Part shown: piece after piece, positions 1 to 64,000 of the stretch
Layout of the letters: each line of letters starts with the position of its first letter
Numbering within the stretch: position 1 is the stretch's first letter
Notes under the pieces: generated by a model
The model's input: the letters and a program-made list of their open reading frames with translations, nothing else
Databases searched by the model: none
Told to the model about the DNA's origin: nothing
Position numbers and translations under genes: made by a program
From: an uncultured delta proteobacterium
GTDB lineage: Bacteria; Desulfobacterota; Binatia; Binatales; Binataceae
Length of the DNA stretch: 64,000 bases
Assembly (NCBI GenBank): GCA_963842085.1
Contig: CAWJET010000001.1
Span: 2,912,001 to 2,976,000, forward strand
Direction: 5' to 3'

Positions 1-1169
1 CCGCCGGAGCCGTTGGTACCGCCGCCGAGACCGCCGCCGCCCATCGAACCGCCGAAACTGGCGCTACTGGCCATTCCGCCGTAACCACCGCCGCCGCCGA
101 AGCCGTTCATCCCGCCGAAGCCCGAGGTACCGCCATTGGCGGCCTCGTTGAAGCTCGAGCGGCCGAGCGATCCCTTGCCGGTGGTGGGCGACAGGGTGGT
201 TGGGCCGCTGCCGCCGTTGAGCAGGTTGTTGAGCACTTGCACCATCTCGAGCGCCTGCGCGTTCTTGAGACGATAGACGTGGATGCGCGAGGTCGTGAGC
301 GGCGGATTGACGTCGAGCTTTTGGACGATCTCCTGGATCTCGCGCATCTGGAGCGGCGGCGCCATCACGATAAGGCAATTGGTGCGCTCGTCAGGGATAA
401 CCTTGTAACCCGTGCCGGGGCCGGTCGCCGAAGGCGCGACGCCCATCTGGGGCCGGATCATCATCTCCGGCCTGCCGGGGGTGCCGGGCGCGGCCTTGGC
501 GGCCATGAGCTGATCGATTTCGGGTGCGAGTTCAGTGGCAAAGGCAAGCTTGAGCGGAATGACCACAATCGACTGCTGCTCGCCGCGCACATCCAGGGCG
601 CCGATTATCTGGAGCAAGCGCTCGACGTTGTAGGCGTCGTCGGTGACGATGACGGTGTTGTCATTCGGGAATGCTGCCACCAGGCCGTCGTGCGAGACCA
701 TCGGCTGGATGACGCCGATGACGGAAGCGGCGTCGATATTCCTAAGCCGGATCATCCGGGTGACGTACTCGTCGCCCTTTGACTCGGCCGGAACCTGCGA
801 CTCGGTAAGCGCGGCGGAGGAACGCACGTTGCGCGCGGGGACTATCTTGATAACCTTGCCGGCCTGGACGGTGGTGAAACCTTTCACCTGCAGAACGGAT
901 TGAAAGATCGAGTAGGCTTGCTCGGGAGTGACCTTGCTCGGCGAGATGATGGTGACCTTGCCGCGCACGGATTCGTCGATGATGAAGTTACGGCCGGTGA
1001 TCTCGCTGATGAACTTGGCCAGCACGGGAATATCCACGTTCTGGAAATTCATCGTGATGGTATTCTGGGGAGGCAGCCCTGCGGATTCGGCGGCGAAGGC
1101 GGCGGATGGGAGGTTGGAAGAGACGAACAACAGAGCGGCGGTAAGCGCCCCAAGCAAAAAACGGCTCAT
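1..1169 (-). CDS. gspD: Type II secretion system secretin GspD, N-terminal part (runs off the window start)
   Basis: Not in the ORF track because there is no stop in the window. Translated by hand from ATG 1169: signal peptide MSRFLLGALTAALLFVSS, N0 motif TMNFQNVDIPVLAKFISEITGRNFIIDESVRGKVTIIS, repeated N-domain motifs (DNTVIVTD, DERTNCLIV, YRLKNAQA), then a Gly-rich linker. Confidence 0.9.
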   Translation of the reverse strand, partial: MSRFLLGALTAALLFVSSNLPSAAFAAESAGLPPQNTITMNFQNVDIPVLAKFISEITGRNFIIDESVRGKVTIISPSKVTPEQAYSIFQSVLQVKGFTTVQAGKVIKIVPARNVRSSAALTESQVPAESKGDEYVTRMIRLRNIDAASVIGVIQPMVSHDGLVAAFPNDNTVIVTDDAYNVERLLQIIGALDVRGEQQSIVVIPLKLAFATELAPEIDQLMAAKAAPGTPGRPEMMIRPQMGVAPSATGPGTGYKVIPDERTNCLIVMAPPLQMREIQEIVQKLDVNPPLTTSRIHVYRLKNAQALEMVQVLNNLLNGGSGPTTLSPTTGKGSLGRSSFNEAANGGTSGFGGMNGFGGGGGYGGMASSASFGGSMGGGGLGGGTNGSG

Positions 1170-1382
1170 GCGAGCATCCTCCGCATTTCGAGTCGAAACG
1201 CCGTGAGCATATTTCACCGACGCTGCACAGCGCAACCCGGAATTGTTGCAAATCTCCCAATGCTCGGCGACTATGACGATTACCGACCCGATTTGATTCA
1301 ATCCAGGACCAGAAAAAGGGCAGATTCGGGCGCATCGACGGAATGTGCGCGGGCAGTCCGGGCCGGGATATAAGGTGAAGAT

Positions 1383-2663
1383 TTGCGCTACGAATTCCTG
1401 ATTGGACTCAGATATCTGCGGGCGCGGCGGCGCGAGCGTTTCGTGTCGCTGATCGCGATTATCTCGCTGGCCGGAATCGCAATAGGGACGTTCACGCTGT
1501 CGGTCGCGCTGTCGGTGATGAGCGGATTCGAGAAAGATCTTCGCGCGCGGCTGCTCGCGTTTACGCCGCAGGTAACCATCGAGCGCAGCGACGGCGGGGT
1601 CTGGAACCCGGCCGCGCTCGAGCAGAAGATCGCTGCGATGCCGGAGGTGGCGGCGTCGGCGCCATTTATCACGTCGCAGGTGATGGCGGTGTCGAGCACG
1701 GACTCGGGTGCGCCGGGGCTGGTGGCGGGCGGAATCCTCCGCGGGGTCGAGCCGCATGACAATCCGGTGCTCAAGGAATTGAAAGAGACGCTGGAGAACG
1801 GCTCGCTCGCTGACCTCGAGACCGTGCATCCCGTGACGATCGCGGACAAGGGCAAAAAGCGAGTGGTCGAGCTGCCCGGCGCGATCATCGGCAAGTCGCT
1901 GGCCTTCGACCTGGGGGTGAGGCCGGGCGACGCAGTGATCCTGATTTCGCCGGCGAGCATGGGGGCGGGAATCGGGCCTCCGCGCCTCAAGCGATTCGTG
2001 GTGACGGGATTCTTTCACTCGGGCATGTACGACTTCGACTCGACGCTGTTGTTTGTCGCGCTGAAGGATGGGCGCGCGCTGCTGGCCGACGATCCGCAGC
2101 TCGAGAGCGGGCTCGAACTGCGCCTTCACAACATGTTCGATGCGCCGGCGGTACGTGACCGGATCGCGGCGATGGCGGGGCCTGAGTTCGAGGTGCAGGA
2201 CTGGACCACGGCCAACGCGCCGCTGTTCGTCGCGCTCAAGCTGGAGAAATTCACCTACTTCATGGTGCTGCTGCTGATCGTGCTGGTGGCGGCGTTCAAC
2301 ATAATTGCGACGCTGGTGATGGTGGTGATGGAGCGGCGCAAGGAGATTGCGATCGTGCGCACGATGGGCGCGCGGGCGGCGTCGGTGGCGTCGATCTTTC
2401 TGAGCGAAGGCGCGGCGCTCGGCGTGATCGGCACGGTGCTGGGCGTGGGCGCAGGCTTCGTGACCTCGTACCTGATCGGCAAATATCACTTGATTCATCT
2501 GCCGGCCGACATGTTCATGGTGAGCGCGGTACCGGTGATGATCAATCCATGGAACTTCGTCGTGGTCGCGGCGGCGACGATCGTGCTGTGCCTCGCAGCG
2601 GCAATCTACCCGGCATTGCAAGCGGCAAGGCTCTCGCCAGTCGAGGTGATCCGCTATGAGTGA
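1383..2663 (+). CDS. lolC: Lipoprotein-releasing ABC transporter permease (LolC/E family, single permease)
   Basis: YEFLIGLRYLR...FVSLI...LSVMSGFE N-terminus and AAFNIIATLVMVVMERRKEIAI motif; directly upstream of lolD and bamA. TTG start. Confidence 0.92.
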   Translation: MRYEFLIGLRYLRARRRERFVSLIAIISLAGIAIGTFTLSVALSVMSGFEKDLRARLLAFTPQVTIERSDGGVWNPAALEQKIAAMPEVAASAPFITSQVMAVSSTDSGAPGLVAGGILRGVEPHDNPVLKELKETLENGSLADLETVHPVTIADKGKKRVVELPGAIIGKSLAFDLGVRPGDAVILISPASMGAGIGPPRLKRFVVTGFFHSGMYDFDSTLLFVALKDGRALLADDPQLESGLELRLHNMFDAPAVRDRIAAMAGPEFEVQDWTTANAPLFVALKLEKFTYFMVLLLIVLVAAFNIIATLVMVVMERRKEIAIVRTMGARAASVASIFLSEGAALGVIGTVLGVGAGFVTSYLIGKYHLIHLPADMFMVSAVPVMINPWNFVVVAAATIVLCLAAAIYPALQAARLSPVEVIRYE

Positions 2664-3387
2664 GGCGCGCGCGGCGGCGACCAAAGCGAAACCGAAAACT
2701 GCGACCGGGCGTCTTATCGAGTTGCGCAGCCTCGACAAGACATTCTACGACGCCGATCGCGAAATCCGCGTGCTGCGCAACCTTGACTTGAACGTTGAGA
2801 CGGGCGAGGAAGTCGCGGTGGTCGGGCAATCGGGTACCGGCAAGTCCACCCTGTTGCACATTATCGGGAGTCTCGAGGAGCCGACCGCCGGCAAGGTCTA
2901 TTTCGAGGGCGAGGATTTGTTCGCGCTCGACGAGAAGTCGCTGGCGGAGTTTCGCAACTCGAAGCTGGGGTTCGTGTTCCAGTTCCATTATCTGCTGGCG
3001 GACTTCACGGCGCTGGAAAACGTCATGATGCCGGCGCTGATCGGCCGCATCGACGACGGCGAAGCGAGCCGGCGTGCGACCGAGATGCTGGAAATCGTCG
3101 GCTTGGGCGACAAGCTCGGCCGCCGGCCGGCGGAGCTGTCGGGCGGTGAGCAGCAACGCGTCGCCGTGGCGCGCGCGGTGGTGCTGCGGCCCAAGCTGCT
3201 GCTGGCGGACGAGCCCACGGGCAATCTCGATCCACATACGGCGGGTGGAGTGCACGAGCTGTTTCACAAGCTCAATCGCGAGCTGGGAATCACGATGGTG
3301 ATCGCGACGCATAACGAGCAGTTAACGCGCAGCATGGGGCGTGCGCTGCGGCTGAGCGAGGGCAAGCTGATCGACGAGCGTCGCTGA
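2656..3387 (+). CDS. lolD: Lipoprotein-releasing ABC transporter ATP-binding protein
   Basis: Walker A GQSGTGKST, GFVFQFHYLL, LSGGEQQRVA, ADEPTGNLD; overlaps the permease stop. Confidence 0.93.
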   Translation: MSEARAAATKAKPKTATGRLIELRSLDKTFYDADREIRVLRNLDLNVETGEEVAVVGQSGTGKSTLLHIIGSLEEPTAGKVYFEGEDLFALDEKSLAEFRNSKLGFVFQFHYLLADFTALENVMMPALIGRIDDGEASRRATEMLEIVGLGDKLGRRPAELSGGEQQRVAVARAVVLRPKLLLADEPTGNLDPHTAGGVHELFHKLNRELGITMVIATHNEQLTRSMGRALRLSEGKLIDERR

Positions 3388-3532
3388 ACTCCCAGCGCGG
3401 GTTCAACGAGAACGCCGCCCAGAACCCTCAGCCAACCGCTCCCGTCAGATAACGGCCGAGGGATCAAGCGGGTGTTTGGTTTACACGGCGGAGGCGATTG
3501 GCTAGTTTGGTCGCCGTTTTTGGTGTGTTTGA

Positions 3533-5965
3533 GTGACATCGGGAAAGTTCAACGCGCGCAAGCCGCGCGTGTCGTCATTGTGCGGGCCGCGCCGTCCGCA
3601 TCGCGAGCTATGGCCGGCGAACATTGCGCTGTTGCTGGTGACGATTGCGGTGCTGCTCGCGGCCGCGGTCGCGCGCGCGCAAGGCCCGGCAGCGATAATC
3701 TCCAGGATTCAGATCGCCGGTAACCAACGCGTCGAGGAAGACGCGATCAGAATCCACATCACGCAGCAGGTCGGCCAACCGCTCGATCAGACGGCAGTGG
3801 ATAATGACATCAAGTCGATCTACCGCATGGGGTTTTTCGACTCGGTGACCGCGCGCGTCGAGCAGCAGGGCGGCAGCAACGTGCTGGTGTACCGGGTGAA
3901 GGAGCGCCCGCAGATAACCGACGTCAAGTTTTACGGGATGAAGGCGATCCGGTCGAACGACGACAAGATAGTGGCGGCGGTGAAGGTGCATCCGGGCACG
4001 ATACTCGATCCGATCGCGGTCAAGGAGACCATCAACGGCGTTGAGCAGGTGTACGCGGACAAGGGCTACACCGACGCCAAGGTGACCTTCAAGCCGATCC
4101 CGCAACCCGACAACACCGCGTTCGGCGAATTCGACGTGGTTGAGGGGCCGAAGGTCGAGATTACGGAGATCAAATTCGTAGGCAACCACGCGTTTTCATC
4201 GTCGGTTCTGAGCGCCAACATGGAAACCCATACCTACAGCAGATTGCTGAGCTGGTTCACGGGATGGGGCGCGCTCGATCAGAAGAAACTGCAGGAAGAC
4301 GTCGATCGGCTGACGGCGTTCTACTACGACAACGGCTACCTGAACGTGTCGATTGCGCCACCGCAGGTAGTCCGCAGTGGCGGGAAGATTACGATCATCG
4401 TAACCATCGATGAGGGCACCCCGTACCGCGTCGGCCGCATCAACATCCAAGGCAACCTGAAATTTCCGCGCCACGAGCTGCGCCGGCTGCTGACGATGAA
4501 GAGCGGGCAACTGTTCCGCGGCTCGGCCCTGCAGCGCCAAGTGCTGGCGCTGTCCGATTTCTATTCGAACCGCGGCTACGCTTACGTCAACGTCGATCCG
4601 CGCACGCAGTTGGTCCACACCACCAAGCGGGTCAACGTGGTGTTCCTGATCAATCCGGGTCATGAAGTGCTTATCGACCGCATCAACATCAGCGGCAACA
4701 CCAAGACCTCGGACAAGGTAATTCGCCGCGAGATCCAGGTGCAGGAGCAGGAGCCGTACAGCGCCGAGGAGATCCGCGATTCCAAGGTGCGGCTGGACCG
4801 GCTGGGATTCTTCTCCGACACGCGTATCACGACCGCGCCCGCGGCGCAGCCCGACAAGATCAACCTCGACGTGAACGTGACCGAGGCCAATACCGCGTCG
4901 TTCCAGGTGGCGGGCGGGTTCGACAGCTATCAATCGCTGTTCGGCAACTTTACGCTGGGCAACACCAACCTCTTCGGCGGCGGCGAATCGCTGATCCTCA
5001 ACGCGCAGGTGGGTTTCCTGTTCCAGAACTACAGCATCAGTTATACCGAGCCGTGGTTTTTGGACATCCCGCTAAGCGTGGGGATGCAGCTGTTCGACAA
5101 CAAAACCTACCTGCTGAGCTTCAACCAGTCATCGGCGGGCTTCACCTTGACGACGACCTATCCGCTGACCGAACTCGGCTTCAAGAAGCTGGGGCCGTTC
5201 TCGCTCAAAGACATCACGGCGGGACTCGGCTACTCGTTTCAGAGCATCGGCATAACAGGGCTGAATCAGTTCACGACTTACCAAATCGCGCGCTACAAGG
5301 GCTACACGCAAACCTCGGAATTTACCCCGACGATTCGGCGCTTCACGGTGGACAATCCAATCGACCCGCGCACCGGCACCGTCGAGAGTCTCAGCATGCA
5401 GTTCGGCGGACTCGGCGGCACCAATTCATTCATCAAGGGCGTCGCGCATTTTCGCTATTTCTACCCGTTCCTGAAGAGCCAGTCGCTGGGGACGTTCGTA
5501 GTGTCGCAGGGAATCACGTTCGGCATCGGGACCAACCTGGAAAGCGGGACGGGCGGCGAGTTGCCGCTGTATGAGCGCTTCTTCCCGGGCGGAGTCGGCG
5601 GACCGGGCGACGTGCGCGGCTATCAGCTCTATTCGTTGGGGCCGCAGGTGACGATCTACAACCAGGGCGGGGCGCCGCTGAGCGTGCAGGACGTCGGCGG
5701 CAGCAAGGAATTGCTGTTGAGCAACGAGATCACCTTCCCGATCCTGTCGGGCTTGGGAATCCGCGGGGTGGTATTCAGCGACGCGGGGCAATCGTTCCTG
5801 CTCAAGGACTCGCTTTCCATCGACCAGCTTCAGGCCTCGTTCGGAATCGGCGTGCGCTGGAAGTCGCCGTTCGGGCCGCTGGCGGTGGATATCGCGTTTC
5901 CGATCAACCCGCGGCCGGCCGACCAGAGCACGGTATTCGAGGTCGGCGCCGGCTCGCCGCTGTAA
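3533..5965 (+). CDS. bamA: Outer membrane protein assembly factor BamA (exact start uncertain)
   Basis: Signal peptide, POTRA repeats (GNQRVEE, GNTKTSDKVIRRE), VRGY loop motif, WKSPFGPL near the C-terminus. Confidence 0.95.
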   Translation: MTSGKFNARKPRVSSLCGPRRPHRELWPANIALLLVTIAVLLAAAVARAQGPAAIISRIQIAGNQRVEEDAIRIHITQQVGQPLDQTAVDNDIKSIYRMGFFDSVTARVEQQGGSNVLVYRVKERPQITDVKFYGMKAIRSNDDKIVAAVKVHPGTILDPIAVKETINGVEQVYADKGYTDAKVTFKPIPQPDNTAFGEFDVVEGPKVEITEIKFVGNHAFSSSVLSANMETHTYSRLLSWFTGWGALDQKKLQEDVDRLTAFYYDNGYLNVSIAPPQVVRSGGKITIIVTIDEGTPYRVGRINIQGNLKFPRHELRRLLTMKSGQLFRGSALQRQVLALSDFYSNRGYAYVNVDPRTQLVHTTKRVNVVFLINPGHEVLIDRINISGNTKTSDKVIRREIQVQEQEPYSAEEIRDSKVRLDRLGFFSDTRITTAPAAQPDKINLDVNVTEANTASFQVAGGFDSYQSLFGNFTLGNTNLFGGGESLILNAQVGFLFQNYSISYTEPWFLDIPLSVGMQLFDNKTYLLSFNQSSAGFTLTTTYPLTELGFKKLGPFSLKDITAGLGYSFQSIGITGLNQFTTYQIARYKGYTQTSEFTPTIRRFTVDNPIDPRTGTVESLSMQFGGLGGTNSFIKGVAHFRYFYPFLKSQSLGTFVVSQGITFGIGTNLESGTGGELPLYERFFPGGVGGPGDVRGYQLYSLGPQVTIYNQGGAPLSVQDVGGSKELLLSNEITFPILSGLGIRGVVFSDAGQSFLLKDSLSIDQLQASFGIGVRWKSPFGPLAVDIAFPINPRPADQSTVFEVGAGSPL

Positions 5966-6106
5966 CGTCAGAGACCCCCGTGGGCAACTGGATTTGATGC
6001 TCGACGAAGTACTATTGTGTATATTTCTTCGTGCGGGAAGAGGCGCGCCGTGGGGACGTGGTTCGCTGTTTCAGATAGGTAGTCAACAGGAGGCTTTCCA
6101 GACTGT

Positions 6107-6757
6107 ATGAGGCAACGGTTGTTCATCGGTGCGATGTTCGGTGCGTTACTTGCGGTGACGTCCGCGGCAGCTCCCGCGCACGCCGAACTCAAGTTCGCCT
6201 ATGTTGACGTGCAGCGGGCGCTCAATGAGTGCGACGCCGGCAAGCGGGCCAAGGCCGATTTCCAGGGCAAGGTCACCTCGCTCGAAGCGCGCCTGCAGCG
6301 GCAGCAAAACGAGGTCCAGGCGCTCAAGGACGAGATGGAAAAAAAGGGCATGCTGATGAACACCGATCAGCGCCAGGCCCTGCAGGACCAGTACATGGAG
6401 AAGCTCAAGAACTTCGAGCGCGACTACAAGGACTCGAAGGACGAGCTGCAGGCGAAGGACCAGGAGATCACCGCGAAAATCGTGCACGACCTCGCGCAAG
6501 TCATCCGCACGCTCGGCGAGCGTGACAACTACACGATGGTGTTCGAGAAGGGATCGATCCTGTGGGGCACCCCGGGCATCGACATCACCGACCAGGTTAT
6601 CCGCAATTACAATGCGATGCATGTGGCGATCGGCACCGTCGGCGAAGGGCCCGGCGGCGGCGTGAGGCCGGCGAGCATTCAGAGCGAGCAGGCGGGCGCG
6701 CCCGAGCCGTCGGAATTCGGCACGCAGGCGGCCAAAAAGTCGACCATCTCGAAGTAG
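6107..6757 (+). CDS. skp: OmpH/Skp periplasmic chaperone with a low-complexity C-terminal tail
   Basis: Signal peptide AHA/ELKFAYVDVQRAL, long coiled coil, DITDQVI motif; follows bamA; SD AGGAGG. Confidence 0.9.
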   Translation: MRQRLFIGAMFGALLAVTSAAAPAHAELKFAYVDVQRALNECDAGKRAKADFQGKVTSLEARLQRQQNEVQALKDEMEKKGMLMNTDQRQALQDQYMEKLKNFERDYKDSKDELQAKDQEITAKIVHDLAQVIRTLGERDNYTMVFEKGSILWGTPGIDITDQVIRNYNAMHVAIGTVGEGPGGGVRPASIQSEQAGAPEPSEFGTQAAKKSTISK

Positions 6758-6789
6758 GCCGCCCGGCAACGTGCGCGAAGTAATTCCCG

Positions 6790-7251
6790 GTGCCTGACGA
6801 CCACGAAACGAAAGTCTCGGAACTCGAGCGGGTGCTGGGGCTGCTGCCCCATCGCTATCCCTTTCTGCTGGTCGATCGGATCGTCGAACTTGGCAAGGGA
6901 CGCGTCGTAACGATCAAGAACGTCAGCTTCAACGAACCCTACTTCGCCGGCCATTTTCCGGGGCATCCGGTGATGCCGGGGGTGTTGATCGTCGAGGCGC
7001 TCGCGCAGTCGGGCGCGATCCTCGCGCTCAATGAAGTGGGCGGCGACCCGACGCGCCTCTTCGTGCTGACGGGACTGGACAAAGTGCGCTTTCGGCGCCG
7101 TGTGATCCCGGGCGATCAGCTGCGGATGGAAGTGAAAATCGTAAAATTCCATCGTCCGTTGTGGCGGATGCAGGCGGCGGCGCGCGTCGGCGACGAGTTG
7201 GCGGCCGAGGCGGAATTGTCCGCGATGGAAGTCGAGGAGCAAGTTCGATAG
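6790..7251 (+). CDS. fabZ: 3-hydroxyacyl-ACP dehydratase
   Basis: LPHRYPFLLVDR and GHFPGHPVMPGVLIVEALAQ motifs. Confidence 0.96.
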   Translation: MPDDHETKVSELERVLGLLPHRYPFLLVDRIVELGKGRVVTIKNVSFNEPYFAGHFPGHPVMPGVLIVEALAQSGAILALNEVGGDPTRLFVLTGLDKVRFRRRVIPGDQLRMEVKIVKFHRPLWRMQAAARVGDELAAEAELSAMEVEEQVR

Positions 7252-8042
7252 CGGGCCGAATCCATTCCTCCGCGGTCATCGACCGGCGGGCCGAACTCGA
7301 CCCGAGCGTTGAAGTCGGCCCGGGCGCGGTGATCGGACCGGGGGTGAAGATTGGCGCGGGCACGGTGATCGGCCCGTGCGCGATGATCGAGCGCAACACC
7401 ACGATCGGCAAGCGCAATCGCATCTGGCAGTTCGCCGCCATCGGCGCGGAACCGCAGGACCTGAAATTCAAGGGCGAACCGTCGGTAGTCGAAATCGGCG
7501 ACGACAACATGATTCGCGAGTTCGCGACCATTCACCGCGGCACCGAAGGCGGCGGCATGCTCACGAAAATCGGCAGTCACGCGCTGGTGATGACCTACGC
7601 GCACGTCGCGCACGACTGCCTCATCGGCGACCATGTGATCCTGGCGGCGTCCACCGGGCTGGCGGGCCACTGCGTGATCGAAGAGTACGCGATTTGCGAG
7701 GGCCAGGTCGGGGTGCATCAGTTCACCCGCATCGGCACTCACGCGATCGTGGCGGCGGGCGCGAAGGTGGCGCAGGACGTGCCGCCGTACTCGATGGTGG
7801 CGGGGACCGAGCGCGCGCGGCTGGCTGGCGTCAACGAGATTGGCCTGCAGCGGCGCGGCTTCAAGCCGGAAACGATTGCGGCGCTGAAGTCGGCGATTCG
7901 TACGCTGTTTTTCTCGAAGCTGCTGCGCGAGGAAGCGATTGCCAAGACCCTCGAGGAATACGGCGAGCTGGCCGAGGTGCGCCGGCTGGTTGATTTCATA
8001 AACAACTCGAAGCGCGGAGTCGTTGGCCGCGAGCGTGAATAA
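7248..8042 (+). CDS. lpxA: UDP-N-acetylglucosamine acyltransferase (probable non-canonical ATA start at 7248)
   Basis: Hexapeptide repeats, PQDLKF, IREFATIHRGT, HVAHDC. Homology starts at RIHSSAVID; ATA 7248 overlaps the fabZ TAG and lies 8 nt after GAGGAG. Confidence 0.93.
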   Translation: MAGRIHSSAVIDRRAELDPSVEVGPGAVIGPGVKIGAGTVIGPCAMIERNTTIGKRNRIWQFAAIGAEPQDLKFKGEPSVVEIGDDNMIREFATIHRGTEGGGMLTKIGSHALVMTYAHVAHDCLIGDHVILAASTGLAGHCVIEEYAICEGQVGVHQFTRIGTHAIVAAGAKVAQDVPPYSMVAGTERARLAGVNEIGLQRRGFKPETIAALKSAIRTLFFSKLLREEAIAKTLEEYGELAEVRRLVDFINNSKRGVVGRERE

Positions 8043-8850
8043 GCTCGGGCTCATCGCGGGCAACGGCGTCTTTCCGCTCGAAGTAGCGCGCGCCGCGCGC
8101 GAGCGCGGAATAAAAATCGTCGCGGTCGCGCACCTGGATGAAAGCGAGCGCGCGCTCGACTCGGTGGCCGGCGAAGTCACGTGGATCAAAGTCGGCGAGT
8201 TGCAAAAAATAATCGACGTGTTCAAAACCGCCGGTGTGTCGGAAGCCGCGATGGCCGGCGGCATCGCGCGCGCGCGGCTGAAAGATTCCTTCGCACCCGA
8301 CGCGCGCGCGCTCAAGATGCTCGCGGGAATCGGGCGCTTCAGCGATGACGCCGTTCTGCGCGGCGTCGCGCGTGAAGTCGAGGCTGAAGGAATCAAAATG
8401 ATCGACCCGGTGCCGATGATCGAGCATTGGCTCGCGCGCCCCGGCGTCGGCGCGGGTCCCGAGCCGGCTCCCGCGCAAATGCGCGATCTCGATCTCGCAT
8501 TCGCGGTCGCGCGCCGGCTTGGCAGCTACGATATAGGCCAGACGGTCGCGGTCCGCGACGGAATGGTCGCCGCCGTGGAAGCGCTGGAAGGTACCGACGC
8601 CGCCGTGCGTCGCGCAGCCGCGCTGGTGGGCGCGGGCCTGGTGGTGGCCAAGGCGGCGAAGCCCGGGCAAGACATGCGGTTCGACCGCCCCGCAATTGGC
8701 CCGGCTACTGTGGAATTGCTGGCCGAGATTGGCGCGGCGATGATCGGCGTCGAAGCGGGAGTTGCGCTGATTCTCGAACGCGATCGCACGCTCGCGCTCG
8801 CGCGCGCGAAAAACGTGACGTTGTACGGTTATGCGCAAGCCGGCGTTTGA
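8035..8850 (+). CDS. lpxI: UDP-2,3-diacylglucosamine diphosphatase LpxI
   Basis: KLGLIAGNGVFP, DIGQTV, AVEALEGTD, KPGQDMRFDRPAIG. GTG 8035 or TTG 8023 start. Confidence 0.92.
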   Translation: MNKLGLIAGNGVFPLEVARAARERGIKIVAVAHLDESERALDSVAGEVTWIKVGELQKIIDVFKTAGVSEAAMAGGIARARLKDSFAPDARALKMLAGIGRFSDDAVLRGVAREVEAEGIKMIDPVPMIEHWLARPGVGAGPEPAPAQMRDLDLAFAVARRLGSYDIGQTVAVRDGMVAAVEALEGTDAAVRRAAALVGAGLVVAKAAKPGQDMRFDRPAIGPATVELLAEIGAAMIGVEAGVALILERDRTLALARAKNVTLYGYAQAGV

Positions 8851-9793
8851 GCTGCGCGCCGCGGTGATCGGCGCGGGGCGGCTGGGCACTCTGCACGCGC
8901 GCAAGTACGCCGCGATTGCGGGAATCAAGCTCGCGCACGTCGTCGATCTCGACGCCGCGCGGGCGCAGGCCCTGGCGGCGGAAGTTGGCGCGGCGCCGCT
9001 GGCCGATTACCGGATGCTCGCGGGAAAGGTGGACCTGGTGACGGTCGCGTCGCCCGGTGTGACGCATCATGAGATCGCGTCGGCGATGCTGAAAGCGGGC
9101 ATCGACGTGCTGCTGGAAAAGCCGATGGCCGAGACGCTGGCGCAGGCACGTGAGCTGGCCGGGCTGGCGTCGGAATCCGGGCGCATTCTTCAGATCGGTC
9201 ACCTCGAGCGGTTCAATCCGGCGGTCGTTCATCTGCATTCAATCGTAAAAAATCCGCGGTTCGTGGAATGCCATCGGCTCGCGCCGTTCACCGAGCGCGG
9301 CACCGATGTGGACGTGGTGCTCGATCTGATGGTGCATGACCTGGACGTGATCCTGTCGGTGGCGCCGTCGGAAGTGGCGTCGCTGGAGGCGGTGGGCGTC
9401 GCGATCCTGACCGATCGAATCGATCTGGCCAACGCGCGCATCCGCTTCCAGAGCGGTCTCATCGCAAATCTCGTCTCCAGCCGCGTGTCGGCGCGGCGCG
9501 AGCGCAAGATTCGCTTCTTCCAGCCCGATGCGTACATTTCAGTCGATTACGAAGCGCGCAGCATCCAGATATTTCGCCGGACACCGCCGGTGCGAGGCGC
9601 GCAGTTTCCCACAATTTCGGCCGAGCAGATCGATTTCGGCGAAGGCGATCCTCTCGCCGACGAAGTCAATGCGTTCGTCGGCGCCGTTCGCAACCGGTCC
9701 ACGCCGGCGGTCAGCGCCGACGACGGACTTCGGGTGATGGAACTGACCGAGAGAATCAAGGACGTGATGCTGACGGACTCGGTCGCGTCTTGA
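8831..9793 (+). CDS. Gfo/Idh/MocA oxidoreductase, GnnA-like (UDP-GlcNAc 3-dehydrogenase candidate)
   Basis: GAGRLG Rossmann motif, EKPM, GHLERFNPA, DVVLDLMVHDLD; position next to lpxA/lpxI. Confidence 0.8.
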   Translation: MRKPAFELRAAVIGAGRLGTLHARKYAAIAGIKLAHVVDLDAARAQALAAEVGAAPLADYRMLAGKVDLVTVASPGVTHHEIASAMLKAGIDVLLEKPMAETLAQARELAGLASESGRILQIGHLERFNPAVVHLHSIVKNPRFVECHRLAPFTERGTDVDVVLDLMVHDLDVILSVAPSEVASLEAVGVAILTDRIDLANARIRFQSGLIANLVSSRVSARRERKIRFFQPDAYISVDYEARSIQIFRRTPPVRGAQFPTISAEQIDFGEGDPLADEVNAFVGAVRNRSTPAVSADDGLRVMELTERIKDVMLTDSVAS

Positions 9794-9826
9794 CGCCTGT
9801 AGTCCGCTGCGACAGAATCGAACGCA

Positions 9827-10282
9827 ATGAGTCCGGGCAGGATCAGAATGCTCAAAATTCTCGGCGGACTCGTGCTGGGCGCGGGCGCCGCGTTTCTCAT
9901 CTTCACCGCTGCCGCGGACTGCACGCCGGTGACCGGCAGCGACGCCGTGGCCGTCAACGTGTCCGCGCTGCGCCCCGGCGGCGCGCGGCTTTTCTGTTAC
10001 AGAGATGACGCCGGCAGGCGGCTCCGCTTCGTGCTCGCGCGCGGCCACGATGGCAAAGTGCGCTCGGTGTTCGACGCATGCCGCCAGTGCTTCGCGTACC
10101 ATCGCGGCTACCGGATAGCTGGCGGCGAACTGATTTGCCGGGTGTGCGGAAATCACTACCCGATCGATCGAATGACTGAAGGCAAAGCGTCGTGCGTGCC
10201 CGTCAGCCTTGCGCACGAGGAAGATTCAGGGATCGTGCATATCAAAACGGCGGATCTCAAAGCGGGCCGCGCGTTGTTCTGA
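9827..10282 (+). CDS. DUF2318-like membrane-anchored Fe-S/Cys-rich protein
   Basis: N-terminal TM helix; FDACRQC...GY...LICRVCG...GKASCVPV pattern. Confidence 0.75.
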   Translation: MSPGRIRMLKILGGLVLGAGAAFLIFTAAADCTPVTGSDAVAVNVSALRPGGARLFCYRDDAGRRLRFVLARGHDGKVRSVFDACRQCFAYHRGYRIAGGELICRVCGNHYPIDRMTEGKASCVPVSLAHEEDSGIVHIKTADLKAGRALF

Positions 10283-10305
10283 CTATCCGGAGTAGCCGTA
10301 GCAAG

Positions 10306-10923
10306 ATGACGGTTGATATTCGCACCATCAGACACTACCGCCGCGTGCTGGTGATATTCAGTCTCGCAGCGCTTCTTACTCTATCGGCCTGCGGCAATCG
10401 CGAAGCGAGAGGTGACTATCCGGCGGCTAACGGGAACAATTGCCTGCCGGACGTGAGCCTGATCGATCAGCACGGGAGCACGGTCTCGCTCGAGTCGTTA
10501 AAGGGCAAGCCGGTGCTGATCGATTTCATTTACACCTCGTGCGCTTCGACCTGCCCGCTGCTCACGGCAAAGATGGCGGCGATCGCACACGTGCTTGGTC
10601 CCGCGCTGGGAGCCGACGTCAGGATCGTCTCGATCACGCTCGATCCCGAGCACGACAGCCCCGCGGCGCTGGCAACGTACGCTCAGAGCCACGACGCAAA
10701 TGCGAGCGGCTGGCTCTTTTTGACCGGGCCGCCCGCCAAAATCGACCAGGTCCTGGCGTTGTTCAAGCTGCGCCGGACGCGTGAGAGCGATGGATCGATC
10801 ATGCATTCCATATCCGCCTTCCTGCTCGGTCCCGACGGCCATCAGATTCGGCAGTACAACGCGCTCGATGTGAGCCCCGACGCGGTAGTCGCGGACGTTG
10901 ATCGCGCGCGCAGCAAAGGCTAA
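10306..10923 (+). CDS. SCO1/SenC family copper chaperone, lipoprotein (copy 1)
   Basis: Lipobox LSAC, DFIYTSCASTCP (CxxxC), ITLDPEHD, WLFLTG, distal His (IMHS). Confidence 0.9.
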   Translation: MTVDIRTIRHYRRVLVIFSLAALLTLSACGNREARGDYPAANGNNCLPDVSLIDQHGSTVSLESLKGKPVLIDFIYTSCASTCPLLTAKMAAIAHVLGPALGADVRIVSITLDPEHDSPAALATYAQSHDANASGWLFLTGPPAKIDQVLALFKLRRTRESDGSIMHSISAFLLGPDGHQIRQYNALDVSPDAVVADVDRARSKG

Positions 10924-10948
10924 GAGCGAAGTGTCGGAATAAACCGCG

Positions 10949-11269
10949 ATGGCAACCTCACTGACGATCGATCGCGCTTCGATGCGGCAGTTCGCCGCTG
11001 CGATGGCGTTGGTCATGATAATGGCGAGCCTGCCGTCGATCGGCGTGATCGTCATTTCCGATCGTTCCGGGCCGAACATCTCGCTCGACATCTGCCATCC
11101 GCTGCAGTCGCTGGACAGCTCGCCCGGCATCGCGCAGATCGCACGTCCGGCGCAGCCTGAAATTGGAGCGAAGATTGTTTCGCACGAATTGGTTGCTCAA
11201 TTCGTTCCGATTCTGAAGCATAGATTCGCCGAAGCACCCGATCCGCCTCCGCCCAAGCTGTTCTGCTAA
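10949..11269 (+). CDS. Small membrane-targeted protein with C-terminal polyproline; CutF/CruR(DUF2946)-like leader peptide candidate
   Basis: Hydrophobic N-terminal segment, DICHP motif, ends APDPPPPKLFC; lies upstream of an outer membrane protein gene in a SCO cluster. Confidence 0.6.
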   Translation: MATSLTIDRASMRQFAAAMALVMIMASLPSIGVIVISDRSGPNISLDICHPLQSLDSSPGIAQIARPAQPEIGAKIVSHELVAQFVPILKHRFAEAPDPPPPKLFC

Positions 11270-11389
11270 ACAGGGCGGTTTCAGCTTTTCGCTTATCGTT
11301 AATGGACGATTGCTCGTGGGCCTTGATGGTTCGCGCGCCGAAGGTGCGGCTCCGGTGGGCCGGGATGGATGCTTATGCGGAGGAATCTT

Positions 11390-12370
11390 ATGTCACGGCG
11401 TCAGGCTTTCTCTAAGACAGCCAGACGCGTGTTGGTAGCGGCGATTTTCGCGATCGGGCTAACGCCGAGCCTCGTCTGGGCCTGCGCCTGCGGGTGTGGT
11501 GTTTTCGAGGTAGGAACCGCATCACTGTTTCCTCAGGGGTCCGGAGGCCAGGTGTGGCTGCAATATGAGTACATGGATCAGTCCATAAACTTCCACGCGA
11601 CCCAGCCAGCTTCCGCCTTCTACAACAACGACAAGTACATCCGGACAGACTTCATCGAAGCGGGCGTACAGTACATGTTCAATCGGGACTGGGGCGTGAT
11701 GCTCGAGGTGCCCTATTGGGTGCGCGATTACAAGGGTGCTTATGACGGCAACAACAGCGACATCCATTGGTACCAGAACAACTCCATCGGCGATGTCCGG
11801 ATCCAGGCGATGTACACGGGTCTGTCGGAGGACATGTCGACCGGGCTCCTGATGGGGGTCAAGCCCCCGAGCGGCCAGTGGACCTATCCACCTTACGATC
11901 GGGACACGCAGATTGGCACGGGAAGCACCGACCTTCTGATGGGGGCTTACCACCTCGGAACATTCCCGACCAAGTTGGGAACGTTGCCGTTGACCCTCAT
12001 GGAGCGGCCCTTCAACTACTTCGTGCAGGTCAACTACGACTTGCCGCTCTGGGAACAGGACCAGTACACGCCCGGCAGGGAAGTCGATGGTGCGGTGGGA
12101 GCCTACTACGACTTCGGCAAAGTCGGTCTTCTCAGCGAGCTCGCTCCGATGCTCACCTTTCTCGCCTCTGACCGCACGCGGGATACAGGAAATAACGCAA
12201 ATCCCGCGAACAGCGGCTACACCCGTCTTATCGTTGCTCCGGGAGGCGAGATCAAACTCGGGATCATCCGGGCTTACGCAGACATAGAGGTCCCAATTTT
12301 TCAAAACATGAGGGGCTATCAGATCACCGCGCCCTTCGCGACCAAGCTGATTTTGAGTTACAGCTTCTGA
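11390..12370 (+). CDS. Putative outer membrane beta-barrel with N-terminal CACGC motif
   Basis: SD GGAGG 11379-11383; signal peptide ending LVWA followed by CACGCG; aromatic-rich amphipathic strands; QIGTGSTD; C-terminal LSYSF. Confidence 0.7.
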   Translation: MSRRQAFSKTARRVLVAAIFAIGLTPSLVWACACGCGVFEVGTASLFPQGSGGQVWLQYEYMDQSINFHATQPASAFYNNDKYIRTDFIEAGVQYMFNRDWGVMLEVPYWVRDYKGAYDGNNSDIHWYQNNSIGDVRIQAMYTGLSEDMSTGLLMGVKPPSGQWTYPPYDRDTQIGTGSTDLLMGAYHLGTFPTKLGTLPLTLMERPFNYFVQVNYDLPLWEQDQYTPGREVDGAVGAYYDFGKVGLLSELAPMLTFLASDRTRDTGNNANPANSGYTRLIVAPGGEIKLGIIRAYADIEVPIFQNMRGYQITAPFATKLILSYSF

Positions 12371-12387
12371 AGCGAGGAAAAGCAACC

Positions 12388-12948
12388 GTGAGGCGAACGA
12401 CATGGTGGTCTGCCGGAGCGGGAGTTGCCGCGCTCATCTGTGCGGCTACGTTAGCGTTCGCCTACGCGACTGTCGGTCAAACAGCACCGGCGCTGATCGT
12501 GCCGGAACTGGCTGGTGGCACGTTCGATCTTGCCGCCGAGCGTGGCAAGGTTGTGATCGTGAATTTTTGGGCCACCTGGTGTCCGCCCTGTCGCGAGGAG
12601 ATGCCGGCTCTCGACGCTTTCTACCGGCGCTATCATGGCCAGGGGCTCGAGATGATCGGCGTGAGCGCTGATCGCCCGCACGATCGATCCGATGTGATCA
12701 AGGTCATGCAATCGTTCAGTTATCCGGCGGCGATACTTGGAGATGCCCAAACCAATGGATTCGGCGATCCCGCCGAGTTGCCCGAGACCTTTGTTGTGGA
12801 CCGCTCAGGAGTTGTGCGCGATTGGTTTACGCCCGATAAAACAGCGGTCACGGAGAAGAGTCTTTCGGACGCGGTGCTCCCGCTGCTTTCACCAAGTTCC
12901 GCGGCGCAGGCATCAGCGAATCCCCGCGGACCTAACGCCAAGCCTTGA
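12388..12948 (+). CDS. TlpA/ResA-family thiol-disulfide reductase
   Basis: Signal/TM segment, VNFWATWCPPCREEMP, LPETFVVDRSG. Confidence 0.92.
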   Translation: MRRTTWWSAGAGVAALICAATLAFAYATVGQTAPALIVPELAGGTFDLAAERGKVVIVNFWATWCPPCREEMPALDAFYRRYHGQGLEMIGVSADRPHDRSDVIKVMQSFSYPAAILGDAQTNGFGDPAELPETFVVDRSGVVRDWFTPDKTAVTEKSLSDAVLPLLSPSSAAQASANPRGPNAKP

Positions 12949-12969
12949 CCCCATCAGGAGCAATCCTCG

Positions 12970-13374
12970 TTGCAATCGCGTCAAACGAACAAGCTCGCGT
13001 TAGTCGCAATCATCCTGCTGGCTGGATGCGCTTCTACGAACCCCCGGACGGGCGATCCGAATCCGAGGCTCGCGCAGTTGGAAAAAAAGAGACAGGCTCT
13101 CAACGAGAGCGAGAAACAGTGCGTCGACGAAACACTGAACCGGTGCCGCGATGAAACGGAGCGCATACTTGCAACTCCAGACGCTTCCGTTGAATCGCGA
13201 ATACAGCAGGAAGCCGACGAGCGCGATCGGGAACTCTCGGAATGCCGTGCCACAGCGGACGAGGAAAACGCGGAAATCGCTGAGCGAGAGCGCAACGAAT
13301 ATGAACTCGAGGCGCAGCAAGAGCGTGATCGCGCCTCGCTGATGGCGATTCTAACAGCCTCCCGGATGCACTGA
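12970..13374 (+). CDS. Hypothetical coiled-coil lipoprotein
   Basis: Lipobox LLAGC; acidic heptad-rich body with three further Cys. Confidence 0.6.
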   Translation: MQSRQTNKLALVAIILLAGCASTNPRTGDPNPRLAQLEKKRQALNESEKQCVDETLNRCRDETERILATPDASVESRIQQEADERDRELSECRATADEENAEIAERERNEYELEAQQERDRASLMAILTASRMH

Positions 13375-13379
13375 AGTTT

Positions 13380-14057
13380 ATGCATGGAAGCACGATGCAT
13401 TCTGCGCGAACCATTTCCTCGATCACGAAGAGTTTATTTCTGACGATGGTGGTGGTCTTCACGGGAGTGCTGTCGCTGACTGGTTGCCGCCGGCCGGCTG
13501 CAAATGTCGGCGAGCGCGGAGGATCCGCGGTGCGCGACGCCTCCGACTGCTTGCCCGATATCACCTTGGTCGATCAGTACGGCCGGAAAGTTTCCCTGGC
13601 CTCGCTGAAGGGCAAACCGGTGCTGTTCGATTTCATCTACACCACCTGTCCAGGACCGTGTCTGCTCCTCACGGCGCGGATGAAAAAGATCGCCGATCGA
13701 CTCGGGCCCAAGCTCGGAACGGACGCCCGCATCGTCTCGATCACGGTCGATCCCGAACACGATCACCCCGAGCAGCTTCGCGCATATGCCAGTGCGCAGG
13801 GCGCCGACCTTAACGGCTGGCTGTTTTTAACTGGGACGCCCAAACAAATCGACGCTGTGATGGCGCGATTCAAGTTGTTCCGCCATCGCGAAGCCGATGG
13901 AGGAGTCGATCATTTTCTCCTGTTCTGTCTGGTTGACGCGAACGGCCGTGCATTGGTCCAGTACCTGGGCGAAGATGCCCAACCGGAGCGCGTCGCGAGC
14001 GACATCGAGCGGGCCGCAGCGCACAAGCCGATGGCGGCTGGCGACGGCGCGACCTAG
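13380..14057 (+). CDS. SCO1/SenC family lipoprotein (copy 2)
   Basis: Lipobox LTGC, DFIYTTCPGPC, ITVDPEHD, WLFLTG, His in VDHF. Confidence 0.9.
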   Translation: MHGSTMHSARTISSITKSLFLTMVVVFTGVLSLTGCRRPAANVGERGGSAVRDASDCLPDITLVDQYGRKVSLASLKGKPVLFDFIYTTCPGPCLLLTARMKKIADRLGPKLGTDARIVSITVDPEHDHPEQLRAYASAQGADLNGWLFLTGTPKQIDAVMARFKLFRHREADGGVDHFLLFCLVDANGRALVQYLGEDAQPERVASDIERAAAHKPMAAGDGAT

Positions 14058-14118
14058 CCTTTTTGGAAGTGAGCAGGTGAAATCGCTAACGGACAAACAA
14101 TTGGTAAGAGATAGATAT

Positions 14119-14715
14119 ATGAGTACTCATCGAAATCTCAGATCGCTCGTCATCGTGGTAGCGATGACGTCGAGCCTGTTCGCGGCTGCTGGATGCAATC
14201 GCAACACCGAGGGCAGCGTGGGCGCCACCAACGTTCTCACCGATACCAAGCTCGTCGATCAGTATGGCGACACCGTCTCGCTGACGTCGCTAAAGGGCAA
14301 GCCGCTGGTGGTGGATTTTATCTACACGTCGTGTCCGGGGTCGTGCCTGATGGAGACGGCGAAGTTGGCGAATGTCGCGCTGCGGCTGGGCAACGATCTT
14401 GGCTCGAAAGTGACGATCGTTTCGATCAGCGTCGATCCCGAGCATGACGGTCCCAAACAGTTGCTCGACTACTCGCGCCAGCAGGGGGCGGACGAAAAGG
14501 GGTGGTATTTTCTGACCGGCGGTCCCGCGGACGTCGATCGAGCGCTGGCGGGCTTCAAGCTCAGCCGGCAAATCATGCCCGATGGTTCGGTCGGCCACCT
14601 GGTCGATATGATGCTGGTAGGACCGGATGGCCGGTTGGTGCGCGAATACAACGGCGAAATTGTCAAGGCGCAGGACATCGTCGACGACGTCAAAAAAACC
14701 CTGAGCAAGGGTTGA
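14119..14715 (+). CDS. SCO1/SenC family lipoprotein (copy 3)
   Basis: Lipobox AAGC, DFIYTSCPGSC, ISVDPEHD, WYFLTG, His in VGHL. Confidence 0.9.
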   Translation: MSTHRNLRSLVIVVAMTSSLFAAAGCNRNTEGSVGATNVLTDTKLVDQYGDTVSLTSLKGKPLVVDFIYTSCPGSCLMETAKLANVALRLGNDLGSKVTIVSISVDPEHDGPKQLLDYSRQQGADEKGWYFLTGGPADVDRALAGFKLSRQIMPDGSVGHLVDMMLVGPDGRLVREYNGEIVKAQDIVDDVKKTLSKG

Positions 14716-14723
14716 GGTGCCGC

Positions 14724-15188
14724 ATGAGACGAGCAATTGTTTTCGGCTCCTCGTTTGCGGCGATTCTGGCGCTGGCCTATCTGTGGCCAACGTTCGGCGC
14801 CTCATCATCGGAGAACGGCGGTGCGCGCGGAGCAATGTGCATAGCCGGTCATTGCTGCTGCACGAGACTGGCGGAGGCAGAGACCGTCGCCGCCAACGGG
14901 GCGCAGGGGCGTTTGACGCTCGATCCGAACCAGTTCGTTGGTCCGGCCAAGCAAGCCTATCAAGTTGCGGAGAAAGATCCGGCGCTGCTGGCGCGGCTGC
15001 ATTGCTATTGCGGATGTGACAGGCTGTACGGCCATCAGAATCTGCTCGATTGTTATCGAGGCGAGCACGGCTCGAAATGCGAAATCTGCATCGGCGAGGC
15101 GTTGTTGGCGGAGCGGATGTCGGAGCAGGGCTCGCCGGTCGATCAGATACGCGACGCTATCCGCAGGAATTTCGCGCCTGACAATTGA
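14724..15188 (+). CDS. PCYCGC-motif family exported Cys-rich protein
   Basis: SD GAGGT; N-terminal TM; LHCYCGCD...GHQNLLDCY...HGSKCEICIGEA; extra CIAGHCCC segment. Confidence 0.8.
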   Translation: MRRAIVFGSSFAAILALAYLWPTFGASSSENGGARGAMCIAGHCCCTRLAEAETVAANGAQGRLTLDPNQFVGPAKQAYQVAEKDPALLARLHCYCGCDRLYGHQNLLDCYRGEHGSKCEICIGEALLAERMSEQGSPVDQIRDAIRRNFAPDN

Positions 15189-15325
15189 ACGCGCCGCGAA
15201 GGTCCCTGGACTCAAAACCGGGCTCGAACCTCGCGTTTGCAGACCGCGTGGCCTTGGCGCTACTCTGAATCCGGCTTCAAAACGGAATTTCCCGCCTAAT
15301 TTCGTGCCATTGCGGACCTAGCTAT

Positions 15326-16216
15326 ATGGCGTCAGACCGCCTCATGAGGTTGCCCGAGTTCATCGGGCTCGGCCCTCCCCGCACGGGTACAACCTGGCTG
15401 CATCGCATGCTCGAGGGCCACGTCGATCTGCCCTACGGAGTCAAGGAAACGCAGTTTTTCACCACCTTCTACTCGAAGGGAATCGATTGGTACGCTCACC
15501 ATTTCCGCTACGCGACCGGTGACCGCAAGGTGGCGGAGATTTGTCCGTACTTCGACGCGAAGAAGGCACCTGCGCGCATTCATCGCCATCTTCCGGACTG
15601 CAAATTCCTCGTGACGCTCCGCAATCCCGTCGATCATGCTTACTCGACTTACAAAATGCTGCTTCGCGGCGCGTTCGTGCGTGGAACGTTCGACGAGGTG
15701 CTCAACACGCGCCCCCACATCGACGACAGCAACCGTTACGCGAAGCATCTGACGACATGGTTTGACTATTTCGGCCGCGAGCGTTTTCTGGTCATGCGTT
15801 ATGAAGAGCTGCGCGACGATCCCCAAGGCTATCTGGACCGGGTGTGCGACTTTATTGGGACGGCGCGAATCCAGATTCCCGATCACGTCCGCGGGCAACG
15901 GCGGGTTAATTTGATCGAGCGCGCCCCGAAGAGCCGCAAGCTCGCCCAGAATGCGCGGCATCTCCGCTATTGGCTCAAAAGGCGTCATGCCTACGGCGTG
16001 ATGAGAGCGCTCGGAAGCACCGGCATCTGGGAATTCTGCAACGGCCGCGGCGAAATATTCCCGACCCTTTCGCCCGAGCAAAACGCGATCTTGACCGAGC
16101 GCTATCTACCCGAGGTCGAGGCGCTCGAGGAGCTGCTCAAGATCGATTTTTCGGAATGGAAAAAGTCCGACGCTGTGCCGCGCCAAGCGGCGGCGATCGG
16201 TGCCAGGCAGGGCTGA
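15326..16216 (+). CDS. PAPS-dependent sulfotransferase
   Basis: 5'-PSB loop FIGLGPPRTGTTWL, KETQFF, 3'-PB motif LRNPVDHAYS, YEEL..DP. Confidence 0.88.
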   Translation: MASDRLMRLPEFIGLGPPRTGTTWLHRMLEGHVDLPYGVKETQFFTTFYSKGIDWYAHHFRYATGDRKVAEICPYFDAKKAPARIHRHLPDCKFLVTLRNPVDHAYSTYKMLLRGAFVRGTFDEVLNTRPHIDDSNRYAKHLTTWFDYFGRERFLVMRYEELRDDPQGYLDRVCDFIGTARIQIPDHVRGQRRVNLIERAPKSRKLAQNARHLRYWLKRRHAYGVMRALGSTGIWEFCNGRGEIFPTLSPEQNAILTERYLPEVEALEELLKIDFSEWKKSDAVPRQAAAIGARQG

Positions 16217-16352
16217 CATGGATGCGACGGCACTAAAGTTGGTGGATTTCAGGACCGGTACCACTTGGCTGACCAATCGTCGCTGATATACCGGTTGAAT
16301 CGGGCCAGCGAGGCCATTTGCGGCGCCATGTTTTTCAATCACAATCCCTTCA

Positions 16353-17555
16353 ATGCCGTTGAATGCCGAAGCGCCGCCGCCGCTCGATGAACGCCTGAAA
16401 GAGACCGCGCACAAGTGCCGCGTCATGATCGTTGCCGGCGAGGCGTCGGGCGATCTTCATGGCGGCGATCTGGCGCGGGAGATTCTCGCGCGCGACCCGT
16501 CGTGCGAACTGTTCGGAATCGCGGGCGAGAAAATGCGCGCGGCCGGGGTGCGCGCGATCGTCAGGACCGAGGACATTCACGGGCTCGGACTTTCGGAGCT
16601 GGCCTCGACGATCGGGCGCACGATTGGCGCGTTTCGCGCGCTGCGCCGAATCATCCGGCGCGAGCAGCCGGACCTCGTGCTCCTGATCGACTACGCGGAG
16701 TTCAATCTGATACTTTCCGGCACGGCCCGGCGCAACGGAGTGCCGGTGCTCTACTACATCACGCCGCAAGTGTGGGCGTGGCGGCGCGGCCGAATCGACA
16801 AGCTGGTCGAGCGCGCGGATCGGCTGGCGGTGGTGCTGCCGTTCGAGGCCGAACTGTTCCATCGCGCAGGCGAGCGCGTTTCGTTCGTGGGGCATCCGCT
16901 GCTCGATCGGATCGCCACGATCCAGAACCGGGACGAGACGCTGAAGCGTCATGGCTTCCCGCCCCGCGCGCGAATCATCTCGATCCTGCCAGGCAGCCGG
17001 CGCGCCGAAGTTCGCTACCTGCTGGATCCGATGGTCAAGGCGGCGCGGATTATCGCGCGCGATCATGGCCTTGAAATAGCGCTCGCGCTGGCGCCGACGC
17101 TGACACCGGCTGAACTTGTCGAGGTGGGACGCGCGGACCTGGCGGGAATCAGGATTGTCGAGAACGACACATACAACATAGTCGCGTCGAGCGAGCTCGC
17201 GCTGGTCGCGTCGGGCACTGCCACGCTGGAGACGGCGCTGCTCGGATGCCCCGAAGTCATCGCCTACAAAGTGTCGCCGCTTACCTATATTCTAGGGCGG
17301 ATGCTCGTGACGGGGGTGGATTTTATAGGGATGCCGAACATTCTTGCGGGCCGGCAAATTGCGCCGGAACTGATCCAGGGCGACGTGACCGTCGAGAAGT
17401 TGGTGCGAGCTGCCGAGCCGCTGTTAAGCGAGACAATCCACACCGACACGGTCGCCGCGCTGAAGGCATTGCGCGAGAAGCTCGGCTCACCGGGCGCGGC
17501 GGGACGAGTCGCGACGCTCGCGCTCGAGATGATCGCGTCCAGGTCGAAGGCATGA
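16353..17555 (+). CDS. lpxB: Lipid-A-disaccharide synthase
   Basis: IVAGEASGDLHG, PQVWAWR, LPFE, FVGHPL, LPGSR, ASGTATLE. Confidence 0.96.
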   Translation: MPLNAEAPPPLDERLKETAHKCRVMIVAGEASGDLHGGDLAREILARDPSCELFGIAGEKMRAAGVRAIVRTEDIHGLGLSELASTIGRTIGAFRALRRIIRREQPDLVLLIDYAEFNLILSGTARRNGVPVLYYITPQVWAWRRGRIDKLVERADRLAVVLPFEAELFHRAGERVSFVGHPLLDRIATIQNRDETLKRHGFPPRARIISILPGSRRAEVRYLLDPMVKAARIIARDHGLEIALALAPTLTPAELVEVGRADLAGIRIVENDTYNIVASSELALVASGTATLETALLGCPEVIAYKVSPLTYILGRMLVTGVDFIGMPNILAGRQIAPELIQGDVTVEKLVRAAEPLLSETIHTDTVAALKALREKLGSPGAAGRVATLALEMIASRSKA

Positions 17556-19345
17556 AGCTGCTTACCCCAATGGAATGGCGGCTGTACGGCTACCTCCGCC
17601 GATACATGTTCCCGTTCGTGTTGTTGCTGGGTGTGGCAATGGCCCTGCTGTCGGCGGCCAGCGCTGGAATCCCGCTCATCATCAAGATGGTGGTCGATAT
17701 GGTCACCAATCTCAAAATCGCTCATCAGCTCGACGCGCACGGCGCCCTGGAGCTGCGTAAATACTCGCTGATGCTCGCCGGATTATTTTTGCTCCGCGCG
17801 CTCGCCAATTTTTCCGACGACTATTTGAGCGCGTACATATCGCAGAAGCTGGTGATGGACATCCGCGGCGATCTCAACGAGAGCCTGCAACGCCAATCGT
17901 TGAGTTTCTTCAACCGCACGCCGACCGGCGTGATGGTTTCGCGAATCATCAGCGACGTCGGCATGGTGGTCTCCAGCCTGACCGGCGGCGTGTTTTCGAT
18001 TTTCGGCGACGGCATGTCGCTGATCGCGTTGCTGGTGACGGCCTTCTACCTCGATTGGCAGCTCGCCATCATCGCCTTCATCGGTTTTCCGATCGTCGTT
18101 CTGCCGATCGCAGGTCTTTCGAAGAAAGTCCGTCGCGAGACCAAGAACCAGCAAAAGCAGTTGAGCGGCTTGCAGTCGCTGCTGGTCGAAACCTTCCAGG
18201 GCAACCGCGTCGTGAAGGCGTTCGGGATGGAAGATTACGAGCGCGCCCGCTTCAATCGCGAGCTCAAGCGGCTGTTTAGGATTTTCATGCGGGTGGCGCG
18301 GATCAAGGCGTTTACCGGGCCGCTGATCGAGGCGCTGGGCGCGATTGCGGTCGTCGTGGTGGTCTGGTGGGCGGTGGGCTCGCTGCAAGCGGGCACGCGC
18401 ACACTGGGTCAATTCGCCGGATTCTTTACCACCATGATTCTCGTTTACCGTCCATTCAAGGCGCTCGGCAAAACCAACAACACAATCCAGCAAGGGCTTG
18501 CCGCGGCCGAACGGGTCTTCGAGATGATGGATCAGCCGAGCGAGGTTCCCGACGACCCCGACGGAATCGAGCTGCATCCCGGCCCGCACAGCGTCGCCTT
18601 CGAGCACGTCAGTTTCCGCTACGGCGACGAGTGGGTGCTGCACGACATCAACCTGGAGATTGGCGCGGGCAAGGTCGTGGCGCTGGTCGGGATGAGCGGC
18701 GGCGGCAAGTCCACGATGGCAGATTTGATTCCGCGTTTTTATGACGTGCAGCAAGGACGCGTCACGGTCGATGGAATCGACGTGCGCCGGCTGCGGCTCA
18801 AGTCGCTGCGCGCGGAAATCGGCCTGGTCACTCAGACTACCTTTCTGTTCGACGACACGATTCGCGCCAATATCGCGTACGGCAGCAGCGACAAACATCT
18901 CGAGCGCGTAGTCGCGGCCGCCAAGCTCGCCAACGCTCACGACTTTATCTCGCGGCTGCCCAACGGCTACGACACGATGGTGGGCGAACTCGGCGTGCGC
19001 ATCTCGGGCGGCGAGCGCCAGCGAATCGCGATCGCGCGGGCGCTGCTCAAGGACGCGCCGATTCTGATCCTGGACGAGGCCACCTCGTCACTGGACTCCG
19101 CCGCCGAGCGCTCGGTGCAGGAAGCGCTTGATCACCTGATGGCCAACCGCACCACGCTGGTGATAGCGCATCGGCTGTCCACCGTGCGCCGCGCCGACCG
19201 GATCGTGGTAGTCGTTCACGGCCGTATCGTCGAGGATGGTACGCACGACGAATTGTTTGCGCGCGGGCAGGAGTACCGAAAGCTCTACGACCTGCAATTC
19301 ATGTCGCCCGAAGATCTGGCCGGCAACGGCGGTCTCATCAACTGA
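17552..19345 (+). CDS. msbA: Lipid A export ABC transporter (MsbA-like)
   Basis: 6-TM domain plus NBD ([25 protein letters not shown]); ATGA overlap with the lpxB stop. Confidence 0.9.
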
Positions 19346-19398
19346 GAATCGCCGGTCGTAAGTTCGACTCGTCAGGTGTGCCGATCGGCGAGGCTTCG

Positions 19399-20667
19399 AT
19401 GCTAAGCGCGCTGTACAATTTGCTGTGGTATCCGGCCCTGCCGTTTGCGCTGCTGGCCACGCATCCGGCGAATATGCGCGACTATCGCGAGCGCATGGGC
19501 CACTGTGATTTTCCGGATACCGCGGGCGCGCCGCGAATCTGGGTGCATGCGGCGTCGGTCGGCGAGATCGAGGCGATTCGGCCGGTCGCCAACGGTCTGC
19601 TCGAACTTCATCCGGGCGCGTTCATGGCAATCACCACGATGACGGCGGCGGGACGCGAGGCGGCCGAGCGCCGAATCCCGGGCGCCGCGGCGTGGATGCT
19701 GGCGCCGCTGGACAATCGGCGCGCGGTGCGCTCGTTCCTGGAGCGCATCCGGCCGAGGCTTGTGCTGATCACCGAAACTGAAATCTGGCCCAACTACTTC
19801 ATCGAATCCGCGCGGGCGGGCGCAACGGTTGCTGTTGTCAACGGCCGGATGTCCGAGCGCTCGTTGCGCCGTTACTTGCGCGCGCGCGGCCTGTTCGAAT
19901 ACGCGCTTGGCCAGGCGACCCTGATTCTGACGCAGAGCCATGAAGACGCGCAGCGTTACGCGAGGTTCGAGCTCGCGCCAAAGGTGATCGTCACCGGCAA
20001 TACCAAGATCGAAGCGGCGTACGCGGATCCGGCAAACGAAGAACCGATTCGTCCCGCGCTGCTGGCGTTTGCCCCCGGGCGGAAAATTTTTATCGCGGGC
20101 TCAACGGCGGCAGGCGAAGACGCCGTCATTGCAGACGCCTACCGCGAATTGCGCAAGGACTTCCCGCAGCTCGCGCTGTCGATAGCGCCGCGTCATCTCG
20201 ATCGCACGCCGCAGGTCGAAAACGCGCTGCGTGCGGCATCGCTCGAATATGTTAAAGCGTCGGAACTCAATTTATCGACCGCCGCGCGCGACGCGGACGT
20301 GCTGATTCTCGACACGATGGGCGAGCTGCGCAGCTTCTATCGCCGCGGCTCGATCGCGTTCGTCGGCGGCAGCCTCGCGCAGGGGCGTGGTGGGCAAAAT
20401 CCGGCCGAGCCGGCGTTGGCCGAAGTGCCGGTCCTGATCGGCCCGTATCACGAGAACCAGCAGCAGACAGTGGCGTCGCTGGTTGGTTCGGGCGGCGCGC
20501 GAATTGTCAAGGACGCGCGCGACATAGTCCGCGAAACTTCGAGCTGGCTCGGCGACGACGCCGCGCGGCAGGATGCAGGCCGGCGCGCACGCGCGTCCGT
20601 GAGCGCAGGGGCGGGCGGCGCGCAGCTCGCCTTGAAGCAGCTCGAAGCGCTCATTAGTCTCGGCTGA
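19399..20667 (+). CDS. waaA: 3-deoxy-D-manno-octulosonic acid transferase
   Basis: WVHAASVGE, ETEIWPN, APRH, DTMGEL, FVGGSL...GGQNPAEP. Confidence 0.95.
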   Translation: MLSALYNLLWYPALPFALLATHPANMRDYRERMGHCDFPDTAGAPRIWVHAASVGEIEAIRPVANGLLELHPGAFMAITTMTAAGREAAERRIPGAAAWMLAPLDNRRAVRSFLERIRPRLVLITETEIWPNYFIESARAGATVAVVNGRMSERSLRRYLRARGLFEYALGQATLILTQSHEDAQRYARFELAPKVIVTGNTKIEAAYADPANEEPIRPALLAFAPGRKIFIAGSTAAGEDAVIADAYRELRKDFPQLALSIAPRHLDRTPQVENALRAASLEYVKASELNLSTAARDADVLILDTMGELRSFYRRGSIAFVGGSLAQGRGGQNPAEPALAEVPVLIGPYHENQQQTVASLVGSGGARIVKDARDIVRETSSWLGDDAARQDAGRRARASVSAGAGGAQLALKQLEALISLG

Positions 20668-20670
20668 CCG

Positions 20671-21792
20671 ATGCCCCCGAGCCAGCCGAGTCCGAATCGC
20701 CCGCGAATCGAGCGATTGTGGCAGCGCGATCTCCCCGTTCGCATGCTTCCGGCGTGGGCCGGGCTCGCGGCTGCGGCGGGATTGTACCGAGTCGGCGTCG
20801 GCGCACGTCATCTCTACTGGCGCATGATGAAGCGGCGGTCACCGGTGCTGACCGTGAGCGTGGGCAATCTGAGCGTCGGCGGAACCGGCAAGACCCCTTT
20901 CACGTTGTTTCTCGCCAGGCGCTTGCAGAGCCACGGCCTGCGCGTCGCAATCGTGAGCCGGGGCTACCATCGCGCGCGATCCAGGGCGCGCGCCGAGCTG
21001 GTGGCTGACGGCGGCAGTCTGAAAGTCTCGCCGGAAGATGCAGGCGACGAACCGGCGATGATGGCAAAGTCGTTCACCGGTCCGATTGCGGTTGCGCGCC
21101 GGCGGCTCGACGGGATCGAGCTGCTGCGCAAGCTCGGCCCGCTCGACGCGGTGATCCTTGACGATGCCTTTCAGCACGTGCGTCTGAGTCGCGACGTGGA
21201 TCTCGTCCTGGTGAGCAACGAACTTGGCTTTGGCAATGGCTGGATGCTCCCGGCCGGGCCGATGCGCGAATCGCTCCGCGCGGCCGCTCGCGCGGACGCG
21301 ATCATCGTAATGCGCTCAGGTTCCGGCGCGTCGGCAATTCGGCCGTCGCAAATGAAGAAACTGACCGCGCGCAAGTTGCTGCATGCGTCAGTGCGGCCGC
21401 GCGCGTTCATTGTCACCGAAAACGGTGTGTGGCGCGAAACCCCGCTGGGACTGGGCGGACGGCGCGTACTGGCGGTCAGCGGCCTGGCGGATTCAAGCGC
21501 GTTCTACGCGATGCTGCGCGAACTCGACGCGGAGCTGGTCGGCGTTTTCGACTATCCGGACCATCACGCCTACACCAACGCCGACTGGCAGGCTATCGTG
21601 AATGCGATGCGCGACACCGGCCTGGTCATTACGACTGAGAAGGACCTGGTCAAGCTGGAGCGGTTTCCGTTCCCGCGCGATTCGCTATACGCTCTCAGGC
21701 TCGAAGTGACGATGGATGCCGCTGATGCGCGCGCGCTCGACGAGTTGATACTGGGGCGCATGACCGCGGCGGCGACGGCGGCTGATGCATAG
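20671..21792 (+). CDS. lpxK: Tetraacyldisaccharide 4'-kinase
   Basis: SVGNLSVGGTGKTP, SRGY, GDEP, LDDAFQH, LPAGPMRE, TTEKD. Confidence 0.95.
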   Translation: MPPSQPSPNRPRIERLWQRDLPVRMLPAWAGLAAAAGLYRVGVGARHLYWRMMKRRSPVLTVSVGNLSVGGTGKTPFTLFLARRLQSHGLRVAIVSRGYHRARSRARAELVADGGSLKVSPEDAGDEPAMMAKSFTGPIAVARRRLDGIELLRKLGPLDAVILDDAFQHVRLSRDVDLVLVSNELGFGNGWMLPAGPMRESLRAAARADAIIVMRSGSGASAIRPSQMKKLTARKLLHASVRPRAFIVTENGVWRETPLGLGGRRVLAVSGLADSSAFYAMLRELDAELVGVFDYPDHHAYTNADWQAIVNAMRDTGLVITTEKDLVKLERFPFPRDSLYALRLEVTMDAADARALDELILGRMTAAATAADA

Positions 21793-21825
21793 CAGGGAAA
21801 ATAAAGTGCTTGGAGGATTTCGGCG

Positions 21826-21996
21826 ATGGCGCTGAGTCAGGAATTGCTCGACATCCTGGCGTGCCCGAAATGCAAGGGCGAGCTGCATCTCAACGACAAG
21901 CAGGACGGCCTGGTCTGCGGCGCTTGCAGACTCGAGTATCCGGTGCGCGATGACATTCCAATCATGCTGATCGAGGAAGCCAAACCGATCGCGTAA
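21826..21996 (+). CDS. Trm112/YcaR family small protein (56 aa, below the ORF-track cutoff)
   Basis: SD GGAGG; MALSQELLDILACPKCKGEL...LVCGACRLEYPVRDDIPIMLIEEA; usual position after lpxK. Confidence 0.92.
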   Translation: MALSQELLDILACPKCKGELHLNDKQDGLVCGACRLEYPVRDDIPIMLIEEAKPIA

Positions 21997-22039
21997 CCTC
22001 GCCGCGGCGCGCGGCCAGCCTGCCTTCCGCAACGAAAAA

Positions 22040-23236
22040 ATGAAAAAGCTCGACGTGACGCGCGCCCGCCAGCTCGCATGGCTCGCGCTCGGCGCGTACC
22101 TCGTCGGGCTCGGCGTCTCGGCAACGCTTCGGTCGCAGGGCGACTTCAACGTCTACTATCGCGCCGGACATCGCGTCCTTCACGGCCGCGCGATCTATCC
22201 GCCCGGCGATTCCGATCGATTCCTCTACGCGCCGGTCTTCGCGATCGGGTTCGCACCGCTCGCGGCGCTGCCACACCATCTTGCGCAACTTGTCTTCTTC
22301 GCGGTCAACGCATTTTCGCTGATTGAATTTATTTCAGGCTCGGGCGTGATTCTGTTCGGCCGTGAACGGCAACTGCCGGCCGCGCTGCTCGTCGTCCCCG
22401 TGCTGCTGTCATTCCGATTCATCGACAACAACATCGAGCACGGCCAGATAAATCTCCCGACGCTGGCGCTGCTCGTGTGGGCGATCATTTACGCCGACGA
22501 GTCTCGCGATGCGTGGGCGGGCCTGATGCTGGCGGCGGCGATCCTCATCAAGCCGTTCGGATTGCTGGCCGCGCTTCATCTCGCGCTTCGCCGGCGCTTT
22601 GCTGCGCTGGGATGGGCTGTGGCGTCGGGAGTCGCCCTGATGGTCGTGCCAATCGTGATCTTCGGGCCGCGCGGATGGCTCGATCAGACCGGCGCATACG
22701 CGGCCGCAATCGCTTCGATGACGAATCGATATCGCACGATGCTCACGAATCAATCGGCCGTATCTGCGGTCGCGCGGCTGATGAGTCTTCGCGTCGGGAT
22801 TGACGCGGAAACGTCGGCAACCGCCGTGATTGTCGGCATGGGATTCGAGATAGTGCTCGTCGCCGCGGTGTCGCTGTGGGATTGGATGAGCAATGAGCAC
22901 AGGCGCGGAAACTTCGCAAGCCGCCTCGCGCTCTGCGGCTTGTTCTGCCTGATGCCCTCGTTCATGCCGATTTCGTGGAAAAGCTACTACGCGGCGATGC
23001 TCGTCCCGTACATGGCTCTGACCGCGGCGCTGTGGACCGATCGTGCGGCCGGCGAGAGCCCGTTGATTTCGGTGTGGACGCTATTCGCGCTTTCCGTTCT
23101 GCTCAATCTCGCGACCGGCAACTACTTGAACCGCGTCGCCCTCTTTTACTCGGCGCATTTCCTTTCGTCGTTGCTCGCCCTCGCTGCTCTTTTCGTTTTG
23201 TGGCTTCGAACTGTTGACGAGGCAGTCCAGGCGTGA
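22040..23236 (+). CDS. GT-C membrane glycosyltransferase, family 87 (DUF2029)-like
   Basis: DFNVYYRAG...FLYAPVFA, GQINL, AAAILIKP, NQS motifs; many TM helices. Confidence 0.8.
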   Translation: MKKLDVTRARQLAWLALGAYLVGLGVSATLRSQGDFNVYYRAGHRVLHGRAIYPPGDSDRFLYAPVFAIGFAPLAALPHHLAQLVFFAVNAFSLIEFISGSGVILFGRERQLPAALLVVPVLLSFRFIDNNIEHGQINLPTLALLVWAIIYADESRDAWAGLMLAAAILIKPFGLLAALHLALRRRFAALGWAVASGVALMVVPIVIFGPRGWLDQTGAYAAAIASMTNRYRTMLTNQSAVSAVARLMSLRVGIDAETSATAVIVGMGFEIVLVAAVSLWDWMSNEHRRGNFASRLALCGLFCLMPSFMPISWKSYYAAMLVPYMALTAALWTDRAAGESPLISVWTLFALSVLLNLATGNYLNRVALFYSAHFLSSLLALAALFVLWLRTVDEAVQA

Positions 23237-23976
23237 GACCGCCTTCGCAAATGAAGTGGCGCGTTGCTCCGGACTTCGCGGCGTTCAGGATTGGACGCCG
23301 CGAACTCGTGATTCATCGCGACCTTGCACCTCATGCCGCGCAAATCGTCCAGCAGCTCGGCGCGCTCACGTCCGCTGTGGAAGCGGGTGCGGGAAATCGA
23401 GGAAGCGCATTTCGGCTGGACCTCGGCGGCGGGCTCGAGCTGTTCGTGCGCCACGGCCGGCGCGGCGGAATGATCGCATCGATCCTTAGCGACATTTACG
23501 TGGGCACGACGCCGCGCCCCCTGACCGAAATTGCCGTGACGATCGAAGCGATGCGCCGGGGAGTTCCCGTCGCTGAGCCGATGGGCGCGATGGTCGAATG
23601 GATCGGCCCCGCTCTCTATCGTGGATTTTTTCTGACTCGTGCGGTGCGCGGAATGACGCTATGGGAATTCGTGAAGACCGACGACGATCCAACGGTTCGC
23701 GGTCACGTTCTCGCGCAGGCGCGCGCGGCGATCGATACGATGCACCAAAAGGGGCTCTTTCACGCCGATCTCAACCTGCACAACTTGCTGGTGACGCAAG
23801 CGCGCGAGAGTTTTACCGTGATTATCATCGACCTCGACAAGGCTCGCCTCTTCGACGCGCCGTTGTCGCCTGCGATGCGCCGCGCGAACTTGGCGCGCTT
23901 GATACGGTCTGCGCGCAAGCTCGATCCGTCCGGGCAATTTCTCGACGCATCCGCGCTGTCGATTCTGCAGGGGTGA
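23233..23976 (+). CDS. kdkA: Kdo kinase-like LPS kinase
   Basis: GNRGSA, VRHGRRGG, HADLNLHNLL, IDLDK, ANLARLIRSARK. Confidence 0.75.
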   Translation: MRPPSQMKWRVAPDFAAFRIGRRELVIHRDLAPHAAQIVQQLGALTSAVEAGAGNRGSAFRLDLGGGLELFVRHGRRGGMIASILSDIYVGTTPRPLTEIAVTIEAMRRGVPVAEPMGAMVEWIGPALYRGFFLTRAVRGMTLWEFVKTDDDPTVRGHVLAQARAAIDTMHQKGLFHADLNLHNLLVTQARESFTVIIIDLDKARLFDAPLSPAMRRANLARLIRSARKLDPSGQFLDASALSILQG

Positions 23977-24130
23977 CCCCTGCACCCAGTGTTAAGACAA
24001 AGAGATGCAGGACTTCGTCCCTGTTAGACGGGGTTGATCAAGAAAGCGCCAGCAGTGGTGCAGGAGGTCATGGCAGATTCTGGAAAAGGCTGACGGAGGC
24101 TTTGTTCTAAGGATTTTGCAGGCGGCCTGC

Positions 24131-24167
24131 TTGACCGCGGCGTTTAAACATTGTAGATACGTATCTA
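24131..24167 (+). promoter_or_regulatory. mazEF promoter with palindromic operator
   Basis: TTGACC (24131-24136), 17 nt spacer, TAGATA (24154-24159); perfect palindrome TAGATACGTATCTA 24154-24167 ending on the A of the mazE ATG. Confidence 0.7.
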
Positions 24168-24406
24168 TGCAAACGATTTCGAAGTGGGGCAATAGCCTTG
24201 CGGTGCGCATCCCTGCCGTGTTTGCGGAAACGGCCGGGCTTGAGGAGGGTACCGTGGTCGATCTGAAGGTTCGACGCGGCCGGCTGCTGGTAATTCCTGC
24301 TGAATCGCCCGCATACGATCTGCATCAACTCGTCAAGCGGCTTACGCCAAAGAACCGCCACCGATTGGTCGATTGGGGCAAGCCGATCGGCAAGGAAGCC
24401 TGGTAA
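24167..24406 (+). CDS. mazE: AbrB/MazE antitoxin
   Basis: MQTISKWGNSLAVRIP...HRLVDWGKPIGKEAW. Confidence 0.93.
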   Translation: MQTISKWGNSLAVRIPAVFAETAGLEEGTVVDLKVRRGRLLVIPAESPAYDLHQLVKRLTPKNRHRLVDWGKPIGKEAW

Positions 24407-24412
24407 TCAGCC

Positions 24413-24751
24413 ACGGCGAGATACGTTCCAGAACGCGGCGATTTTGTCGATTTGGATTTCGATCCCGCACTGGGACGAGAGCAGGCCGGCGCGCGTCCCG
24501 CCCTTGTACTGACTGAGGCTGCGTTCAACGCGAAAACAGATCTGGCGGTGGTGTGCCCGATCACGAGCAAAATAAAAGGTTATCCCTTTGAGGTCGTGAT
24601 TCCGGTCGGATTGCCGGTCAATGGCGCGATCCTGGTCGATCAATTGAAAACCGTCGATTGGAAAAGCCGCACGGCAAGACATCTCGGAAAATGTCCGAAG
24701 AACGCTGTTGCCGAAGTGGCGGCCAAACTTCGGGCGCTGCTCGGCCTGTAA
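24413..24751 (+). CDS. mazF: MazF/PemK endoribonuclease toxin (start appears to be ACG)
   Basis: RYVPERGDFVDLDFDPALGREQAGARPALVLT...CPITSKIKGYPFEV...DQLKTVDW. No ATG/GTG/TTG lies between the mazE stop and RYVP. Confidence 0.88.
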   Translation, partial: TARYVPERGDFVDLDFDPALGREQAGARPALVLTEAAFNAKTDLAVVCPITSKIKGYPFEVVIPVGLPVNGAILVDQLKTVDWKSRTARHLGKCPKNAVAEVAAKLRALLGL

Positions 24752-24829
24752 TGCAATGGCGCGGTTCAAAAGACCCTGGCCATTCCGAATCTGGAATGAT
24801 CCCGCTTCCCGCGAGCACGAATTCAGTTT

Positions 24830-25213
24830 TCAGTCACGCTTCAGCGCGAGCGCGTCTATCTCGATTCGCGCGCCGCGCGGCAGCGCCGCCACCTGCACCG
24901 TCGAGCGCGCCGGATACGGCGGGTCGAAGTGCTCGCCGTACACGCGGTTCACGATTTCAAATTCGGCGAGATCGACCATGAAGATTGTCGTCTTGACGAC
25001 ATCGACGAAATCCAGCCCGGCGGCGGCGAGCACCTCGCCAAGGTTCTGCAGCACGCGCCGGGTCTCGAATTCGATTCCGCCTTCGACGATCTTCCCCGAC
25101 GCCGGGTCGAGCGCGATTTGTCCCGAGCAGAAGACGATGCCGTTTTGCTCGACCGCCTGCGAATACGGACCAATCGCGGCCGGCGCATTCCTGGTGTGAA
25201 TCGAATTTTTCAT
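24830..25213 (-). CDS. ridA: RidA/Rid family enamine-imine deaminase
   Basis: APAAIGPYSQA, SGQIALDP, PARSTVQVAALPRGARIEIDA; TGATG coupling to spoT. Confidence 0.92.
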   Translation of the reverse strand: MKNSIHTRNAPAAIGPYSQAVEQNGIVFCSGQIALDPASGKIVEGGIEFETRRVLQNLGEVLAAAGLDFVDVVKTTIFMVDLAEFEIVNRVYGEHFDPPYPARSTVQVAALPRGARIEIDALALKRD

Positions 25214-27429
25214 CAATAGCGATTGCCGTTTTGCTGGCCGAGACGCGAGACGCGCATGACGCCGTCGATCGCGCCGATCGAGTTCATCAGGTTGTTCAAT
25301 TGGCGGGCGCTGGTCACGCTGACCTCGAAGACCGCGAGCGCACGCCCGTCGGCGCCGTGAGTCTTCACTTCGGCGGTCGATATATTCACGCCCGCCGAGG
25401 CGATCGCCTTGGTCATCGCGGCGAGTAGGCCCGGCTGATCGGCGCATAGCACTTCGAGCCGAATCGGCCGCGGCGCTTCCTCGCCGTCCTTCCACACCAC
25501 CGGCACGCGCCGCTGCGGATCGGTGTTGAGCGCATGCGGGCATCCAGCGACGTGCACCGTAACGCCGCGTCCGCGCGTGATGAAGCCGGTGATCGCCTCG
25601 CCCGGGAGCGGATTGCAGCATCGCGCGAATCGCACCAGCATGTCGCCGACGCCCGAGACCACCACCGCGCCGCTGGCGGACTTGCGCGCTTCCTTGGCGG
25701 CGCGTTCTCGCTGCGCCGGTCCCAGGGGAGTGGGCGGTTTCTCGGGACGATAGAGTTTCAGCTCGTCGGGGGTGAGAAGTTTCCCGAGCAACTGCGCAGG
25801 CGTGATTATTCCATAGCCGACTGCGGCCAGCAGGCCGTCGACGTCGCGCTGCGAGAACTCCCCCAGGACGCCGTCGAGCCGCTTGTTCGATCGAAGCTGC
25901 GTGACGCTGAGCTTGACCGGTTCGAGCTCGCGATCGATGAGCGATATTCCGAGGTCGCGCGAGCGTTCCGCCTGTTGATTGCGCAGCCATTGCCGGATGC
26001 GCGATTTCGCGCGCGCAGTGGCCGCGTAGTTCGTCCAGTCCTTGCCCGGCACCTGCTTTTCGGATGTCAGCACCTCGACCGTATCGCCCGAGCGCAGCCG
26101 GTAGCGCAGCGGCACCATCCGCCCGTTGACGCGCGCGCCCGCCAGATGGTTGCCGACCTGCGAATGGATCCGGTACGCGAAGTCGATCACCGTCGAGCCG
26201 AGCGGAAAATCGAACACGTCGCCCTTGGGCGTGAAGACGAAAACTTCCTCGGGAAACAGGTCGTCCTTGACCGTGGACAGAAATTCCTGCGGGTCCTTGA
26301 GATTCTGCTGCCATTCGATCAGCCGCCGCAGCCATGCAAACCGTCCCGTGTCCTTGAGCTCCTTGGGGTTGCCGTCCTTGTAACTCCAGTGCGCCGCGAT
26401 TCCTTCCTCGGCCACCTTGTGCATCTCGCGCGTGCGAATCTGCACTTCCATCCGCTGGCCGCGCGGGCCGATCACGGTGGTGTGCAGCGACTGGTACATG
26501 TTGGCCTTGGGCAGCGCGATGTAATCCTTGAAGCGGCCGGGAACCGGCTTCCAGTTGGCGTGCACTACCCCAAGCGCCTCGTAACATTCGCGCACCGTGT
26601 CCACGATGATGCGGAACGCGACCAGGTCATAGATCTCCTCGAAGCTCAGCCCCAGCTCCTGCATCTTGGAGTGAATCGAATAGAAATGTTTGGGCCGGCC
26701 CGTGACCTCGGCCGTCACCCCGCCGTCGGACAGGCGGCGCGAGAGAATCTCGATGACGTTGGCGATGTACTCTTCGCGCTCTTTGCGCTTGGCCGCGACA
26801 AACGCCTTGAGCGTCTGGTACGCGGTCGGATTCAGGTAGCGAAACGACAGGTCCTCGAGCTCCGACTTGAGCCAGTAGATTCCGAGGCGATGCGCGATCG
26901 GCGCGTAAATCTCCATCGTCTCGCGCGCGATTTCCTGCTGCCGCTCGGCGGCGAGATGATCGAGCGTGCGCATGTTGTGCAGCCGGTCGGCGAGCTTGAT
27001 CAGCACGACCCGGATGTCGTTCGCCATCGCGATGATCATCTTGCGGAAATTCTCGGCCTGCTTTTCCTCGCGGCTCTGGAACGTGATCTTCGAGACCTTG
27101 GTCACGCCGTCAACCAGTTGCGCGACCTCGGGACCGAATGCCATCTGCACCTCCGCCAGCGACGCCTGCGTATCCTCGACGACGTCATGCAGCAGGCCCG
27201 TGACGATCGACGGCACGTCGAGCTTGAGCTGCGCGATGATCATCGCGACGTTGAGCGGATGGGTGACGTAGGGCTCGCCCGATTCGCGCTTCTGATGGAG
27301 ATGCATCCGCGCCGAGTAATCGTACGCGCGCCGGATAAGGCCAATGTCGGCCTGCGGGTTATAGGTTTGCACCCGCCCGACCAGGCCGGCCAGTTGGTCG
27401 GGAGTACTGCTTTGCGCTAGCTCTTCCAC
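25213..27429 (-). CDS. spoT: Bifunctional (p)ppGpp synthetase/hydrolase (long RSH)
   Basis: Intact HD (LLHDVVEDT), ADRLHNMRTL, YQSLHTT, GIAAHWSYK, TGS, CC zinc motif, ACT domain. Confidence 0.96.
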   Translation of the reverse strand: MEELAQSSTPDQLAGLVGRVQTYNPQADIGLIRRAYDYSARMHLHQKRESGEPYVTHPLNVAMIIAQLKLDVPSIVTGLLHDVVEDTQASLAEVQMAFGPEVAQLVDGVTKVSKITFQSREEKQAENFRKMIIAMANDIRVVLIKLADRLHNMRTLDHLAAERQQEIARETMEIYAPIAHRLGIYWLKSELEDLSFRYLNPTAYQTLKAFVAAKRKEREEYIANVIEILSRRLSDGGVTAEVTGRPKHFYSIHSKMQELGLSFEEIYDLVAFRIIVDTVRECYEALGVVHANWKPVPGRFKDYIALPKANMYQSLHTTVIGPRGQRMEVQIRTREMHKVAEEGIAAHWSYKDGNPKELKDTGRFAWLRRLIEWQQNLKDPQEFLSTVKDDLFPEEVFVFTPKGDVFDFPLGSTVIDFAYRIHSQVGNHLAGARVNGRMVPLRYRLRSGDTVEVLTSEKQVPGKDWTNYAATARAKSRIRQWLRNQQAERSRDLGISLIDRELEPVKLSVTQLRSNKRLDGVLGEFSQRDVDGLLAAVGYGIITPAQLLGKLLTPDELKLYRPEKPPTPLGPAQRERAAKEARKSASGAVVVSGVGDMLVRFARCCNPLPGEAITGFITRGRGVTVHVAGCPHALNTDPQRRVPVVWKDGEEAPRPIRLEVLCADQPGLLAAMTKAIASAGVNISTAEVKTHGADGRALAVFEVSVTSARQLNNLMNSIGAIDGVMRVSRLGQQNGNRY

Positions 27430-28061
27430 GGCGCGAATTCGCCGCGCAGGCGGCCGACCCTCAGCCGCTCCGCGTTTACGATCGTTTCGAGCCGCGCGAC
27501 CGATTTGGAAATCTCGGCGTTGACTATCAGGTAGTCGTATTCGGGATAGGCCCGGGCTTCGACGCGGGCCTGGTCAAGACGGTGCTGGATCTTCGATTCT
27601 TCCTCGGTGGCGCGCCCGCGCAGACGCCCTTCGAGTTCGGCGAGCGTGGGGGGCAGCACAAATATGCCGACCGCGTCGCGCGGATAGTTTGCCCGAATCT
27701 GCCGTGCGCCCTGAATGTCGATATCGAGCAGGATGTCGCGCCCCGCTCCGATCGCGGCGTCGAGCGGTGCCCGCGGCGTGCCGTACGAGGACTCGAACAC
27801 ACGCGCCCATTCGGCAAGTTCGCCGGATGATTGCCTGCGTTTGAACTCTTCTTCGCTCACGAACCTGTAGTCGACTCCGTCCGCCTCGCCTTCTCGCGGC
27901 GCGCGCGTGGTCAACGACACCGAAAACTCCAGCCCCGCGATCGCGTTGAGCGCCGCGCGATAAATCGTGGTCTTGCCCGCGCCCGAAGGCGCCGAGAGGA
28001 TGAAGATTATACCGCGCCTCGGCGGCAAAGAATCATCTGATTGCAAGGGTATCGAAGCCAT
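27417..28061 (-). CDS. gmk: Guanylate kinase
   Basis: SAPSGAGKTT, TTRAPREGEADGVDY, YGT, LDIDIQGA. Confidence 0.96.
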   Translation of the reverse strand: MASIPLQSDDSLPPRRGIIFILSAPSGAGKTTIYRAALNAIAGLEFSVSLTTRAPREGEADGVDYRFVSEEEFKRRQSSGELAEWARVFESSYGTPRAPLDAAIGAGRDILLDIDIQGARQIRANYPRDAVGIFVLPPTLAELEGRLRGRATEEESKIQHRLDQARVEARAYPEYDYLIVNAEISKSVARLETIVNAERLRVGRLRGEFAPWKS

Positions 28062-28092
28062 TAGCCGGGTGCAAAGGCCCTTCTACTATACC

Positions 28093-28968
28093 TTATTCGA
28101 CGTTCTGGACCTGCTCGCGCATCTTTTCCGCCTCCGCCTTAACTTCAACCGTTACTTGAGATAACGCCGCGTTCTGCGACTTCGACCCCATCGTATTTAC
28201 TTCGCGGTTGATTTCCTGCAGCAGAAATTCAATCGATTTCCCCACCTGCCCCTTGCGCTTGAGCAGCGTCTTGAGGCCGTCGAGATGCGTCCGCAGACGC
28301 GTGATTTCTTCACTGATATCGCCGTGCTGCGACGCCGCCGACGCCTCCTCGTAGAGGCGCTTCTCGTTGACCGGCAAGTCTTCCAGGAGTTCGCGGATGC
28401 GCTTGTGAAAATTTTCCATGATTTCCGCGCGCGTCTGCTCGGCCAGCCGTTCTATCTTCGGTACCGCCGCTTCGATCTTGCGAACCCGCGCCGCGAAATC
28501 GTTGTGCAGGCTGCGGCCTTCGCGCACGCGCTCGGCCTCCAGCGCTTTCAACGCGCCAACCAGCGCCTTGTGGCCGAGGGCGAACGCCGCTCGCGAGTCG
28601 TGTTCTTCCTCGACGACGTGAAAGATTTCAGGCCGATTCAAGATCGATCCAATTTCCGGATCGCCCCCCAGACGAAGCTGCTTGCCCAGGCGGCGCAGTT
28701 CGGCAACGTACAAATTCGCCAGCCGGTCGTTCACCTCGAGCCGCACCGGCGGAGGCTTCAGCGCGACCGACTTGATAAAAATTTCGACTCGCCCGCGCGC
28801 CACGACGTTCTGCACCGTCTTGCGAATCTCCGCCTCATGCTCGCCCCATCCGCGCGGCACTGCCAGCTTCAGTTCGAAAAATCGCTGGTTGAGTGCGCGC
28901 ACTTCGGCAATCACGCGAGTGCCGTCATGCTCGGCGATCGCCCGGCCGAACCCGGTCATGCTTTTCAT
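28093..28968 (-). CDS. yicC: YicC/YloC family endoribonuclease
   Basis: MKSMTGFG start, DISEEITRL, FLLQEINREVNTMGSK, EKMREQVQNVE end. Confidence 0.95.
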   Translation of the reverse strand: MKSMTGFGRAIAEHDGTRVIAEVRALNQRFFELKLAVPRGWGEHEAEIRKTVQNVVARGRVEIFIKSVALKPPPVRLEVNDRLANLYVAELRRLGKQLRLGGDPEIGSILNRPEIFHVVEEEHDSRAAFALGHKALVGALKALEAERVREGRSLHNDFAARVRKIEAAVPKIERLAEQTRAEIMENFHKRIRELLEDLPVNEKRLYEEASAASQHGDISEEITRLRTHLDGLKTLLKRKGQVGKSIEFLLQEINREVNTMGSKSQNAALSQVTVEVKAEAEKMREQVQNVE

Positions 28969-30176
28969 GTAACCTCGCCTTTCTCTCCCCGCGTTTTTCT
29001 CACACACGCGCGATAGAGCGCGAGCGTCCGCGCCGTCATCTTCTGCATCGAGTAATTATCCACGACGCGCGCCCGCGCCGCCGCGCCCATCTGTGATCTG
29101 AACTGCGCCGATTCCGTCATCCTGCCAATCGCCGACGCAATTTCTTGAGGGCGCGCCGGCGGCACGATGATTCCGGTGCGCTCGTTTAGCACCACTTCAC
29201 GCAGCCCGCCAACGTCGCTCGCGATCACGGGAAGCGCGCTCGCCATGGCTTCCAGGGCGGCCACCCCGAGTCCCTCCTTCAGCGACGGCATCGCGAAGAC
29301 GTCGGACGCCCACAGCAGTTCGCACGCGTCGTCGATTCTGCCGAGCAGCGTGACGCGTTCGGCGCACCCAGCTTTCGCGATTTCGCGTTCGAGCTCTCCG
29401 CGAATCGATCCGTGGCCGGCAATGAAACATTTCAGCTTGATCGACGACCCCGTTGCCGCAAGCTGCGCAATCGCTTCGATGAGATAACGGTGGCCCTTGC
29501 GCGGCTCGAGCGCGCCAACGGCCGATATCACGAACTCGCCAGACGAAATTCCGAGCGCTATCCGCGCATGGACGCGTTCCTCCGCCGTTGGCGGGCGGTA
29601 GCGGTTGCAGTCCACGCCGCTTTGAACCACGGTAACGCGCCCGCGATCTACGCCCGCGGCCGCAAGCGAATCGGCAACGCCGCCCGAGATCGCGATCACA
29701 CCGTCGACCACGCGATTGAACAGGTACGGCGCGAACACGCGATTGGGCCGGTAGTCCATCCGCCGCGTGACGACCAGCGCGCTGCCGAAGCCGCGCGCAA
29801 ACGGCGCCATCGAATGCGCGCGCGAGGTGTGGAAATGAACGACGTCGTAGCGTTCACGTTTTAGAATCGCGCGCAGGCGGATGCCGGCTGCCAGATCGAC
29901 CGCGTTGCGGATGCGGATCGGATGACACCTGATTCCCGCGGCGTTCGCTTGCTCCCAGAGCCGCCCCGCGGGATCGCAAATCAGCTCCGCGCGATGACCG
30001 CCTGAGGCCAGCGCCCGCGTCAATCCCAACACCTGCGTCTCGCCCCCGGCGAAGCCGAGCTCGGGATCGACGCCCACCACGCTCAGCTTCAGGGCGTCAA
30101 CCGTGTTTCTATCGGTAGGCACTTGGATGGTGTCGTCGTGTTGAACTACCTGCGTCATATTACAGTTTGATCGCAT
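28965..30176 (-). CDS. Glycosyltransferase family 4 (start 30176 or 30158)
   Basis: GGETQV, KGHRYLIEA, PSLKEGLGVAALEAMASALPVIASDVGG. Confidence 0.9.
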   Translation of the reverse strand: MRSNCNMTQVVQHDDTIQVPTDRNTVDALKLSVVGVDPELGFAGGETQVLGLTRALASGGHRAELICDPAGRLWEQANAAGIRCHPIRIRNAVDLAAGIRLRAILKRERYDVVHFHTSRAHSMAPFARGFGSALVVTRRMDYRPNRVFAPYLFNRVVDGVIAISGGVADSLAAAGVDRGRVTVVQSGVDCNRYRPPTAEERVHARIALGISSGEFVISAVGALEPRKGHRYLIEAIAQLAATGSSIKLKCFIAGHGSIRGELEREIAKAGCAERVTLLGRIDDACELLWASDVFAMPSLKEGLGVAALEAMASALPVIASDVGGLREVVLNERTGIIVPPARPQEIASAIGRMTESAQFRSQMGAAARARVVDNYSMQKMTARTLALYRACVRKTRGEKGEVT

Positions 30177-30868
30177 CAATCGAAAAATCTGTAATACAAG
30201 ATTGCGCACACCGCGGTCAGCGCGTCGCGAATGCCGATCTTCTTGCCCTCTTCGTAAGTTCGCCCCGAGTACGACACCGGCACTTCGTAGATTCGCCATC
30301 GCGCGCGCGCCGCCTTGGCGGTGATCTCGGGCTCGAAGGTGAAGCGGTTGGCGCTGAGCTTGAGCGTCATCAACTTCTCGCGCACGAAACCCTTCATCCC
30401 CGTTTCCATGTCGGTTAGGTTGAGATCGCTCACCATGTCGGACAGCAGCGTCACCGCGCGATTGGCCACGTAATGCCAGAAGAACATCACGCGATGCGGT
30501 CCGGAGAGAAAGCGCGAGCCGTAAACCATGTCGGCGCGCCCGTCGAGCAGCGGCCCGATCATCGCGGAATAGTCCCGCGGATCGTATTCGAGGTCGGCGT
30601 CCTGCACGAACACGTAAGGATTTTTCGCCGCCGCAAAGCCGAGCCGCAGCGCGGCGCCTTTGCCGCGATTGACGGCGTGAAAAAAACATTGCACGCGTGG
30701 ATGGCTGAACTCGCGCAGAAACCTGGTGGTGCCGTCCGTCGAAGCGTCGTCGACCACGATGATCTCGGGGTCCAGGCCGCAATCCAGCACTCGCTCGATG
30801 ACCCGCCCGATCGTCCCGACTTCGTTGTATACCGGAATCACCACGGAAATTTTCGTCCGCTCCGCCAT
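30176..30868 (-). CDS. Glycosyltransferase family 2, polyprenol-phosphate glycosyltransferase (DPM synthase-like)
   Basis: ISVVIPVYNE, VDDASTDGT, NRGKGAA, QDADLEYDP, VYGSRF, LTDMETG. Confidence 0.9.
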   Translation of the reverse strand: MAERTKISVVIPVYNEVGTIGRVIERVLDCGLDPEIIVVDDASTDGTTRFLREFSHPRVQCFFHAVNRGKGAALRLGFAAAKNPYVFVQDADLEYDPRDYSAMIGPLLDGRADMVYGSRFLSGPHRVMFFWHYVANRAVTLLSDMVSDLNLTDMETGMKGFVREKLMTLKLSANRFTFEPEITAKAARARWRIYEVPVSYSGRTYEEGKKIGIRDALTAVCAILYYRFFD

Positions 30869-31737
30869 CAGCCTCCGCTCGCCTCCCGATGCTGCCCGAG
30901 CGACGACGCGGCGCCGGCCGCCTTTGCGGCGTCCTTGCGTGCGAGCGCCATTCTGGCCGCCAGCATCGCGGCGACGCGGCGGCGTTCAGCCCGCCGGCCT
31001 TGCGCGGACAACTGCGCGGAGTAGCCGCACCACACGCGCATCCGATCCGTATTCGTGACGCCGCCGACCTCGAGATGCCCCAGTTGAACGAGATTGCGCA
31101 TCCGCGGCCGCTCGAAGCGGCTAAGGATGGTGCGGCGGGTGCGTTCATGATCGATGAAAACGAATTGGGGCGGCTCCAGTCCGGTGACGAAGATATTGTA
31201 CGGCGTCAGGTCGCCGTGGATGTAGCCCGCGCGATGCAGGCGCGCGACCTCGGCGCCGAGCGCGCGCAACACGGCGCGCCTGGCTGCGAGCTTCGCCCGC
31301 TTCAGATGGCGCACAACGTTAAAACCCTCGACCCGCGCGGTCACTATGATCTCGCGGCCGCCGCGACGTTCGGCGCCGAGCAGCAGAATCTCCGCTACTC
31401 CCAGTCCGTCGGCCCGCAAATGCTCCGAGATTGACGCTACATGCGCGGCGCGCCTGCGCTTGAATATCCACCGGATTCGATTCAGCCCGCGGATCGGGTC
31501 GAGCACCTTGAAGTAGGCGTCCGGACCCCCGGCATCTGCGAAATGCTCGAACCACGTCTCGGCGTGACGCGAACGCCGTACGCGAGTCGCCAACGTGCCG
31601 TCGATTGCGCCAAACGCGGAATCGATCAGCTTCTCGCGCTGCTCCTCTGAAAATCGCGCGTCGTAGCCCGGGATGAAGAAGCTCCATCCGCCGCGCGTCA
31701 ACGGCACTCCGTCCAGGCCCGCCGTCCACCAGCTCAT
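30868..31737 (-). CDS. LPS kinase (InaA/WaaP/Kdo family)
   Basis: RLHRAGYIHGDLTPYNI, FIDHER; next to a heptosyltransferase. Confidence 0.78.
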   Translation of the reverse strand: MSWWTAGLDGVPLTRGGWSFFIPGYDARFSEEQREKLIDSAFGAIDGTLATRVRRSRHAETWFEHFADAGGPDAYFKVLDPIRGLNRIRWIFKRRRAAHVASISEHLRADGLGVAEILLLGAERRGGREIIVTARVEGFNVVRHLKRAKLAARRAVLRALGAEVARLHRAGYIHGDLTPYNIFVTGLEPPQFVFIDHERTRRTILSRFERPRMRNLVQLGHLEVGGVTNTDRMRVWCGYSAQLSAQGRRAERRRVAAMLAARMALARKDAAKAAGAASSLGQHREASGG

Positions 31738-32804
31738 CGCGGCGCCTCACGCATCGCGAGCGCCCGCCTCACGGTCACGCTCACTTCCTCGGGTGATATT
31801 CGCCGCATGCATTCGCGCCCGATCGGGCATTGACGAAGATAGCAGGGATGGCACGGGATCGCGCCGCTGATTGCGAGCTCGGCGAAGCCCCACGGCGCGG
31901 AGCGCTCTGCCGCGGTGGCGCCCCACAGCGACACCACCGGGCATCCCACGGCGGCCGCGATATGCATCGGGCCGGAGTCCGGTCCGAACGCGACCGCGCA
32001 TTCGGCAAAGATCGCGATCAGATCGCGGATCGAGGTGCGTCCGGCCAGGTTGAGCGCTGGCACGCCGTCGAGGTGGCGCATGACTTCGGCGGCAAGTTTG
32101 GTTTCGTCGGGACCGCCGAGCAACACGGGGAAAAGCGCGGGACTGCCGGCGTCCGGGCACATGACTCTGCGAATTACCGCGGCCGTCGATTCGGGAAAGT
32201 AGATGCGGCTCGGCCACGACGAGCCAAGAATCACCGCCAGAAGAGGACGCGGCGCATCGCGCAGCATCTCGAGCGCGCGGGCGCGTTCATCGTCCGCCGC
32301 GGCGAGCCCGAATTCGATCGGCGATCGCGCCAGGCCGAGCGCGTCGCCGAACGCCTGGTACTGCTCGAGCTTCAGGCGCATGTTTGGCTGTGGTGCGATC
32401 CGATGATTCGAAAAAAGATAGTTGAACTCCTTGGTGTTCGGCGCGGCGAAGCCAAAACGATTGCGGGCGCCCGAGGCCAGCGACGTGAATCCGCTTTTGA
32501 GATGACGCTGAAGATCCAGCACCAGGTCGAAGTGCCCTTTGCGAATCCGCCACAGAAACGGAAGGAACGTCCACGGCGCGTGCGCGCGCTCGTACACGAT
32601 GATTTCATCGAGCCAGCGCTGGCGCTCGAGTACCGCCTTCGACTTGGGTTCCACCGCCCATGCGATGTGCGCGTCGGGCCACGCGCTGCGAATTCGCCCG
32701 AGCAATGGCAACGCGCGAACCACGTCGCCGATCGCGCCCAGCAGCACGATCAACACTCGATGCGGCGGCGCGATTTGCGGGCCGATGGCTTCAGGAGAGG
32801 ACAT
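31734..32804 (-). CDS. Glycosyltransferase family 9 (heptosyltransferase WaaC/WaaF-like)
   Basis: LGAIGDVV, LDLQ..LKS, NLAGRTS, DSGPMHIAAA, CHPC...C...C tail. Confidence 0.9.
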   Translation of the reverse strand: MSSPEAIGPQIAPPHRVLIVLLGAIGDVVRALPLLGRIRSAWPDAHIAWAVEPKSKAVLERQRWLDEIIVYERAHAPWTFLPFLWRIRKGHFDLVLDLQRHLKSGFTSLASGARNRFGFAAPNTKEFNYLFSNHRIAPQPNMRLKLEQYQAFGDALGLARSPIEFGLAAADDERARALEMLRDAPRPLLAVILGSSWPSRIYFPESTAAVIRRVMCPDAGSPALFPVLLGGPDETKLAAEVMRHLDGVPALNLAGRTSIRDLIAIFAECAVAFGPDSGPMHIAAAVGCPVVSLWGATAAERSAPWGFAELAISGAIPCHPCYLRQCPIGRECMRRISPEEVSVTVRRALAMREAPR

Positions 32805-32947
32805 CTTGCGACTGGTCGTGGCCGGCTTCAGCTCCAGTGCTCGATGATAACGACGCGCACCGGCGCCGCAAAGAGCGTCCGCGCAATTGTTCGCGGCCGC
32901 GACGGCGTAACCGTAGCGGAGGCGTCAGGAAGACCTACGCCTCAATC

Positions 32948-33062
32948 GTCATCCTGACGACCCGAGCAACGCGAACGGCAAGCTGTCACCCTGACCGAAG
33001 GAAGCAACGCGACCGGAGGGTAGGGTCTCGGACAGCTTCGCGCCAGCGAAGCCGGTACCGGT
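32948..33062 (+). repeat. Intergenic ~80 bp palindromic repeat family A (partial copy plus full copy)
   Basis: TGTCACCCTGACCGAAG...TCTCGGACAGCTTCGCGCCAGCGAAGCCGGTACCGGT from 32984, preceded by a partial GTCATCCTGACG...GAGCAACGCGA; matches copies at 51288, 51421, 52544 and 58881 (minus strand). Confidence 0.85.
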
Positions 33063-33146
33063 CTCTTAGTCGCCGCTTCCGTCCTTCGATTCGGCGACGC
33101 TGGTACGAAAGACGTTTGCAATCGGCGGCGAGCAGGTGACCTGCCG

Positions 33147-34361
33147 CTAGCGGTCGCACTCTCCGCCGATCATGTTGATCATCCCGAAGGTCGTGATGAT
33201 GTCCGCGATCATGCGGCCGATGAGCATCTTGTTGAGCGCGCCCATGCCGAGAAAGCATGGCGGCCGCACCCGCACCCGATACGGCCGCCCGCTGCCGTCG
33301 CTCACGACGTAAAAGCCCAACTCGCCGTTGGCGCCCTCGACCGCCTGGTACACCTCGCCGGCGGGCACGTGGATGCCCTCCATGATCAGCTTGAAGTGGT
33401 TCATCAAGCCTTCGATCGAGTTGTACACCTTCTCTTTCGCAGGCAGCACGACTTTGGGATCGGTGATCGTGACTGGCCCTTCGGGCAGCGCCGCGAGCGC
33501 CTGCTCGATGATTCGCTTCGACTGGTACATCTCCTGGAAGCGCACGTTGAAGCGATCGTAGTTGTCACCGCGGTCGCCCGTCGGCACCTCGAACTCCATC
33601 CTGTCGTACACCAGGTACGGATGCGCCTTGCGAACGTCGTACGACACGCCCGACGCGCGCAGCAGCGGACCGGTCAGCCCGTATGAGATTGCCTGTTCCT
33701 TCGGGAAGCTCCCGACTCCTGCCATCCGGTCGATGAACACCCGGTTGCGCGACAGCAGCTTGTCGCAGTCGCTGAGCACCTGCTCGAGCCGCGCGAACGA
33801 CGCCTTCATCCGCTCCGCGAAGTCCGCGGGCAGGTCATGCGTCATGCCGCCGACGCGGCACCATGTCACAGTGAGCCGCGCTCCCGTCACCGCCTCGATC
33901 AGATCGTAGAGAAACTCGCGCGCTTCCAGCATGTAGAACGCAACCGTCGTCGCGCCGACCTCGCTTGCCGCCATCCCCAGGCACGTCAGGTGGTCGGCGA
34001 TGCGCGCGACTTCGCTCATGATCATCCGCACGTACTTGCATCGCTCGGTCGTGTCGATGCCGAGCAGGCGCTCGACCGCGAGCGCGAAGCCGACGTTGTT
34101 GATGCACGGCGACGCGTAATTCAGCCGGTCGGTGTACGGAAAGCATTGCGTCCAGGTCCCCTGCTCGCACATCTTTTCGAATCCGCGATGCAGGAAGCCG
34201 ACTTCGACGTCGCAATCGACGATCCGCTCGCCGTCGAGCTTGAGGTTGAACTTGATGGTGCCGTGCGACGCCGGATGCGACGGCCCCATCTGCAGTTCCA
34301 TAATCTCGTCGGACGCATCCGACGGTACGATTTTGTCCTTCCAGCGCGCCGGTAGTGCCAT
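33147..34361 (-). CDS. nuoD: NADH-quinone oxidoreductase subunit D
   Basis: MGPSHPASHG, GFLHRGFEK, DRLNY, GPLLRASGV, EGANGELG, C-terminal GECDR. Confidence 0.95.
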   Translation of the reverse strand: MALPARWKDKIVPSDASDEIMELQMGPSHPASHGTIKFNLKLDGERIVDCDVEVGFLHRGFEKMCEQGTWTQCFPYTDRLNYASPCINNVGFALAVERLLGIDTTERCKYVRMIMSEVARIADHLTCLGMAASEVGATTVAFYMLEAREFLYDLIEAVTGARLTVTWCRVGGMTHDLPADFAERMKASFARLEQVLSDCDKLLSRNRVFIDRMAGVGSFPKEQAISYGLTGPLLRASGVSYDVRKAHPYLVYDRMEFEVPTGDRGDNYDRFNVRFQEMYQSKRIIEQALAALPEGPVTITDPKVVLPAKEKVYNSIEGLMNHFKLIMEGIHVPAGEVYQAVEGANGELGFYVVSDGSGRPYRVRVRPPCFLGMGALNKMLIGRMIADIITTFGMINMIGGECDR

Positions 34362-34383
34362 GGCTGGTATCGCGTCGTGTCCC

Positions 34384-34884
34384 TTAGCGCGAGGAGCGAA
34401 TCGGATGCACGACCGGGTCGATCTCCGCGACGATTGGTTGGCGTTTGTTGTAGAGGTAGTCCTTGCGCAGCGGATGACCCTCGAACGAATCGTACATGAG
34501 GATGCGCCGCAAATCGGGATGCCCCTTGAACACAATCCCGAACATGTCGAAGCATTCGCGCTCGAGCCAGTCCGCCGCGCCCCACAGTCCCACCACGCTG
34601 TGCACCCACGGCTCGGCGCCGTCCACGCCAATCTTGACGCGGAGGCGATGGCCGCGCGTGAGCGAGTTCAACTGATAGACGACGTCGAAGCGCGGCGTGC
34701 GCTCCAGCCAATCGACGGCCGTCAAATCGGTCAGAACATTGAATTCGAAGTCCGGTTCGTCGCGTAGCGCGCGAAAGAAATCTTGGGCGCCTTCGCGCTC
34801 GATGGTGACAGTTTCCTCGTCGCGCTCATTCTGCGCGCTGACAATTTCGCCGCCGAAGCGTGCTCTCAGTTTTTCTATCAGCAT
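34384..34884 (-). CDS. nuoC: NADH-quinone oxidoreductase subunit C
   Basis: DLTAVD, ADWLERECFDMFGIVFKGHPDLRRIL, GHPLRKDY. Confidence 0.95.
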   Translation of the reverse strand: MLIEKLRARFGGEIVSAQNERDEETVTIEREGAQDFFRALRDEPDFEFNVLTDLTAVDWLERTPRFDVVYQLNSLTRGHRLRVKIGVDGAEPWVHSVVGLWGAADWLERECFDMFGIVFKGHPDLRRILMYDSFEGHPLRKDYLYNKRQPIVAEIDPVVHPIRSSR

Positions 34885-34893
34885 CGCTCGCCG

Positions 34894-35247
34894 CTAGTCC
34901 CAATCGAGCGCGCCGCGCTGCCATGCGTACAGCAGCCCGACGCAGAGAATCGCAATGAAGATGAACGCCTCGACGAAGCCGAACATTCCGAGGTACCGCA
35001 ACTCGACCGCCCACGGATACAGAAAAATCACCTCGACGTCGAACAGCAGAAACAGGATTGCGGTCAGGTAAAAGCGCACCGAGAACCGCCCCCACGCCGA
35101 GCCGCTCGGCGGGTTGCCGCATTCGAAGGCTTCGCTCTTGATCTCGCCGGGACGCTTCGGCCCAATCAGCATGTTGATCGTGCACATCACGCCCACGATC
35201 GCGCCGGCAACAATCAGCGTCACAGCCACCGGAAACCAGGTTGTCAT
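34894..35247 (-). CDS. nuoA: NADH-quinone oxidoreductase subunit A
   Basis: FECG, FYLTAILFLLFDVEVIFLYPWA, WQRGALDWD. Confidence 0.95.
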   Translation of the reverse strand: MTTWFPVAVTLIVAGAIVGVMCTINMLIGPKRPGEIKSEAFECGNPPSGSAWGRFSVRFYLTAILFLLFDVEVIFLYPWAVELRYLGMFGFVEAFIFIAILCVGLLYAWQRGALDWD

Positions 35248-35343
35248 TCTCGCTCCACCCTGCAAGTGCTTCTTATCTTCATATGAATACCCGATGAGCG
35301 TGTCTTTTGGAACGGTCGCGATTTTCGCGTGCTGGTTTGGGGC

Positions 35344-35575
35344 TGAACTATTCAGCCTGACGCCGGCGGATTTGGCGTGCTATGCGTATGGTATGTGCGA
35401 CCATCACGATGTTCCATGCTCGATTGGGCTCGCCAGAAATCGGGCGACCCCCAGTCTCTGGCAGAAACAATTTTTGACGGAACGAAGCTAGCCTTGGTAT
35501 CGGAGCCGTCCCAAAACCACAACGGAGGGTATGAATTGCTCTTTCCGCCTGCATTCGATCGGTCAGAATCGCGCC
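35344..35575 (+). repeat. Dispersed ~230 bp element B, copy 1 (promoter-like region, 32-aa small ORF 35393-35491, conserved stem)
   Basis: Aligns colinearly with 52677-52909; shared blocks TTTTGACGGAACGAA, CGTCCCAAAACCACAA, GGTATGAATTG and CATTCG lie at identical offsets from the ATG. Confidence 0.8.
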
Positions 35576-35881
35576 AACCGCTTGTCCGAAGTGCCTGCGA
35601 ATGCCTCCGGTTGCCCCTTCGGAGGATTAGTTCAACGCTTCGCTAGCCTGAATTGGCGGCGTTGAATAGCCCTGAACGATCGTTTAATTCCGGTCATGCG
35701 GTCACAAAATGGCGAAATTCTTCAGACAAATGCTGCAACTTCAGCCGCGGCCGTTTTTCGATTATTATTGCTATTGACCATTTCAAGCCGTCGGGCTAAT
35801 GACCAACGGTAGAGTGTTAAGGGATTGTTGCGGGACCTAATTCCAGACGCCGGCAGATATTTGCCGAAAGAAGGAGCGAAC

Positions 35882-37201
35882 ATGAATCGCGCAATCGGAT
35901 GGGGAAGATGGTGCCTCGGAACTCTCGGTGCGTTGCTGCTGGTGATGGCGATTTCCAACGCGCCGGCATCGGCTCAGGTAAAACCGGGTGATTTCATTAC
36001 CCCTGACAACGCTTCCACAGTGAAGGACCTCCTTTCCCCGGGACAGTACCTGCGAGTGCTCCACGGAATGACCATCAAGGTCGTGCCAACCGAGCGTATC
36101 GATTGGCCGCCCCCTTACAAGGATGCAACCGAGAAGTACTCGAGCCAGGTCCGGCTGACCCCCGACCATCGCAGCCTGGTTGGCTACGTCGCCGGCGAGC
36201 CGTTCCCAATCGTTGACACCAACGATCCCGACGCCGGCACCAAGGTGATGTGGAACGTGGCGTTCCGTCCGATCTCCAGCGACGAGTACGATCTGCGTTG
36301 GTTTGACTGCGACAGCGTGTACTGGGGCAAAAACGCGCCGTTCCGTGAAATCACCGACATCGAAATCGGCCACTACGCCGGCTACAACGAAGTCGGACGC
36401 ACCGAAGTCGATCCGCTGCCGATCGATCCCGACTTCAAAGTTACCGGCCGCTATTTTCTCGGGCTGCTCTACCCTGTGCTCGCGCCGCAGTCTGACCGTG
36501 GGACAGGAATAATCAAGTTCCGCTACGCCAATCCGAATGTCGACGACGCCGCCTGGACTTGGACGCCCGGCGCTCGCCGTGTCCGCCGCCTGAACTACGC
36601 TATTCTCGACACGGCCAGCGGACCGCAGGCCTACGACCCTAATCATTACGAAGGCTTCAGCGGCAAGAACGAGAACTACGACTGGAAGTTGCTCGGCGAG
36701 AAGACGATGCTCGGCGCAATCAACGTCGCAACCGTGCCCGACATTCGCTGTCCGACCGACGGCGGCGCCAGCCACTGCCCCGACAAGTGGCAGCTCCGTC
36801 ACGATTTCATCATCGAGGGTCGTCCGCGTCCCGGCCGCTTCAACTCGATCTATAGTCACGAAATCATGTACATCGATTCCGAAGCGGACTTCGTGATGTC
36901 CAACGACATGTACGATCGCGGCGGCGAGTTGTTCAACAACTACACGTCGTGGATGCACTATGCCGACCGCGCCGAGCCGGATGCCAGAATCGCGATCTAT
37001 CCGTTCAAGCGCGAGTTCCAGGTCGGTTCCTCGACCGTCAACGTGCAGAGCGGCTTCTCGAGCGTTTGCTATCATCCTTCGATGAATGCGCCGTCGCACG
37101 ACTCATGGTTTATCAACATGGGCTCGGTCGATCGCAGCTGGTTCACTTCCGAGCAAATGGCGCGCGCGGCCGAAGGCGGACACGCAATCTCGGGCGACTG
37201 A
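35882..37201 (+). CDS. DUF1329 family exported protein
   Basis: SD AAGGAG; signal peptide; KPGDFITPDN, YKDATEKY, GEPFP, AWTWTPGARRVRR, YDWKLLGEK, DMYDRGGEL. Confidence 0.85.
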   Translation: MNRAIGWGRWCLGTLGALLLVMAISNAPASAQVKPGDFITPDNASTVKDLLSPGQYLRVLHGMTIKVVPTERIDWPPPYKDATEKYSSQVRLTPDHRSLVGYVAGEPFPIVDTNDPDAGTKVMWNVAFRPISSDEYDLRWFDCDSVYWGKNAPFREITDIEIGHYAGYNEVGRTEVDPLPIDPDFKVTGRYFLGLLYPVLAPQSDRGTGIIKFRYANPNVDDAAWTWTPGARRVRRLNYAILDTASGPQAYDPNHYEGFSGKNENYDWKLLGEKTMLGAINVATVPDIRCPTDGGASHCPDKWQLRHDFIIEGRPRPGRFNSIYSHEIMYIDSEADFVMSNDMYDRGGELFNNYTSWMHYADRAEPDARIAIYPFKREFQVGSSTVNVQSGFSSVCYHPSMNAPSHDSWFINMGSVDRSWFTSEQMARAAEGGHAISGD

Positions 37202-37228
37202 GCTTTCGCACGACTCAGCCACGAAATG

Positions 37229-37269
37229 AACCGGTGCGGCCAGCGATGGCCGCGCCGGTTTTCTTTTTT
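37229..37269 (+). terminator. Rho-independent terminator
   Basis: AACCGGTGCGGCCA-gcga-TGGCCGCGCCGGTT followed by TTCTTTTTT, 28 nt after the DUF1329 stop. Confidence 0.88.
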
Positions 37270-37324
37270 CACTTGCGCTCGTCGTATCGCGCCACCGCCG
37301 CAGCGCCGCTAGAATCCACCTTCG

Positions 37325-38377
37325 ATGGATGACGGTGCGTTCGCAACCTGGGCGGCGGAGGCGCTCGCGCGGCGATGGCCGCGCGCGCGCGTCGACAACA
37401 TCGCCGCTCTCCGCGGCGACCTCTCGACTCGGCGTTTCTGGCGCGTCGCTATCGCGCCGCATGGCGAACGCACCGCGCCGTCCTCTGCCATCCTCGTCGA
37501 TCTCGGCCCCGACGACCTGCCCCGCTACGTCCGCGCACTGAACTTTCTCCCGGCGCCTGTCACCGAGCCGCCGTGGATCAATGTGCATCGGTTTCTCGAG
37601 TCGATCGGCACTCCCGTTCCTGCGCTCTATGACGCCGACCCCGCGCGGCGCGCGATGCTGGTGGAAGACGTCGGCCAACTCTCGCTGCTCGACGCTGTCC
37701 GCCGTCCTGGCGCCGACGCCGCCGATCTGTTCCGGCTGGCCGCCACCGAACTGCTTCGCCTTCATGTCGACGGCACCGCTCGAATCGATCATCGATGCAT
37801 CGCGCGGCAGATTGCGTACACCGGCCGGCTGTTCGAATGGGAGCTCAAGGAGTTCGTGGAAGTCGGTCTTTCCGCCGTCGCACCAGGCGCCGACTTTTCT
37901 CCGATCGCGCCCGAGCTCGCGATGCTGGCCGCGCGACTCGATCGGTTCCCACGCGTGTTCTCGCATCGCGACTACCATCGCGAAAACCTGTTCATCCAGA
38001 ACGGCCGGCGCATTCGCATCATAGACTTCCAGGACGCCCTGATGGCGCCCGCGGCGCAGGACCTCGCCGTGCTCCTGACCACGCGCGACACGGGCGAGAT
38101 GATCTCGCCCGCCATCGAGCGCCGTATCCTCGACTTCTACTGCGCCGGCCTCGCGCGGCGCGGCGCGCCCGTGCTCGACGCCGCCGAATTCATGTCAAGC
38201 TATCGCCTGTGCGTTCTGCAACACGCGCTCAAAATGATCGGGCGCTTCGAAATGTTCGAGCGGAGCGGCAAGACCGGGTACCGTCCCTACATTCCGCACG
38301 TGCTCGCACAGGCGCGCCGGATGCTCGCCGAAATGCGCCCCGACTTTCCCAAACTGTGCTCTGCGCTGACGCCATGA
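37325..38377 (+). CDS. amgK: Anomeric MurNAc/GlcNAc kinase (APH-like phosphotransferase)
   Basis: LRGDLSTRRFWR, LVEDVG, HRDYHRENL, IDFQDALMAP..DL; ATGA-coupled to a nucleotidyltransferase. Confidence 0.82.
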   Translation: MDDGAFATWAAEALARRWPRARVDNIAALRGDLSTRRFWRVAIAPHGERTAPSSAILVDLGPDDLPRYVRALNFLPAPVTEPPWINVHRFLESIGTPVPALYDADPARRAMLVEDVGQLSLLDAVRRPGADAADLFRLAATELLRLHVDGTARIDHRCIARQIAYTGRLFEWELKEFVEVGLSAVAPGADFSPIAPELAMLAARLDRFPRVFSHRDYHRENLFIQNGRRIRIIDFQDALMAPAAQDLAVLLTTRDTGEMISPAIERRILDFYCAGLARRGAPVLDAAEFMSSYRLCVLQHALKMIGRFEMFERSGKTGYRPYIPHVLAQARRMLAEMRPDFPKLCSALTP

Positions 38378-39159
38378 AAGCATTGGTACTTGCAGCCGGG
38401 ATTGGTGAGCGGCTTCGGCCGCTGACCGACGCGACGCCCAAGCCGATGCTCGAGCTCGGCGGCCGGCCGCTGATCCATTATCCGCTCGCGATGCTAAAGC
38501 GGGGCGGCATCACTCAGGTTGCAATCAATGTCCATCACCTGGCTTCGGTCGTTGAGCGCGGACTCGGCGACGGGTCGCAGTTGGGACTGCGCATCACCTA
38601 TGCGCCCGAACCTGTCTTGCTCGGCACCGGCGGCCCGCTCAACGGCCTGCGCGATTTTCTGGCGAGCGAGGAAAACACATTCGTAATCGCCAACAGTGAC
38701 ACGATCCTCGATCTCGATCTGTCTGCGATGCTCGCGTTCCATCGCACGCACTCCGCCCTCGCGACCATCGCGCTGTTCCACCCCTCCAATCTCGACTACT
38801 ACAGCCGCCTGGAGATCGATTCCGGCCACAGACTCTGCCGGATGCGCCTGCTGGCCCGCCGCAACCCGCTCAAATACCACGACTATCCGGCGGACCTCGA
38901 CGACACCGTCGCGCGATCGCTCTCATCCTTCATGTACTGCGGCGTGATAGTCGCGGACGTCGCGGTGTTAGACCTGATTCCGCCGAAGCCGCCGTGGAGC
39001 CTGATGTCCGGCTTGTTTGCCCCGATGGTAGCGAGCGCACGGGCGGTGTTCGGCTACGTCCATAGCGGCTACTTCCGCACGATTGACGATCTGAAGAGCT
39101 ACACTGCCCTGAAATCCGAGTTCGCCTCGTCGCCACCACCGGGAATTCTCGCGTGTTGA
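38374..39159 (+). CDS. murU: MurNAc-alpha-1-phosphate uridylyltransferase-like nucleotidyltransferase
   Basis: MKALVLAAGIGERLRPLTDATPKP, INVHHL, LGTGG, ANSD; paired with amgK. Confidence 0.8.
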   Translation: MKALVLAAGIGERLRPLTDATPKPMLELGGRPLIHYPLAMLKRGGITQVAINVHHLASVVERGLGDGSQLGLRITYAPEPVLLGTGGPLNGLRDFLASEENTFVIANSDTILDLDLSAMLAFHRTHSALATIALFHPSNLDYYSRLEIDSGHRLCRMRLLARRNPLKYHDYPADLDDTVARSLSSFMYCGVIVADVAVLDLIPPKPPWSLMSGLFAPMVASARAVFGYVHSGYFRTIDDLKSYTALKSEFASSPPPGILAC

Positions 39160-39162
39160 ACT

Positions 39163-39894
39163 TCACCAGCCGAGCGCCTCGCGTATCTCGGCGCCTGCCG
39201 CTCCGCAACTCGTGTCAACTGTGCGCGAGACTCCGAGACGCTTGATTCCGATGAGACCGCCTAGCAGAAACACCAGGTTGAGCGCGTTGATCATCCAGAA
39301 CACGATCATCGCGACCCAATACGCGGCCGCCAATCTGTCCCGCACCAGCATTGCCGCCAGATAGGCACCGAGCGGCGAACCCACCGCGCCCGACAGATGC
39401 AGCGCGATTCGCGCCCACCGCGGCTGCGCGAGGTAGCTGCCGTATTCCATCTTGAAGCGCGGCTCGCCATTCGCCAGGTACGCGTAATCGTACTCCACGC
39501 CCAAAGCGGTTCCTGTCACTACTTTGACGAGCGGCTGAAGCGCCGACACCCACACCGCCATGCCGGCGATCGCCGCGACGTTCGACGACGCGTAGGCGCC
39601 AAGCGCCAGGAGAAAGTCGCCCAGCCCGATCGCCGCTATCTCGAGCATCACTCCGGTCTGCGACTTGACGGTCTTTCGCGCGCGGCGCAGATGAAGCTTG
39701 CGGCTTACTCGCGTCACGTCCGCAGCGATCGCGCGACGATCCGCTGCCGACGCCGCGCGCGCCCGCGTCAACAGTCGCGCCCACGGACCGGCACGATATA
39801 CGCCGGTGTCAATCGCGCGCTCGATCTCGGCAATCTCGGCGCGCAACTCCCCCGCCTTCGCAACGGCGGAACTTGCCTGCGGGCTCTTCATCAC
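39163..39894 (-). CDS. Hypothetical membrane protein
   Basis: Helical N-terminus plus about four hydrophobic segments, GEPRFK motif; overlaps the menA stop. Confidence 0.65.
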   Translation of the reverse strand: MMKSPQASSAVAKAGELRAEIAEIERAIDTGVYRAGPWARLLTRARAASAADRRAIAADVTRVSRKLHLRRARKTVKSQTGVMLEIAAIGLGDFLLALGAYASSNVAAIAGMAVWVSALQPLVKVVTGTALGVEYDYAYLANGEPRFKMEYGSYLAQPRWARIALHLSGAVGSPLGAYLAAMLVRDRLAAAYWVAMIVFWMINALNLVFLLGGLIGIKRLGVSRTVDTSCGAAGAEIREALGW

Positions 39895-40823
39895 CGCCCG
39901 GCAAACGCAGCAACCAAAAACGCCGCAATCATCAACAACCCAAACTCCATGTGGAGCTGGATCGACCGAAACAACCCAAGGTTGAGTTTCTTCGGCTCAT
40001 TCTCCCGCGTCATGATCCTGATCTGATCGAGCGCCCGCGGGATCGTGATAGCCACGACCAGCGCAATCCACGGAATCGCGTGCAACACAATCGCCGTGAT
40101 CGTAGCCGCGTAAGCCGCGACATCCAGCGCGATCAATTCATAGTTCGCACCCGCGCGCCCCAGCATCGTCGCCAGCGTCCGCTTGCCGTGACGCGTGTCG
40201 CTCTCGATATCGCGGATATTGTTGGCGTGCAGAATCCCCGCCACCAGGAAGCCCAGCGGTATCGACGTCCACAGCGCCGCCCGCGAGAAATGCATCGCCA
40301 TGACGAAGTAGGAGCCCATCACGATCGCCGGGCCCATGAAGATGAACACCGTCAACTCGCCCAGCGCCACGTAGGCCAGCGACACCGGACTGGCGGTGTA
40401 AAAGTATCCGGCCGCGACGCTCGGGATTCCGATCGCCAGAATCGGCCACCCGCACAGGTAAACGAGAACCAGGCCCATCACCGCTCCGATCGCAAACGCC
40501 GCGATTCCGCCGCGCCAGACCTGCTCGGCGCTCAGCAGGCCGCGCTGAATCACCATGCTCGGCCCGAGCGATTGCTCGCTGTCCGCGCCGCTGCGGAAAT
40601 CGTAGTAGTCGTTGATCAGATTGGTGCCGGCCTGGATCGCCATCGCACCAACCAGCGCCAGAATCATCCGCCCCAGCGAGAAAAATCCCGCCCGCGCCGC
40701 AACCGCGACGCCCAGCAGCACCGGAATCGCCGCGGCGCTCAGCGACGGCGCCCGAATCGCCTGCATCCACACCGCCAACGCTCCAGGCCGCGTGCCGCCA
40801 CCGTGAGCAATAGCTTCATCCAT
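39891..40823 (-). CDS. menA: 1,4-dihydroxy-2-naphthoate polyprenyltransferase
   Basis: NLINDYYDFRSGAD and ANNIRDIESDTRHGKRTLA Asp-rich motifs, YVALGE. Confidence 0.9.
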   Translation of the reverse strand: MDEAIAHGGGTRPGALAVWMQAIRAPSLSAAAIPVLLGVAVAARAGFFSLGRMILALVGAMAIQAGTNLINDYYDFRSGADSEQSLGPSMVIQRGLLSAEQVWRGGIAAFAIGAVMGLVLVYLCGWPILAIGIPSVAAGYFYTASPVSLAYVALGELTVFIFMGPAIVMGSYFVMAMHFSRAALWTSIPLGFLVAGILHANNIRDIESDTRHGKRTLATMLGRAGANYELIALDVAAYAATITAIVLHAIPWIALVVAITIPRALDQIRIMTRENEPKKLNLGLFRSIQLHMEFGLLMIAAFLVAAFAGR

Positions 40824-41009
40824 GATGGTCCTCTACCTGTCCGTGACCGCCCTCTTCGACGAACGTTATCCTGAGCGCATCGCAGGCTCAGAACAAACCC
40901 GATTGTTCCGTGCACCAACAACAAATGGGAAGAGGTCAGGTCTGCCCGGCGTCCACCTCGCCGCCGACGCTTGCACGCCGTCGTCCTCTCTGAACATTCT
41001 CGATCCTCG

Positions 41010-41930
41010 ATGGCCAGGCAAATCGGTCCCGTCAAAGCCCGCATCGAATACACGGGCATAACCGCTGTGACCGCGGCGTTGCGCGCGATGCCATTGGAAC
41101 GTGCGGTGCGTGCGGGCGCGCGGCTGGGAGGATGGGCGATGAATTTCGATCGTCCCAACCGGCCGATCGCGCTCAAGAACCTCGAAATCGCTTTTCCCGA
41201 GATGACCCCCGCGGCCCGCCTCAGCATTCTGCGCAAGATGTATCGCAGTTGGGGCCGCGTGCTGGCCGAATGGACCCACGTGCCCGAGCTCAGCCGCGCC
41301 AATGTCGAGCGGGTCGCCACCTACGAGGGCAAGGAAAATTGGGACGAGGCGGAGCGCCGCTCCAACGGCCGCGGCATATTGGTGCTGACCGCACACTTCG
41401 GAAACTTCGAGCTCCTGCCGATTGCCCACTCCATCTACGGCTACCGCCTCGCCATCGTGCATCGCGCGCTGCGCAATCCACTCGTCGACGCCGCGATCTG
41501 CGCCGAGCGCGTCCGCTACGGCAACCGCATCATCGAGCGCAAGGCCGGCGGGCGCGAGATCATGCGGATGCTGCGGCAGAACTGGATGATCGCGGTGGCG
41601 CTCGATCTCGACGTGCGCAAGGGCGTGTTCGTCGATTTCTTCGGGATGCCCGCCTCGACCAGCGACGGCGTTGCGCGGCTGTCGATCGCCACCGGTGCGC
41701 CGGTGATGCCGGCGTTCATGGTGCGCCAAGGCGACACGATTCATCACAAGATAACGATTCTGCCCGCCTTCTACCCCGAGAAGACCCGCAACCGCGAGGC
41801 CGCCGTGCGCGAGTACACGCAGCTCTACTCCAACACGATCGAGCAAATGATCCGCGAGCATCCCGATCACTGGAACTGGATCCACCGCCGCTGGAAAACC
41901 CGCCCCTCCGGCGAAGCCCGCTTTTACTAG
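41010..41930 (+). CDS. lpxL: Lipid A late acyltransferase (LpxL/HtrB family)
   Basis: NLEIAFPE, TAHFGNFE, FVDFFG, HPDHWNWIHRRWK. Confidence 0.88.
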   Translation: MARQIGPVKARIEYTGITAVTAALRAMPLERAVRAGARLGGWAMNFDRPNRPIALKNLEIAFPEMTPAARLSILRKMYRSWGRVLAEWTHVPELSRANVERVATYEGKENWDEAERRSNGRGILVLTAHFGNFELLPIAHSIYGYRLAIVHRALRNPLVDAAICAERVRYGNRIIERKAGGREIMRMLRQNWMIAVALDLDVRKGVFVDFFGMPASTSDGVARLSIATGAPVMPAFMVRQGDTIHHKITILPAFYPEKTRNREAAVREYTQLYSNTIEQMIREHPDHWNWIHRRWKTRPSGEARFY

Positions 41931-42553
41931 ATCGTCGTACCGGGAGAACTCGTCAGTAAGGCGTGGCGCAGCAACCGGCGGACGTAGGCACGCATGTCTT
42001 TGCGATTCTTGTGACCCGGACGAATCAGCAGGTGATACATGATCGCGCCTCCGAGCATGTCCTGCAAAATTTCCGGATCGGCTGCTTGGGCCACCAGGCC
42101 TCGCGCGCGCGCTCGATCGATAGTCTTGGCGACGAGCCTGCGCCGCGGGAGCAAATAGGTGTTCCAATAAACCAACATCAGCTTCGGAGAATCCGGTAAC
42201 GAGCCGACCAGTTTTGCGACCGTCCTCAGATAGCCCCGCCTGGTAACCGTCTCGGAAAGCGCGTTGGTCAGTTCGTCCGCCATTCGCTTCGGCGAAACGC
42301 GGGCCGCCGTCAAGGTTCGCTCGGGCGCTTTCCTGGACATGTCCATCGCGTGGGCGAGCAGATCTTCCCGCGACGACCATCGACGGTAGATGGTGGTGCG
42401 CGCGACGCCGGCGCGTCGGGCAATCTGCTCGAAGCTCGCACCCTCGAGGCCGTGCTCGACAAAGAGTTCGAGCGCCGCGCGAAGCACTGCTGCATCGGCG
42501 GCCGGATCGCGCGGCCGCCCACGGCCGGCCTTCGCATGAGGTTTCGCGGTCAT
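41927..42553 (-). CDS. TetR/AcrR transcriptional regulator
   Basis: RGRPRDP...IARRAGVARTTIYRRWSSREDL. Confidence 0.92.
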   Translation of the reverse strand: MTAKPHAKAGRGRPRDPAADAAVLRAALELFVEHGLEGASFEQIARRAGVARTTIYRRWSSREDLLAHAMDMSRKAPERTLTAARVSPKRMADELTNALSETVTRRGYLRTVAKLVGSLPDSPKLMLVYWNTYLLPRRRLVAKTIDRARARGLVAQAADPEILQDMLGGAIMYHLLIRPGHKNRKDMRAYVRRLLRHALLTSSPGTTI

Positions 42554-42558
42554 ATCGC

Positions 42559-43395
42559 TCAGGCGTTGATCCGGAGCTTGCGAAACATCCTCATCCGGCG
42601 AAGGCTGATCCAATAGATCAGGCCTGGGAGCGCGCGATTAATTCGCCAGATCCATCGAACTGCCGCAGGAAAGACGATCAGAGCCTGGTTGCGGGACACG
42701 CCGCGCAGGATTTCGCGCGCGGCAGCTTCGGCGCTTATCTGGCGGATTGGAAAATGAGAACGCCGGCTTACCCGGACCACCTCATCGTGCGGCATATTCA
42801 TTACGACCATGTTCTCATAGACGCTCGTCTTCATGTCACCCGGACAAACCGCGCTCACCTTCACGCCCAGGTCAGCTCCTTCAAATCGCAGCGAGAGCGA
42901 GAGCCCGATAATCCCGTGCTTGCAGGTGCAATAGGATGCATTGCCGGGCTGCGGAGTCAGGCCGCTGGCGGAGGAAACGTTGACGATGTGCCCGTGTCCC
43001 TGTTTGACCATCACCCGATACGCGTCGATCGTCCCGTAGATGACGCCGTGCAGGTTCACCGCGAGCACGCGGTCCCACTGTTCGATCGAGACGTCGCGCG
43101 CGTCGCCGCCGATAAAGATCGCCGCGTTGTTGAAGATGTAATCGAGGTGTCCGAACTCGGAGACCGTGGTTTCAATCAGGCGCGCAACGTCCTCCTGCTT
43201 CGAAACGTCAACCGTTACCGCGCGAGCGCGTCCGCCGCCCTGCGCAATGCGGGACGTCACCTGTCCGGCGGCGTTACCGTCGATATCGGCGACCACGACG
43301 ACGGCTCCTCGGCGCGCCAGCTCCTGGCACAGGGCCTGTCCCAGGCCCATGCCGCCACCCGTGACGATCGCGACTTTGTTCTCAAACTGTTCCAT
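42559..43395 (-). CDS. Short-chain dehydrogenase/reductase
   Basis: TGGGMGLG, NNAA, NVSS, YCTCK catalytic YxxxK. Confidence 0.93.
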   Translation of the reverse strand: MEQFENKVAIVTGGGMGLGQALCQELARRGAVVVVADIDGNAAGQVTSRIAQGGGRARAVTVDVSKQEDVARLIETTVSEFGHLDYIFNNAAIFIGGDARDVSIEQWDRVLAVNLHGVIYGTIDAYRVMVKQGHGHIVNVSSASGLTPQPGNASYCTCKHGIIGLSLSLRFEGADLGVKVSAVCPGDMKTSVYENMVVMNMPHDEVVRVSRRSHFPIRQISAEAAAREILRGVSRNQALIVFPAAVRWIWRINRALPGLIYWISLRRMRMFRKLRINA

Positions 43396-43400
43396 CCTGT

Positions 43401-43428
43401 AAATACGATACAGACCTGTATCGTATTT
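43401..43428. promoter_or_regulatory. Perfect 13-bp inverted repeat, probable TetR operator over the SDR promoter
   Basis: AAATACGATACAG-ac-CTGTATCGTATTT just upstream of the SDR start; on the minus strand it fills TGGACA-17nt-TATCGT. Confidence 0.8.
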
Positions 43429-43477
43429 GTCCAGCTTCGTGCATATATCCGGCTCGAGTCAACCGCGCCCGGGCAGC

Positions 43478-44767
43478 TCAGTTCATCTGCAGATGACTTG
43501 CTAGTTCGGTGACGCGAGCCGGATCGATTATGACTATTGCGGCGGCGCCGACGGCGAACATGATCGCGAACCCAGCCATCAGGCGCAGGTAGAAGGCCGG
43601 CTGATGGCTGGTCTCGGCCACAGCCGACTTGAAGATCGCGTTCACTCCGGCCGCCAGCGTCAGCCCGATTACCGCGTCGCGCGCCGCGCTGGTGCCGGCT
43701 TGCACGAAACCAGACAGTGTCAGCGAGATCGCATCGACGTCCACCAGCCCGCTGATCGCCGACACCACCATCTGGCCGCTGTATCCCGCGTAAGCCTTGG
43801 CGACGCGGGTAACCAGCAGCACCACGGTGAAGACCACGCCGAACTCGAGTGCGGGGCGGATCGAGAACGGGTTGCGGAAGGTGGTATCTGGCACTTGGTG
43901 GCCTTTTTTCGCAGCCGCCGGCGCGAGCACCACGGCCGCGGCGAACCCCGCGATCATCATCGCGGCGAACGCGGGGCTGGCCGCGAGCGCGAGCGTCGGG
44001 CTCACCAGGACGACCAGCAGCAGCATCCGCGGGAACAGTATCGCATTGGCGATTATCGAGTAGCGGGCCGCCGAGACTGCGGACTCCGGCGCGTCGGCAA
44101 CTGCCCGCGAGATCCCGGTGGTATAGGCAGTAGTCGAGGCGATCGCGCCGACGATCGCGGTGAGCAATGCGCCGCGCTGCTCGCCGGTAAACTTGGTCAG
44201 GAAGTAGCCTAGATACGAGACTCCGGATACGAGGATTACGAACAGCCAGATCCTGCGGGGCTCGAAAAATCCAAATGGTCCGTAACGGCCGCTTGGCAGC
44301 AGCGGGTAGATGATGAAGATCAGGGCGAGAAAACTCAGCGTGTCGATGTATTCGCGATCGGAGATCGCGTCGCGCACAAAATGACGGAGCTGGTCGCGCT
44401 CGGCCAGGATCGCGGCAAGCACGATCCCCAGCCCGGCGCCGAACTGACGATCCGCGGTCAGGCAGAGACCGGCCAGCACGAAGGTCGCCAGCGCTGCCAG
44501 CTCGGTGGTGATTCCGTTGCGCTCCGGATGCTGCGCGCGCATCACGAGCACCGCGCCGATGGTGCCGGCGAACAAGGCGATGGTGATCGCCGCGCTGCCG
44601 GAGTGTCCCGCGACCGCGCCGAGCAGCGCGATTATCAGGAAATCGCGCATCCCGGGGCGCGGCGTGCCGTGCAGGACGGGTTCCCGGGTGCGGCCGACGA
44701 GGAATCCGATCGTCAGCGCGAGCAGGAATCCCACGGCGGGTGAGTTGGGGCCGGTCAGCTCGGACAT
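43478..44767 (-). CDS. MgtC/SapB family membrane protein with DUF4010 domain
   Basis: GMRDF, GITTELAAL, YPLLP, IWLFVILVSGVSYLGY, ASTTA, SGLVDVDAI. Confidence 0.85.
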   Translation of the reverse strand: MSELTGPNSPAVGFLLALTIGFLVGRTREPVLHGTPRPGMRDFLIIALLGAVAGHSGSAAITIALFAGTIGAVLVMRAQHPERNGITTELAALATFVLAGLCLTADRQFGAGLGIVLAAILAERDQLRHFVRDAISDREYIDTLSFLALIFIIYPLLPSGRYGPFGFFEPRRIWLFVILVSGVSYLGYFLTKFTGEQRGALLTAIVGAIASTTAYTTGISRAVADAPESAVSAARYSIIANAILFPRMLLLVVLVSPTLALAASPAFAAMMIAGFAAAVVLAPAAAKKGHQVPDTTFRNPFSIRPALEFGVVFTVVLLVTRVAKAYAGYSGQMVVSAISGLVDVDAISLTLSGFVQAGTSAARDAVIGLTLAAGVNAIFKSAVAETSHQPAFYLRLMAGFAIMFAVGAAAIVIIDPARVTELASHLQMN

Positions 44768-44791
44768 CGAGAGCGGAATGTTACCGGATTG

Positions 44792-49180
<4,389 letters not shown>

Positions 49181-49183
49181 GGC

Positions 49184-50209
49184 TTAGAACCGAAATGAGC
49201 CGGTCAGCCAGAGCGCATTGCCAGTCGATCGATTTTGCGCGGCGAATTCGAAGTCGTACTTGAAAGAAAAACTGATCGGTACTCTCAGGATCGGGACCGT
49301 CGCTCCGAGCAGCGGTCCCAGCCCAATCACGCGCCCTTTGAATGCGCCCAGCGTCGCACCGCTGCCTGAGTCGGGCGTCGTCTGCTGAACGGCGTAGCCG
49401 GCCACTCCGGCAATCAATCCGTGCGGCAAATGCTGCGCGAGTACGAAGTCCGCGTGAAACTCCTGGCCGCTCAGGTAATGCGTCGAAGGATTTTCAGCGT
49501 TAACGGTGTAGCCGGCGAACAACGACGCGTGCCGGCCCGTCTCTTCGTCCAGCCAGGTCACGCCGACGTCGGGCTCCACCGCCCATCGATTGAGCCCGAT
49601 GTCGATAACGCGGCGCCGGTCGTAACTGCCCGTCGGCGCATAGAACATCAGCGCACTGACCAGGTGAAACTTCGAAAAGTTCCAGTTCAACATCAACGGC
49701 GACACGATCAGATCGCCAAATCCCCCAACCGTCGAGCGCTGACTCGAGCTAGGCCCGCCAATCACCGTGGTCCGCAACGTCTGATCGGCAATTCGCGTCT
49801 GCGCCAGCGTCGCCACTCCCCAGTTTGCGCCGAAAATCCGCCACGGCGTCGTGTAGATCACAAACGTCGCGTCGGTGTAAGTGATCGTATGCGTATGCAA
49901 TCGCACCGGCGCGTTCTGCGGCTGCGCGGTAAGACTCGCGTCCTGAAATAGAAAATAATTTTTCACCAACACGCCGCCAGGCGCCGGCAACATTCCGGCA
50001 AACAGATCGACCTGCCCTGGCCGATAAGTGCCGACTCCGTACTCCGACGCGTGCAGGACGCCGGCGGCCAGCATCACCGCCACGACGACCGCGCCGCTAA
50101 TCAAGCGCAGTTGGCTCGCAGCGCTGCCACGATATGACCGTGCGCACTTCCACGACGGCATCGCGCCGCGCGCGGGCACTCCTGCCCGCATGATGGGGAA
50201 GGATCCCAC
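49184..50209 (-). CDS. COG4313/SphA (phenol_MetA_deg) family outer membrane channel (true start probably downstream)
   Basis: GFGDL..SPLMLNW, YAPTGSYD, IGLNRWAVEP, GYAVQQTTPDSG, C-terminal FRF. Confidence 0.82.
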   Translation of the reverse strand: MGSFPIMRAGVPARGAMPSWKCARSYRGSAASQLRLISGAVVVAVMLAAGVLHASEYGVGTYRPGQVDLFAGMLPAPGGVLVKNYFLFQDASLTAQPQNAPVRLHTHTITYTDATFVIYTTPWRIFGANWGVATLAQTRIADQTLRTTVIGGPSSSQRSTVGGFGDLIVSPLMLNWNFSKFHLVSALMFYAPTGSYDRRRVIDIGLNRWAVEPDVGVTWLDEETGRHASLFAGYTVNAENPSTHYLSGQEFHADFVLAQHLPHGLIAGVAGYAVQQTTPDSGSGATLGAFKGRVIGLGPLLGATVPILRVPISFSFKYDFEFAAQNRSTGNALWLTGSFRF

Positions 50210-50459
50210 ATCACTATAGTTGCAAGCGGGATGCCACGCTCTTTGCTAACTGGAAGTCACCGAATCGCTCCAATTGCCCGCGCCAGCCAAGCAAAGACGA
50301 CGGTCATCGCAACCGCGCGTCACATTGGAACAGCAGATGGCACGGTCCCTTCTTCTCTTTTGTCGTTGTCCGTATCCCAACCTCTCCTCGGACAACGACT
50401 ATGGAATGCGGTCGGTCGCTTTGGCGGGAATGCGCGGGCAGCTGAGTCTCTGCGTCCAG

Positions 50460-51272
50460 CTACGACTTCGCTTTCTTGAAGTTTGGCTTGCGCTTCTCCA
50501 GGAACGCCGCGACGTATTCCTTGTGCTCGGGGCTTACGTAGCATTTCTCGAGCGCGAATCCCTCGAACGCCATCGCGGTCTCGAGCGTGCCCTCGAGCCC
50601 CTGGTACAGCGCCCTGCGCGTGAACGCCAGCGACGTCGGCGAGCATTGCAGCATCTCGCCCGCAAGCGCGCGCGCCGCCGCGGGCAACTCGGCGAGCGGC
50701 ACGACGCGGCTCACCAGTCCCATCGCAAGGCATTCGGACGCTGCGTATTGCCTGCCCGTCAGCATCATCTCGGCGGTGCGCGAAAGCCCGATCAGCCGCG
50801 GCATCAGGTAGCTTGATCCGAGCTCGCTCATCAGGCCCACGCGCGGAAAGATGACGCCCATCTTCGCGTTGTCTGACGCGATTCGCACGTCGAACAGCAG
50901 CGGAATCGTGCATCCCACCCCGAGCGCGTAGCCATTGATGGCGGCAATCGTCGGCTTGAATAGGTTGCGCATCACCTGCGGCAGCGACGCGACCGCGCGC
51001 GCTCGACGCTCGGTCGGGGCAGGCTTGTCTTTTGCTTCGCGCGTCTTGATTTCGGCCGCGAACATCGACATGTCGGCGCCCGCGCAGAACGCGCGGTCGC
51101 CCGCGCCGGTCATGATGACGACGCGCACGCTGTCGTCGGCATCGGCGCGCAGCATCGCGTCGGTGATCTCCGCGCCCATCGTGGCCGTGTACGCGTTCAT
51201 CTTGGCGGGACGATTGAGCGTAACCGTCGCAACTTCGTCCGCCACGTCATAGAGGATCGTTTCGTATTCCAT
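50460..51272 (-). CDS. Enoyl-CoA hydratase/isomerase family protein
   Basis: TLNRPAKMNA, AFCAGADM, KPTIAAINGYALGVG. Confidence 0.92.
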   Translation of the reverse strand: MEYETILYDVADEVATVTLNRPAKMNAYTATMGAEITDAMLRADADDSVRVVIMTGAGDRAFCAGADMSMFAAEIKTREAKDKPAPTERRARAVASLPQVMRNLFKPTIAAINGYALGVGCTIPLLFDVRIASDNAKMGVIFPRVGLMSELGSSYLMPRLIGLSRTAEMMLTGRQYAASECLAMGLVSRVVPLAELPAAARALAGEMLQCSPTSLAFTRRALYQGLEGTLETAMAFEGFALEKCYVSPEHKEYVAAFLEKRKPNFKKAKS

Positions 51273-51512
51273 CGCTGACCCCAATTTTGTCATTCTGACC
51301 GAAGCGAGCAACGCGAGCGCAGTGGAAGAATCTCGGACAGCTTCGCGCCGGCCAAGCCGGTACCGGTTCCGAGTCGCTGCGTCCAGCTGCCTGTGCGTAT
51401 TCCATCCCTGACTCCAATTTTGTCATTCTGACCGAAGCGAACGACGCGAGCGCAGTGGAAGAATCTCGGACAGCTTCGCGCCAGCGAAGCCGGTACCGGT
51501 TCCGAGTCGCTG
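51263..51512 (+). repeat. Tandem duplication (period 133) containing two copies of repeat family A
   Basis: 51263-51379 and 51396-51512 are near-identical: CGTATTCCATC...CCAATTTTGTCATTCTGACCGAAGCGA...GAATCTCGGACAGCTTCGCGCC...AAGCCGGTACCGGTTCCGAGTCGCTG. Confidence 0.92.
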
Positions 51513-51518
51513 AGCTCC

Positions 51519-51626
51519 CTACCGCTTTTTCCGGCCCTTCTTGCGCGCCTCCCTGGTCTTCGCCTGCATTCTCGATTTTTTCCGTTTGCGCCGCCGCTTG
51601 ATTTCTTTTTGCCGTTCGCTTGCCAT
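51519..51626 (-). CDS. Very basic 35-aa small protein (DUF6800-like)
   Basis: MASERQKEIKRRRKRKKSRMQAKTREARKKGRKKR; SD GAGG; follows the upstream gene closely on the same strand; below the ORF-track cutoff. Confidence 0.7.
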   Translation of the reverse strand: MASERQKEIKRRRKRKKSRMQAKTREARKKGRKKR

Positions 51627-51648
51627 CTAACCTCTCTTCTTTTCTTCT

Positions 51649-52443
51649 TTAGTCCAGCGGGACCGTCCGTTCCACCTTTGCGCCCGAGTCGAGATGGATT
51701 CCAGCCGATGTCACATAGGGCTTGCCCTTGCCCGAAGTATTTTCCACATAAGCGTCGTAATCGCCCGGGTCCAGTTTGAAGCGATGCTCGCTGCCCGGCT
51801 CGCTCTCCGCGACTTTGGTCTGTGTGCCCGCGCGCAGGATCACCACGCGCGTCGAGTTGTCGATCGGAATTTTCGACATCACCGGCTGCACCACCAGCTC
51901 GGCCTTCACGACTTCGTCGAGCGTCAGCAGCGCACGATGGCCGGGGGCGAGCGCCACCGCGTGCCAGTCGTAGCCTTGCGGCGGCGCATCGACGTGCACG
52001 TCGACCTGGCTCGGCGCGAACAGGTACTTGTCGCCCGTAATGAAGCTCGCGACCTTCGCGTGCGGCGAGTCGGTCGTAGTGACGGTCACGCCGAAGCCGG
52101 GGTCATTGCCGCTCTTGTCCTTGACGCTGACCTGCATCACCGCGACGTTTGCAATCATCACGGTGTGCGTGCGCCCGGCCTCGATCTGCACGCCGTCCTT
52201 CACGATCTGCCCGCCGACGATCGGCAGCACGAGTTTGTACTCGCCCGGCGGCAAGGCCACCGACGAGCCCGCCGTAACCTGGCCGGCCTCCTTCCCGTCC
52301 GCCGCTATCACATGCGCCGGATTCTTCGCCCCCGCCCCCTCGTCCCCCATCACGTCGAGCTTTAGATTCCCGGTTTGCGCCGCGCCCACAATCGAGACGG
52401 CTGCGAGCAAGGCAGTAGCGGCAAGCAGTCGAATCGATCTCAT
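51649..52443 (-). CDS. Hypothetical secreted protein with repeated beta-sandwich modules
   Basis: Signal peptide MRSIRLLAATALLAAVSIVGAA; recurring LPPGEY/LDPGDY modules. Confidence 0.7.
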   Translation of the reverse strand: MRSIRLLAATALLAAVSIVGAAQTGNLKLDVMGDEGAGAKNPAHVIAADGKEAGQVTAGSSVALPPGEYKLVLPIVGGQIVKDGVQIEAGRTHTVMIANVAVMQVSVKDKSGNDPGFGVTVTTTDSPHAKVASFITGDKYLFAPSQVDVHVDAPPQGYDWHAVALAPGHRALLTLDEVVKAELVVQPVMSKIPIDNSTRVVILRAGTQTKVAESEPGSEHRFKLDPGDYDAYVENTSGKGKPYVTSAGIHLDSGAKVERTVPLD

Positions 52444-52543
52444 TTCTGTCCCAACTCCCCGTAAGAAGAACTTTGCATAACCTGGCTCGCAATTCTTCCC
52501 CTCCGCCGACAAGGGAGAGAATGAAGGTGAGTATCTTTCCTTG

Positions 52544-52623
52544 GTCAGCCTGACGAAGCGAGCAACGCGAGCGGCATGAAGGATCTCCGACAGCGGCGCG
52601 TAAGTGCCGCCGGTTCCGGTTCC
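52544..52623 (+). repeat. Repeat family A, diverged copy
   Basis: GTCAGCCTGACGAAGCGAGCAACGCGAGCGGCATGAAGGATCTCCGACAGCGGCGCGTAAGTGCCGCCGGTTCCGGTTCC. Confidence 0.8.
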
Positions 52624-52676
52624 GCGTCGGCGCATCCAATGAGAAATCCGCACGCCTGCGCCCCGGCCCCGGGAGA

Positions 52677-52909
52677 TGAACTTTTCACCCTGACCAAGCT
52701 GGATTCGACGTGCTACTCATACTGCATGGACAACCGTTTGGATTCCCCGTACTCGCCAAATCCCGCCCAAAATCGAGCGCCAACAGCCTCCGACAAAAAC
52801 AAAATTTTGACGGAACGAACCCACCGATGGTAGTGACATCGTCCCAAAACCACAAGGGATGGTATGAATTGTCTTTTTCGGCTCCATTCGGTCAGGCGGA
52901 CATCGCGCC
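52677..52909 (+). repeat. Dispersed ~230 bp element B, copy 2 (35-aa small ORF 52726-52833)
   Basis: Colinear with 35344-35575; same blocks at the same offsets from the ATG. Confidence 0.8.
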
Positions 52910-52977
52910 CTTTACCCTTAATGATGCTCGCGCGCCCTCCGTTTCCACTTATCGATGCGTCGCGTTAGGTTGTCACC

Positions 52978-53349
52978 ATGCCCTCATCGAGCGCGCGCGT
53001 TGAAGCATGGAAGTCCGCGTGGGAAAGCCGCGACCCGGCGCGCGTCGTTGCGCTTTACACTCGCGACGCGACCCATCAGAGCGCGCTCATCGCAAAAATC
53101 TATCCGGAGCTGGGCAGGCTCGCGCTGAATGGCCATCATGAAATCGGCGTGTACGCGCGCCGCGGCCTCGAGCGCTACACCGACCTTAGCTTCGAAATCA
53201 TTACGGTCACCGAATCCGGCGATCGCGCCGCTGTCGAATACCGGCGCCATTCGAATCTCGATGGCGCCAATCCCGCGCACGTGCTCGAGCTGATCGAATG
53301 GCGCGACGCCCTGATCAGCGCGGTTCGCGTCTTTCATTTTGGCGGATAG
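52978..53349 (+). CDS. SnoaL/NTF2-like protein
   Basis: WKSAWESRDPARVVALYTRDA...G...LSFEI...VEY pattern. Confidence 0.82.
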   Translation: MPSSSARVEAWKSAWESRDPARVVALYTRDATHQSALIAKIYPELGRLALNGHHEIGVYARRGLERYTDLSFEIITVTESGDRAAVEYRRHSNLDGANPAHVLELIEWRDALISAVRVFHFGG

Positions 53350-53356
53350 CCGCAGG

Positions 53357-54733
53357 ATGAAGCTCTCGACGCGACTGCTCGGCAAGTCCTACCGCTTCCG
53401 TTCCATCAAGGAACTGCTCGCACGCGCTAACGAAGCGCGCTCGGGCGATGAACTGGCTGGAATCGCGGCGCGCTCCGAGCAGGAACGCATCGCGGCCAAG
53501 GCGGTGCTCGCCGATCTCACGTTGAACGACCTGCGCGAGAACCCGGTCGTTGCCTACGATCGCGACGAGGTGACCCGCGTTATCGACGACGCGCTCGACC
53601 GCGACGCATTTGCCGCCGTGCGCAATCAAACGCTTGGCGAGTTTCGCGAATGGCTGCTCAACGACGCGACCACCGGCGACGCGCTCCTCGCGACCGGCCG
53701 CGGAATCACCGCCGAGATTGCCGCCGCGGTCGCCAAGCTGTGCACCAATCTCGACCTGATCGTGATCGCGTCGAAAATTCGTGTCGTCACCCACGCGCGC
53801 ACCACGCTTGGCCTTCCGGGGCGCCTCTCGACGCGCCTGCAGCCCAACCATCCGCGCGACGATCTCACCGGGATCGCGGCCGCAATCTACGAGGGCCTCG
53901 CCTACGCAACCGGCGACGCGCTCATCGGAATCAACCCATGCATCGACGAACCCGACAACATCCGCCGGCTGCTCGAACTCACCGCCGACATCATCGAGCG
54001 CACCGGAGTGCCGGCGCAGAACTGCGTGCTCGGCCACATAACGACGCAGATGCGCGCGCTCGAAGCCGGCGCGCCGATGGACATCATGTTCCAGAGCCTG
54101 GCCGGCACCGAGAAGGGCAACGCTGGTTTCGGCATCACGGTCGCGATGCTCGACGACGGCTATGCGATGATTCGCGAGACGGGCCGCCTGCGCTCAGCGA
54201 AACCGAACCTGATGTACTTCGAGACGGGGCAGGGCTCCGAGCTGTCGGCCGGCGCGCACGAGGGCGCCGACCAGGTCACCCTCGAAGCACGATGCTACGG
54301 TCTCGCGCGCCGCTACTCGCCGCTGCTGGTCAACACGGTGGTGGGATTCATCGGGCCTGAGTATCTGTACGACGCGAAGCAAATCACGCGCGCCGGCCTC
54401 GAGGATCACCTGATGGGCAAGCTGCTCGGCGTCCCGCACGGCGCCGACGCGTGCTACACCAATCACGCGCGCGCCGATCAGAATGACTGCGAGAATCTCG
54501 CCGTGCTGCTCGCCGCCGCGGGATGTAACTACTTTATGGGGGTGCCGATGGGCGACGACGTGATGCTCTCATACCAATCCACCAGCTATCACGACGCCGC
54601 CGCGCTGCGCGCCGTGCTCAAGCTGCGTCTCGCGCCCGAGTTCGAAGATTGGTGCGAGACTCGCGGAATCATCCGCGACGGCCGACTCACCGCACGCGCG
54701 GGCGACGCGCGAATCTTGATGGACCAACAATGA
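53357..54733 (+). CDS. eutB: Ethanolamine ammonia-lyase large subunit
   Basis: RSGDELAG, RLQPNHP, GDALIGINP, MYFETGQGS, NTVVGFIGPEYL, CYTNH. Confidence 0.96.
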   Translation: MKLSTRLLGKSYRFRSIKELLARANEARSGDELAGIAARSEQERIAAKAVLADLTLNDLRENPVVAYDRDEVTRVIDDALDRDAFAAVRNQTLGEFREWLLNDATTGDALLATGRGITAEIAAAVAKLCTNLDLIVIASKIRVVTHARTTLGLPGRLSTRLQPNHPRDDLTGIAAAIYEGLAYATGDALIGINPCIDEPDNIRRLLELTADIIERTGVPAQNCVLGHITTQMRALEAGAPMDIMFQSLAGTEKGNAGFGITVAMLDDGYAMIRETGRLRSAKPNLMYFETGQGSELSAGAHEGADQVTLEARCYGLARRYSPLLVNTVVGFIGPEYLYDAKQITRAGLEDHLMGKLLGVPHGADACYTNHARADQNDCENLAVLLAAAGCNYFMGVPMGDDVMLSYQSTSYHDAAALRAVLKLRLAPEFEDWCETRGIIRDGRLTARAGDARILMDQQ

Positions 54734-55497
54734 AAAAACCTGGCCCGGATTCCGATTTCGACGCGATGCGCAAATCTACGCCTGCGCGCCTTGGTCTTGG
54801 ACGCGCCGGTCCGCGCTACACTACGGCCGCGATGCTCTCATTGCGCGCGGATCACGCGCGCGCTGTCGATGCGGTCATGACACAGGTCGCGCAGGACTGG
54901 CCGCGGCGCAACAGCTTGCTCGAGGTTCACTCTCAGGCGCTCACGCGCGAGGACTACATCCGCCATCCCGAGCGCGGCCGGCGTCTCGACGCCGCCGATG
55001 CAAAGCGCGTCGCGCGGCTCAAGCTGCGTGGCCGCGGCAAATCGCCGATGCCGAGCGTATTGCTATGCATTGGCGACGGACTTTCATCGGCTGCCGTCGA
55101 AAAGAATGCGGCGCCGCTGCTCCGCGCGCTCACGCGGCTGCTCGCGCCGCGATACCGGCTCCTGAAGCCAATCTTCATTCGCAACGCGCGCGTCAGAATC
55201 GAGGACCATCTCGGCGAAATCCTGCGCCCCGACGTAGTATGCATGATCGTCGGCGAGCGTCCCGGCCTCGTCACCGCGGAGAGCTTGAGCGCCTACCTGA
55301 TTTACCGGCCCACGCTCAAATCGATCGAGCCCGACCGCACCGTCATTTCGAACATCCATCGCCGCGGCATTCCAATTGCGCAAGCCGCCCGCAAAATCGC
55401 AACGCTGCTCGAAGATGTTATCAAGTTTCAAGCCTCCGGCGCCCCCCTGGCCAGGAAAACTTCCGATTCCCTCCCACGTTCGTCGGGAGAGGGTTAG
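54730..55497 (+). CDS. eutC: Ethanolamine ammonia-lyase small subunit
   Basis: TPARLGLGRAG, DHARAVDAV, IGDGLSSAA, VGERPGL, DRTVISNI. Confidence 0.95.
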   Translation: MKKPGPDSDFDAMRKSTPARLGLGRAGPRYTTAAMLSLRADHARAVDAVMTQVAQDWPRRNSLLEVHSQALTREDYIRHPERGRRLDAADAKRVARLKLRGRGKSPMPSVLLCIGDGLSSAAVEKNAAPLLRALTRLLAPRYRLLKPIFIRNARVRIEDHLGEILRPDVVCMIVGERPGLVTAESLSAYLIYRPTLKSIEPDRTVISNIHRRGIPIAQAARKIATLLEDVIKFQASGAPLARKTSDSLPRSSGEG

Positions 55498-55589
55498 GGT
55501 GGGGGACCTCTTGCGGCGCGATTGCCCGATGCGCCGCAATCTCCCTGCGCTGGCGCCTGCTCATCCGAAAAACTACGCTGAAAACTGCC

Positions 55590-56003
55590 ATGTCCGATCG
55601 CGAATCAGCGCTCGCCGCCAACCGCGCCTTTTACGACGCCTTCGAAAGCCTCGACGCGGAAAAGATGGAAGCGGTCTGGCTTAAAGACCCGCGCATCATT
55701 TGCATCCATCCCGGATGGCGCAAACTTTCGGGATGGGGTCCGATCATGTCGAGCTGGGAGCGCATCCTCGACAACGTGTTCGAGATGAAGTTCGAGCTCG
55801 GCGAGATCGAAGTGATGATCAGCGGCGACCTGGCGATCGTCGTGGTCGAGGAAAACCTCACCCAGCGCGGCTACGACGGCACCCAGCGCTCGAACGTGCT
55901 CGCCACCAACGTCTTCGAGCGGGTCGGCACTGCATGGTTCATGGTGATGCATCATGGCTCGCCGGTGATCGCGCCGCCCGACGACGAGCCGCCGCTGCAA
56001 TAA
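55590..56003 (+). CDS. NTF2/SnoaL-like protein
   Basis: ANRAFYDAFE...CIHPGW..LSG...SWERI...ATNVFE...MVMHHGSP. Confidence 0.88.
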   Translation: MSDRESALAANRAFYDAFESLDAEKMEAVWLKDPRIICIHPGWRKLSGWGPIMSSWERILDNVFEMKFELGEIEVMISGDLAIVVVEENLTQRGYDGTQRSNVLATNVFERVGTAWFMVMHHGSPVIAPPDDEPPLQ

Positions 56004-56024
56004 TGCGAGGACAACAGTTCGACG

Positions 56025-56897
56025 ATGCTCAAGCGCGTTGACAGAATTCAGATTGGAGTCGCGGACCGCAATGCGGCCGAGCGGGTCGTCGCGGAAGTCT
56101 TCGGCGCGGAACTGATTCGCCGCGACAAGGCGGCGCCGCTGGCCGCCAGGCGAACTACGATGCAGGCGGGGACGAGCTTCGTCGAAATTCTCGAACCCGA
56201 TGGCGCCGGCGCGGTCCAGGATTTCGTCGCCAAATGGGGCAGCGGACTTTTCGGCGCGGGATTTTCGGTGGATGACCACGCCGCGGCCGCGCGTCATCTC
56301 GCGAAATGCGGCGTCAACTTCGAGCAATCCGCGGGACAACTGTATCTCGACGCTGCCGCAACGTTCGGGATGCGCACTGTCATCTCGCAGCATCACGAGC
56401 GCGCGCCCGTCGGCGCGATCGAGTGGGCCTACGAAGTCACCAACGTCGTTGGCGATTGGCGGGCGGCGTCGGAGCGCTATGCGCGCATCTTCGGTCTCGA
56501 CCCGGCGAAGTTCAGTCCAATCGAGAGCAAGCAGTTCGGCTACACCGGCACGCTCACGCTGTTCGAGCCTCCCGCGCGGCTGGACCGAATCGAGATCGCG
56601 CAAATCACGGAGCCCAGCCTTGCGATGGGCCGCTTCCACCAGCGCCGCGGCGACTCGCTGTACATGTTTTTCGTCGAGACCGACGACGTCGGCGCGCTCG
56701 AACAGCGCCTGCAGGCGCGCGGCGCGCGTTTCGCAGCGCAACGACGCGACGAGGCGGGACTGGCGGAGTTGTTCATCCATCCCTCGGCATTTCTCGGCGT
56801 GCTGGTCGGCGTCAGCCGCACCGAGCACGCCTGGCTGTGGTCCGGCGACCCCGAGCGCGCGAAGCGCGCCGCCAACGAGCGCGCGCTGAAAGTCTAG
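56025..56897 (+). CDS. Two-domain VOC/glyoxalase family protein
   Basis: MLKRVDRIQIGVAD, VEILEP...FVAKWGSGL, second module RIEIAQ...RFHQRRGDSLY, FIHP. Confidence 0.82.
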   Translation: MLKRVDRIQIGVADRNAAERVVAEVFGAELIRRDKAAPLAARRTTMQAGTSFVEILEPDGAGAVQDFVAKWGSGLFGAGFSVDDHAAAARHLAKCGVNFEQSAGQLYLDAAATFGMRTVISQHHERAPVGAIEWAYEVTNVVGDWRAASERYARIFGLDPAKFSPIESKQFGYTGTLTLFEPPARLDRIEIAQITEPSLAMGRFHQRRGDSLYMFFVETDDVGALEQRLQARGARFAAQRRDEAGLAELFIHPSAFLGVLVGVSRTEHAWLWSGDPERAKRAANERALKV

Positions 56898-56976
56898 CGC
56901 CCCGGAATTGGGTGCAGTGGTCACCCCTGCCCAAGGAAGTGTGAAACCCACGGTAGGTTTCACTACGATTAGGTTC

Positions 56977-58152
56977 TTACTTGGTCTCGCGCATTGCGCG
57001 CACCAGAATCGCCGCGAGCTCCGGGCGCGTGAATTCCGGCGGCGGCGCTTCCCCCGCGCGCAGCATCTCGCGGACTTTCGTGCCCGACAGTATCAAACGG
57101 TCCGCGTCGGTATGCGGGCAGGTCTTGAACGACGCCATCGCGTTGCATCGCTTGCAGTAAAAGGTGTTCTCGAACATCAGCGGCGTGATCCCGAGTTCCG
57201 CCGGCGCGAAGCGCTCGAAGATCTTCTGCGCGTCGTAGCTGCCGTAGTAACTGCCGACGCCGGCGTGGTCGCGCCCCACGATGAAATGCGTGCAGCCGTA
57301 GTTGCGCCGCGCGATGGCGTGCAGGATCGCCTCGCGCGGGCCGCCGTAGCGCATGTGCGCCGGGAACACGCCGATCATCGCGCGATTCTTCGGGTAGTAC
57401 AGGTCGAGCAGCACCTTGTAGGTCTCCATCCTGACCGCGGCGGGCACGTCGTCGCCCTTGGTCTCGCCGACCAGCGGATGGATCATCAGGCCGTCGCAGA
57501 TTTCCAGCGCCGCTTTCTGGATATACTCGTGCGCGCGATGGGTCGGGTTGCGGGTCTGGAAGGCGACGATCTTCTTCCAGCCACGCTCGCGGAACGCCGC
57601 GCGCGTCTGCCGCGGCTCGCGCGGAAATTCCAGGAACGTGCGCCCCGGTATCTCCTCGACCAGCGTGACCTTGCCCGCAATGCAGTACGGCGGCATCGAG
57701 GTGACGTTCTTCGCCCCCGGATGCGCATCCTCGGCAGTGCCGAACACGTTTTGCGCTTCTAGTTTGCGATCGACTTTGTAAATTTCCGCGAGCTTGAGAA
57801 TCGCCAGCCGCTTGCCGTCTTCGGTCGCCAGCGCGATCTCATTGCCCGTCTTCAGAGACTTCGCTGTCGCCTCATCGACGCCCAGCGTGATTGGAATCGA
57901 CCACGGTGCTCCCGACGCAAGGCGCATCTCGTCGCGCGAGCGTGTGTAATCGGCCTCGCCCATGAAGCCCGTCAGCGGCGAGAACGCGCCCGTCGCGAGC
58001 ATCTCGAGGTCGGCCAGGTCGCGCGCGTTGAGCGTGACGCTCGCGAGCTTCGCGGCATGCGCCGCCAGCGCAGCGCGCTCGGAGGCCGGCGCTTTCAGAT
58101 CGACCAGCTCGCCGCCGCCGTGCGCCCCGATTGCGTCGTCGCGCACGCTCAT
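56977..58152 (-). CDS. sat: Sulfate adenylyltransferase (Sat type)
   Basis: [57 protein letters not shown]. Confidence 0.96.
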
Positions 58153-58697
58153 CGCCGTCCTCCCCGGTTGATGTAGCTCAGCTCCTCGAGCCGCCCGATC
58201 AACTTGCCCAGGCTCTGGTCGACGGTTTCCACGCTGCTGTCGACGACCAGCTCGGGCTTCAGCGGCTCTTCGTACGGGTCCGACACGCCGGTGAAAGATT
58301 TGATCTCGCCGGCCAGCGCCTTCTTGTAGAGCCCCTTGACGTCGCGCTCGACGAGCTTGTCGATCGTGCAGCGCACGTACACTTCGAAGAAGCGGTCGTG
58401 CTTGCGGCGCACCTCGTCGCGAATCTCCCGGTAGGGCGAAATCGCCGCCGAAATCGCGATCACGCCGTTGCGCGACAGCAGATGGCACACGTAGCCGATC
58501 CGCCGGATGTTAATGTCGCGATCCTCCTTGGAAAAGCCGAGTCCCTTGGAAAGATTGGTGCGGACTTCGTCGCCGTCGAGGATTTCGACGCGATGCGCCC
58601 GACTGCGCAGTTCTTCGGCCGCCAGATTCGCAAGCGTGGATTTCCCCGCCCCGGACAGTCCCGTAAACCACAAGGTAAAGCCTTGATCCATCGGCAA
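58149..58697 (-). CDS. cysC: Adenylyl-sulfate kinase
   Basis: [46 protein letters not shown]. Confidence 0.96.
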
Positions 58698-58800
58698 AAA
58701 CTGATGCTCCTCAATAATAGATTACTTACTGAACTCTTCAAGTTACTTAATATTATTGGAGGAAACAAGGCTGCAACAAAGGACCCCTTCGCGAATTCTA

Positions 58801-58881
58801 AACCGGAACCGGCTTCGCTGGCCCGAAGCTGTCCGAGATCCTTGCGCTGCGCTCGCGATGCTCGCAGCGTTCAGGATGACA
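58801..58881 (-). repeat. Repeat family A, inverted copy; supplies the HAD stop codon
   Basis: Reverse complement reads TGTCATCCTGAACGCTGCGAGCATCGCGAGCGCAGCGCAAGGATCTCGGACAGCTTCGGGCCAGCGAAGCCGGTTCCGGTT. Confidence 0.85.
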
Positions 58882-59560
58882 AGCCAGCGGGCAGGTTCAG
58901 TTGAATCGCAAGCGCGGCCGGTGAGCCGAAGATTTCGGCGGCGCCCGCCGCCAACAGTCGATCCCGCGCGCTATCGGTAGGCGCGATTCCGTAAAACCTC
59001 ACGCCGCAACTTTGCGCGGCGCGAAGGTCGGCTTCGCTGTCGCCGACGAATGCGGCCTCCGATCGATCGATGGAAAATACTTCGAGCGCGCGAATCAGCA
59101 TGTCGGGCGCCGGCTTGAGTCCGAGCAGTGTGTCGCGCCCGACGATGGCATCGACGCATGGGTGCCCATTTCTGTCGAACCAGCGCGCGACCGTTCTCGA
59201 GGAGTTGGACGTCACGATCGCGACTGCGGCGCCGCTTTGTTTCAATGCCGCCAGTGTTTCGACTGCTCCTTCGAGCGGCTGTGCGCGATCGACTCCCGCA
59301 AGCTCGATCTTCTCGATTATCTCAGAAGCATGCCGCAGTCGTTCGATGACCTCAGCTCCGTTGGCTTGTGCGAGCATGAGGGTGCGGTAGGCATCGTAGA
59401 GCGGGAGGTTGCCGCGCGGGATTCGCGCGAACAGTTCGTCGGGCGCGCCGATCGAGCGCAGGTAGGGCTCGAGGATGAGCCGGCCGCCCGCCCAATCGAC
59501 CTCGGGCTCGAGCCGCGCGATCGTGTTGTCGAAGTCGAACATCCAGAGCTTGTACATCAC
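58871..59560 (-). CDS. HAD-family hydrolase/phosphatase
   Basis: FDFDNT motif I, VTSN, KPAPD, FVGDSEADL. Confidence 0.9.
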   Translation of the reverse strand: MMYKLWMFDFDNTIARLEPEVDWAGGRLILEPYLRSIGAPDELFARIPRGNLPLYDAYRTLMLAQANGAEVIERLRHASEIIEKIELAGVDRAQPLEGAVETLAALKQSGAAVAIVTSNSSRTVARWFDRNGHPCVDAIVGRDTLLGLKPAPDMLIRALEVFSIDRSEAAFVGDSEADLRAAQSCGVRFYGIAPTDSARDRLLAAGAAEIFGSPAALAIQLNLPAGLSS

Positions 59561-60159
59561 GGATCGACGCGAACCCTGGTCTCATAGCCGTCGAACTCGA
59601 TTGTCGCGCGCGACGGATTTTCCGCGTATCCGGCGAGCAGCTTGAATGCTTCCGCCGTCGCGAGCATCGCGATAAAATCCGCGGCCTCCGAACGCGTGCC
59701 GACCGATGCAGGCATCGACGCGTCGACGGTTCGCCCGCCCTGGGTTCGGGGGATGACGATAATTTTTCCCGGCGCGTCGAGACGCGCGATCACCAATGCT
59801 GGCACATCTCGATTGTTCGCGATCTCATGTGCAACCTTCCGAGCCGAATCACTTCCGACAATCACGAATGCCAAATTAATGCGTCCTCGTGGTTCATTCG
59901 CGACGGTGACGGATACGTCGGCATTCAGTGCGCGCGCTTGTGCGATCTTCTCGGCGAATCCGGCTTCGTTGCCGGCTACTCGAACGCCTATCGCTCCAAC
60001 TCCCGCACCGACCAGGTACGCGAGCGGCGCTTCGATATCGCGCGCGTCTCCCGCCAGCAGCATCCGTGCGGCGAGCAAGCGTTCCTGGCCGCGGCCGCCG
60101 ACGCGCGGCACGATGATTTGCCGGCTGTAGCGATCGATTTGCGCGTCAGTCAGGGTCAT
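59557..60159 (-). CDS. Degenerate ThiF/MoeB-like protein (keeps RYSRQ, lacks the ATP loop and all Cys)
   Basis: QIDRYSRQII...GGRGQERL, YLVGAGVG, LNADV, AEAFKLLAG; GxGxxG replaced by AGDARD; no SNLxRQ. Confidence 0.8.
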   Translation of the reverse strand: MTLTDAQIDRYSRQIIVPRVGGRGQERLLAARMLLAGDARDIEAPLAYLVGAGVGAIGVRVAGNEAGFAEKIAQARALNADVSVTVANEPRGRINLAFVIVGSDSARKVAHEIANNRDVPALVIARLDAPGKIIVIPRTQGGRTVDASMPASVGTRSEAADFIAMLATAEAFKLLAGYAENPSRATIEFDGYETRVRVDP

Positions 60160-60174
60160 CGCACACGCGCACGG

Positions 60175-60420
60175 TCACTCGATCACGTTCTTTTCGATTG
60201 GCTCGACGGTGACTCCGGTGCTGCGCAACCAGGTCAGCGCGCGTTCGATCTGATCCGAGCTGCCTTCGAATTCGACGGCGACGAGTCCCATCTCCTCGGA
60301 CACGCTCGCGCCCCGAATATTGAAAACGAGGTCGAACTTCTTCACCAGCTGGTAAAGGATCGGCTCCTTGATCAGCGTGCGCGGATAGCTCAGGTAGTAG
60401 CGTTCGTGGATACGTTCCAT
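60175..60420 (-). CDS. Stand-alone NIL-domain protein
   Basis: YPRTLIKEPILYQLVKKFDLVFNIRGASV...G....IERALTWLRSTGVTVEP. Confidence 0.85.
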   Translation of the reverse strand: MERIHERYYLSYPRTLIKEPILYQLVKKFDLVFNIRGASVSEEMGLVAVEFEGSSDQIERALTWLRSTGVTVEPIEKNVIE

Positions 60421-60427
60421 TTGCGGG

Positions 60428-61501
60428 TTACTTCTTCTTCCACTTGGCGATGACTTGTTGCAGGCGCTCGCGACGCCATTCCTGCCATCCGATCCACAAA
60501 TTCGTCGACAGATATTTGTCGCCGAAGTCGGCGAACACGGTGACTATCGTGCCTTCGCGAATTGAGCGCGCGACCCTGAGCGCTGCGATCATCGCGGCCC
60601 CCGACGATTGGCCGACCAGGATGCCTTCGGTCTGCCCGAGCGCGTACACCATCTCGTACGCTTCTTCGGTGCCGACCGGGATTTTGTCGTCGAGCTGTTT
60701 TTCGTGATAGATGCCGGGTACGATCGAGCTCGCCATGTGCTTGAGGCCCTCGAGCCCGTGCATCGCGTCGTCCGGCTCGACCGCAATCACTTTGAGCGCG
60801 CGGTTCTTCGCTTTGAGAAACCTGCCCGTGCCCATCACCGTGCCGCCGGTGCCGATCGCCGCAACGAAATGGGTCACCTGGCCGCGCGTCTGGCGCCAGA
60901 TTTCCGGGCCGGTGGTCTCGAAATGCGCAATCGAGTTGGCCTCGTTGTTGTACTGGTCGGGCTTGAAGTAGCGCCCGGGGTTGTCCTCGATAAGGCGGCG
61001 GCACATGACGATCGCGCCGTCGGAACCTTCCATCGGATCCGAGAAATGAATTTTTGCGCCGTAAGCCTCGACGATTTTCTTGCGCTCGCGGCTCACGTTC
61101 GACGGCATCACCAGCTCGACCGGGTAGCCGAGCGTCGCACCAAGCATCGCCAGCGCGATTCCGGTGTTGCCCGAGGTCGAATCCAGGATCACCTTGCCTG
61201 GTTTCAGCTTGCCTTCGTTGATTCCCACCTCGAGCATTTTCTTCGCCGGCCGATCCTTGACCGAGCCGCCGGGGTTGAAGCCCTCGAGCTTGGCGAAAAT
61301 CCGCACGCCCGCGGGGATCAACCCCGCCGTCAGCCGGGTGATCTCCAGCAGCGGAGTATTGCCGACGAGATCGAGCACGCTGTTCGCGCGCCCAACCGGG
61401 ACGATCTCGCGGAGCGGCGCGACACGGCTGCCCGCGCTGTCGCGAGCGCCGGCGTCAGCGTCCGCCGGCAATCGCGGGAACGATTGAGATGTCGTCGCCA
61501 T
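60428..61501 (-). CDS. cysM: PLP-dependent cysteine synthase family protein (CysM-like)
   Basis: VGNTPL, KLEGFNPGGSVKDR, TSGNTGIAL, DQYNN, GTGGT, GLEGLK, GQSSGA, KYLS. Confidence 0.88.
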   Translation of the reverse strand: MATTSQSFPRLPADADAGARDSAGSRVAPLREIVPVGRANSVLDLVGNTPLLEITRLTAGLIPAGVRIFAKLEGFNPGGSVKDRPAKKMLEVGINEGKLKPGKVILDSTSGNTGIALAMLGATLGYPVELVMPSNVSRERKKIVEAYGAKIHFSDPMEGSDGAIVMCRRLIEDNPGRYFKPDQYNNEANSIAHFETTGPEIWRQTRGQVTHFVAAIGTGGTVMGTGRFLKAKNRALKVIAVEPDDAMHGLEGLKHMASSIVPGIYHEKQLDDKIPVGTEEAYEMVYALGQTEGILVGQSSGAAMIAALRVARSIREGTIVTVFADFGDKYLSTNLWIGWQEWRRERLQQVIAKWKKK

Positions 61502-61733
61502 CCTTTACCTTGGAATTGATCGCATCGAGGAAGCGGACGTCGTCGCCGTTGAGATAAATGTTGACGAAGCGGCGGATGTCGCCTTTTTCATCGAGCAGCC
61601 GCTCGCGTATTCCCGGATGGCGCCGATCGAGGTCTTCGATCACCGCCTTGATCGAAGCGCCGTCGGCCGGAACTTCGTCGACACCCGCGGTGAACCTTCG
61701 AAGTGGAGTTGGAACTCTGACGCGTACTGCCAT
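61455..61733 (-). CDS. MoaD/ThiS/CysO-type ubiquitin-fold sulfur carrier ending GG-R
   Basis: VRVPTPLRRFT...RRFVNIYLNGDDVRFL...DGDDISIVPAIAGGR. Confidence 0.93.
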   Translation of the reverse strand: MAVRVRVPTPLRRFTAGVDEVPADGASIKAVIEDLDRRHPGIRERLLDEKGDIRRFVNIYLNGDDVRFLDAINSKVKDGDDISIVPAIAGGR

Positions 61734-61803
61734 GATTGGGGACTTGCCTCCTGATTGAATTGCTACACTTATGCCCGCCGCATAGTCCAAACAAGCGCCG
61801 CCG

Positions 61804-63072
61804 TTACGCCGCGCTGTCTGCGGTGCGTTTCCCATTGGTGAGCCGGTCGAACAACGCGTCGAAATCCTTCAGCCGCGCGTCGATGATCGACGGCTGCTCG
61901 ATCGCGTTGGCAACCGCCTCGAGCGTCTTGTAGCCGTTGCCGGTTATCGACACGACCACGGTTTCGTCGGCCTTGATGCGTCCCTGTTTGACCAGCTTGA
62001 GCGTGACCGCGAGCGTGGTGCCGCCGGCGGGCTCGGCGAAAATTCCCTCGGTGCGCGCGAGCAACTTGATCGCGTCGATGATCTCCGGGTCGGTGGCGAC
62101 GTCGCCCCATCCGCCGGAATCGCGCACCGCCTTGAGCACATAGAAGCCGTCGGCCGGATTTCCGATCGCGATCGATTTCGCGATCGTGTCGGGCTTCACC
62201 GGCGTTATCAGGTCAGTGCCCTTGTGCAGCGCGTGGATAACCGGCGCGGAGCCGGCCGCCTGCGCGGAATGAATCTTGAACTCGCCGCTCTTGATTAGCC
62301 CGACCTCCTTCAGCTCCTTAAATGCCTTCGCGACTTTCGGCAGAATCGTCCCGCCCGCGGTTGGCACCACGATATGGTCCGGCAGCCGCCAGCCGAGCTG
62401 CTCGGCGACTTCGAAGCCGAAAGTCTTTGCACCCTCGGTGTAGAACGGACGCAGGTTGATATTGACGAAGGCCCACCCGTACTTGTCCGCGATCTCGCTG
62501 CACAGCCGGTTGACGTCGTCGTAGTTGCCCCGAATCGTGATCACGCGCGCGCCGTAAATCGTCGAGCCGACGATTTTTCCCGACTCCACGCCTTCGGGCA
62601 TGAAGATGTAGCATTGCAGTCCCGCGCGCGCCGCGTGCGCCGCCACCGCCGTCGCCAGGTTGCCGGTCGACGCGCAGGATACGGTGGTGAAGCCGAACTC
62701 GCGCGCCTTGGTGATTGCCACCGACACGACGCGGTCCTTGTACGACAGGGTCGGATGGTTGACGGTGTCGTCCTTGACGTAGAGATGCTCGAGCCCGAGA
62801 TCCGCGCCCAGCCGCTTGCAATGCAGCAGTGGGGTGAAGCCGGAGTTGGGGCCGACGACCTCGTTCTCGTTGAAATCGACCGGCAGCAATTCGCGATAGC
62901 GCCACAGATTGTGCGGACGTCTCTCGATTATCGAGCGCGAGAGCGCCGCGCGAATCCGCGCGTAGTCGTAGGTGACCTCGAGCGGACCGAAGCACGTCTC
63001 GCAGACGTGGAGCGGGCTTATCGGATACTCCTGGCCGCATTCGCGACACTTCAAATTGGTGATGTAGCTCAT
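61804..63072 (-). CDS. thrC: Threonine synthase-like PLP enzyme (possible O-phosphohomoserine sulfhydrylase)
   Basis: CRECG...CETCFGPL zinc ribbon, HPTLSYKDR, CASTGNL, EGAKT, SIAIGNPADG, EGIFAEPAGG, ITGNGYKT. Confidence 0.85.
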   Translation of the reverse strand: MSYITNLKCRECGQEYPISPLHVCETCFGPLEVTYDYARIRAALSRSIIERRPHNLWRYRELLPVDFNENEVVGPNSGFTPLLHCKRLGADLGLEHLYVKDDTVNHPTLSYKDRVVSVAITKAREFGFTTVSCASTGNLATAVAAHAARAGLQCYIFMPEGVESGKIVGSTIYGARVITIRGNYDDVNRLCSEIADKYGWAFVNINLRPFYTEGAKTFGFEVAEQLGWRLPDHIVVPTAGGTILPKVAKAFKELKEVGLIKSGEFKIHSAQAAGSAPVIHALHKGTDLITPVKPDTIAKSIAIGNPADGFYVLKAVRDSGGWGDVATDPEIIDAIKLLARTEGIFAEPAGGTTLAVTLKLVKQGRIKADETVVVSITGNGYKTLEAVANAIEQPSIIDARLKDFDALFDRLTNGKRTADSAA

Positions 63073-63089
63073 CGTTTCCTCGATTCCTG

Positions 63090-63797
63090 TTACTTGCCCG
63101 GCGCTTGCGCCTCGCGACGGTCGGGCTTCCACGCGCCGCAGCCGCATCCACGGCGCGGACTAACCGCCGCGATTCGCACCCGGGCCGGGCCGGACGCGTC
63201 GTACGTGAGAATTTTTCCTGAGAGCAACGGTGTTTGCGCGCGCATCGCGCGCATCGCCTCGGACGCCTGTATCTCGCCAATCGCGCCCGCGACCGGCCCG
63301 GCGATCCCAGCCTCGCGGCAACTCTGGATTTCGTCCTCATCGGGCGCCGTCTCGAACACGCAGCGGATACACGCCGTCTCGCCCGGGATCACCGTCATCG
63401 CCTGCCCGGTCATCCCGACCACGCCGCCATAAACGAAGGGCGTCCGCGCCGCGATACACGTGTCGTTGATCAAAAGTTTCGCGGCCGGACTGTCCGTCGC
63501 GTCGATAACAAAGTCGTGTGCGGCGACCAGACGCGCCGCGTTGGACGCGTCGAGCGCAACCGCATGCCGCTTGACGTTGAGGTCAGGAAACCGCTCGGCG
63601 AGCCATCGTGCGGCAGCGTCGACCTTGGGCGTGCCGATATCGACGGGACGATAAATCACCTGGCGCGCGAGATTAGACAGCTCGACCGGGTCCGGGTCGA
63701 CCAGTGTCATCCCCCGAGCACCGGCGCGCCCGAGCGCCCACGATGCGGGGACGCCAAGTCCTCCCAAGCCAACGATCAGTATTCGTTCCGTTGCCAC
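63090..63797 (-). CDS. moeB: ThiF/MoeB adenylyltransferase (E1-like) lacking the N-terminal RYSRQ segment
   Basis: IVGLGGLG, DPDPVELSNLARQ, GTPK, DATD, CIRC, SCREAG, C-terminal CGC; an in-frame TGA lies 15 codons upstream of GTG 63797. Confidence 0.88.
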   Translation of the reverse strand: MATERILIVGLGGLGVPASWALGRAGARGMTLVDPDPVELSNLARQVIYRPVDIGTPKVDAAARWLAERFPDLNVKRHAVALDASNAARLVAAHDFVIDATDSPAAKLLINDTCIAARTPFVYGGVVGMTGQAMTVIPGETACIRCVFETAPDEDEIQSCREAGIAGPVAGAIGEIQASEAMRAMRAQTPLLSGKILTYDASGPARVRIAAVSPRRGCGCGAWKPDRREAQAPGK

Positions 63798-63905
63798 GTC
63801 AGTCGCGCCTCTCCCGTCTTGTCGAGAGCCGCAACGCCGTCAGTGCCTATGGGAAGCCGGTGAAAATCCTGCGATGGCGATAAGACGAGGGCTTAATACA
63901 CTCGC

Positions 63906-64000
63906 CTTATCTTCCAGGAGACTCTCGCGCGGAGAACCCCTGCAGGAGTTAGCACCAGCACCCATCACGGGCCGGTTGCTGCGGCATCAGCGGGCCAGTC
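63906..64000 (-). ncRNA. SAM-I riboswitch aptamer (5' end lies beyond the window)
   Basis: Minus strand reads GACTGGCCCGCTGATGCCGCAGCAACC...GGTGCTAACTCCTGCAG...CTGGAAGATAAG, the S-box consensus, upstream of a sulfur-metabolism operon. Confidence 0.92.

Follow-up and report, generated by a model that had tools for sequence, protein, structure and literature searches.

A putative SAM-repressed operon for sulfur-carrier-dependent homocysteine, and probably cysteine, synthesis in an uncultured Binataceae bacterium

In a 64,000-nucleotide stretch of DNA (the window, to which all positions refer) from an uncultured soil bacterium of the family Binataceae, we found a minus-strand gene cluster that, on balance, we take to be a SAM-repressed operon for sulfur-carrier-dependent synthesis of homocysteine and probably also of cysteine. 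On that strand, a SAM-I riboswitch is followed by the genes for an E1 (a ThiF/MoeB-type adenylyltransferase), a paralogue of threonine synthase (ThrC), a sulfur carrier, a CysM-like pyridoxal-phosphate (PLP) enzyme, a NIL-domain protein, a degenerate ThiF protein (ThiFx), and a HAD-family phosphatase, and then by cysC and sat. All of these elements had been named, in the same order and on a common strand, by a first-pass annotation of the letters alone, and profile matches (RF00162, Pfam, and NCBIfam) bear them out; the “Gram-negative lineage” of that annotation is here, going by the names that close homologues carry, Candidatus Binataceae.

The riboswitch aptamer occupies positions 63904..64000 (RF00162, 48.1 bits for the in-window part), its 5' end lying beyond the window. 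In the genome the complete element corresponds to window-equivalent positions 63904-64022 (89.8 bits), and the genome has no other SAM-I match. The element stands at the head of the operon and falls just outside the range that had been annotated (56977..63797). The expression platform (63798-63903) contains a helix competing with the 3' strand of P1; the operon would be riboswitch controlled and putatively repressed by SAM. At the far end of the cluster, a gap of 173 nt separates the HAD gene from cysC, encoding adenylyl-sulfate kinase (58149..58697, 182 aa; NF002059, 266 bits against a cut-off of 244), the stop codon of which is overlapped by 4 nt by the start of sat, encoding sulfate adenylyltransferase (56977..58152, 391 aa; NF003166, 537.8 bits against a cut-off of 387; PUA_2 and ATP-sulfurylase domains). 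These two genes are putative members of the same transcript. A scan of the locus for promoters and terminators gave no signal above chance.

The ThrC paralogue (61804..63072, 422 aa), with a CxxC...CxxC zinc ribbon at its N terminus, passes two NCBIfam “threonine synthase” models (NF006050, 328.5 bits; TIGR00260, 288.6 bits) and carries the label “threonine synthase” in public annotations, as would be expected of a true second threonine synthase that is under SAM control incidentally. We regard this reading as highly improbable. A search of the genome located the housekeeping thrC on the other contig, in an operon with hom and homoserine kinase (TIGR02535), and its product shares only 35% identity with the operon protein and falls in a separate clade, in agreement with the earlier suggestion that a thrC-like gene under SAM control would be something other than a true thrC; at the NF006050 cut-off of 303, the operon protein passes and the housekeeping ThrC (181 bits) fails. 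In a quick tree of the 80 nearest named loci and 6 canonical ThrC copies, the 80 form one clade, set apart from the canonical copies by a long branch (SH-aLRT 100). A CysO-type carrier gene adjoins the MetM-like gene in 68 of these 80 loci and a SAM-I element, detected by nhmmer, lies upstream of it in 23 (all 13 matches that were rechecked with Rfam passed), a linkage that spans phyla. Furthermore, threonine synthase is a frequent misannotation of MetM according to GapMind 2026. Within the family, the gene is present in 106 of 121 genomes at 79-96% identity. Because the clade apart from ThrC, the linkage to a carrier, and the linkage to SAM-I match the published MetM/MetO route, the sequence evidence assigns the operon core to that homocysteine route, the tie to the characterized Streptomyces albulus enzyme being made through published descriptions. 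The ThrC paralogue is thus a candidate carrier-thiocarboxylate-dependent homocysteine synthase.

The carrier itself (61455..61733, 92 aa; Pfam ThiS, 55.1 bits) ends in AIAGG-R. Its best solved relatives, matched over the full length, are 4n6e_B (85.4 bits) and Mycobacterium tuberculosis CysO (3dwg_C, 78.4 bits), and by sequence likeness it is as near to CysO as to MetO. Of the 59 listed carriers that are complete and unfused, 16 have residues beyond the GG; here there is a single R. It is the only CysO-type carrier of the operon, as had been proposed, and the four further ThiS-family matches of the genome lie elsewhere: a MoaD-MoaE fusion, a ThiS adjoining ThiG, a match (C1:1909716) adjoining a molybdenum hydroxylase subunit gene, and a weak 112-aa open reading frame (ORF) whose nearest flanking ORFs have no match to any Pfam family. 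The genome has one JAMM peptidase gene, with an intact HxH...S..D motif, likewise on the other contig and unlinked to the operon. Among the 80 MetM-like loci, 12 contain a JAMM gene; a CysK/M homologue is present in all 12, and no JAMM match was found in loci of this set lacking one. The stand-alone NIL-domain protein (60175..60420, 81 aa; PF09383, 56.7 bits) is 84-99% identical among Binataceae loci; NIL follows the carrier in 27 of the 80 loci and in 7 of those 27 is fused behind the carrier's GG. It may be a stoichiometric partner of the carrier, possibly involved in methionine sensing.

The gene of the CysM-like PLP enzyme (“class A”; 60428..61501, 357 aa) and the carrier gene share 47 nt, both in this operon and in another Binataceae locus, L020. 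It is on this enzyme that the first-pass interpretation stood only in part: the ThrC-like gene is distinct from the housekeeping thrC and there is one carrier, but no special likeness to mycobacterial CysM was found. The best family of the protein is TIGR01138 (cysM; 366.5 bits, below the cut-off of 394.2), followed by TIGR01136 (343.6 bits), and it scores 212 bits against mycobacterial CysM versus 231-239 bits against enterobacterial (Escherichia coli and Salmonella) CysM. It forms a separate subfamily, to which Rv1336 is no nearer by score than are enterobacterial CysM or CysK. These scores, which reveal no carrier-dependent likeness, favor an explanation in which the carrier serves the MetM-like enzyme alone. 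The CysM-like protein would then be a conventional cysteine synthase working with sulfide or thiosulfate, and it would share the SAM control because methionine synthesis draws on cysteine and reduced sulfur. In Bacillus, sulfate-assimilation genes are under SAM riboswitches, which fits such co-regulation. We give this explanation a substantial chance, somewhat below even, since members of the same subfamily (51-65% identity) sit in MetM-carrier-NIL-JAMM-E1 clusters of other phyla (at least five such loci outside this lineage: L028, L030, L045, L052, and L087), JAMM occurs only together with a CysK/M homologue, the CysM-like and carrier genes overlap, and two standard cysK genes, whose products are 38-40% identical to the CysM-like protein, already exist in the genome. 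By gene association, the odds that the CysM-like enzyme draws on the carrier thiocarboxylate seem evenly balanced; it could simply use free sulfide, and the sharing of one carrier by two PLP enzymes is plausible. Because the genome also has complete standard routes, with metA-metY and, in addition to the two cysK genes, cysE, the operon route would be parallel to the standard ones and not the sole route. The genes for sulfite reductase and phosphoadenylyl-/adenylyl-sulfate (PAPS/APS) reductase (cysH) lie next to each other elsewhere on contig 1.

The E1 (63090..63797, 235 aa; Pfam ThiF, 210.6 bits) and ThiFx (59557..60159, 200 aa; Pfam ThiF, 20.6 bits, below the cut-off of 28.1) show complementary losses. 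E1 has no rhodanese domain and keeps, in the family alignment, the Gly loop, DxD, NLxRQ, the catalytic Asp, and the CxxC...CxC cysteines; it aligns only to positions 21-236 of the ThiF model, the N-terminal RYSRQ arginine-finger helix being missing. A stop codon upstream precludes a longer ORF, and the aligned Binataceae E1 sequences (n = 8) begin at the Gly-loop strand, while in all 20 E1 genes from 14 non-Binataceae loci RY[SH]R lies about 25 residues ahead of the Gly loop. ThiFx, conversely, is alignable to Uba4, ThiF, and MoeB only over residues 3-62; it retains precisely the N-terminal RYSRQ helix that E1 lacks and has lost the ATP-binding motifs (Gly loop, DxD, and RQ); among 28 family sequences, Y11, S12, R13, Q14, I15, I16, and V17 are invariant and the Gly-loop region is variable. 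Strong ThiFx matches (E <= 3e-16) occur in 113 of 121 family genomes (108 of 115 without six unpublished genomes), at identities of 36-81%, far below the conservation of MetM or NIL.

These losses suggest that the Binataceae E1 is a two-gene enzyme, an E1-ThiFx heterodimer, a proposal that we favor by a narrow margin over even odds. A complex model of E1, ATP, and ThiFx scored 0.91, compared with 0.00 for the best of three controls, and placed ThiFx residues 9-14 on E1 residues 40-52, the NLxRQ ATP motif; the model runs share at least 95% of contacts, with partner pLDDT of at least 86. In calibration, 116 of 157 solved complexes attained the 0.91 mark, as did 2 of 215 mismatched pairs; this calibration covers neither the custom alignments nor the riding ATP used here. 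The pass may also reflect memory of solved MoeB/ThiF homodimers. A less likely, if credible, alternative is that an E1 homodimer works without the helix and that ThiFx is a relic or has another role, for example with the HAD protein and the sulfate-activating enzymes. An arginine finger acting in trans is described for ThiF (Arg11) and MoeB (Arg14), yet it is reported to be non-essential in both, and E. coli TcdA has none (PMC13139853), so its loss need not force a partner. Moreover, L020 has a shortened E1, and neither ThiFx nor HAD was found there within 9 kb downstream; ThiFx is poorly conserved; and the HAD gene (58871..59560, 229 aa; PF13419, 81.6 bits), which shares 4 nt at its start with the ThiFx stop, lies behind ThiFx in 27 of 29 family loci, often with cysC-sat next, versus none of the 80 loci of other lineages. 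Against a relic stand the open ThiFx frame in nearly all family genomes, across the sampled genera, and its invariant N-terminal helix, which is not relic-like behavior, and the homodimer has further to contend with the complementarity of the losses, the fact that E1 and ThiFx are neighboring genes in 5 of the 29 family loci, and the modeled complex. The HAD protein, a putative phosphatase, has an intact DxDxT motif, and among the 25 matches listed only generic HAD-IA subfamily models pass, equivalog and hypothetical-equivalog NCBIfam models remaining below cut-off.

Neither E1 nor ThiFx is tied to MetM alone, since in 5 of the 11 genomes of the genus (G029, G048, G065, G112, and G117; 91-98% complete) E1-ThiFx-HAD-cysC-sat is intact and the MetM-like gene is missing. 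The best carrier match in these five is merely 35-38% identical, and in the two of their loci inspected over 18 kb the CysM-like gene, NIL, and riboswitch are absent. In the literature searched, we found no bacterial sulfur-carrier E1 of the split type, which looks new and, judging from the genomes compared, specific to Binataceae.

The pathway that we propose would run as follows. At low SAM, the riboswitch would open and the operon would be expressed. The carrier would be made as a GG-R precursor and its last residue trimmed, with the single JAMM peptidase of the genome as the likeliest enzyme for this step. The operon E1 would adenylate the C-terminal glycine for conversion to the thiocarboxylate, with sulfur presumably derived from assimilated sulfate through sat-cysC here and cysH and sulfite reductase elsewhere. 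ThiFx, which by position may originate from the second E1 that other phyla have behind NIL, would provide the arginine-finger helix and the other half of a ThiF-type dimer, a step only marginally better than a coin toss. To judge from family membership, the MetM-like enzyme very probably combines the thiocarboxylate with O-phosphohomoserine from the hom-thrC-kinase operon to yield homocysteine. The CysM-like enzyme may equally well make cysteine from it, with O-phosphoserine or O-acetylserine, or not.

The MetM/MetO route of S. albulus (Hasebe et al. 2024, Appl Environ Microbiol 90:e0124724, as described in PMC13759103, bioRxiv 10.1101/2024.10.14.618325, and PMC12172450) is one of the closest known systems; the first two of these sources describe the MetM/MetO/Mec/MoeZ pathway, and the third reports a SAM riboswitch on S. 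albulus metM and a cyanobacterial homologue 51.6% identical to S. albulus MetM. By these descriptions, both systems have a ThrC homologue beside a small GG carrier with a SAM riboswitch ahead, one or more extra C-terminal carrier residues requiring a JAMM peptidase (Mec), an E1 that makes or, in the Binataceae, would make the thiocarboxylate, and O-phosphohomoserine from a separate threonine operon. They differ in that the Binataceae operon has its own rhodanese-less E1 in place of reliance on MoeZ, that this E1 has lost the arginine-finger helix and would pair with a pseudo-E1, that CysM-like, NIL, HAD, and cysC-sat genes accompany it, and that the JAMM gene is unlinked.

The cysteine route of M. 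tuberculosis consists of CysM, CysO, Mec, and MoeZ. Matched against the solved structures 3dwg and 3dki, the Binataceae operon resembles it in a carrier near CysO over its full length and an adjoining PLP enzyme of the CysK/M fold, and equivalent clusters of other phyla also hold a JAMM peptidase and an E1; in contrast, the Binataceae mec is not adjacent, the carrier is flanked by a MetM-like enzyme, and SAM control would extend over the whole. Wolinella succinogenes reportedly has a protein-thiocarboxylate methionine pathway, HcyS/HcyF/HcyD/MetY, ascribed to work by Krishnamoorthy and Begley in 2011, in which a carrier is said to be trimmed by a JAMM protein and activated by an E1 and to give the sulfur of homocysteine, with sulfate-assimilation genes in the cluster. 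Unlike the Binataceae ThrC paralogue, its enzyme is said to be an O-acetylhomoserine sulfhydrylase (MetY), and we know of no NIL protein or pseudo-E1 in that system.

The proposed E1-ThiFx pair recalls the yeast ThiF-family heterodimer Tcd1-Tcd2, whose defective subunit donates the arginine finger (PMC13139853), and the eukaryotic E1s, with active and inactive adenylation domains (PMC12355090): as described there, one subunit is catalytic and a defective one gives the arginine-finger helix in trans. The Binataceae subunits, however, are small bacterial proteins of a sulfur-carrier pathway, known here from sequence and model, and the catalytic one physically lacks the helix. The Binataceae operon would thus join a MetM-type homocysteine route to a cysteine-synthase relative and an apparently two-piece E1 under a SAM switch.

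The window, whose proteins have close homologues bearing the name Candidatus Binataceae, belongs to a 4.93-Mb genome (two contigs, 61% G+C) with a single match to the SAM-I riboswitch model RF00162. This element lies at 63904-64000 on the minus strand, where it is cut by the window end; complete in the genome, it scores 89.8 bits against a threshold of 44.4 and covers model positions 1-108. On the same strand it is followed by genes encoding a 235-aa ThiF/MoeB-type E1 adenylyltransferase (63090-63797; PF00899, 210.6 bits), a 422-aa threonine synthase (ThrC) paralogue that has a zinc ribbon at its N terminus (61804-63072; NF006050, 328.5 bits), and a 92-aa ThiS/MoaD-fold carrier ending in AGG-R (61455-61733), the gene of which begins 70 nt downstream of the ThrC paralogue gene. 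A 357-aa CysM-like enzyme (60428-61501; its gene shares 47 nt with that of the carrier), an 81-aa NIL protein (60175-60420; PF09383, 56.7 bits, cut-off 24), a 200-aa degenerate ThiF here called ThiFx (59557-60159; PF00899, 20.6 bits, cut-off 28.1), and a HAD phosphatase whose start overlaps the ThiFx stop (58871-59560) come next. After a gap of 173 nt, the minus-strand series ends with cysC (58149-58697) and, starting within its last 4 nt, sat (56977-58152); the next gene, for a glyoxalase-family protein, is on the opposite strand. This element-by-element reading therefore bears out the gene list of the first-pass annotation in both content and order.

The leader contains a strong helix in competition with the 3' strand of P1, and neither a clear terminator nor a clear Shine-Dalgarno-sequestering helix emerged from the expression platform. 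A promoter and terminator scan of the operon gave counts at chance level, so that a promoter-like site before cysC is no evidence. At least half of the words of the stretch occur in 7 soil metagenome runs from 2 studies, and one soil metatranscriptome yielded only contigs of relatives (88-95% likeness), which say nothing on whether this operon is transcribed or on the structure of its transcript. Upstream of the riboswitch and just past the window end, asd (L019:1555-2562 in the extracted locus, minus strand) is encoded on the same strand, preceded by genes for an alpha/beta hydrolase, a small unknown open reading frame (ORF), and a TrmJ-type methyltransferase. Downstream of sat, the plus strand carries eutC (ethanolamine ammonia-lyase light chain, 54649-55497), a SnoaL-like protein forming the C-terminal part of 55065-56003, and the two-domain glyoxalase-family protein (56025-56897); these genes (54649-56897) are unrelated to the operon.

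By its sequence relationships, the ThrC paralogue is a MetM-like enzyme and not the threonine synthase of this organism. A second, housekeeping thrC of the kind that the first-pass annotation proposed to look for is present on contig 2, in an operon for a transaminase, homoserine dehydrogenase, ThrC, a TIGR02535 “proposed homoserine kinase,” and GlpX. This housekeeping operon (G000:C2:426757-431520 in the source genome; L015:4615-10520 as extracted) starts with an alanine transaminase gene, and its TIGR02535 kinase is phosphoglycerate-mutase-like. Judged by this annotation, the organism appears to form O-phosphohomoserine through a kinase of the non-ThrB type. The two ThrC proteins share 35% identity, the operon copy has about 52 additional N-terminal residues, and NF006050 (cut-off 303) splits them at 328.5 versus 181 bits. 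When 1.84 billion representatives were searched and 185,579 species genomes scanned, homologues of 55-87% identity came from 80 named loci, spanning Planctomycetota, Acidobacteriota, Nitrospirota, Cyanobacteriota, Thermodesulfobacteriota, Verrucomicrobiota, Chloroflexota, and others. All 80 homologues form one clade, set apart by a long branch (SH-aLRT, 100) from six canonical ThrC sequences (the housekeeping gene and five second copies from the same loci), in a tree that comes from a quick maximum-likelihood search only and has one very long row, L059_b, at the root. The claim that the thrC-like gene differs from a true thrC is thus upheld by clade, by identity, and by the second thrC elsewhere.

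Within the family Binataceae, the MetM-like gene is present in 106 of 121 genomes at 79-96% identity (100 of 115 when six unpublished genomes are left aside). Cyanobacterial homologues, which are 55-58% identical to the operon protein, belong to a group for which PMC12172450 reports a Microcystis member with a metO-like neighbor as 51.6% identical to MetM, an indirect link only between the operon gene and MetM of Streptomyces albulus; the same source describes a SAM riboswitch for S. albulus metM. In GapMind 2026, the S. albulus thiocarboxylate pathway consists of the carrier MetO, which Mec matures, together with MoeZ and MetM; threonine synthase is named there as a frequent misannotation of MetM. 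“Threonine synthase” is also the label of the MetM-like protein in every public annotation seen. By sequence, the operon gene, its carrier, and its riboswitch context match the described MetM/MetO pathway, and the formation of homocysteine from O-phosphohomoserine and the carrier thiocarboxylate is the candidate activity of the MetM-like enzyme.

Gene neighborhoods were compared by tblastn with the operon proteins across the 80 loci. Because contig ends truncate many of these loci, the counts are lower bounds: the carrier gene adjoins the MetM-like gene in at least 68 loci, NIL occurs in at least 27 (every time with the carrier), E1 in at least 18, a CysK/M homologue in at least 16 (one of them, L074, being a cross-hit on a second ThrC copy), and sat in at least 2. 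No HAD or cysC match was obtained by tblastn in any of the 80, many of which end at contig borders. With an iterated nhmmer profile seeded with the operon riboswitch, 23 of the 80 loci proved to have a SAM-I element ahead of the gene, on its coding strand, and all 13 of the elements submitted to Rfam pass (61.9-97.8 bits; threshold, 44.4); the cyanobacterial and Nitrospirota loci show no upstream element with this profile. A locus labelled as a deltaproteobacterial metagenome-assembled genome (L028:9004-14032) has three PLP enzymes, a MetM-like, a CysK-type, and a class-A CysM-like one (the subfamily of the operon enzyme), around one carrier-NIL fusion. That cluster continues with a JAMM (Prok-JAB, Mec-type) peptidase gene and a full-length E1 gene, and sat lies about 4 kb beyond.

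The nearest solved relatives of the carrier are 4n6e_B (85.4 bits) and Mycobacterium tuberculosis CysO (3dwg_C; 78.4 bits, E 3.7e-21), both matched over the full length, the latter with residues 2-91 of 92 aligned, and the carrier is accordingly classed, by homology, as CysO type. Four further ThiS-family matches in the genome are a MoaD-MoaE fusion, a ThiS encoded next to ThiG, a 112-aa ORF that is a weak match without telling neighbors, and a match at C1:1909716 adjoining a molybdenum hydroxylase subunit gene, an arrangement also read directly in a congener. The operon carrier therefore is the only predicted CysO-type carrier of the genome. Of the 59 listed carriers that are complete and unfused, 43 stop at GG and the other 16 have 1-8 extra residues after it; a single R follows GG in the operon carrier and in four loci. 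In seven loci (L028, L029, L030, L045, L052, L061, and L075), GG is followed by a linker of 3-25 residues and then a NIL domain, and at L057:10244-11299 the carrier frame continues past GG and a short linker into E1. By analogy with ubiquitin precursors, such fused frames imply cleavage after GG, and the extensions and fusions would call for a peptidase. The sole Prok-JAB gene of the genome (74.1 bits), which keeps the HxH...S..D motif, adjoins a panE-like gene on contig 2, unlinked to the operon. A JAMM peptidase and an E1 are thus both encoded, and their action on the operon carrier is a prediction only. Compared with solved structures, NIL matches the MetN C-terminal domain alone (E 0.21). 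HAD has only distant phosphoglycolate-phosphatase-like matches of about 35 bits, so that no substrate can be named for it; pyrophosphatase, PAP phosphatase, and phospho-amino-acid phosphatase are guesses. Both proteins are conserved components.

It is an evenly balanced question whether the CysM-like enzyme uses the operon carrier, as its gene neighborhood would suggest, or is an ordinary cysteine synthase that does not, a reading to which we give about the same chance. The enzyme is 51-65% identical to genes that lie inside MetM-carrier-NIL-JAMM-E1 clusters of five loci (L028, L030, L045, L052, and L087), and the 47-nt overlap of its gene with that of the carrier, seen in the operon, recurs in L020; both facts argue against the ordinary synthase. 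JAMM genes point the same way: they occur in 12 of the 80 loci, always together with a CysK/M homologue and in none of the loci lacking one, and in 12 of the 15 other loci holding a genuine CysK/M homologue, although the 12 are not independent, five or six being Nitrospirota. No mec (JAMM) gene stands alongside the carrier and CysM-like genes in this operon. The ordinary synthase is favored by the genome's own cysE and two cysK genes, by the Nitrospirota upstream CysK/M genes being plain CysK, and by the lack of any specific likeness to the carrier-dependent mycobacterial CysM in a solved-structure comparison, which is not diagnostic: the bit scores are 212.4 for mycobacterial CysM (3dki), 231-239 for Salmonella and Escherichia coli CysM, and 239.6 for Entamoeba CysK. 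Two candidate relationships were discarded. (i) By these scores the operon enzyme shows no specific kinship with Rv1336-type CysM; it falls in its own subfamily, class A. (ii) The class B enzymes, encoded upstream in Nitrospirota clusters, are ordinary CysK with 380 bits to 2egu.

Other routes to both sulfur amino acids are encoded in the genome. The methionine genes that the first-pass annotation proposed to look for include metA next to metY, and there are two more Cys/Met-family PLP genes; a sulfite reductase gene adjoins a PAPS/APS reductase gene. About 25 kb away from the operon there is also a gene for a rhodanese-ThiF protein, close to thiC. The two cysK products are 38-40% identical to the CysM-like enzyme. 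One of them, a standard cysK (G000:C1:1039786-1040673; L118:4769-6073), is extended at its N terminus by about 120 residues and is 59% identical to the CysK encoded upstream of E1 in Nitrospirota MetM clusters. With metA-metY, cysE, and cysK present, the operon is thus best read as a parallel route under SAM control, not the sole one.

The E1 and ThiFx genes show complementary losses. The operon E1 aligns to the ThiF profile only from position 21, and its reading frame cannot extend upstream. In 20 of 20 E1 genes from 14 loci of other phyla, RY[SH]R precedes the Gly loop by about 25 residues, while all eight aligned Binataceae E1 proteins (from the operon, five congeners, L020, and L153) start at the Gly-loop strand without the N-terminal arginine-finger helix (RYxRQ). 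What remains is intact in the alignment, with Gly loop, DxD and NLxRQ motifs, catalytic Asp, and zinc cysteines all in place (G10, G12, G13, G15, D34, D36, N42, R45, Q46, K58, D102, and the CxxC/CxC cysteines). ThiFx has the reverse composition. Its N-terminal Q7...Y11-S12-R13-Q14-I15-I16-V17 is invariant in 28 family sequences (one row from an unpublished genome, L131, left out), its N-terminal 60 or so residues alone align, and neither a Gly loop nor a DxD or RQ motif is left. ThiFx sits directly behind NIL, where other phyla carry a full E1, and the truncated E1 is 36-39% identical to the upstream E1 of Nitrospirota clusters versus 30-33% to the downstream one. The best ThiFx match has E <=3e-16 in 113 of 121 family genomes (108 of 115 without the six unpublished); of the others, five give weak matches only (E about 1e-7 to 1e-6) and three give no match. 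In 29 family loci, L131 included, HAD follows ThiFx in 27, NIL precedes it in 18, and E1 directly precedes it in 5.

A complex model of E1, ATP, and ThiFx scored 0.91 in three runs (best of three controls, 0.00). Among solved complexes, 116 of 157 attain that mark, and among mismatched pairs 2 of 215 do, although the score here came from alignments built for this analysis and with ATP riding along, unlike the calibration. Contact agreement between runs was at least 95%, partner pLDDT was at least 86, and ThiFx residues 6, 9-14, and 16-18 contact E1 residues 40-52; the heterodimer was the only pairing modelled, and because solved MoeB/ThiF homodimers exist, the pass may reflect likeness only. 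According to PMC13139853, the arginine finger acts in trans (Arg11 in ThiF, Arg14 in MoeB) and is catalytically non-essential, and yeast Tcd1-Tcd2 is a ThiF-family heterodimer whose finger is donated by the defective subunit. In Binataceae, two ancestral carrier-cluster E1 genes may have degenerated complementarily, one losing the helix and the other the ATP site. The full scheme, an obligate heterodimeric E1 charging one CysO/MetO carrier for two PLP enzymes that make homocysteine and cysteine, while NIL binds the carrier as a regulator, is a tentative proposal that we consider rather unlikely to hold in its entirety.

Some loci fit this scheme poorly. The MetM-like gene was not found in 5 of the 11 genomes of the genus (G029, G048, G065, G112, and G117; 91-98% complete), in which the sole ThrC match is canonical (36-38% identity) and the best carrier match has 35-38% identity; in G117, the only one read for this, that match adjoins a molybdenum hydroxylase subunit gene. 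E1-ThiFx-HAD-cysC-sat is contiguous and intact in all five, and the G029 and G117 loci, read at 18 kb, contain no riboswitch, class-A CysM, or NIL. E1, ThiFx, and HAD are kept where no MetM-like gene was found, so they exist independently of MetM, and they may serve another carrier or belong with sulfate activation. The direct joint of E1 to ThiFx in the five genomes concerns window 60162-63107 and loci L121-L124, L127, L150, and L151, and one soil-metagenome DNA contig (depth 3) joins 60162 to 63107, the same deletion. In L020 the truncated E1 is present, and neither ThiFx nor HAD was found within 9 kb downstream of it.

The MetM/MetO core pathway is already in print. The complementary pair of truncated E1 and pseudo-E1 and the ThiFx-HAD-cysC-sat module are lineage specific, and a search of the PMC open subset and bioRxiv returned no description of either. 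Nor did it return any account of NIL as a partner, of a CysM that shares the MetO carrier, or of a pseudo-E1 belonging to a bacterial sulfur-carrier pathway. Once the MetM-like gene is recognized, reconstructions of methionine synthesis in a widespread soil phylum without cultured members are corrected. The first-pass proposal that cysteine and homocysteine are both made on one carrier stands in part: the ThrC paralogue is MetM-like by the comparisons described, and carrier use by the CysM-like enzyme could go either way. The linkage of this enzyme to the carrier of the MetM-like one suggests a single thiocarboxylate carrier able to serve both sulfur amino acids; the paradigms known from mycobacteria and Streptomyces would then hold in Gram-negative lineages as well. 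A CysO-type carrier is common to the operon and the mycobacterial CysM/CysO route, while the Rv1336-type CysM and adjacent mec of that route are not in the operon. The E1/ThiFx pair would show in compact, natural form how ThiF-family genes duplicate, degenerate, and complement each other, and would be a simple system in which to probe the roles of the trans arginine-finger helix and the second protomer in E1 function. MoeB and ThiF are homodimers, and eukaryotic E1s are pairs of active and inactive adenylation domains (PMC12355090); truncated E1 and ThiFx would be a small prokaryotic parallel to the eukaryotic pair.

Follow-up and report, generated by a model that had tools for sequence, protein, structure and literature searches.

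Can two incomplete MoeB/ThiF-like proteins encoded by one operon together make up a single E1-like enzyme? The question is raised by a locus in the 64,000 nt stretch of DNA analysed here (the window), from a soil bacterium related to Candidatus Binatus (Binatota), in which one protein, MoeB-1, carries the ATP site and another, MoeB-2, carries the N-terminal segment that MoeB-1 lacks. Our best explanation, to which we assign a probability of roughly 0.7, is that the two proteins join into one heterodimeric adenylyltransferase of the MoeB/ThiF (E1-like) type, which has a single active site and acts on a ThiS-fold sulfur carrier.

The first-pass annotation described MoeB-1 as having GLGGLG, SNLARQ, DATD, CIRC and the crossover-loop Cys but beginning at the first beta-strand, and its translation, profile positions and alignments agree; every ATP-site motif is there. 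The ORF has a GTG start and encodes 235 aa, with GLGGLG at residues 10-15, SNLARQ at 41-46, DATD at 99-102, CIRC at 143-146, Cys160, and CGC at 218-220. The Pfam ThiF profile (PF00899) matches residues 4-218 far above its gathering cut-off (E 2.4e-62; 210.6 bits, cut-off 28.1) at profile positions 21-236 of 238; positions 1-20 are absent. A profile of 77 MoeB-1 orthologs aligns from residue 29 of E. coli ThiF and residue 31 of E. coli MoeB, and the first element of the predicted structure (pLDDT 90.6) is a strand. The annotation had also stated that an upstream in-frame stop bars a longer start. Indeed, a TGA lies 15 codons 5' of the GTG, none of the three upstream frames contains an RYxRQ-like stretch, and MoeB-1 begins directly behind a complete SAM-I riboswitch (63904-64022), which leaves no room for a longer N-terminus. 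Profile match, alignment, upstream stop and riboswitch agree that MoeB-1 lacks the N-terminal helices that carry the trans-acting arginine (Arg14 in MoeB, Arg11 in ThiF). The rest of the site is present: G10, G12, G15, D34, S41, N42, L43, R45, Q46, K58, D99, D102, C143, C146 and C160 are invariant in the 77 orthologs, and they include the Gly-rich loop, the SNLxRQ arginine (MoeB Arg73), the ATP/Mg-site Lys and Asp, and the crossover-loop Cys (equivalences to MoeB numbering as given in PMC13139853 and PMC12355090).

MoeB-2 is the complement of this, again as first described: it has the RYSRQ segment (QIDRYSRQ...GQERL) and the C-terminal helix (AEAFKLLAG). Its translation and family alignment show no GxGxxG where the Gly loop would be, a deletion of the SNLxRQ segment and no cysteine. 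The ORF starts with ATG and encodes 200 aa, none of them Cys. General family models recognise only the N-terminal part: the match to Pfam ThiF spans profile positions 1-49 and, with 20.6 bits, falls short of the 28.1 cut-off, and NCBIfam MoeB models cover residues 2-59 (E 3.7e-10). A profile of 70 MoeB-2 family members extends over residues 3-248 of E. coli MoeB (1jw9_B; E 1.3e-24), with a gap of ~18 residues at the MoeB SNLQRQ segment. The predicted structure (pLDDT 91.6) opens with two helices (5-13, 21-30) and continues into a Rossmann-like core, and its best Foldseek matches are Uba4, ThiF and MoeB (TM 0.70). Judged by homology and predicted fold across the whole adenylation domain, MoeB-2 is a paralog derived from a full-length MoeB. 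L3, R10, R13, Q25 and G53 are invariant in 70/70 cluster representatives, and the other near-invariant positions concentrate in helices 1 and 2.

Features of the operon, in window coordinates
Feature	Coordinates	Strand	Assignment
SAM-I riboswitch (S box), operon leader	63904..64000, continuing to 64022 (22 nt past window end)	minus	RF00162
MoeB-1	63090..63797	minus	active ThiF/MoeB-type adenylyltransferase subunit without N-terminal arginine-finger helices
Threonine-synthase-like PLP enzyme	61804..63072	minus	PF00291 E 8.5e-73; NF006050 328.5 bits (vs 303)
ThiS/MoaD-fold sulfur carrier (CysO/MetO-like)	61455..61733	minus	PF02597 E 1.2e-14; SAMP1/MoaD family matches
CysM-like cysteine synthase (PLP)	60428..61501	minus	PF00291 E 1.9e-69
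Stand-alone NIL-domain protein, 81 aa	60175..60420	minus	PF09383 E 2.3e-15
MoeB-2	59557..60159	minus	degenerate ThiF/MoeB paralog; RYSRQ arginine-finger helix and fold kept, ATP-site motifs gone
HAD-family phosphatase	58871..59560	minus	PF13419 E 1e-22
APS kinase CysC	58149..58697	minus	PF01583 E 7.7e-60
ATP sulfurylase Sat	56977..58488 (longest ORF)	minus	PF01747 E 1.2e-95, PF14306

The two genes belong to an operon for sulfur metabolism. Its leader scores 48.1 bits against RF00162 where the window end cuts it, and 89.8 bits over model positions 1-108 when complete (L002 2261-2379(-)). The ThrC-like protein scores as a threonine synthase and is by context a candidate MetM-type homocysteine synthase of the kind described in 10.1101/2024.10.14.618325 and PMC12172450; its start was set at Met26 of the longest ORF, and orthologs align from query residue 26. 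The carrier, with its start set at Met35 of the longest ORF, ends in AIAGG followed by R. Across loci, 51 carriers end in AGGR, five in a terminal GG and most others in GG plus 1-2 residues, such that nearly all orthologs have 0-2 residues after the C-terminal Gly-Gly. The CysM-like enzyme reaches 366.5 bits with TIGR01138 (cysM), below the 394.2 cut-off. The NIL-domain protein ends in EKNVIE in 72/73 orthologs, the HAD phosphatase gene shares its first 4 nt with the end of MoeB-2, and Sat probably starts near 58152, since its orthologs align from query residue ~113-125. Pfam found no rhodanese domain in MoeB-1, and Pfam and NCBIfam profiles showed no E2-like gene in the operon. The operon also has no Mec/JAMM protease gene; the only Prok-JAB gene of the genome lies outside it (G000:C2:964090).

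If the two proteins work together, their genes should occur together, as the first-pass annotation had suggested checking. A census of the class, covering 161 genomes each at least 90% complete, gave a favourable result: 134 have the pair, 23 have one complete helix-bearing MoeB and no MoeB-2, one has neither form and three are cut by contig ends. MoeB-2 was found in 0/23 genomes with the helix-bearing single MoeB, and no contiguous locus in the census has a helix-less MoeB-1 without MoeB-2, a perfect co-occurrence that may rest on few evolutionary events because the genomes are kin. At the family level, a MoeB-1 ORF is present in 65/80 Binataceae loci; when its frame is read from stop to stop, 0/65 contain a helix motif. 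The complementary pattern is not due to chance: each related genome that was examined shows it again. In most loci the operon has the two genes at its opposite ends; they directly adjoin in nine, one of which has a 4-nt overlap (L064), and in the three genomes where they are unlinked, both are still present. One Binatus sub-lineage keeps the pair but is missing orthologs of the carrier (best identity 35-42%) and of the ThrC-like enzyme (best 33-38%).

In a rooted tree, a complete operon MoeB was duplicated once, inside Binatia, and complementary loss then gave rise to the pair, with support of 100/99 for the MoeB-1 side, 100/99 for the MoeB-2 side and 100/100 for the housekeeping MoeB outgroup. 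An AU test of whether the helix was lost more than once was marginal (p 0.032), the group having been named after the tree was seen. Family f6 contains what are, on their sequences, transitional states: two genomes with two complete paralogs (G041, G136) and one (G106) in which the first copy is without the helix and the second half-degenerate. Purifying selection acts on MoeB-2 (dN/dS 0.20-0.33, vs 0.15-0.24 for MoeB-1), and the rate covariation of MoeB-1 with MoeB-2 ranks 2 of 28 gene pairs (r 0.52).

Predictions of the complex, another check proposed at the outset, also came out in favour of the pair. With an ipSAE of 0.92 in three runs, against 0.00 for the best of three controls, the prediction passes a mark that is reached by 58/80 solved complexes and 2/110 mismatched pairs; this pass may owe much to likeness with the solved MoeB/ThiF homodimers. 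At least 99% of contacts agree between runs, and partner pLDDT is at least 87. In the ATP-free model, MoeB-2 residues 9-14 are predicted to lie on MoeB-1 residues 40-41 and 43-45, at the SNLARQ segment, a placement to which the same likeness may contribute.

We considered whether MoeB-2 might be doing something else, or nothing. MoeB-1 might be a self-sufficient homodimer without an arginine finger, with MoeB-2 a non-catalytic docking protein for the carrier, a scaffold or a regulator that does not dimerise with MoeB-1. E1-like domains that bind peptides and have no ATP site are known from RiPP enzymes, and the position of the two genes at opposite operon ends in most loci would fit such independence. 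Moreover, PMC13139853, with reference to Lake 2001 and Nagy 2016, describes the arginine finger as non-essential in both MoeB (Arg14) and ThiF (Arg11) of E. coli, and E. coli TcdA as having no such finger, such that MoeB-1 might work alone. We nonetheless consider this unlikely: MoeB-2 is absent from precisely the genomes whose MoeB retains its helix (0/23), its most conserved part is the helix that acts in trans in MoeB, the two genes come to adjoin and overlap where the remainder of the operon is lost, the modelled complex scores far above its controls (0.92 vs 0.00), and the rate covariation of MoeB-2 with the NIL gene is -0.07.

It is far less probable that MoeB-2 partners and modulates some other enzyme, such as the housekeeping MoeB/MoeZ-like protein (G000:C1:3000346-3001062). 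That enzyme has the same fold and dimer type, and almost all genomes searched encode it, but it has its own RYSRH helix and so needs no helix donor; the 23 genomes free of MoeB-2 still have it, and MoeB-2 tracks MoeB-1 rather than the housekeeping enzyme. Least credible of all is a functionless, decaying remnant of the duplicated gene. All catalytic motifs are gone from MoeB-2, it evolves faster than its neighbour genes, residues 58-83 are additionally lost, in frame, in some genomes, and a few copies are broken, in two frames (G003, G006, G020) or by an internal TGA (G032, G161). Those copies, however, sit in assemblies where ThrC, CysM or MoeB-1 is likewise split in several loci, and MoeB-2 is intact in 134/138 class genomes without a complete MoeB. 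Together with the dN/dS values, the invariance of R10 and R13 (70/70) and the confidently predicted fold (pLDDT 91.6), this already contradicts the pseudogene-like decay that the annotation had named as a possible refutation.

We therefore return to the heterodimer and propose how it would work. MoeB-1, without the first ~30 residues of MoeB, would supply the site for ATP and Mg together with the zinc cysteines and the crossover-loop Cys; MoeB-2 would contribute the first two helices, on an adenylation-domain fold that retains the canonical dimer surface. We infer that, on binding, invariant Arg13 of MoeB-2 (E. coli MoeB Arg14) and Arg10 would be placed in trans at the ATP site of MoeB-1 and take part in catalysis. 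The pair would adenylate the C-terminal glycine of the ThiS-fold carrier, and the adenylated carrier, given a suitable sulfur donor, would become a thiocarboxylate for CysM-type cysteine and MetM-type homocysteine synthesis. SAM would switch the operon, at whose end the sulfate-activation genes lie. The first-pass inference of a heterodimer thus gains support from co-occurrence, absence of decay and the predicted complex. [quoted passage not shown] For E1 asymmetry in bacteria there is, moreover, already the fused precedent of BilD (PMC10557695).

Both in yeast Tcd1-Tcd2 (PMC13139853) and in BilD (PMC10557695), a subunit or domain that is itself inactive is reported to supply an arginine. Tcd1-Tcd2, the ct6A dehydratase, is a heterodimer of ThiF-family paralogs whose inactive partner, without the ATP-coordinating arginine, gives the finger while the active partner gives none, as we propose for Binatia. 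According to the same account it is a eukaryotic enzyme that works on tRNA and carries additional C-terminal domains; Tcd2 retains its N-terminal region, and the Tcd1 mutation R59A has little effect (PMC13139853). BilD, the E1 of the Bil antiviral system, is bacterial and has two adenylation domains, of which the inactive one donates Arg9 to the active site of the other (PMC10557695). It differs in that its domains are fused in one chain, with a Cys domain and an E2, and in that it serves defence rather than metabolism; by sequence it is not closely related to the Binatia pair. Among solved structures, MoeB-1 and MoeB-2 are both closest to the homodimers of E. coli MoeB and ThiF (1JW9, 1ZUD). 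Fold and ThiS/MoaD-fold substrate are common to all of them, as is the zinc site in the case of MoeB-1, but the homodimers are symmetric, with two active sites and with helix and ATP site in each subunit.

The operon itself resembles the thiocarboxylate routes to cysteine and homocysteine in Mycobacterium (CysO-CysM-Mec-MoeZ) and Streptomyces albulus (MetM-MetO), with which it has in common a ThiS-fold carrier ending in GG plus extra residue(s) and CysM-like and ThrC-like enzymes. A SAM riboswitch is also reported upstream of metM (PMC12172450). In the CysO and MetO systems, however, a single MoeZ with a rhodanese domain activates the carrier, whereas the Binatia operon has a split pair without rhodanese and no JAMM protease.

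Like MoeB-1 and MoeB-2, the eukaryotic E1s NAE1(APPBP1)-UBA3 and SAE1(Aos1)-SAE2(Uba2) consist of two distinct adenylation-fold polypeptides with one ATP site, and their inactive subunit keeps the N-terminal arginine helix, as MoeB-2 does. MoeB-2 matches SAE1 weakly (family profile E ~1e-3; Foldseek with the model 1e-6). Unlike the eukaryotic enzymes, the pair has neither a catalytic-Cys domain insertion (MoeB-1, at 235 aa, has no insertion) nor a ubiquitin-fold domain, nor an E2 in the operon to receive a transferred carrier, and its product is most likely a thiocarboxylate rather than a conjugate. MoeB-2 is smaller than MoeB, whereas the inactive subunit of eukaryotic E1s is larger, and the Binatia pair has an independent and much more recent origin, by duplication inside the class. 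Most likely, the two half-enzymes from the sulfur-amino-acid operon of this soil bacterium act together, much as the two subunits of eukaryotic E1s do.

The two MoeB-like genes lie in a nine-gene minus-strand run led by a SAM-I riboswitch, and a methionine-linked operon would be consistent with that riboswitch. About 107 nt separate the riboswitch end from the MoeB-1 start, and within this interval a hairpin precedes a short U run. The same riboswitch lies upstream of the first MoeB in four other loci (L027, L037, L143 and L029); none was found at the gathering score in L054, L102, L024 or L032. Elsewhere in the genome (C1:3000346-3001062) is one ordinary MoeB/MoeZ-like gene of full length, which we call the housekeeping MoeB; it encodes a helix of its own, RYSRH. 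Relatives that bear names are Candidatus Binatus and Binataceae MAGs.

Features of the sulfur operon, in window coordinates
Feature	Position	Strand	Remarks
SAM-I riboswitch	63904-64022 (63904-64000 within the window)	-	RF00162; complete in locus L002 (2261-2379), 89.8 bits
MoeB-1	63797..63090	-	ThiF/MoeB enzyme
ThrC-like	63072..61804	-	PLP enzyme
Carrier	61733..61455	-	ThiS/MoaD fold, C-terminus AIAGG-R
CysM-like	61501..60428	-	cysteine synthase
NIL	60420..60175	-	NIL-domain protein, 81 aa
MoeB-2	60159..59557	-	degenerate ThiF/MoeB paralog
HAD	59560..58871	-	phosphatase
CysC	58697..58149	-	APS kinase
Sat	58488..56977	-	ATP sulfurylase

Among the other genes of the run, the NIL protein is strongly conserved (dN 0.00-0.02 among near relatives; C-terminus EKNVIE in 72 of 73 orthologs), and in class-level loci the NIL and ThrC-like genes are usually present or absent together, exceptions being L024 (ThrC, no NIL) and L036 (NIL, no ThrC). 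ThrC, CysM, MoeB-1 or MoeB-2 is broken into two or three ORFs in nine MAG loci (L050, L073, L075, L076, L080, L095, L096, L111 and L123), which looks like assembly frameshift errors rather than decay of single genes. Of the sampled words, no single RNA run contained over 6%. In four soil metatranscriptome runs, contigs that are 85-95% alike span the ThrC-like, carrier, CysM and NIL genes, and in three runs they bridge the NIL/MoeB-2 junction; we set these aside as expression evidence because they come from relatives, because level and strand are invisible in contigs, and because DNA carry-over is possible.

The motifs listed by the first-pass annotation are all in place. MoeB-1 matches the Pfam ThiF profile with 210.6 bits, limited to positions 21-236 of 238; a profile built from 77 orthologs begins to align at residue 29 of E. 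coli ThiF and residue 31 of MoeB; and the first element of its AlphaFold model (pLDDT 90.6, pTM 0.89) is the first strand. None of the residues of the ATP site varies across the orthologs, nor do the CxxC pair and Cys160. The exclusion of a longer start holds, there being an in-frame TGA 15 codons 5' of the GTG. No RYxRQ stretch occurs in any frame upstream of MoeB-1, and the stop, this absence and the position of the riboswitch together rule out a longer protein reached through an upstream start or a frameshift.

MoeB-2 matches the same Pfam profile at positions 1-49 only, with a score under the cut-off. Yet a profile built from 70 representatives of the family aligns with residues 3-248 of E. 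coli MoeB (E 1.3e-24), with a gap at the SNLQRQ segment; the model (pLDDT 91.6, pTM 0.88) places a Rossmann-like core after two helices, at residues 5-13 and 21-30; and its top structural matches are Uba4, ThiF and MoeB (TM 0.70), followed by PaaA, MccB and SAE1, the inactive SUMO E1 subunit. MoeB-2 is thus a whole, gutted adenylation domain rather than a fragment. At E <= 1e-3 it has 1239 relatives among 90% clusters (2522 candidates) and 1717 among 50% representatives, 158 of the latter at E <= 1e-10 and 39 at E <= 1e-30. L3, R10, R13, Q25 and G53 are invariant in 70 full-length representatives, and the near-invariant residues fall mostly in helices 1-2 (Q7, I8, Y11, S12, Q14, I15, G21, G22, R27 and L28). 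In the profile alignment, R13 corresponds to MoeB Arg14 and R10 to Arg11; the arginine of SRQ is constant in the 17 class-level copies shown, and four of these copies have H, I, L or A in place of the first arginine. Taken together, the motif content of the two proteins shows a single ATP site per pair.

We considered whether MoeB-2 might be a pseudogene. When the window copy was compared with ten near relatives (dS 0.5-0.9), dN/dS was 0.20-0.33 for MoeB-2, 0.15-0.24 for MoeB-1 and 0.14-0.18 for HAD. These values, together with residue conservation and distribution, rule out pseudogene-like decay, which the first-pass annotation had named as a refuting outcome. A shorter MoeB-2 of 168-172 aa, from which about residues 58-83 have been lost in frame, occurs in L071, L073, L074 and L075 and in genomes G004, G023 (unpublished) and G030; its first 57 residues are 88-91% identical to the window copy, and in it the erosion of the dead Rossmann core has gone further while the helix is spared.

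Our search with the MoeB-2 profile returned 527 genome loci, and a MoeB-1 ORF is present in 65 of the best 80. The stretch between upstream stop and Gly loop, 9-71 residues long, contains the helix motif in none of these 65. The other 15 loci lie at contig ends, are frameshifted assemblies, or hold unlinked genes (L082, L083 and L099); the genomes of these last three, one of them unpublished (G195), each have a helix-less MoeB-1 elsewhere, with a ThrC-like neighbour in two. All of the best 80 of 527 are from Binatus, Binataceae or similarly labelled MAGs, and the nearest clusters in the Atlas include no named phylum other than Candidatus Binatota. Among the matches listed, most MoeB-2 family members for which a source is named are annotated as 'hypothetical protein'.

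Of 24 genomes sampled first, all from other genera in the class, 17 have split pairs, one has MoeB-2 at a contig end, one has two complete paralogs, three have a single complete MoeB without MoeB-2, and two (84% and 82% complete) have the housekeeping gene only. A later census covered 161 class genomes of at least 90% completeness, with a complete operon MoeB as query. A helix-bearing operon MoeB ortholog is present in 23 of these (families f3, f14 and f16), and in all 23 the MoeB-2 profile matched only that ortholog and the housekeeping gene. Among the other 138, a second helix-bearing ORF besides the housekeeping gene was found in 113 of 113 checked, and also in the source genome and in the unpublished genome G018. 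The remaining 23, with two or fewer census matches, have MoeB-2 in 19 cases; G086 has neither gene, G097 has a fragment, and in G114 and G129 the contig ends right after MoeB-1 or CysM. Co-occurrence of the two types, a check set by the first-pass annotation, is thus widespread in the class, and MoeB-2 is absent from 23 of 23 genomes with a helix-bearing MoeB; in this census, adjacency was verified by coordinates in about a dozen genomes only, and the helix-less state of MoeB-1 was read among the matches listed (150 of 460).

MoeB-1 is followed directly by MoeB-2 in nine loci (L044, L046, L047, L049, L051, L054, L055, L064 and L102), with a 4-nt overlap in L064. These belong to a Binatus sub-lineage (genomes G034, G002, G008, G014, G031 and others) in which the ThrC-like, carrier, CysM and NIL genes have been lost and MoeB-1-MoeB-2-HAD-CysC-Sat is retained intact. 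Orthologs of the carrier and the ThrC-like enzyme were not found in five such genomes, the best matches having 35-42% identity for the carrier (none in G014) and 33-38% for the ThrC-like enzyme. In G034 (L136) the nearest ThiS-fold gene adjoins a putative molybdenum-enzyme gene, as judged by eye. Both E1 genes are intact in the sub-lineage; their pairwise dN/dS values have medians of 0.32 and 0.35 (8 loci, 28 pairs). Retention of the pair where the carrier is lost links MoeB-1 and MoeB-2 more closely with one another than with the carrier.

With both alignments, the predicted heterodimer had an ipSAE of 0.92 in each of three runs, and the best of three controls had 0.00; of 80 solved complexes 58 attain the mark applied, as do 2 of 110 mismatched pairs. 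Contact agreement between runs was at least 99% and partner pLDDT at least 87. The MoeB-2 interface includes residues 6, 9-14 and 16-20 (the RYSRQ helix) with the C-terminal helix and strands, and that of MoeB-1 includes residues 17, 20-21, 24, 40-41, 43-45 (within SNLARQ), 162-179 and 197-209. The predicted complex has the arrangement of the canonical MoeB/ThiF dimer, in which the helix of MoeB-2 lies above the MoeB-1 nucleotide site. Because this dimer has been solved for relatives, the pass indicates likeness and is no proof that the two proteins bind. In a partial Mantel analysis of rate covariation (38 loci, eight operon genes, 28 pairs, shared trend removed), MoeB-1 and MoeB-2 ranked second of 28 pairs (residual r 0.52), a weak hint because it is a bare ranking and the loci are kin. 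The top-ranked pair was CysM and the HAD phosphatase (residual r 0.64), a hint that these two enzymes act together, for instance with a phosphorylated substrate. We rejected NIL as the partner of MoeB-2, since several class loci have the pair without NIL or ThrC-like genes and rate covariation was -0.07. The candidate two-gene MoeB heterodimer is supported in silico.

We propose that MoeB-2 would complete and stabilise MoeB-1 through the normal dimer surface, lending Arg13 (and Arg10) to the ATP gamma-phosphate; the accessible text of PMC13139853 describes this role, from the neighbouring subunit, for MoeB Arg14 and ThiF Arg11. The carrier ends in AGGR in 51 orthologs, in other single or double residues after GG in about 20, and in bare GG in five. 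Because GG is followed by an extra residue, the carrier needs C-terminal trimming, after which the pair would adenylate the terminal glycine. The operon encodes no JAMM protease, and the genome has one Prok-JAB gene at a distant site (C2:964090-964395). The carrier thiocarboxylate would then be used by the CysM-like and ThrC-like (MetM-like) enzymes, on the model of the CysO-CysM and MetO-MetM routes, as far as the accessible text describes them (10.1101/2024.10.14.618325, PMC12172450). [quoted passage not shown] The accessible text of PMC2888440 does not mention the arginine finger. For the same reason, the dependence of MoeB-1 on MoeB-2 may be structural rather than catalytic.

The history of the pair was addressed with a tree of 52 proteins (IQ-TREE, LG+C20, rooted on four housekeeping MoeB; support as ultrafast bootstrap/SH-aLRT). 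It divides into two sides, MoeB-1 with 25 rows and MoeB-2 with 23, each supported at 100/99, and their sub-clades are congruent. Family f6 holds intermediates of the split: in G041 and G136 both paralogs are complete, neither lacking the helix, the Gly loop or SNLxRQ, and in G106 copy 1 lacks the helix while copy 2 has the helix and GAGAVG, with SNLxRQ changed to SLTALRRQ. The single complete genes fall on the MoeB-1 side in this tree, in which f3, of the families f3, f14 and f16, is the one sampled. Because constraining all 20 helix-less MoeB-1 to one clade costs 22.07 lnL (p-AU 0.032), the helix may have been lost more than once, for a group that was named after the tree had been seen and with fast MoeB-2 branches that invite long-branch effects.

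At slightly less than even odds (roughly 0.45), we suggest that Binatia hold a recent, fully traceable re-run of the step from which asymmetric E1 enzymes arose, leading from a homodimer to an obligate heterodimer with one active site, the arrangement put forward in the first-pass annotation. A symmetric MoeB homodimer would have been duplicated to give two complete paralogs, surviving in G041 and G136; one copy would then have lost its ATP site, with G106 half-way; the other would have lost the arginine-finger helices, possibly more than once; and these complementary losses would have locked the copies together.

In the accessible text of three sources (PMC10557695, PMC12355090, PMC11354881), all known bacterial E1-like proteins are homodimers, BilD excepted, those of the MoeB/ThiF type being symmetric, and two-polypeptide E1s are treated as eukaryotic. 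BilD, the one bacterial asymmetric E1, is described in the accessible text as an IAD-AAD fusion in a defence system (PMC10557695). In function the pair comes closest to NAE1-UBA3, SAE1-SAE2 and yeast Tcd1-Tcd2, and it is set apart from all three by being at once bacterial, encoded by two genes, part of primary sulfur metabolism, and traceable in origin within one class. Our literature search, which covered material other than supplements and subscription papers, found no description of such a two-gene pair. A helix-less MoeB-1 could pass in annotation for a truncated gene call. A two-gene MoeB with one active site, working in ordinary sulfur metabolism, would be a natural experiment on the origin of enzyme asymmetry and of obligate heteromers, since every stage is preserved among the relatives, from a single complete gene through two complete genes and a half-degenerate copy to the fully split pair. 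If the proposed history is true, the constructive-neutral ratchet proposed for eukaryotic E1s would be open to study in bacteria through living intermediates, and its setting would be primary sulfur metabolism rather than protein conjugation.
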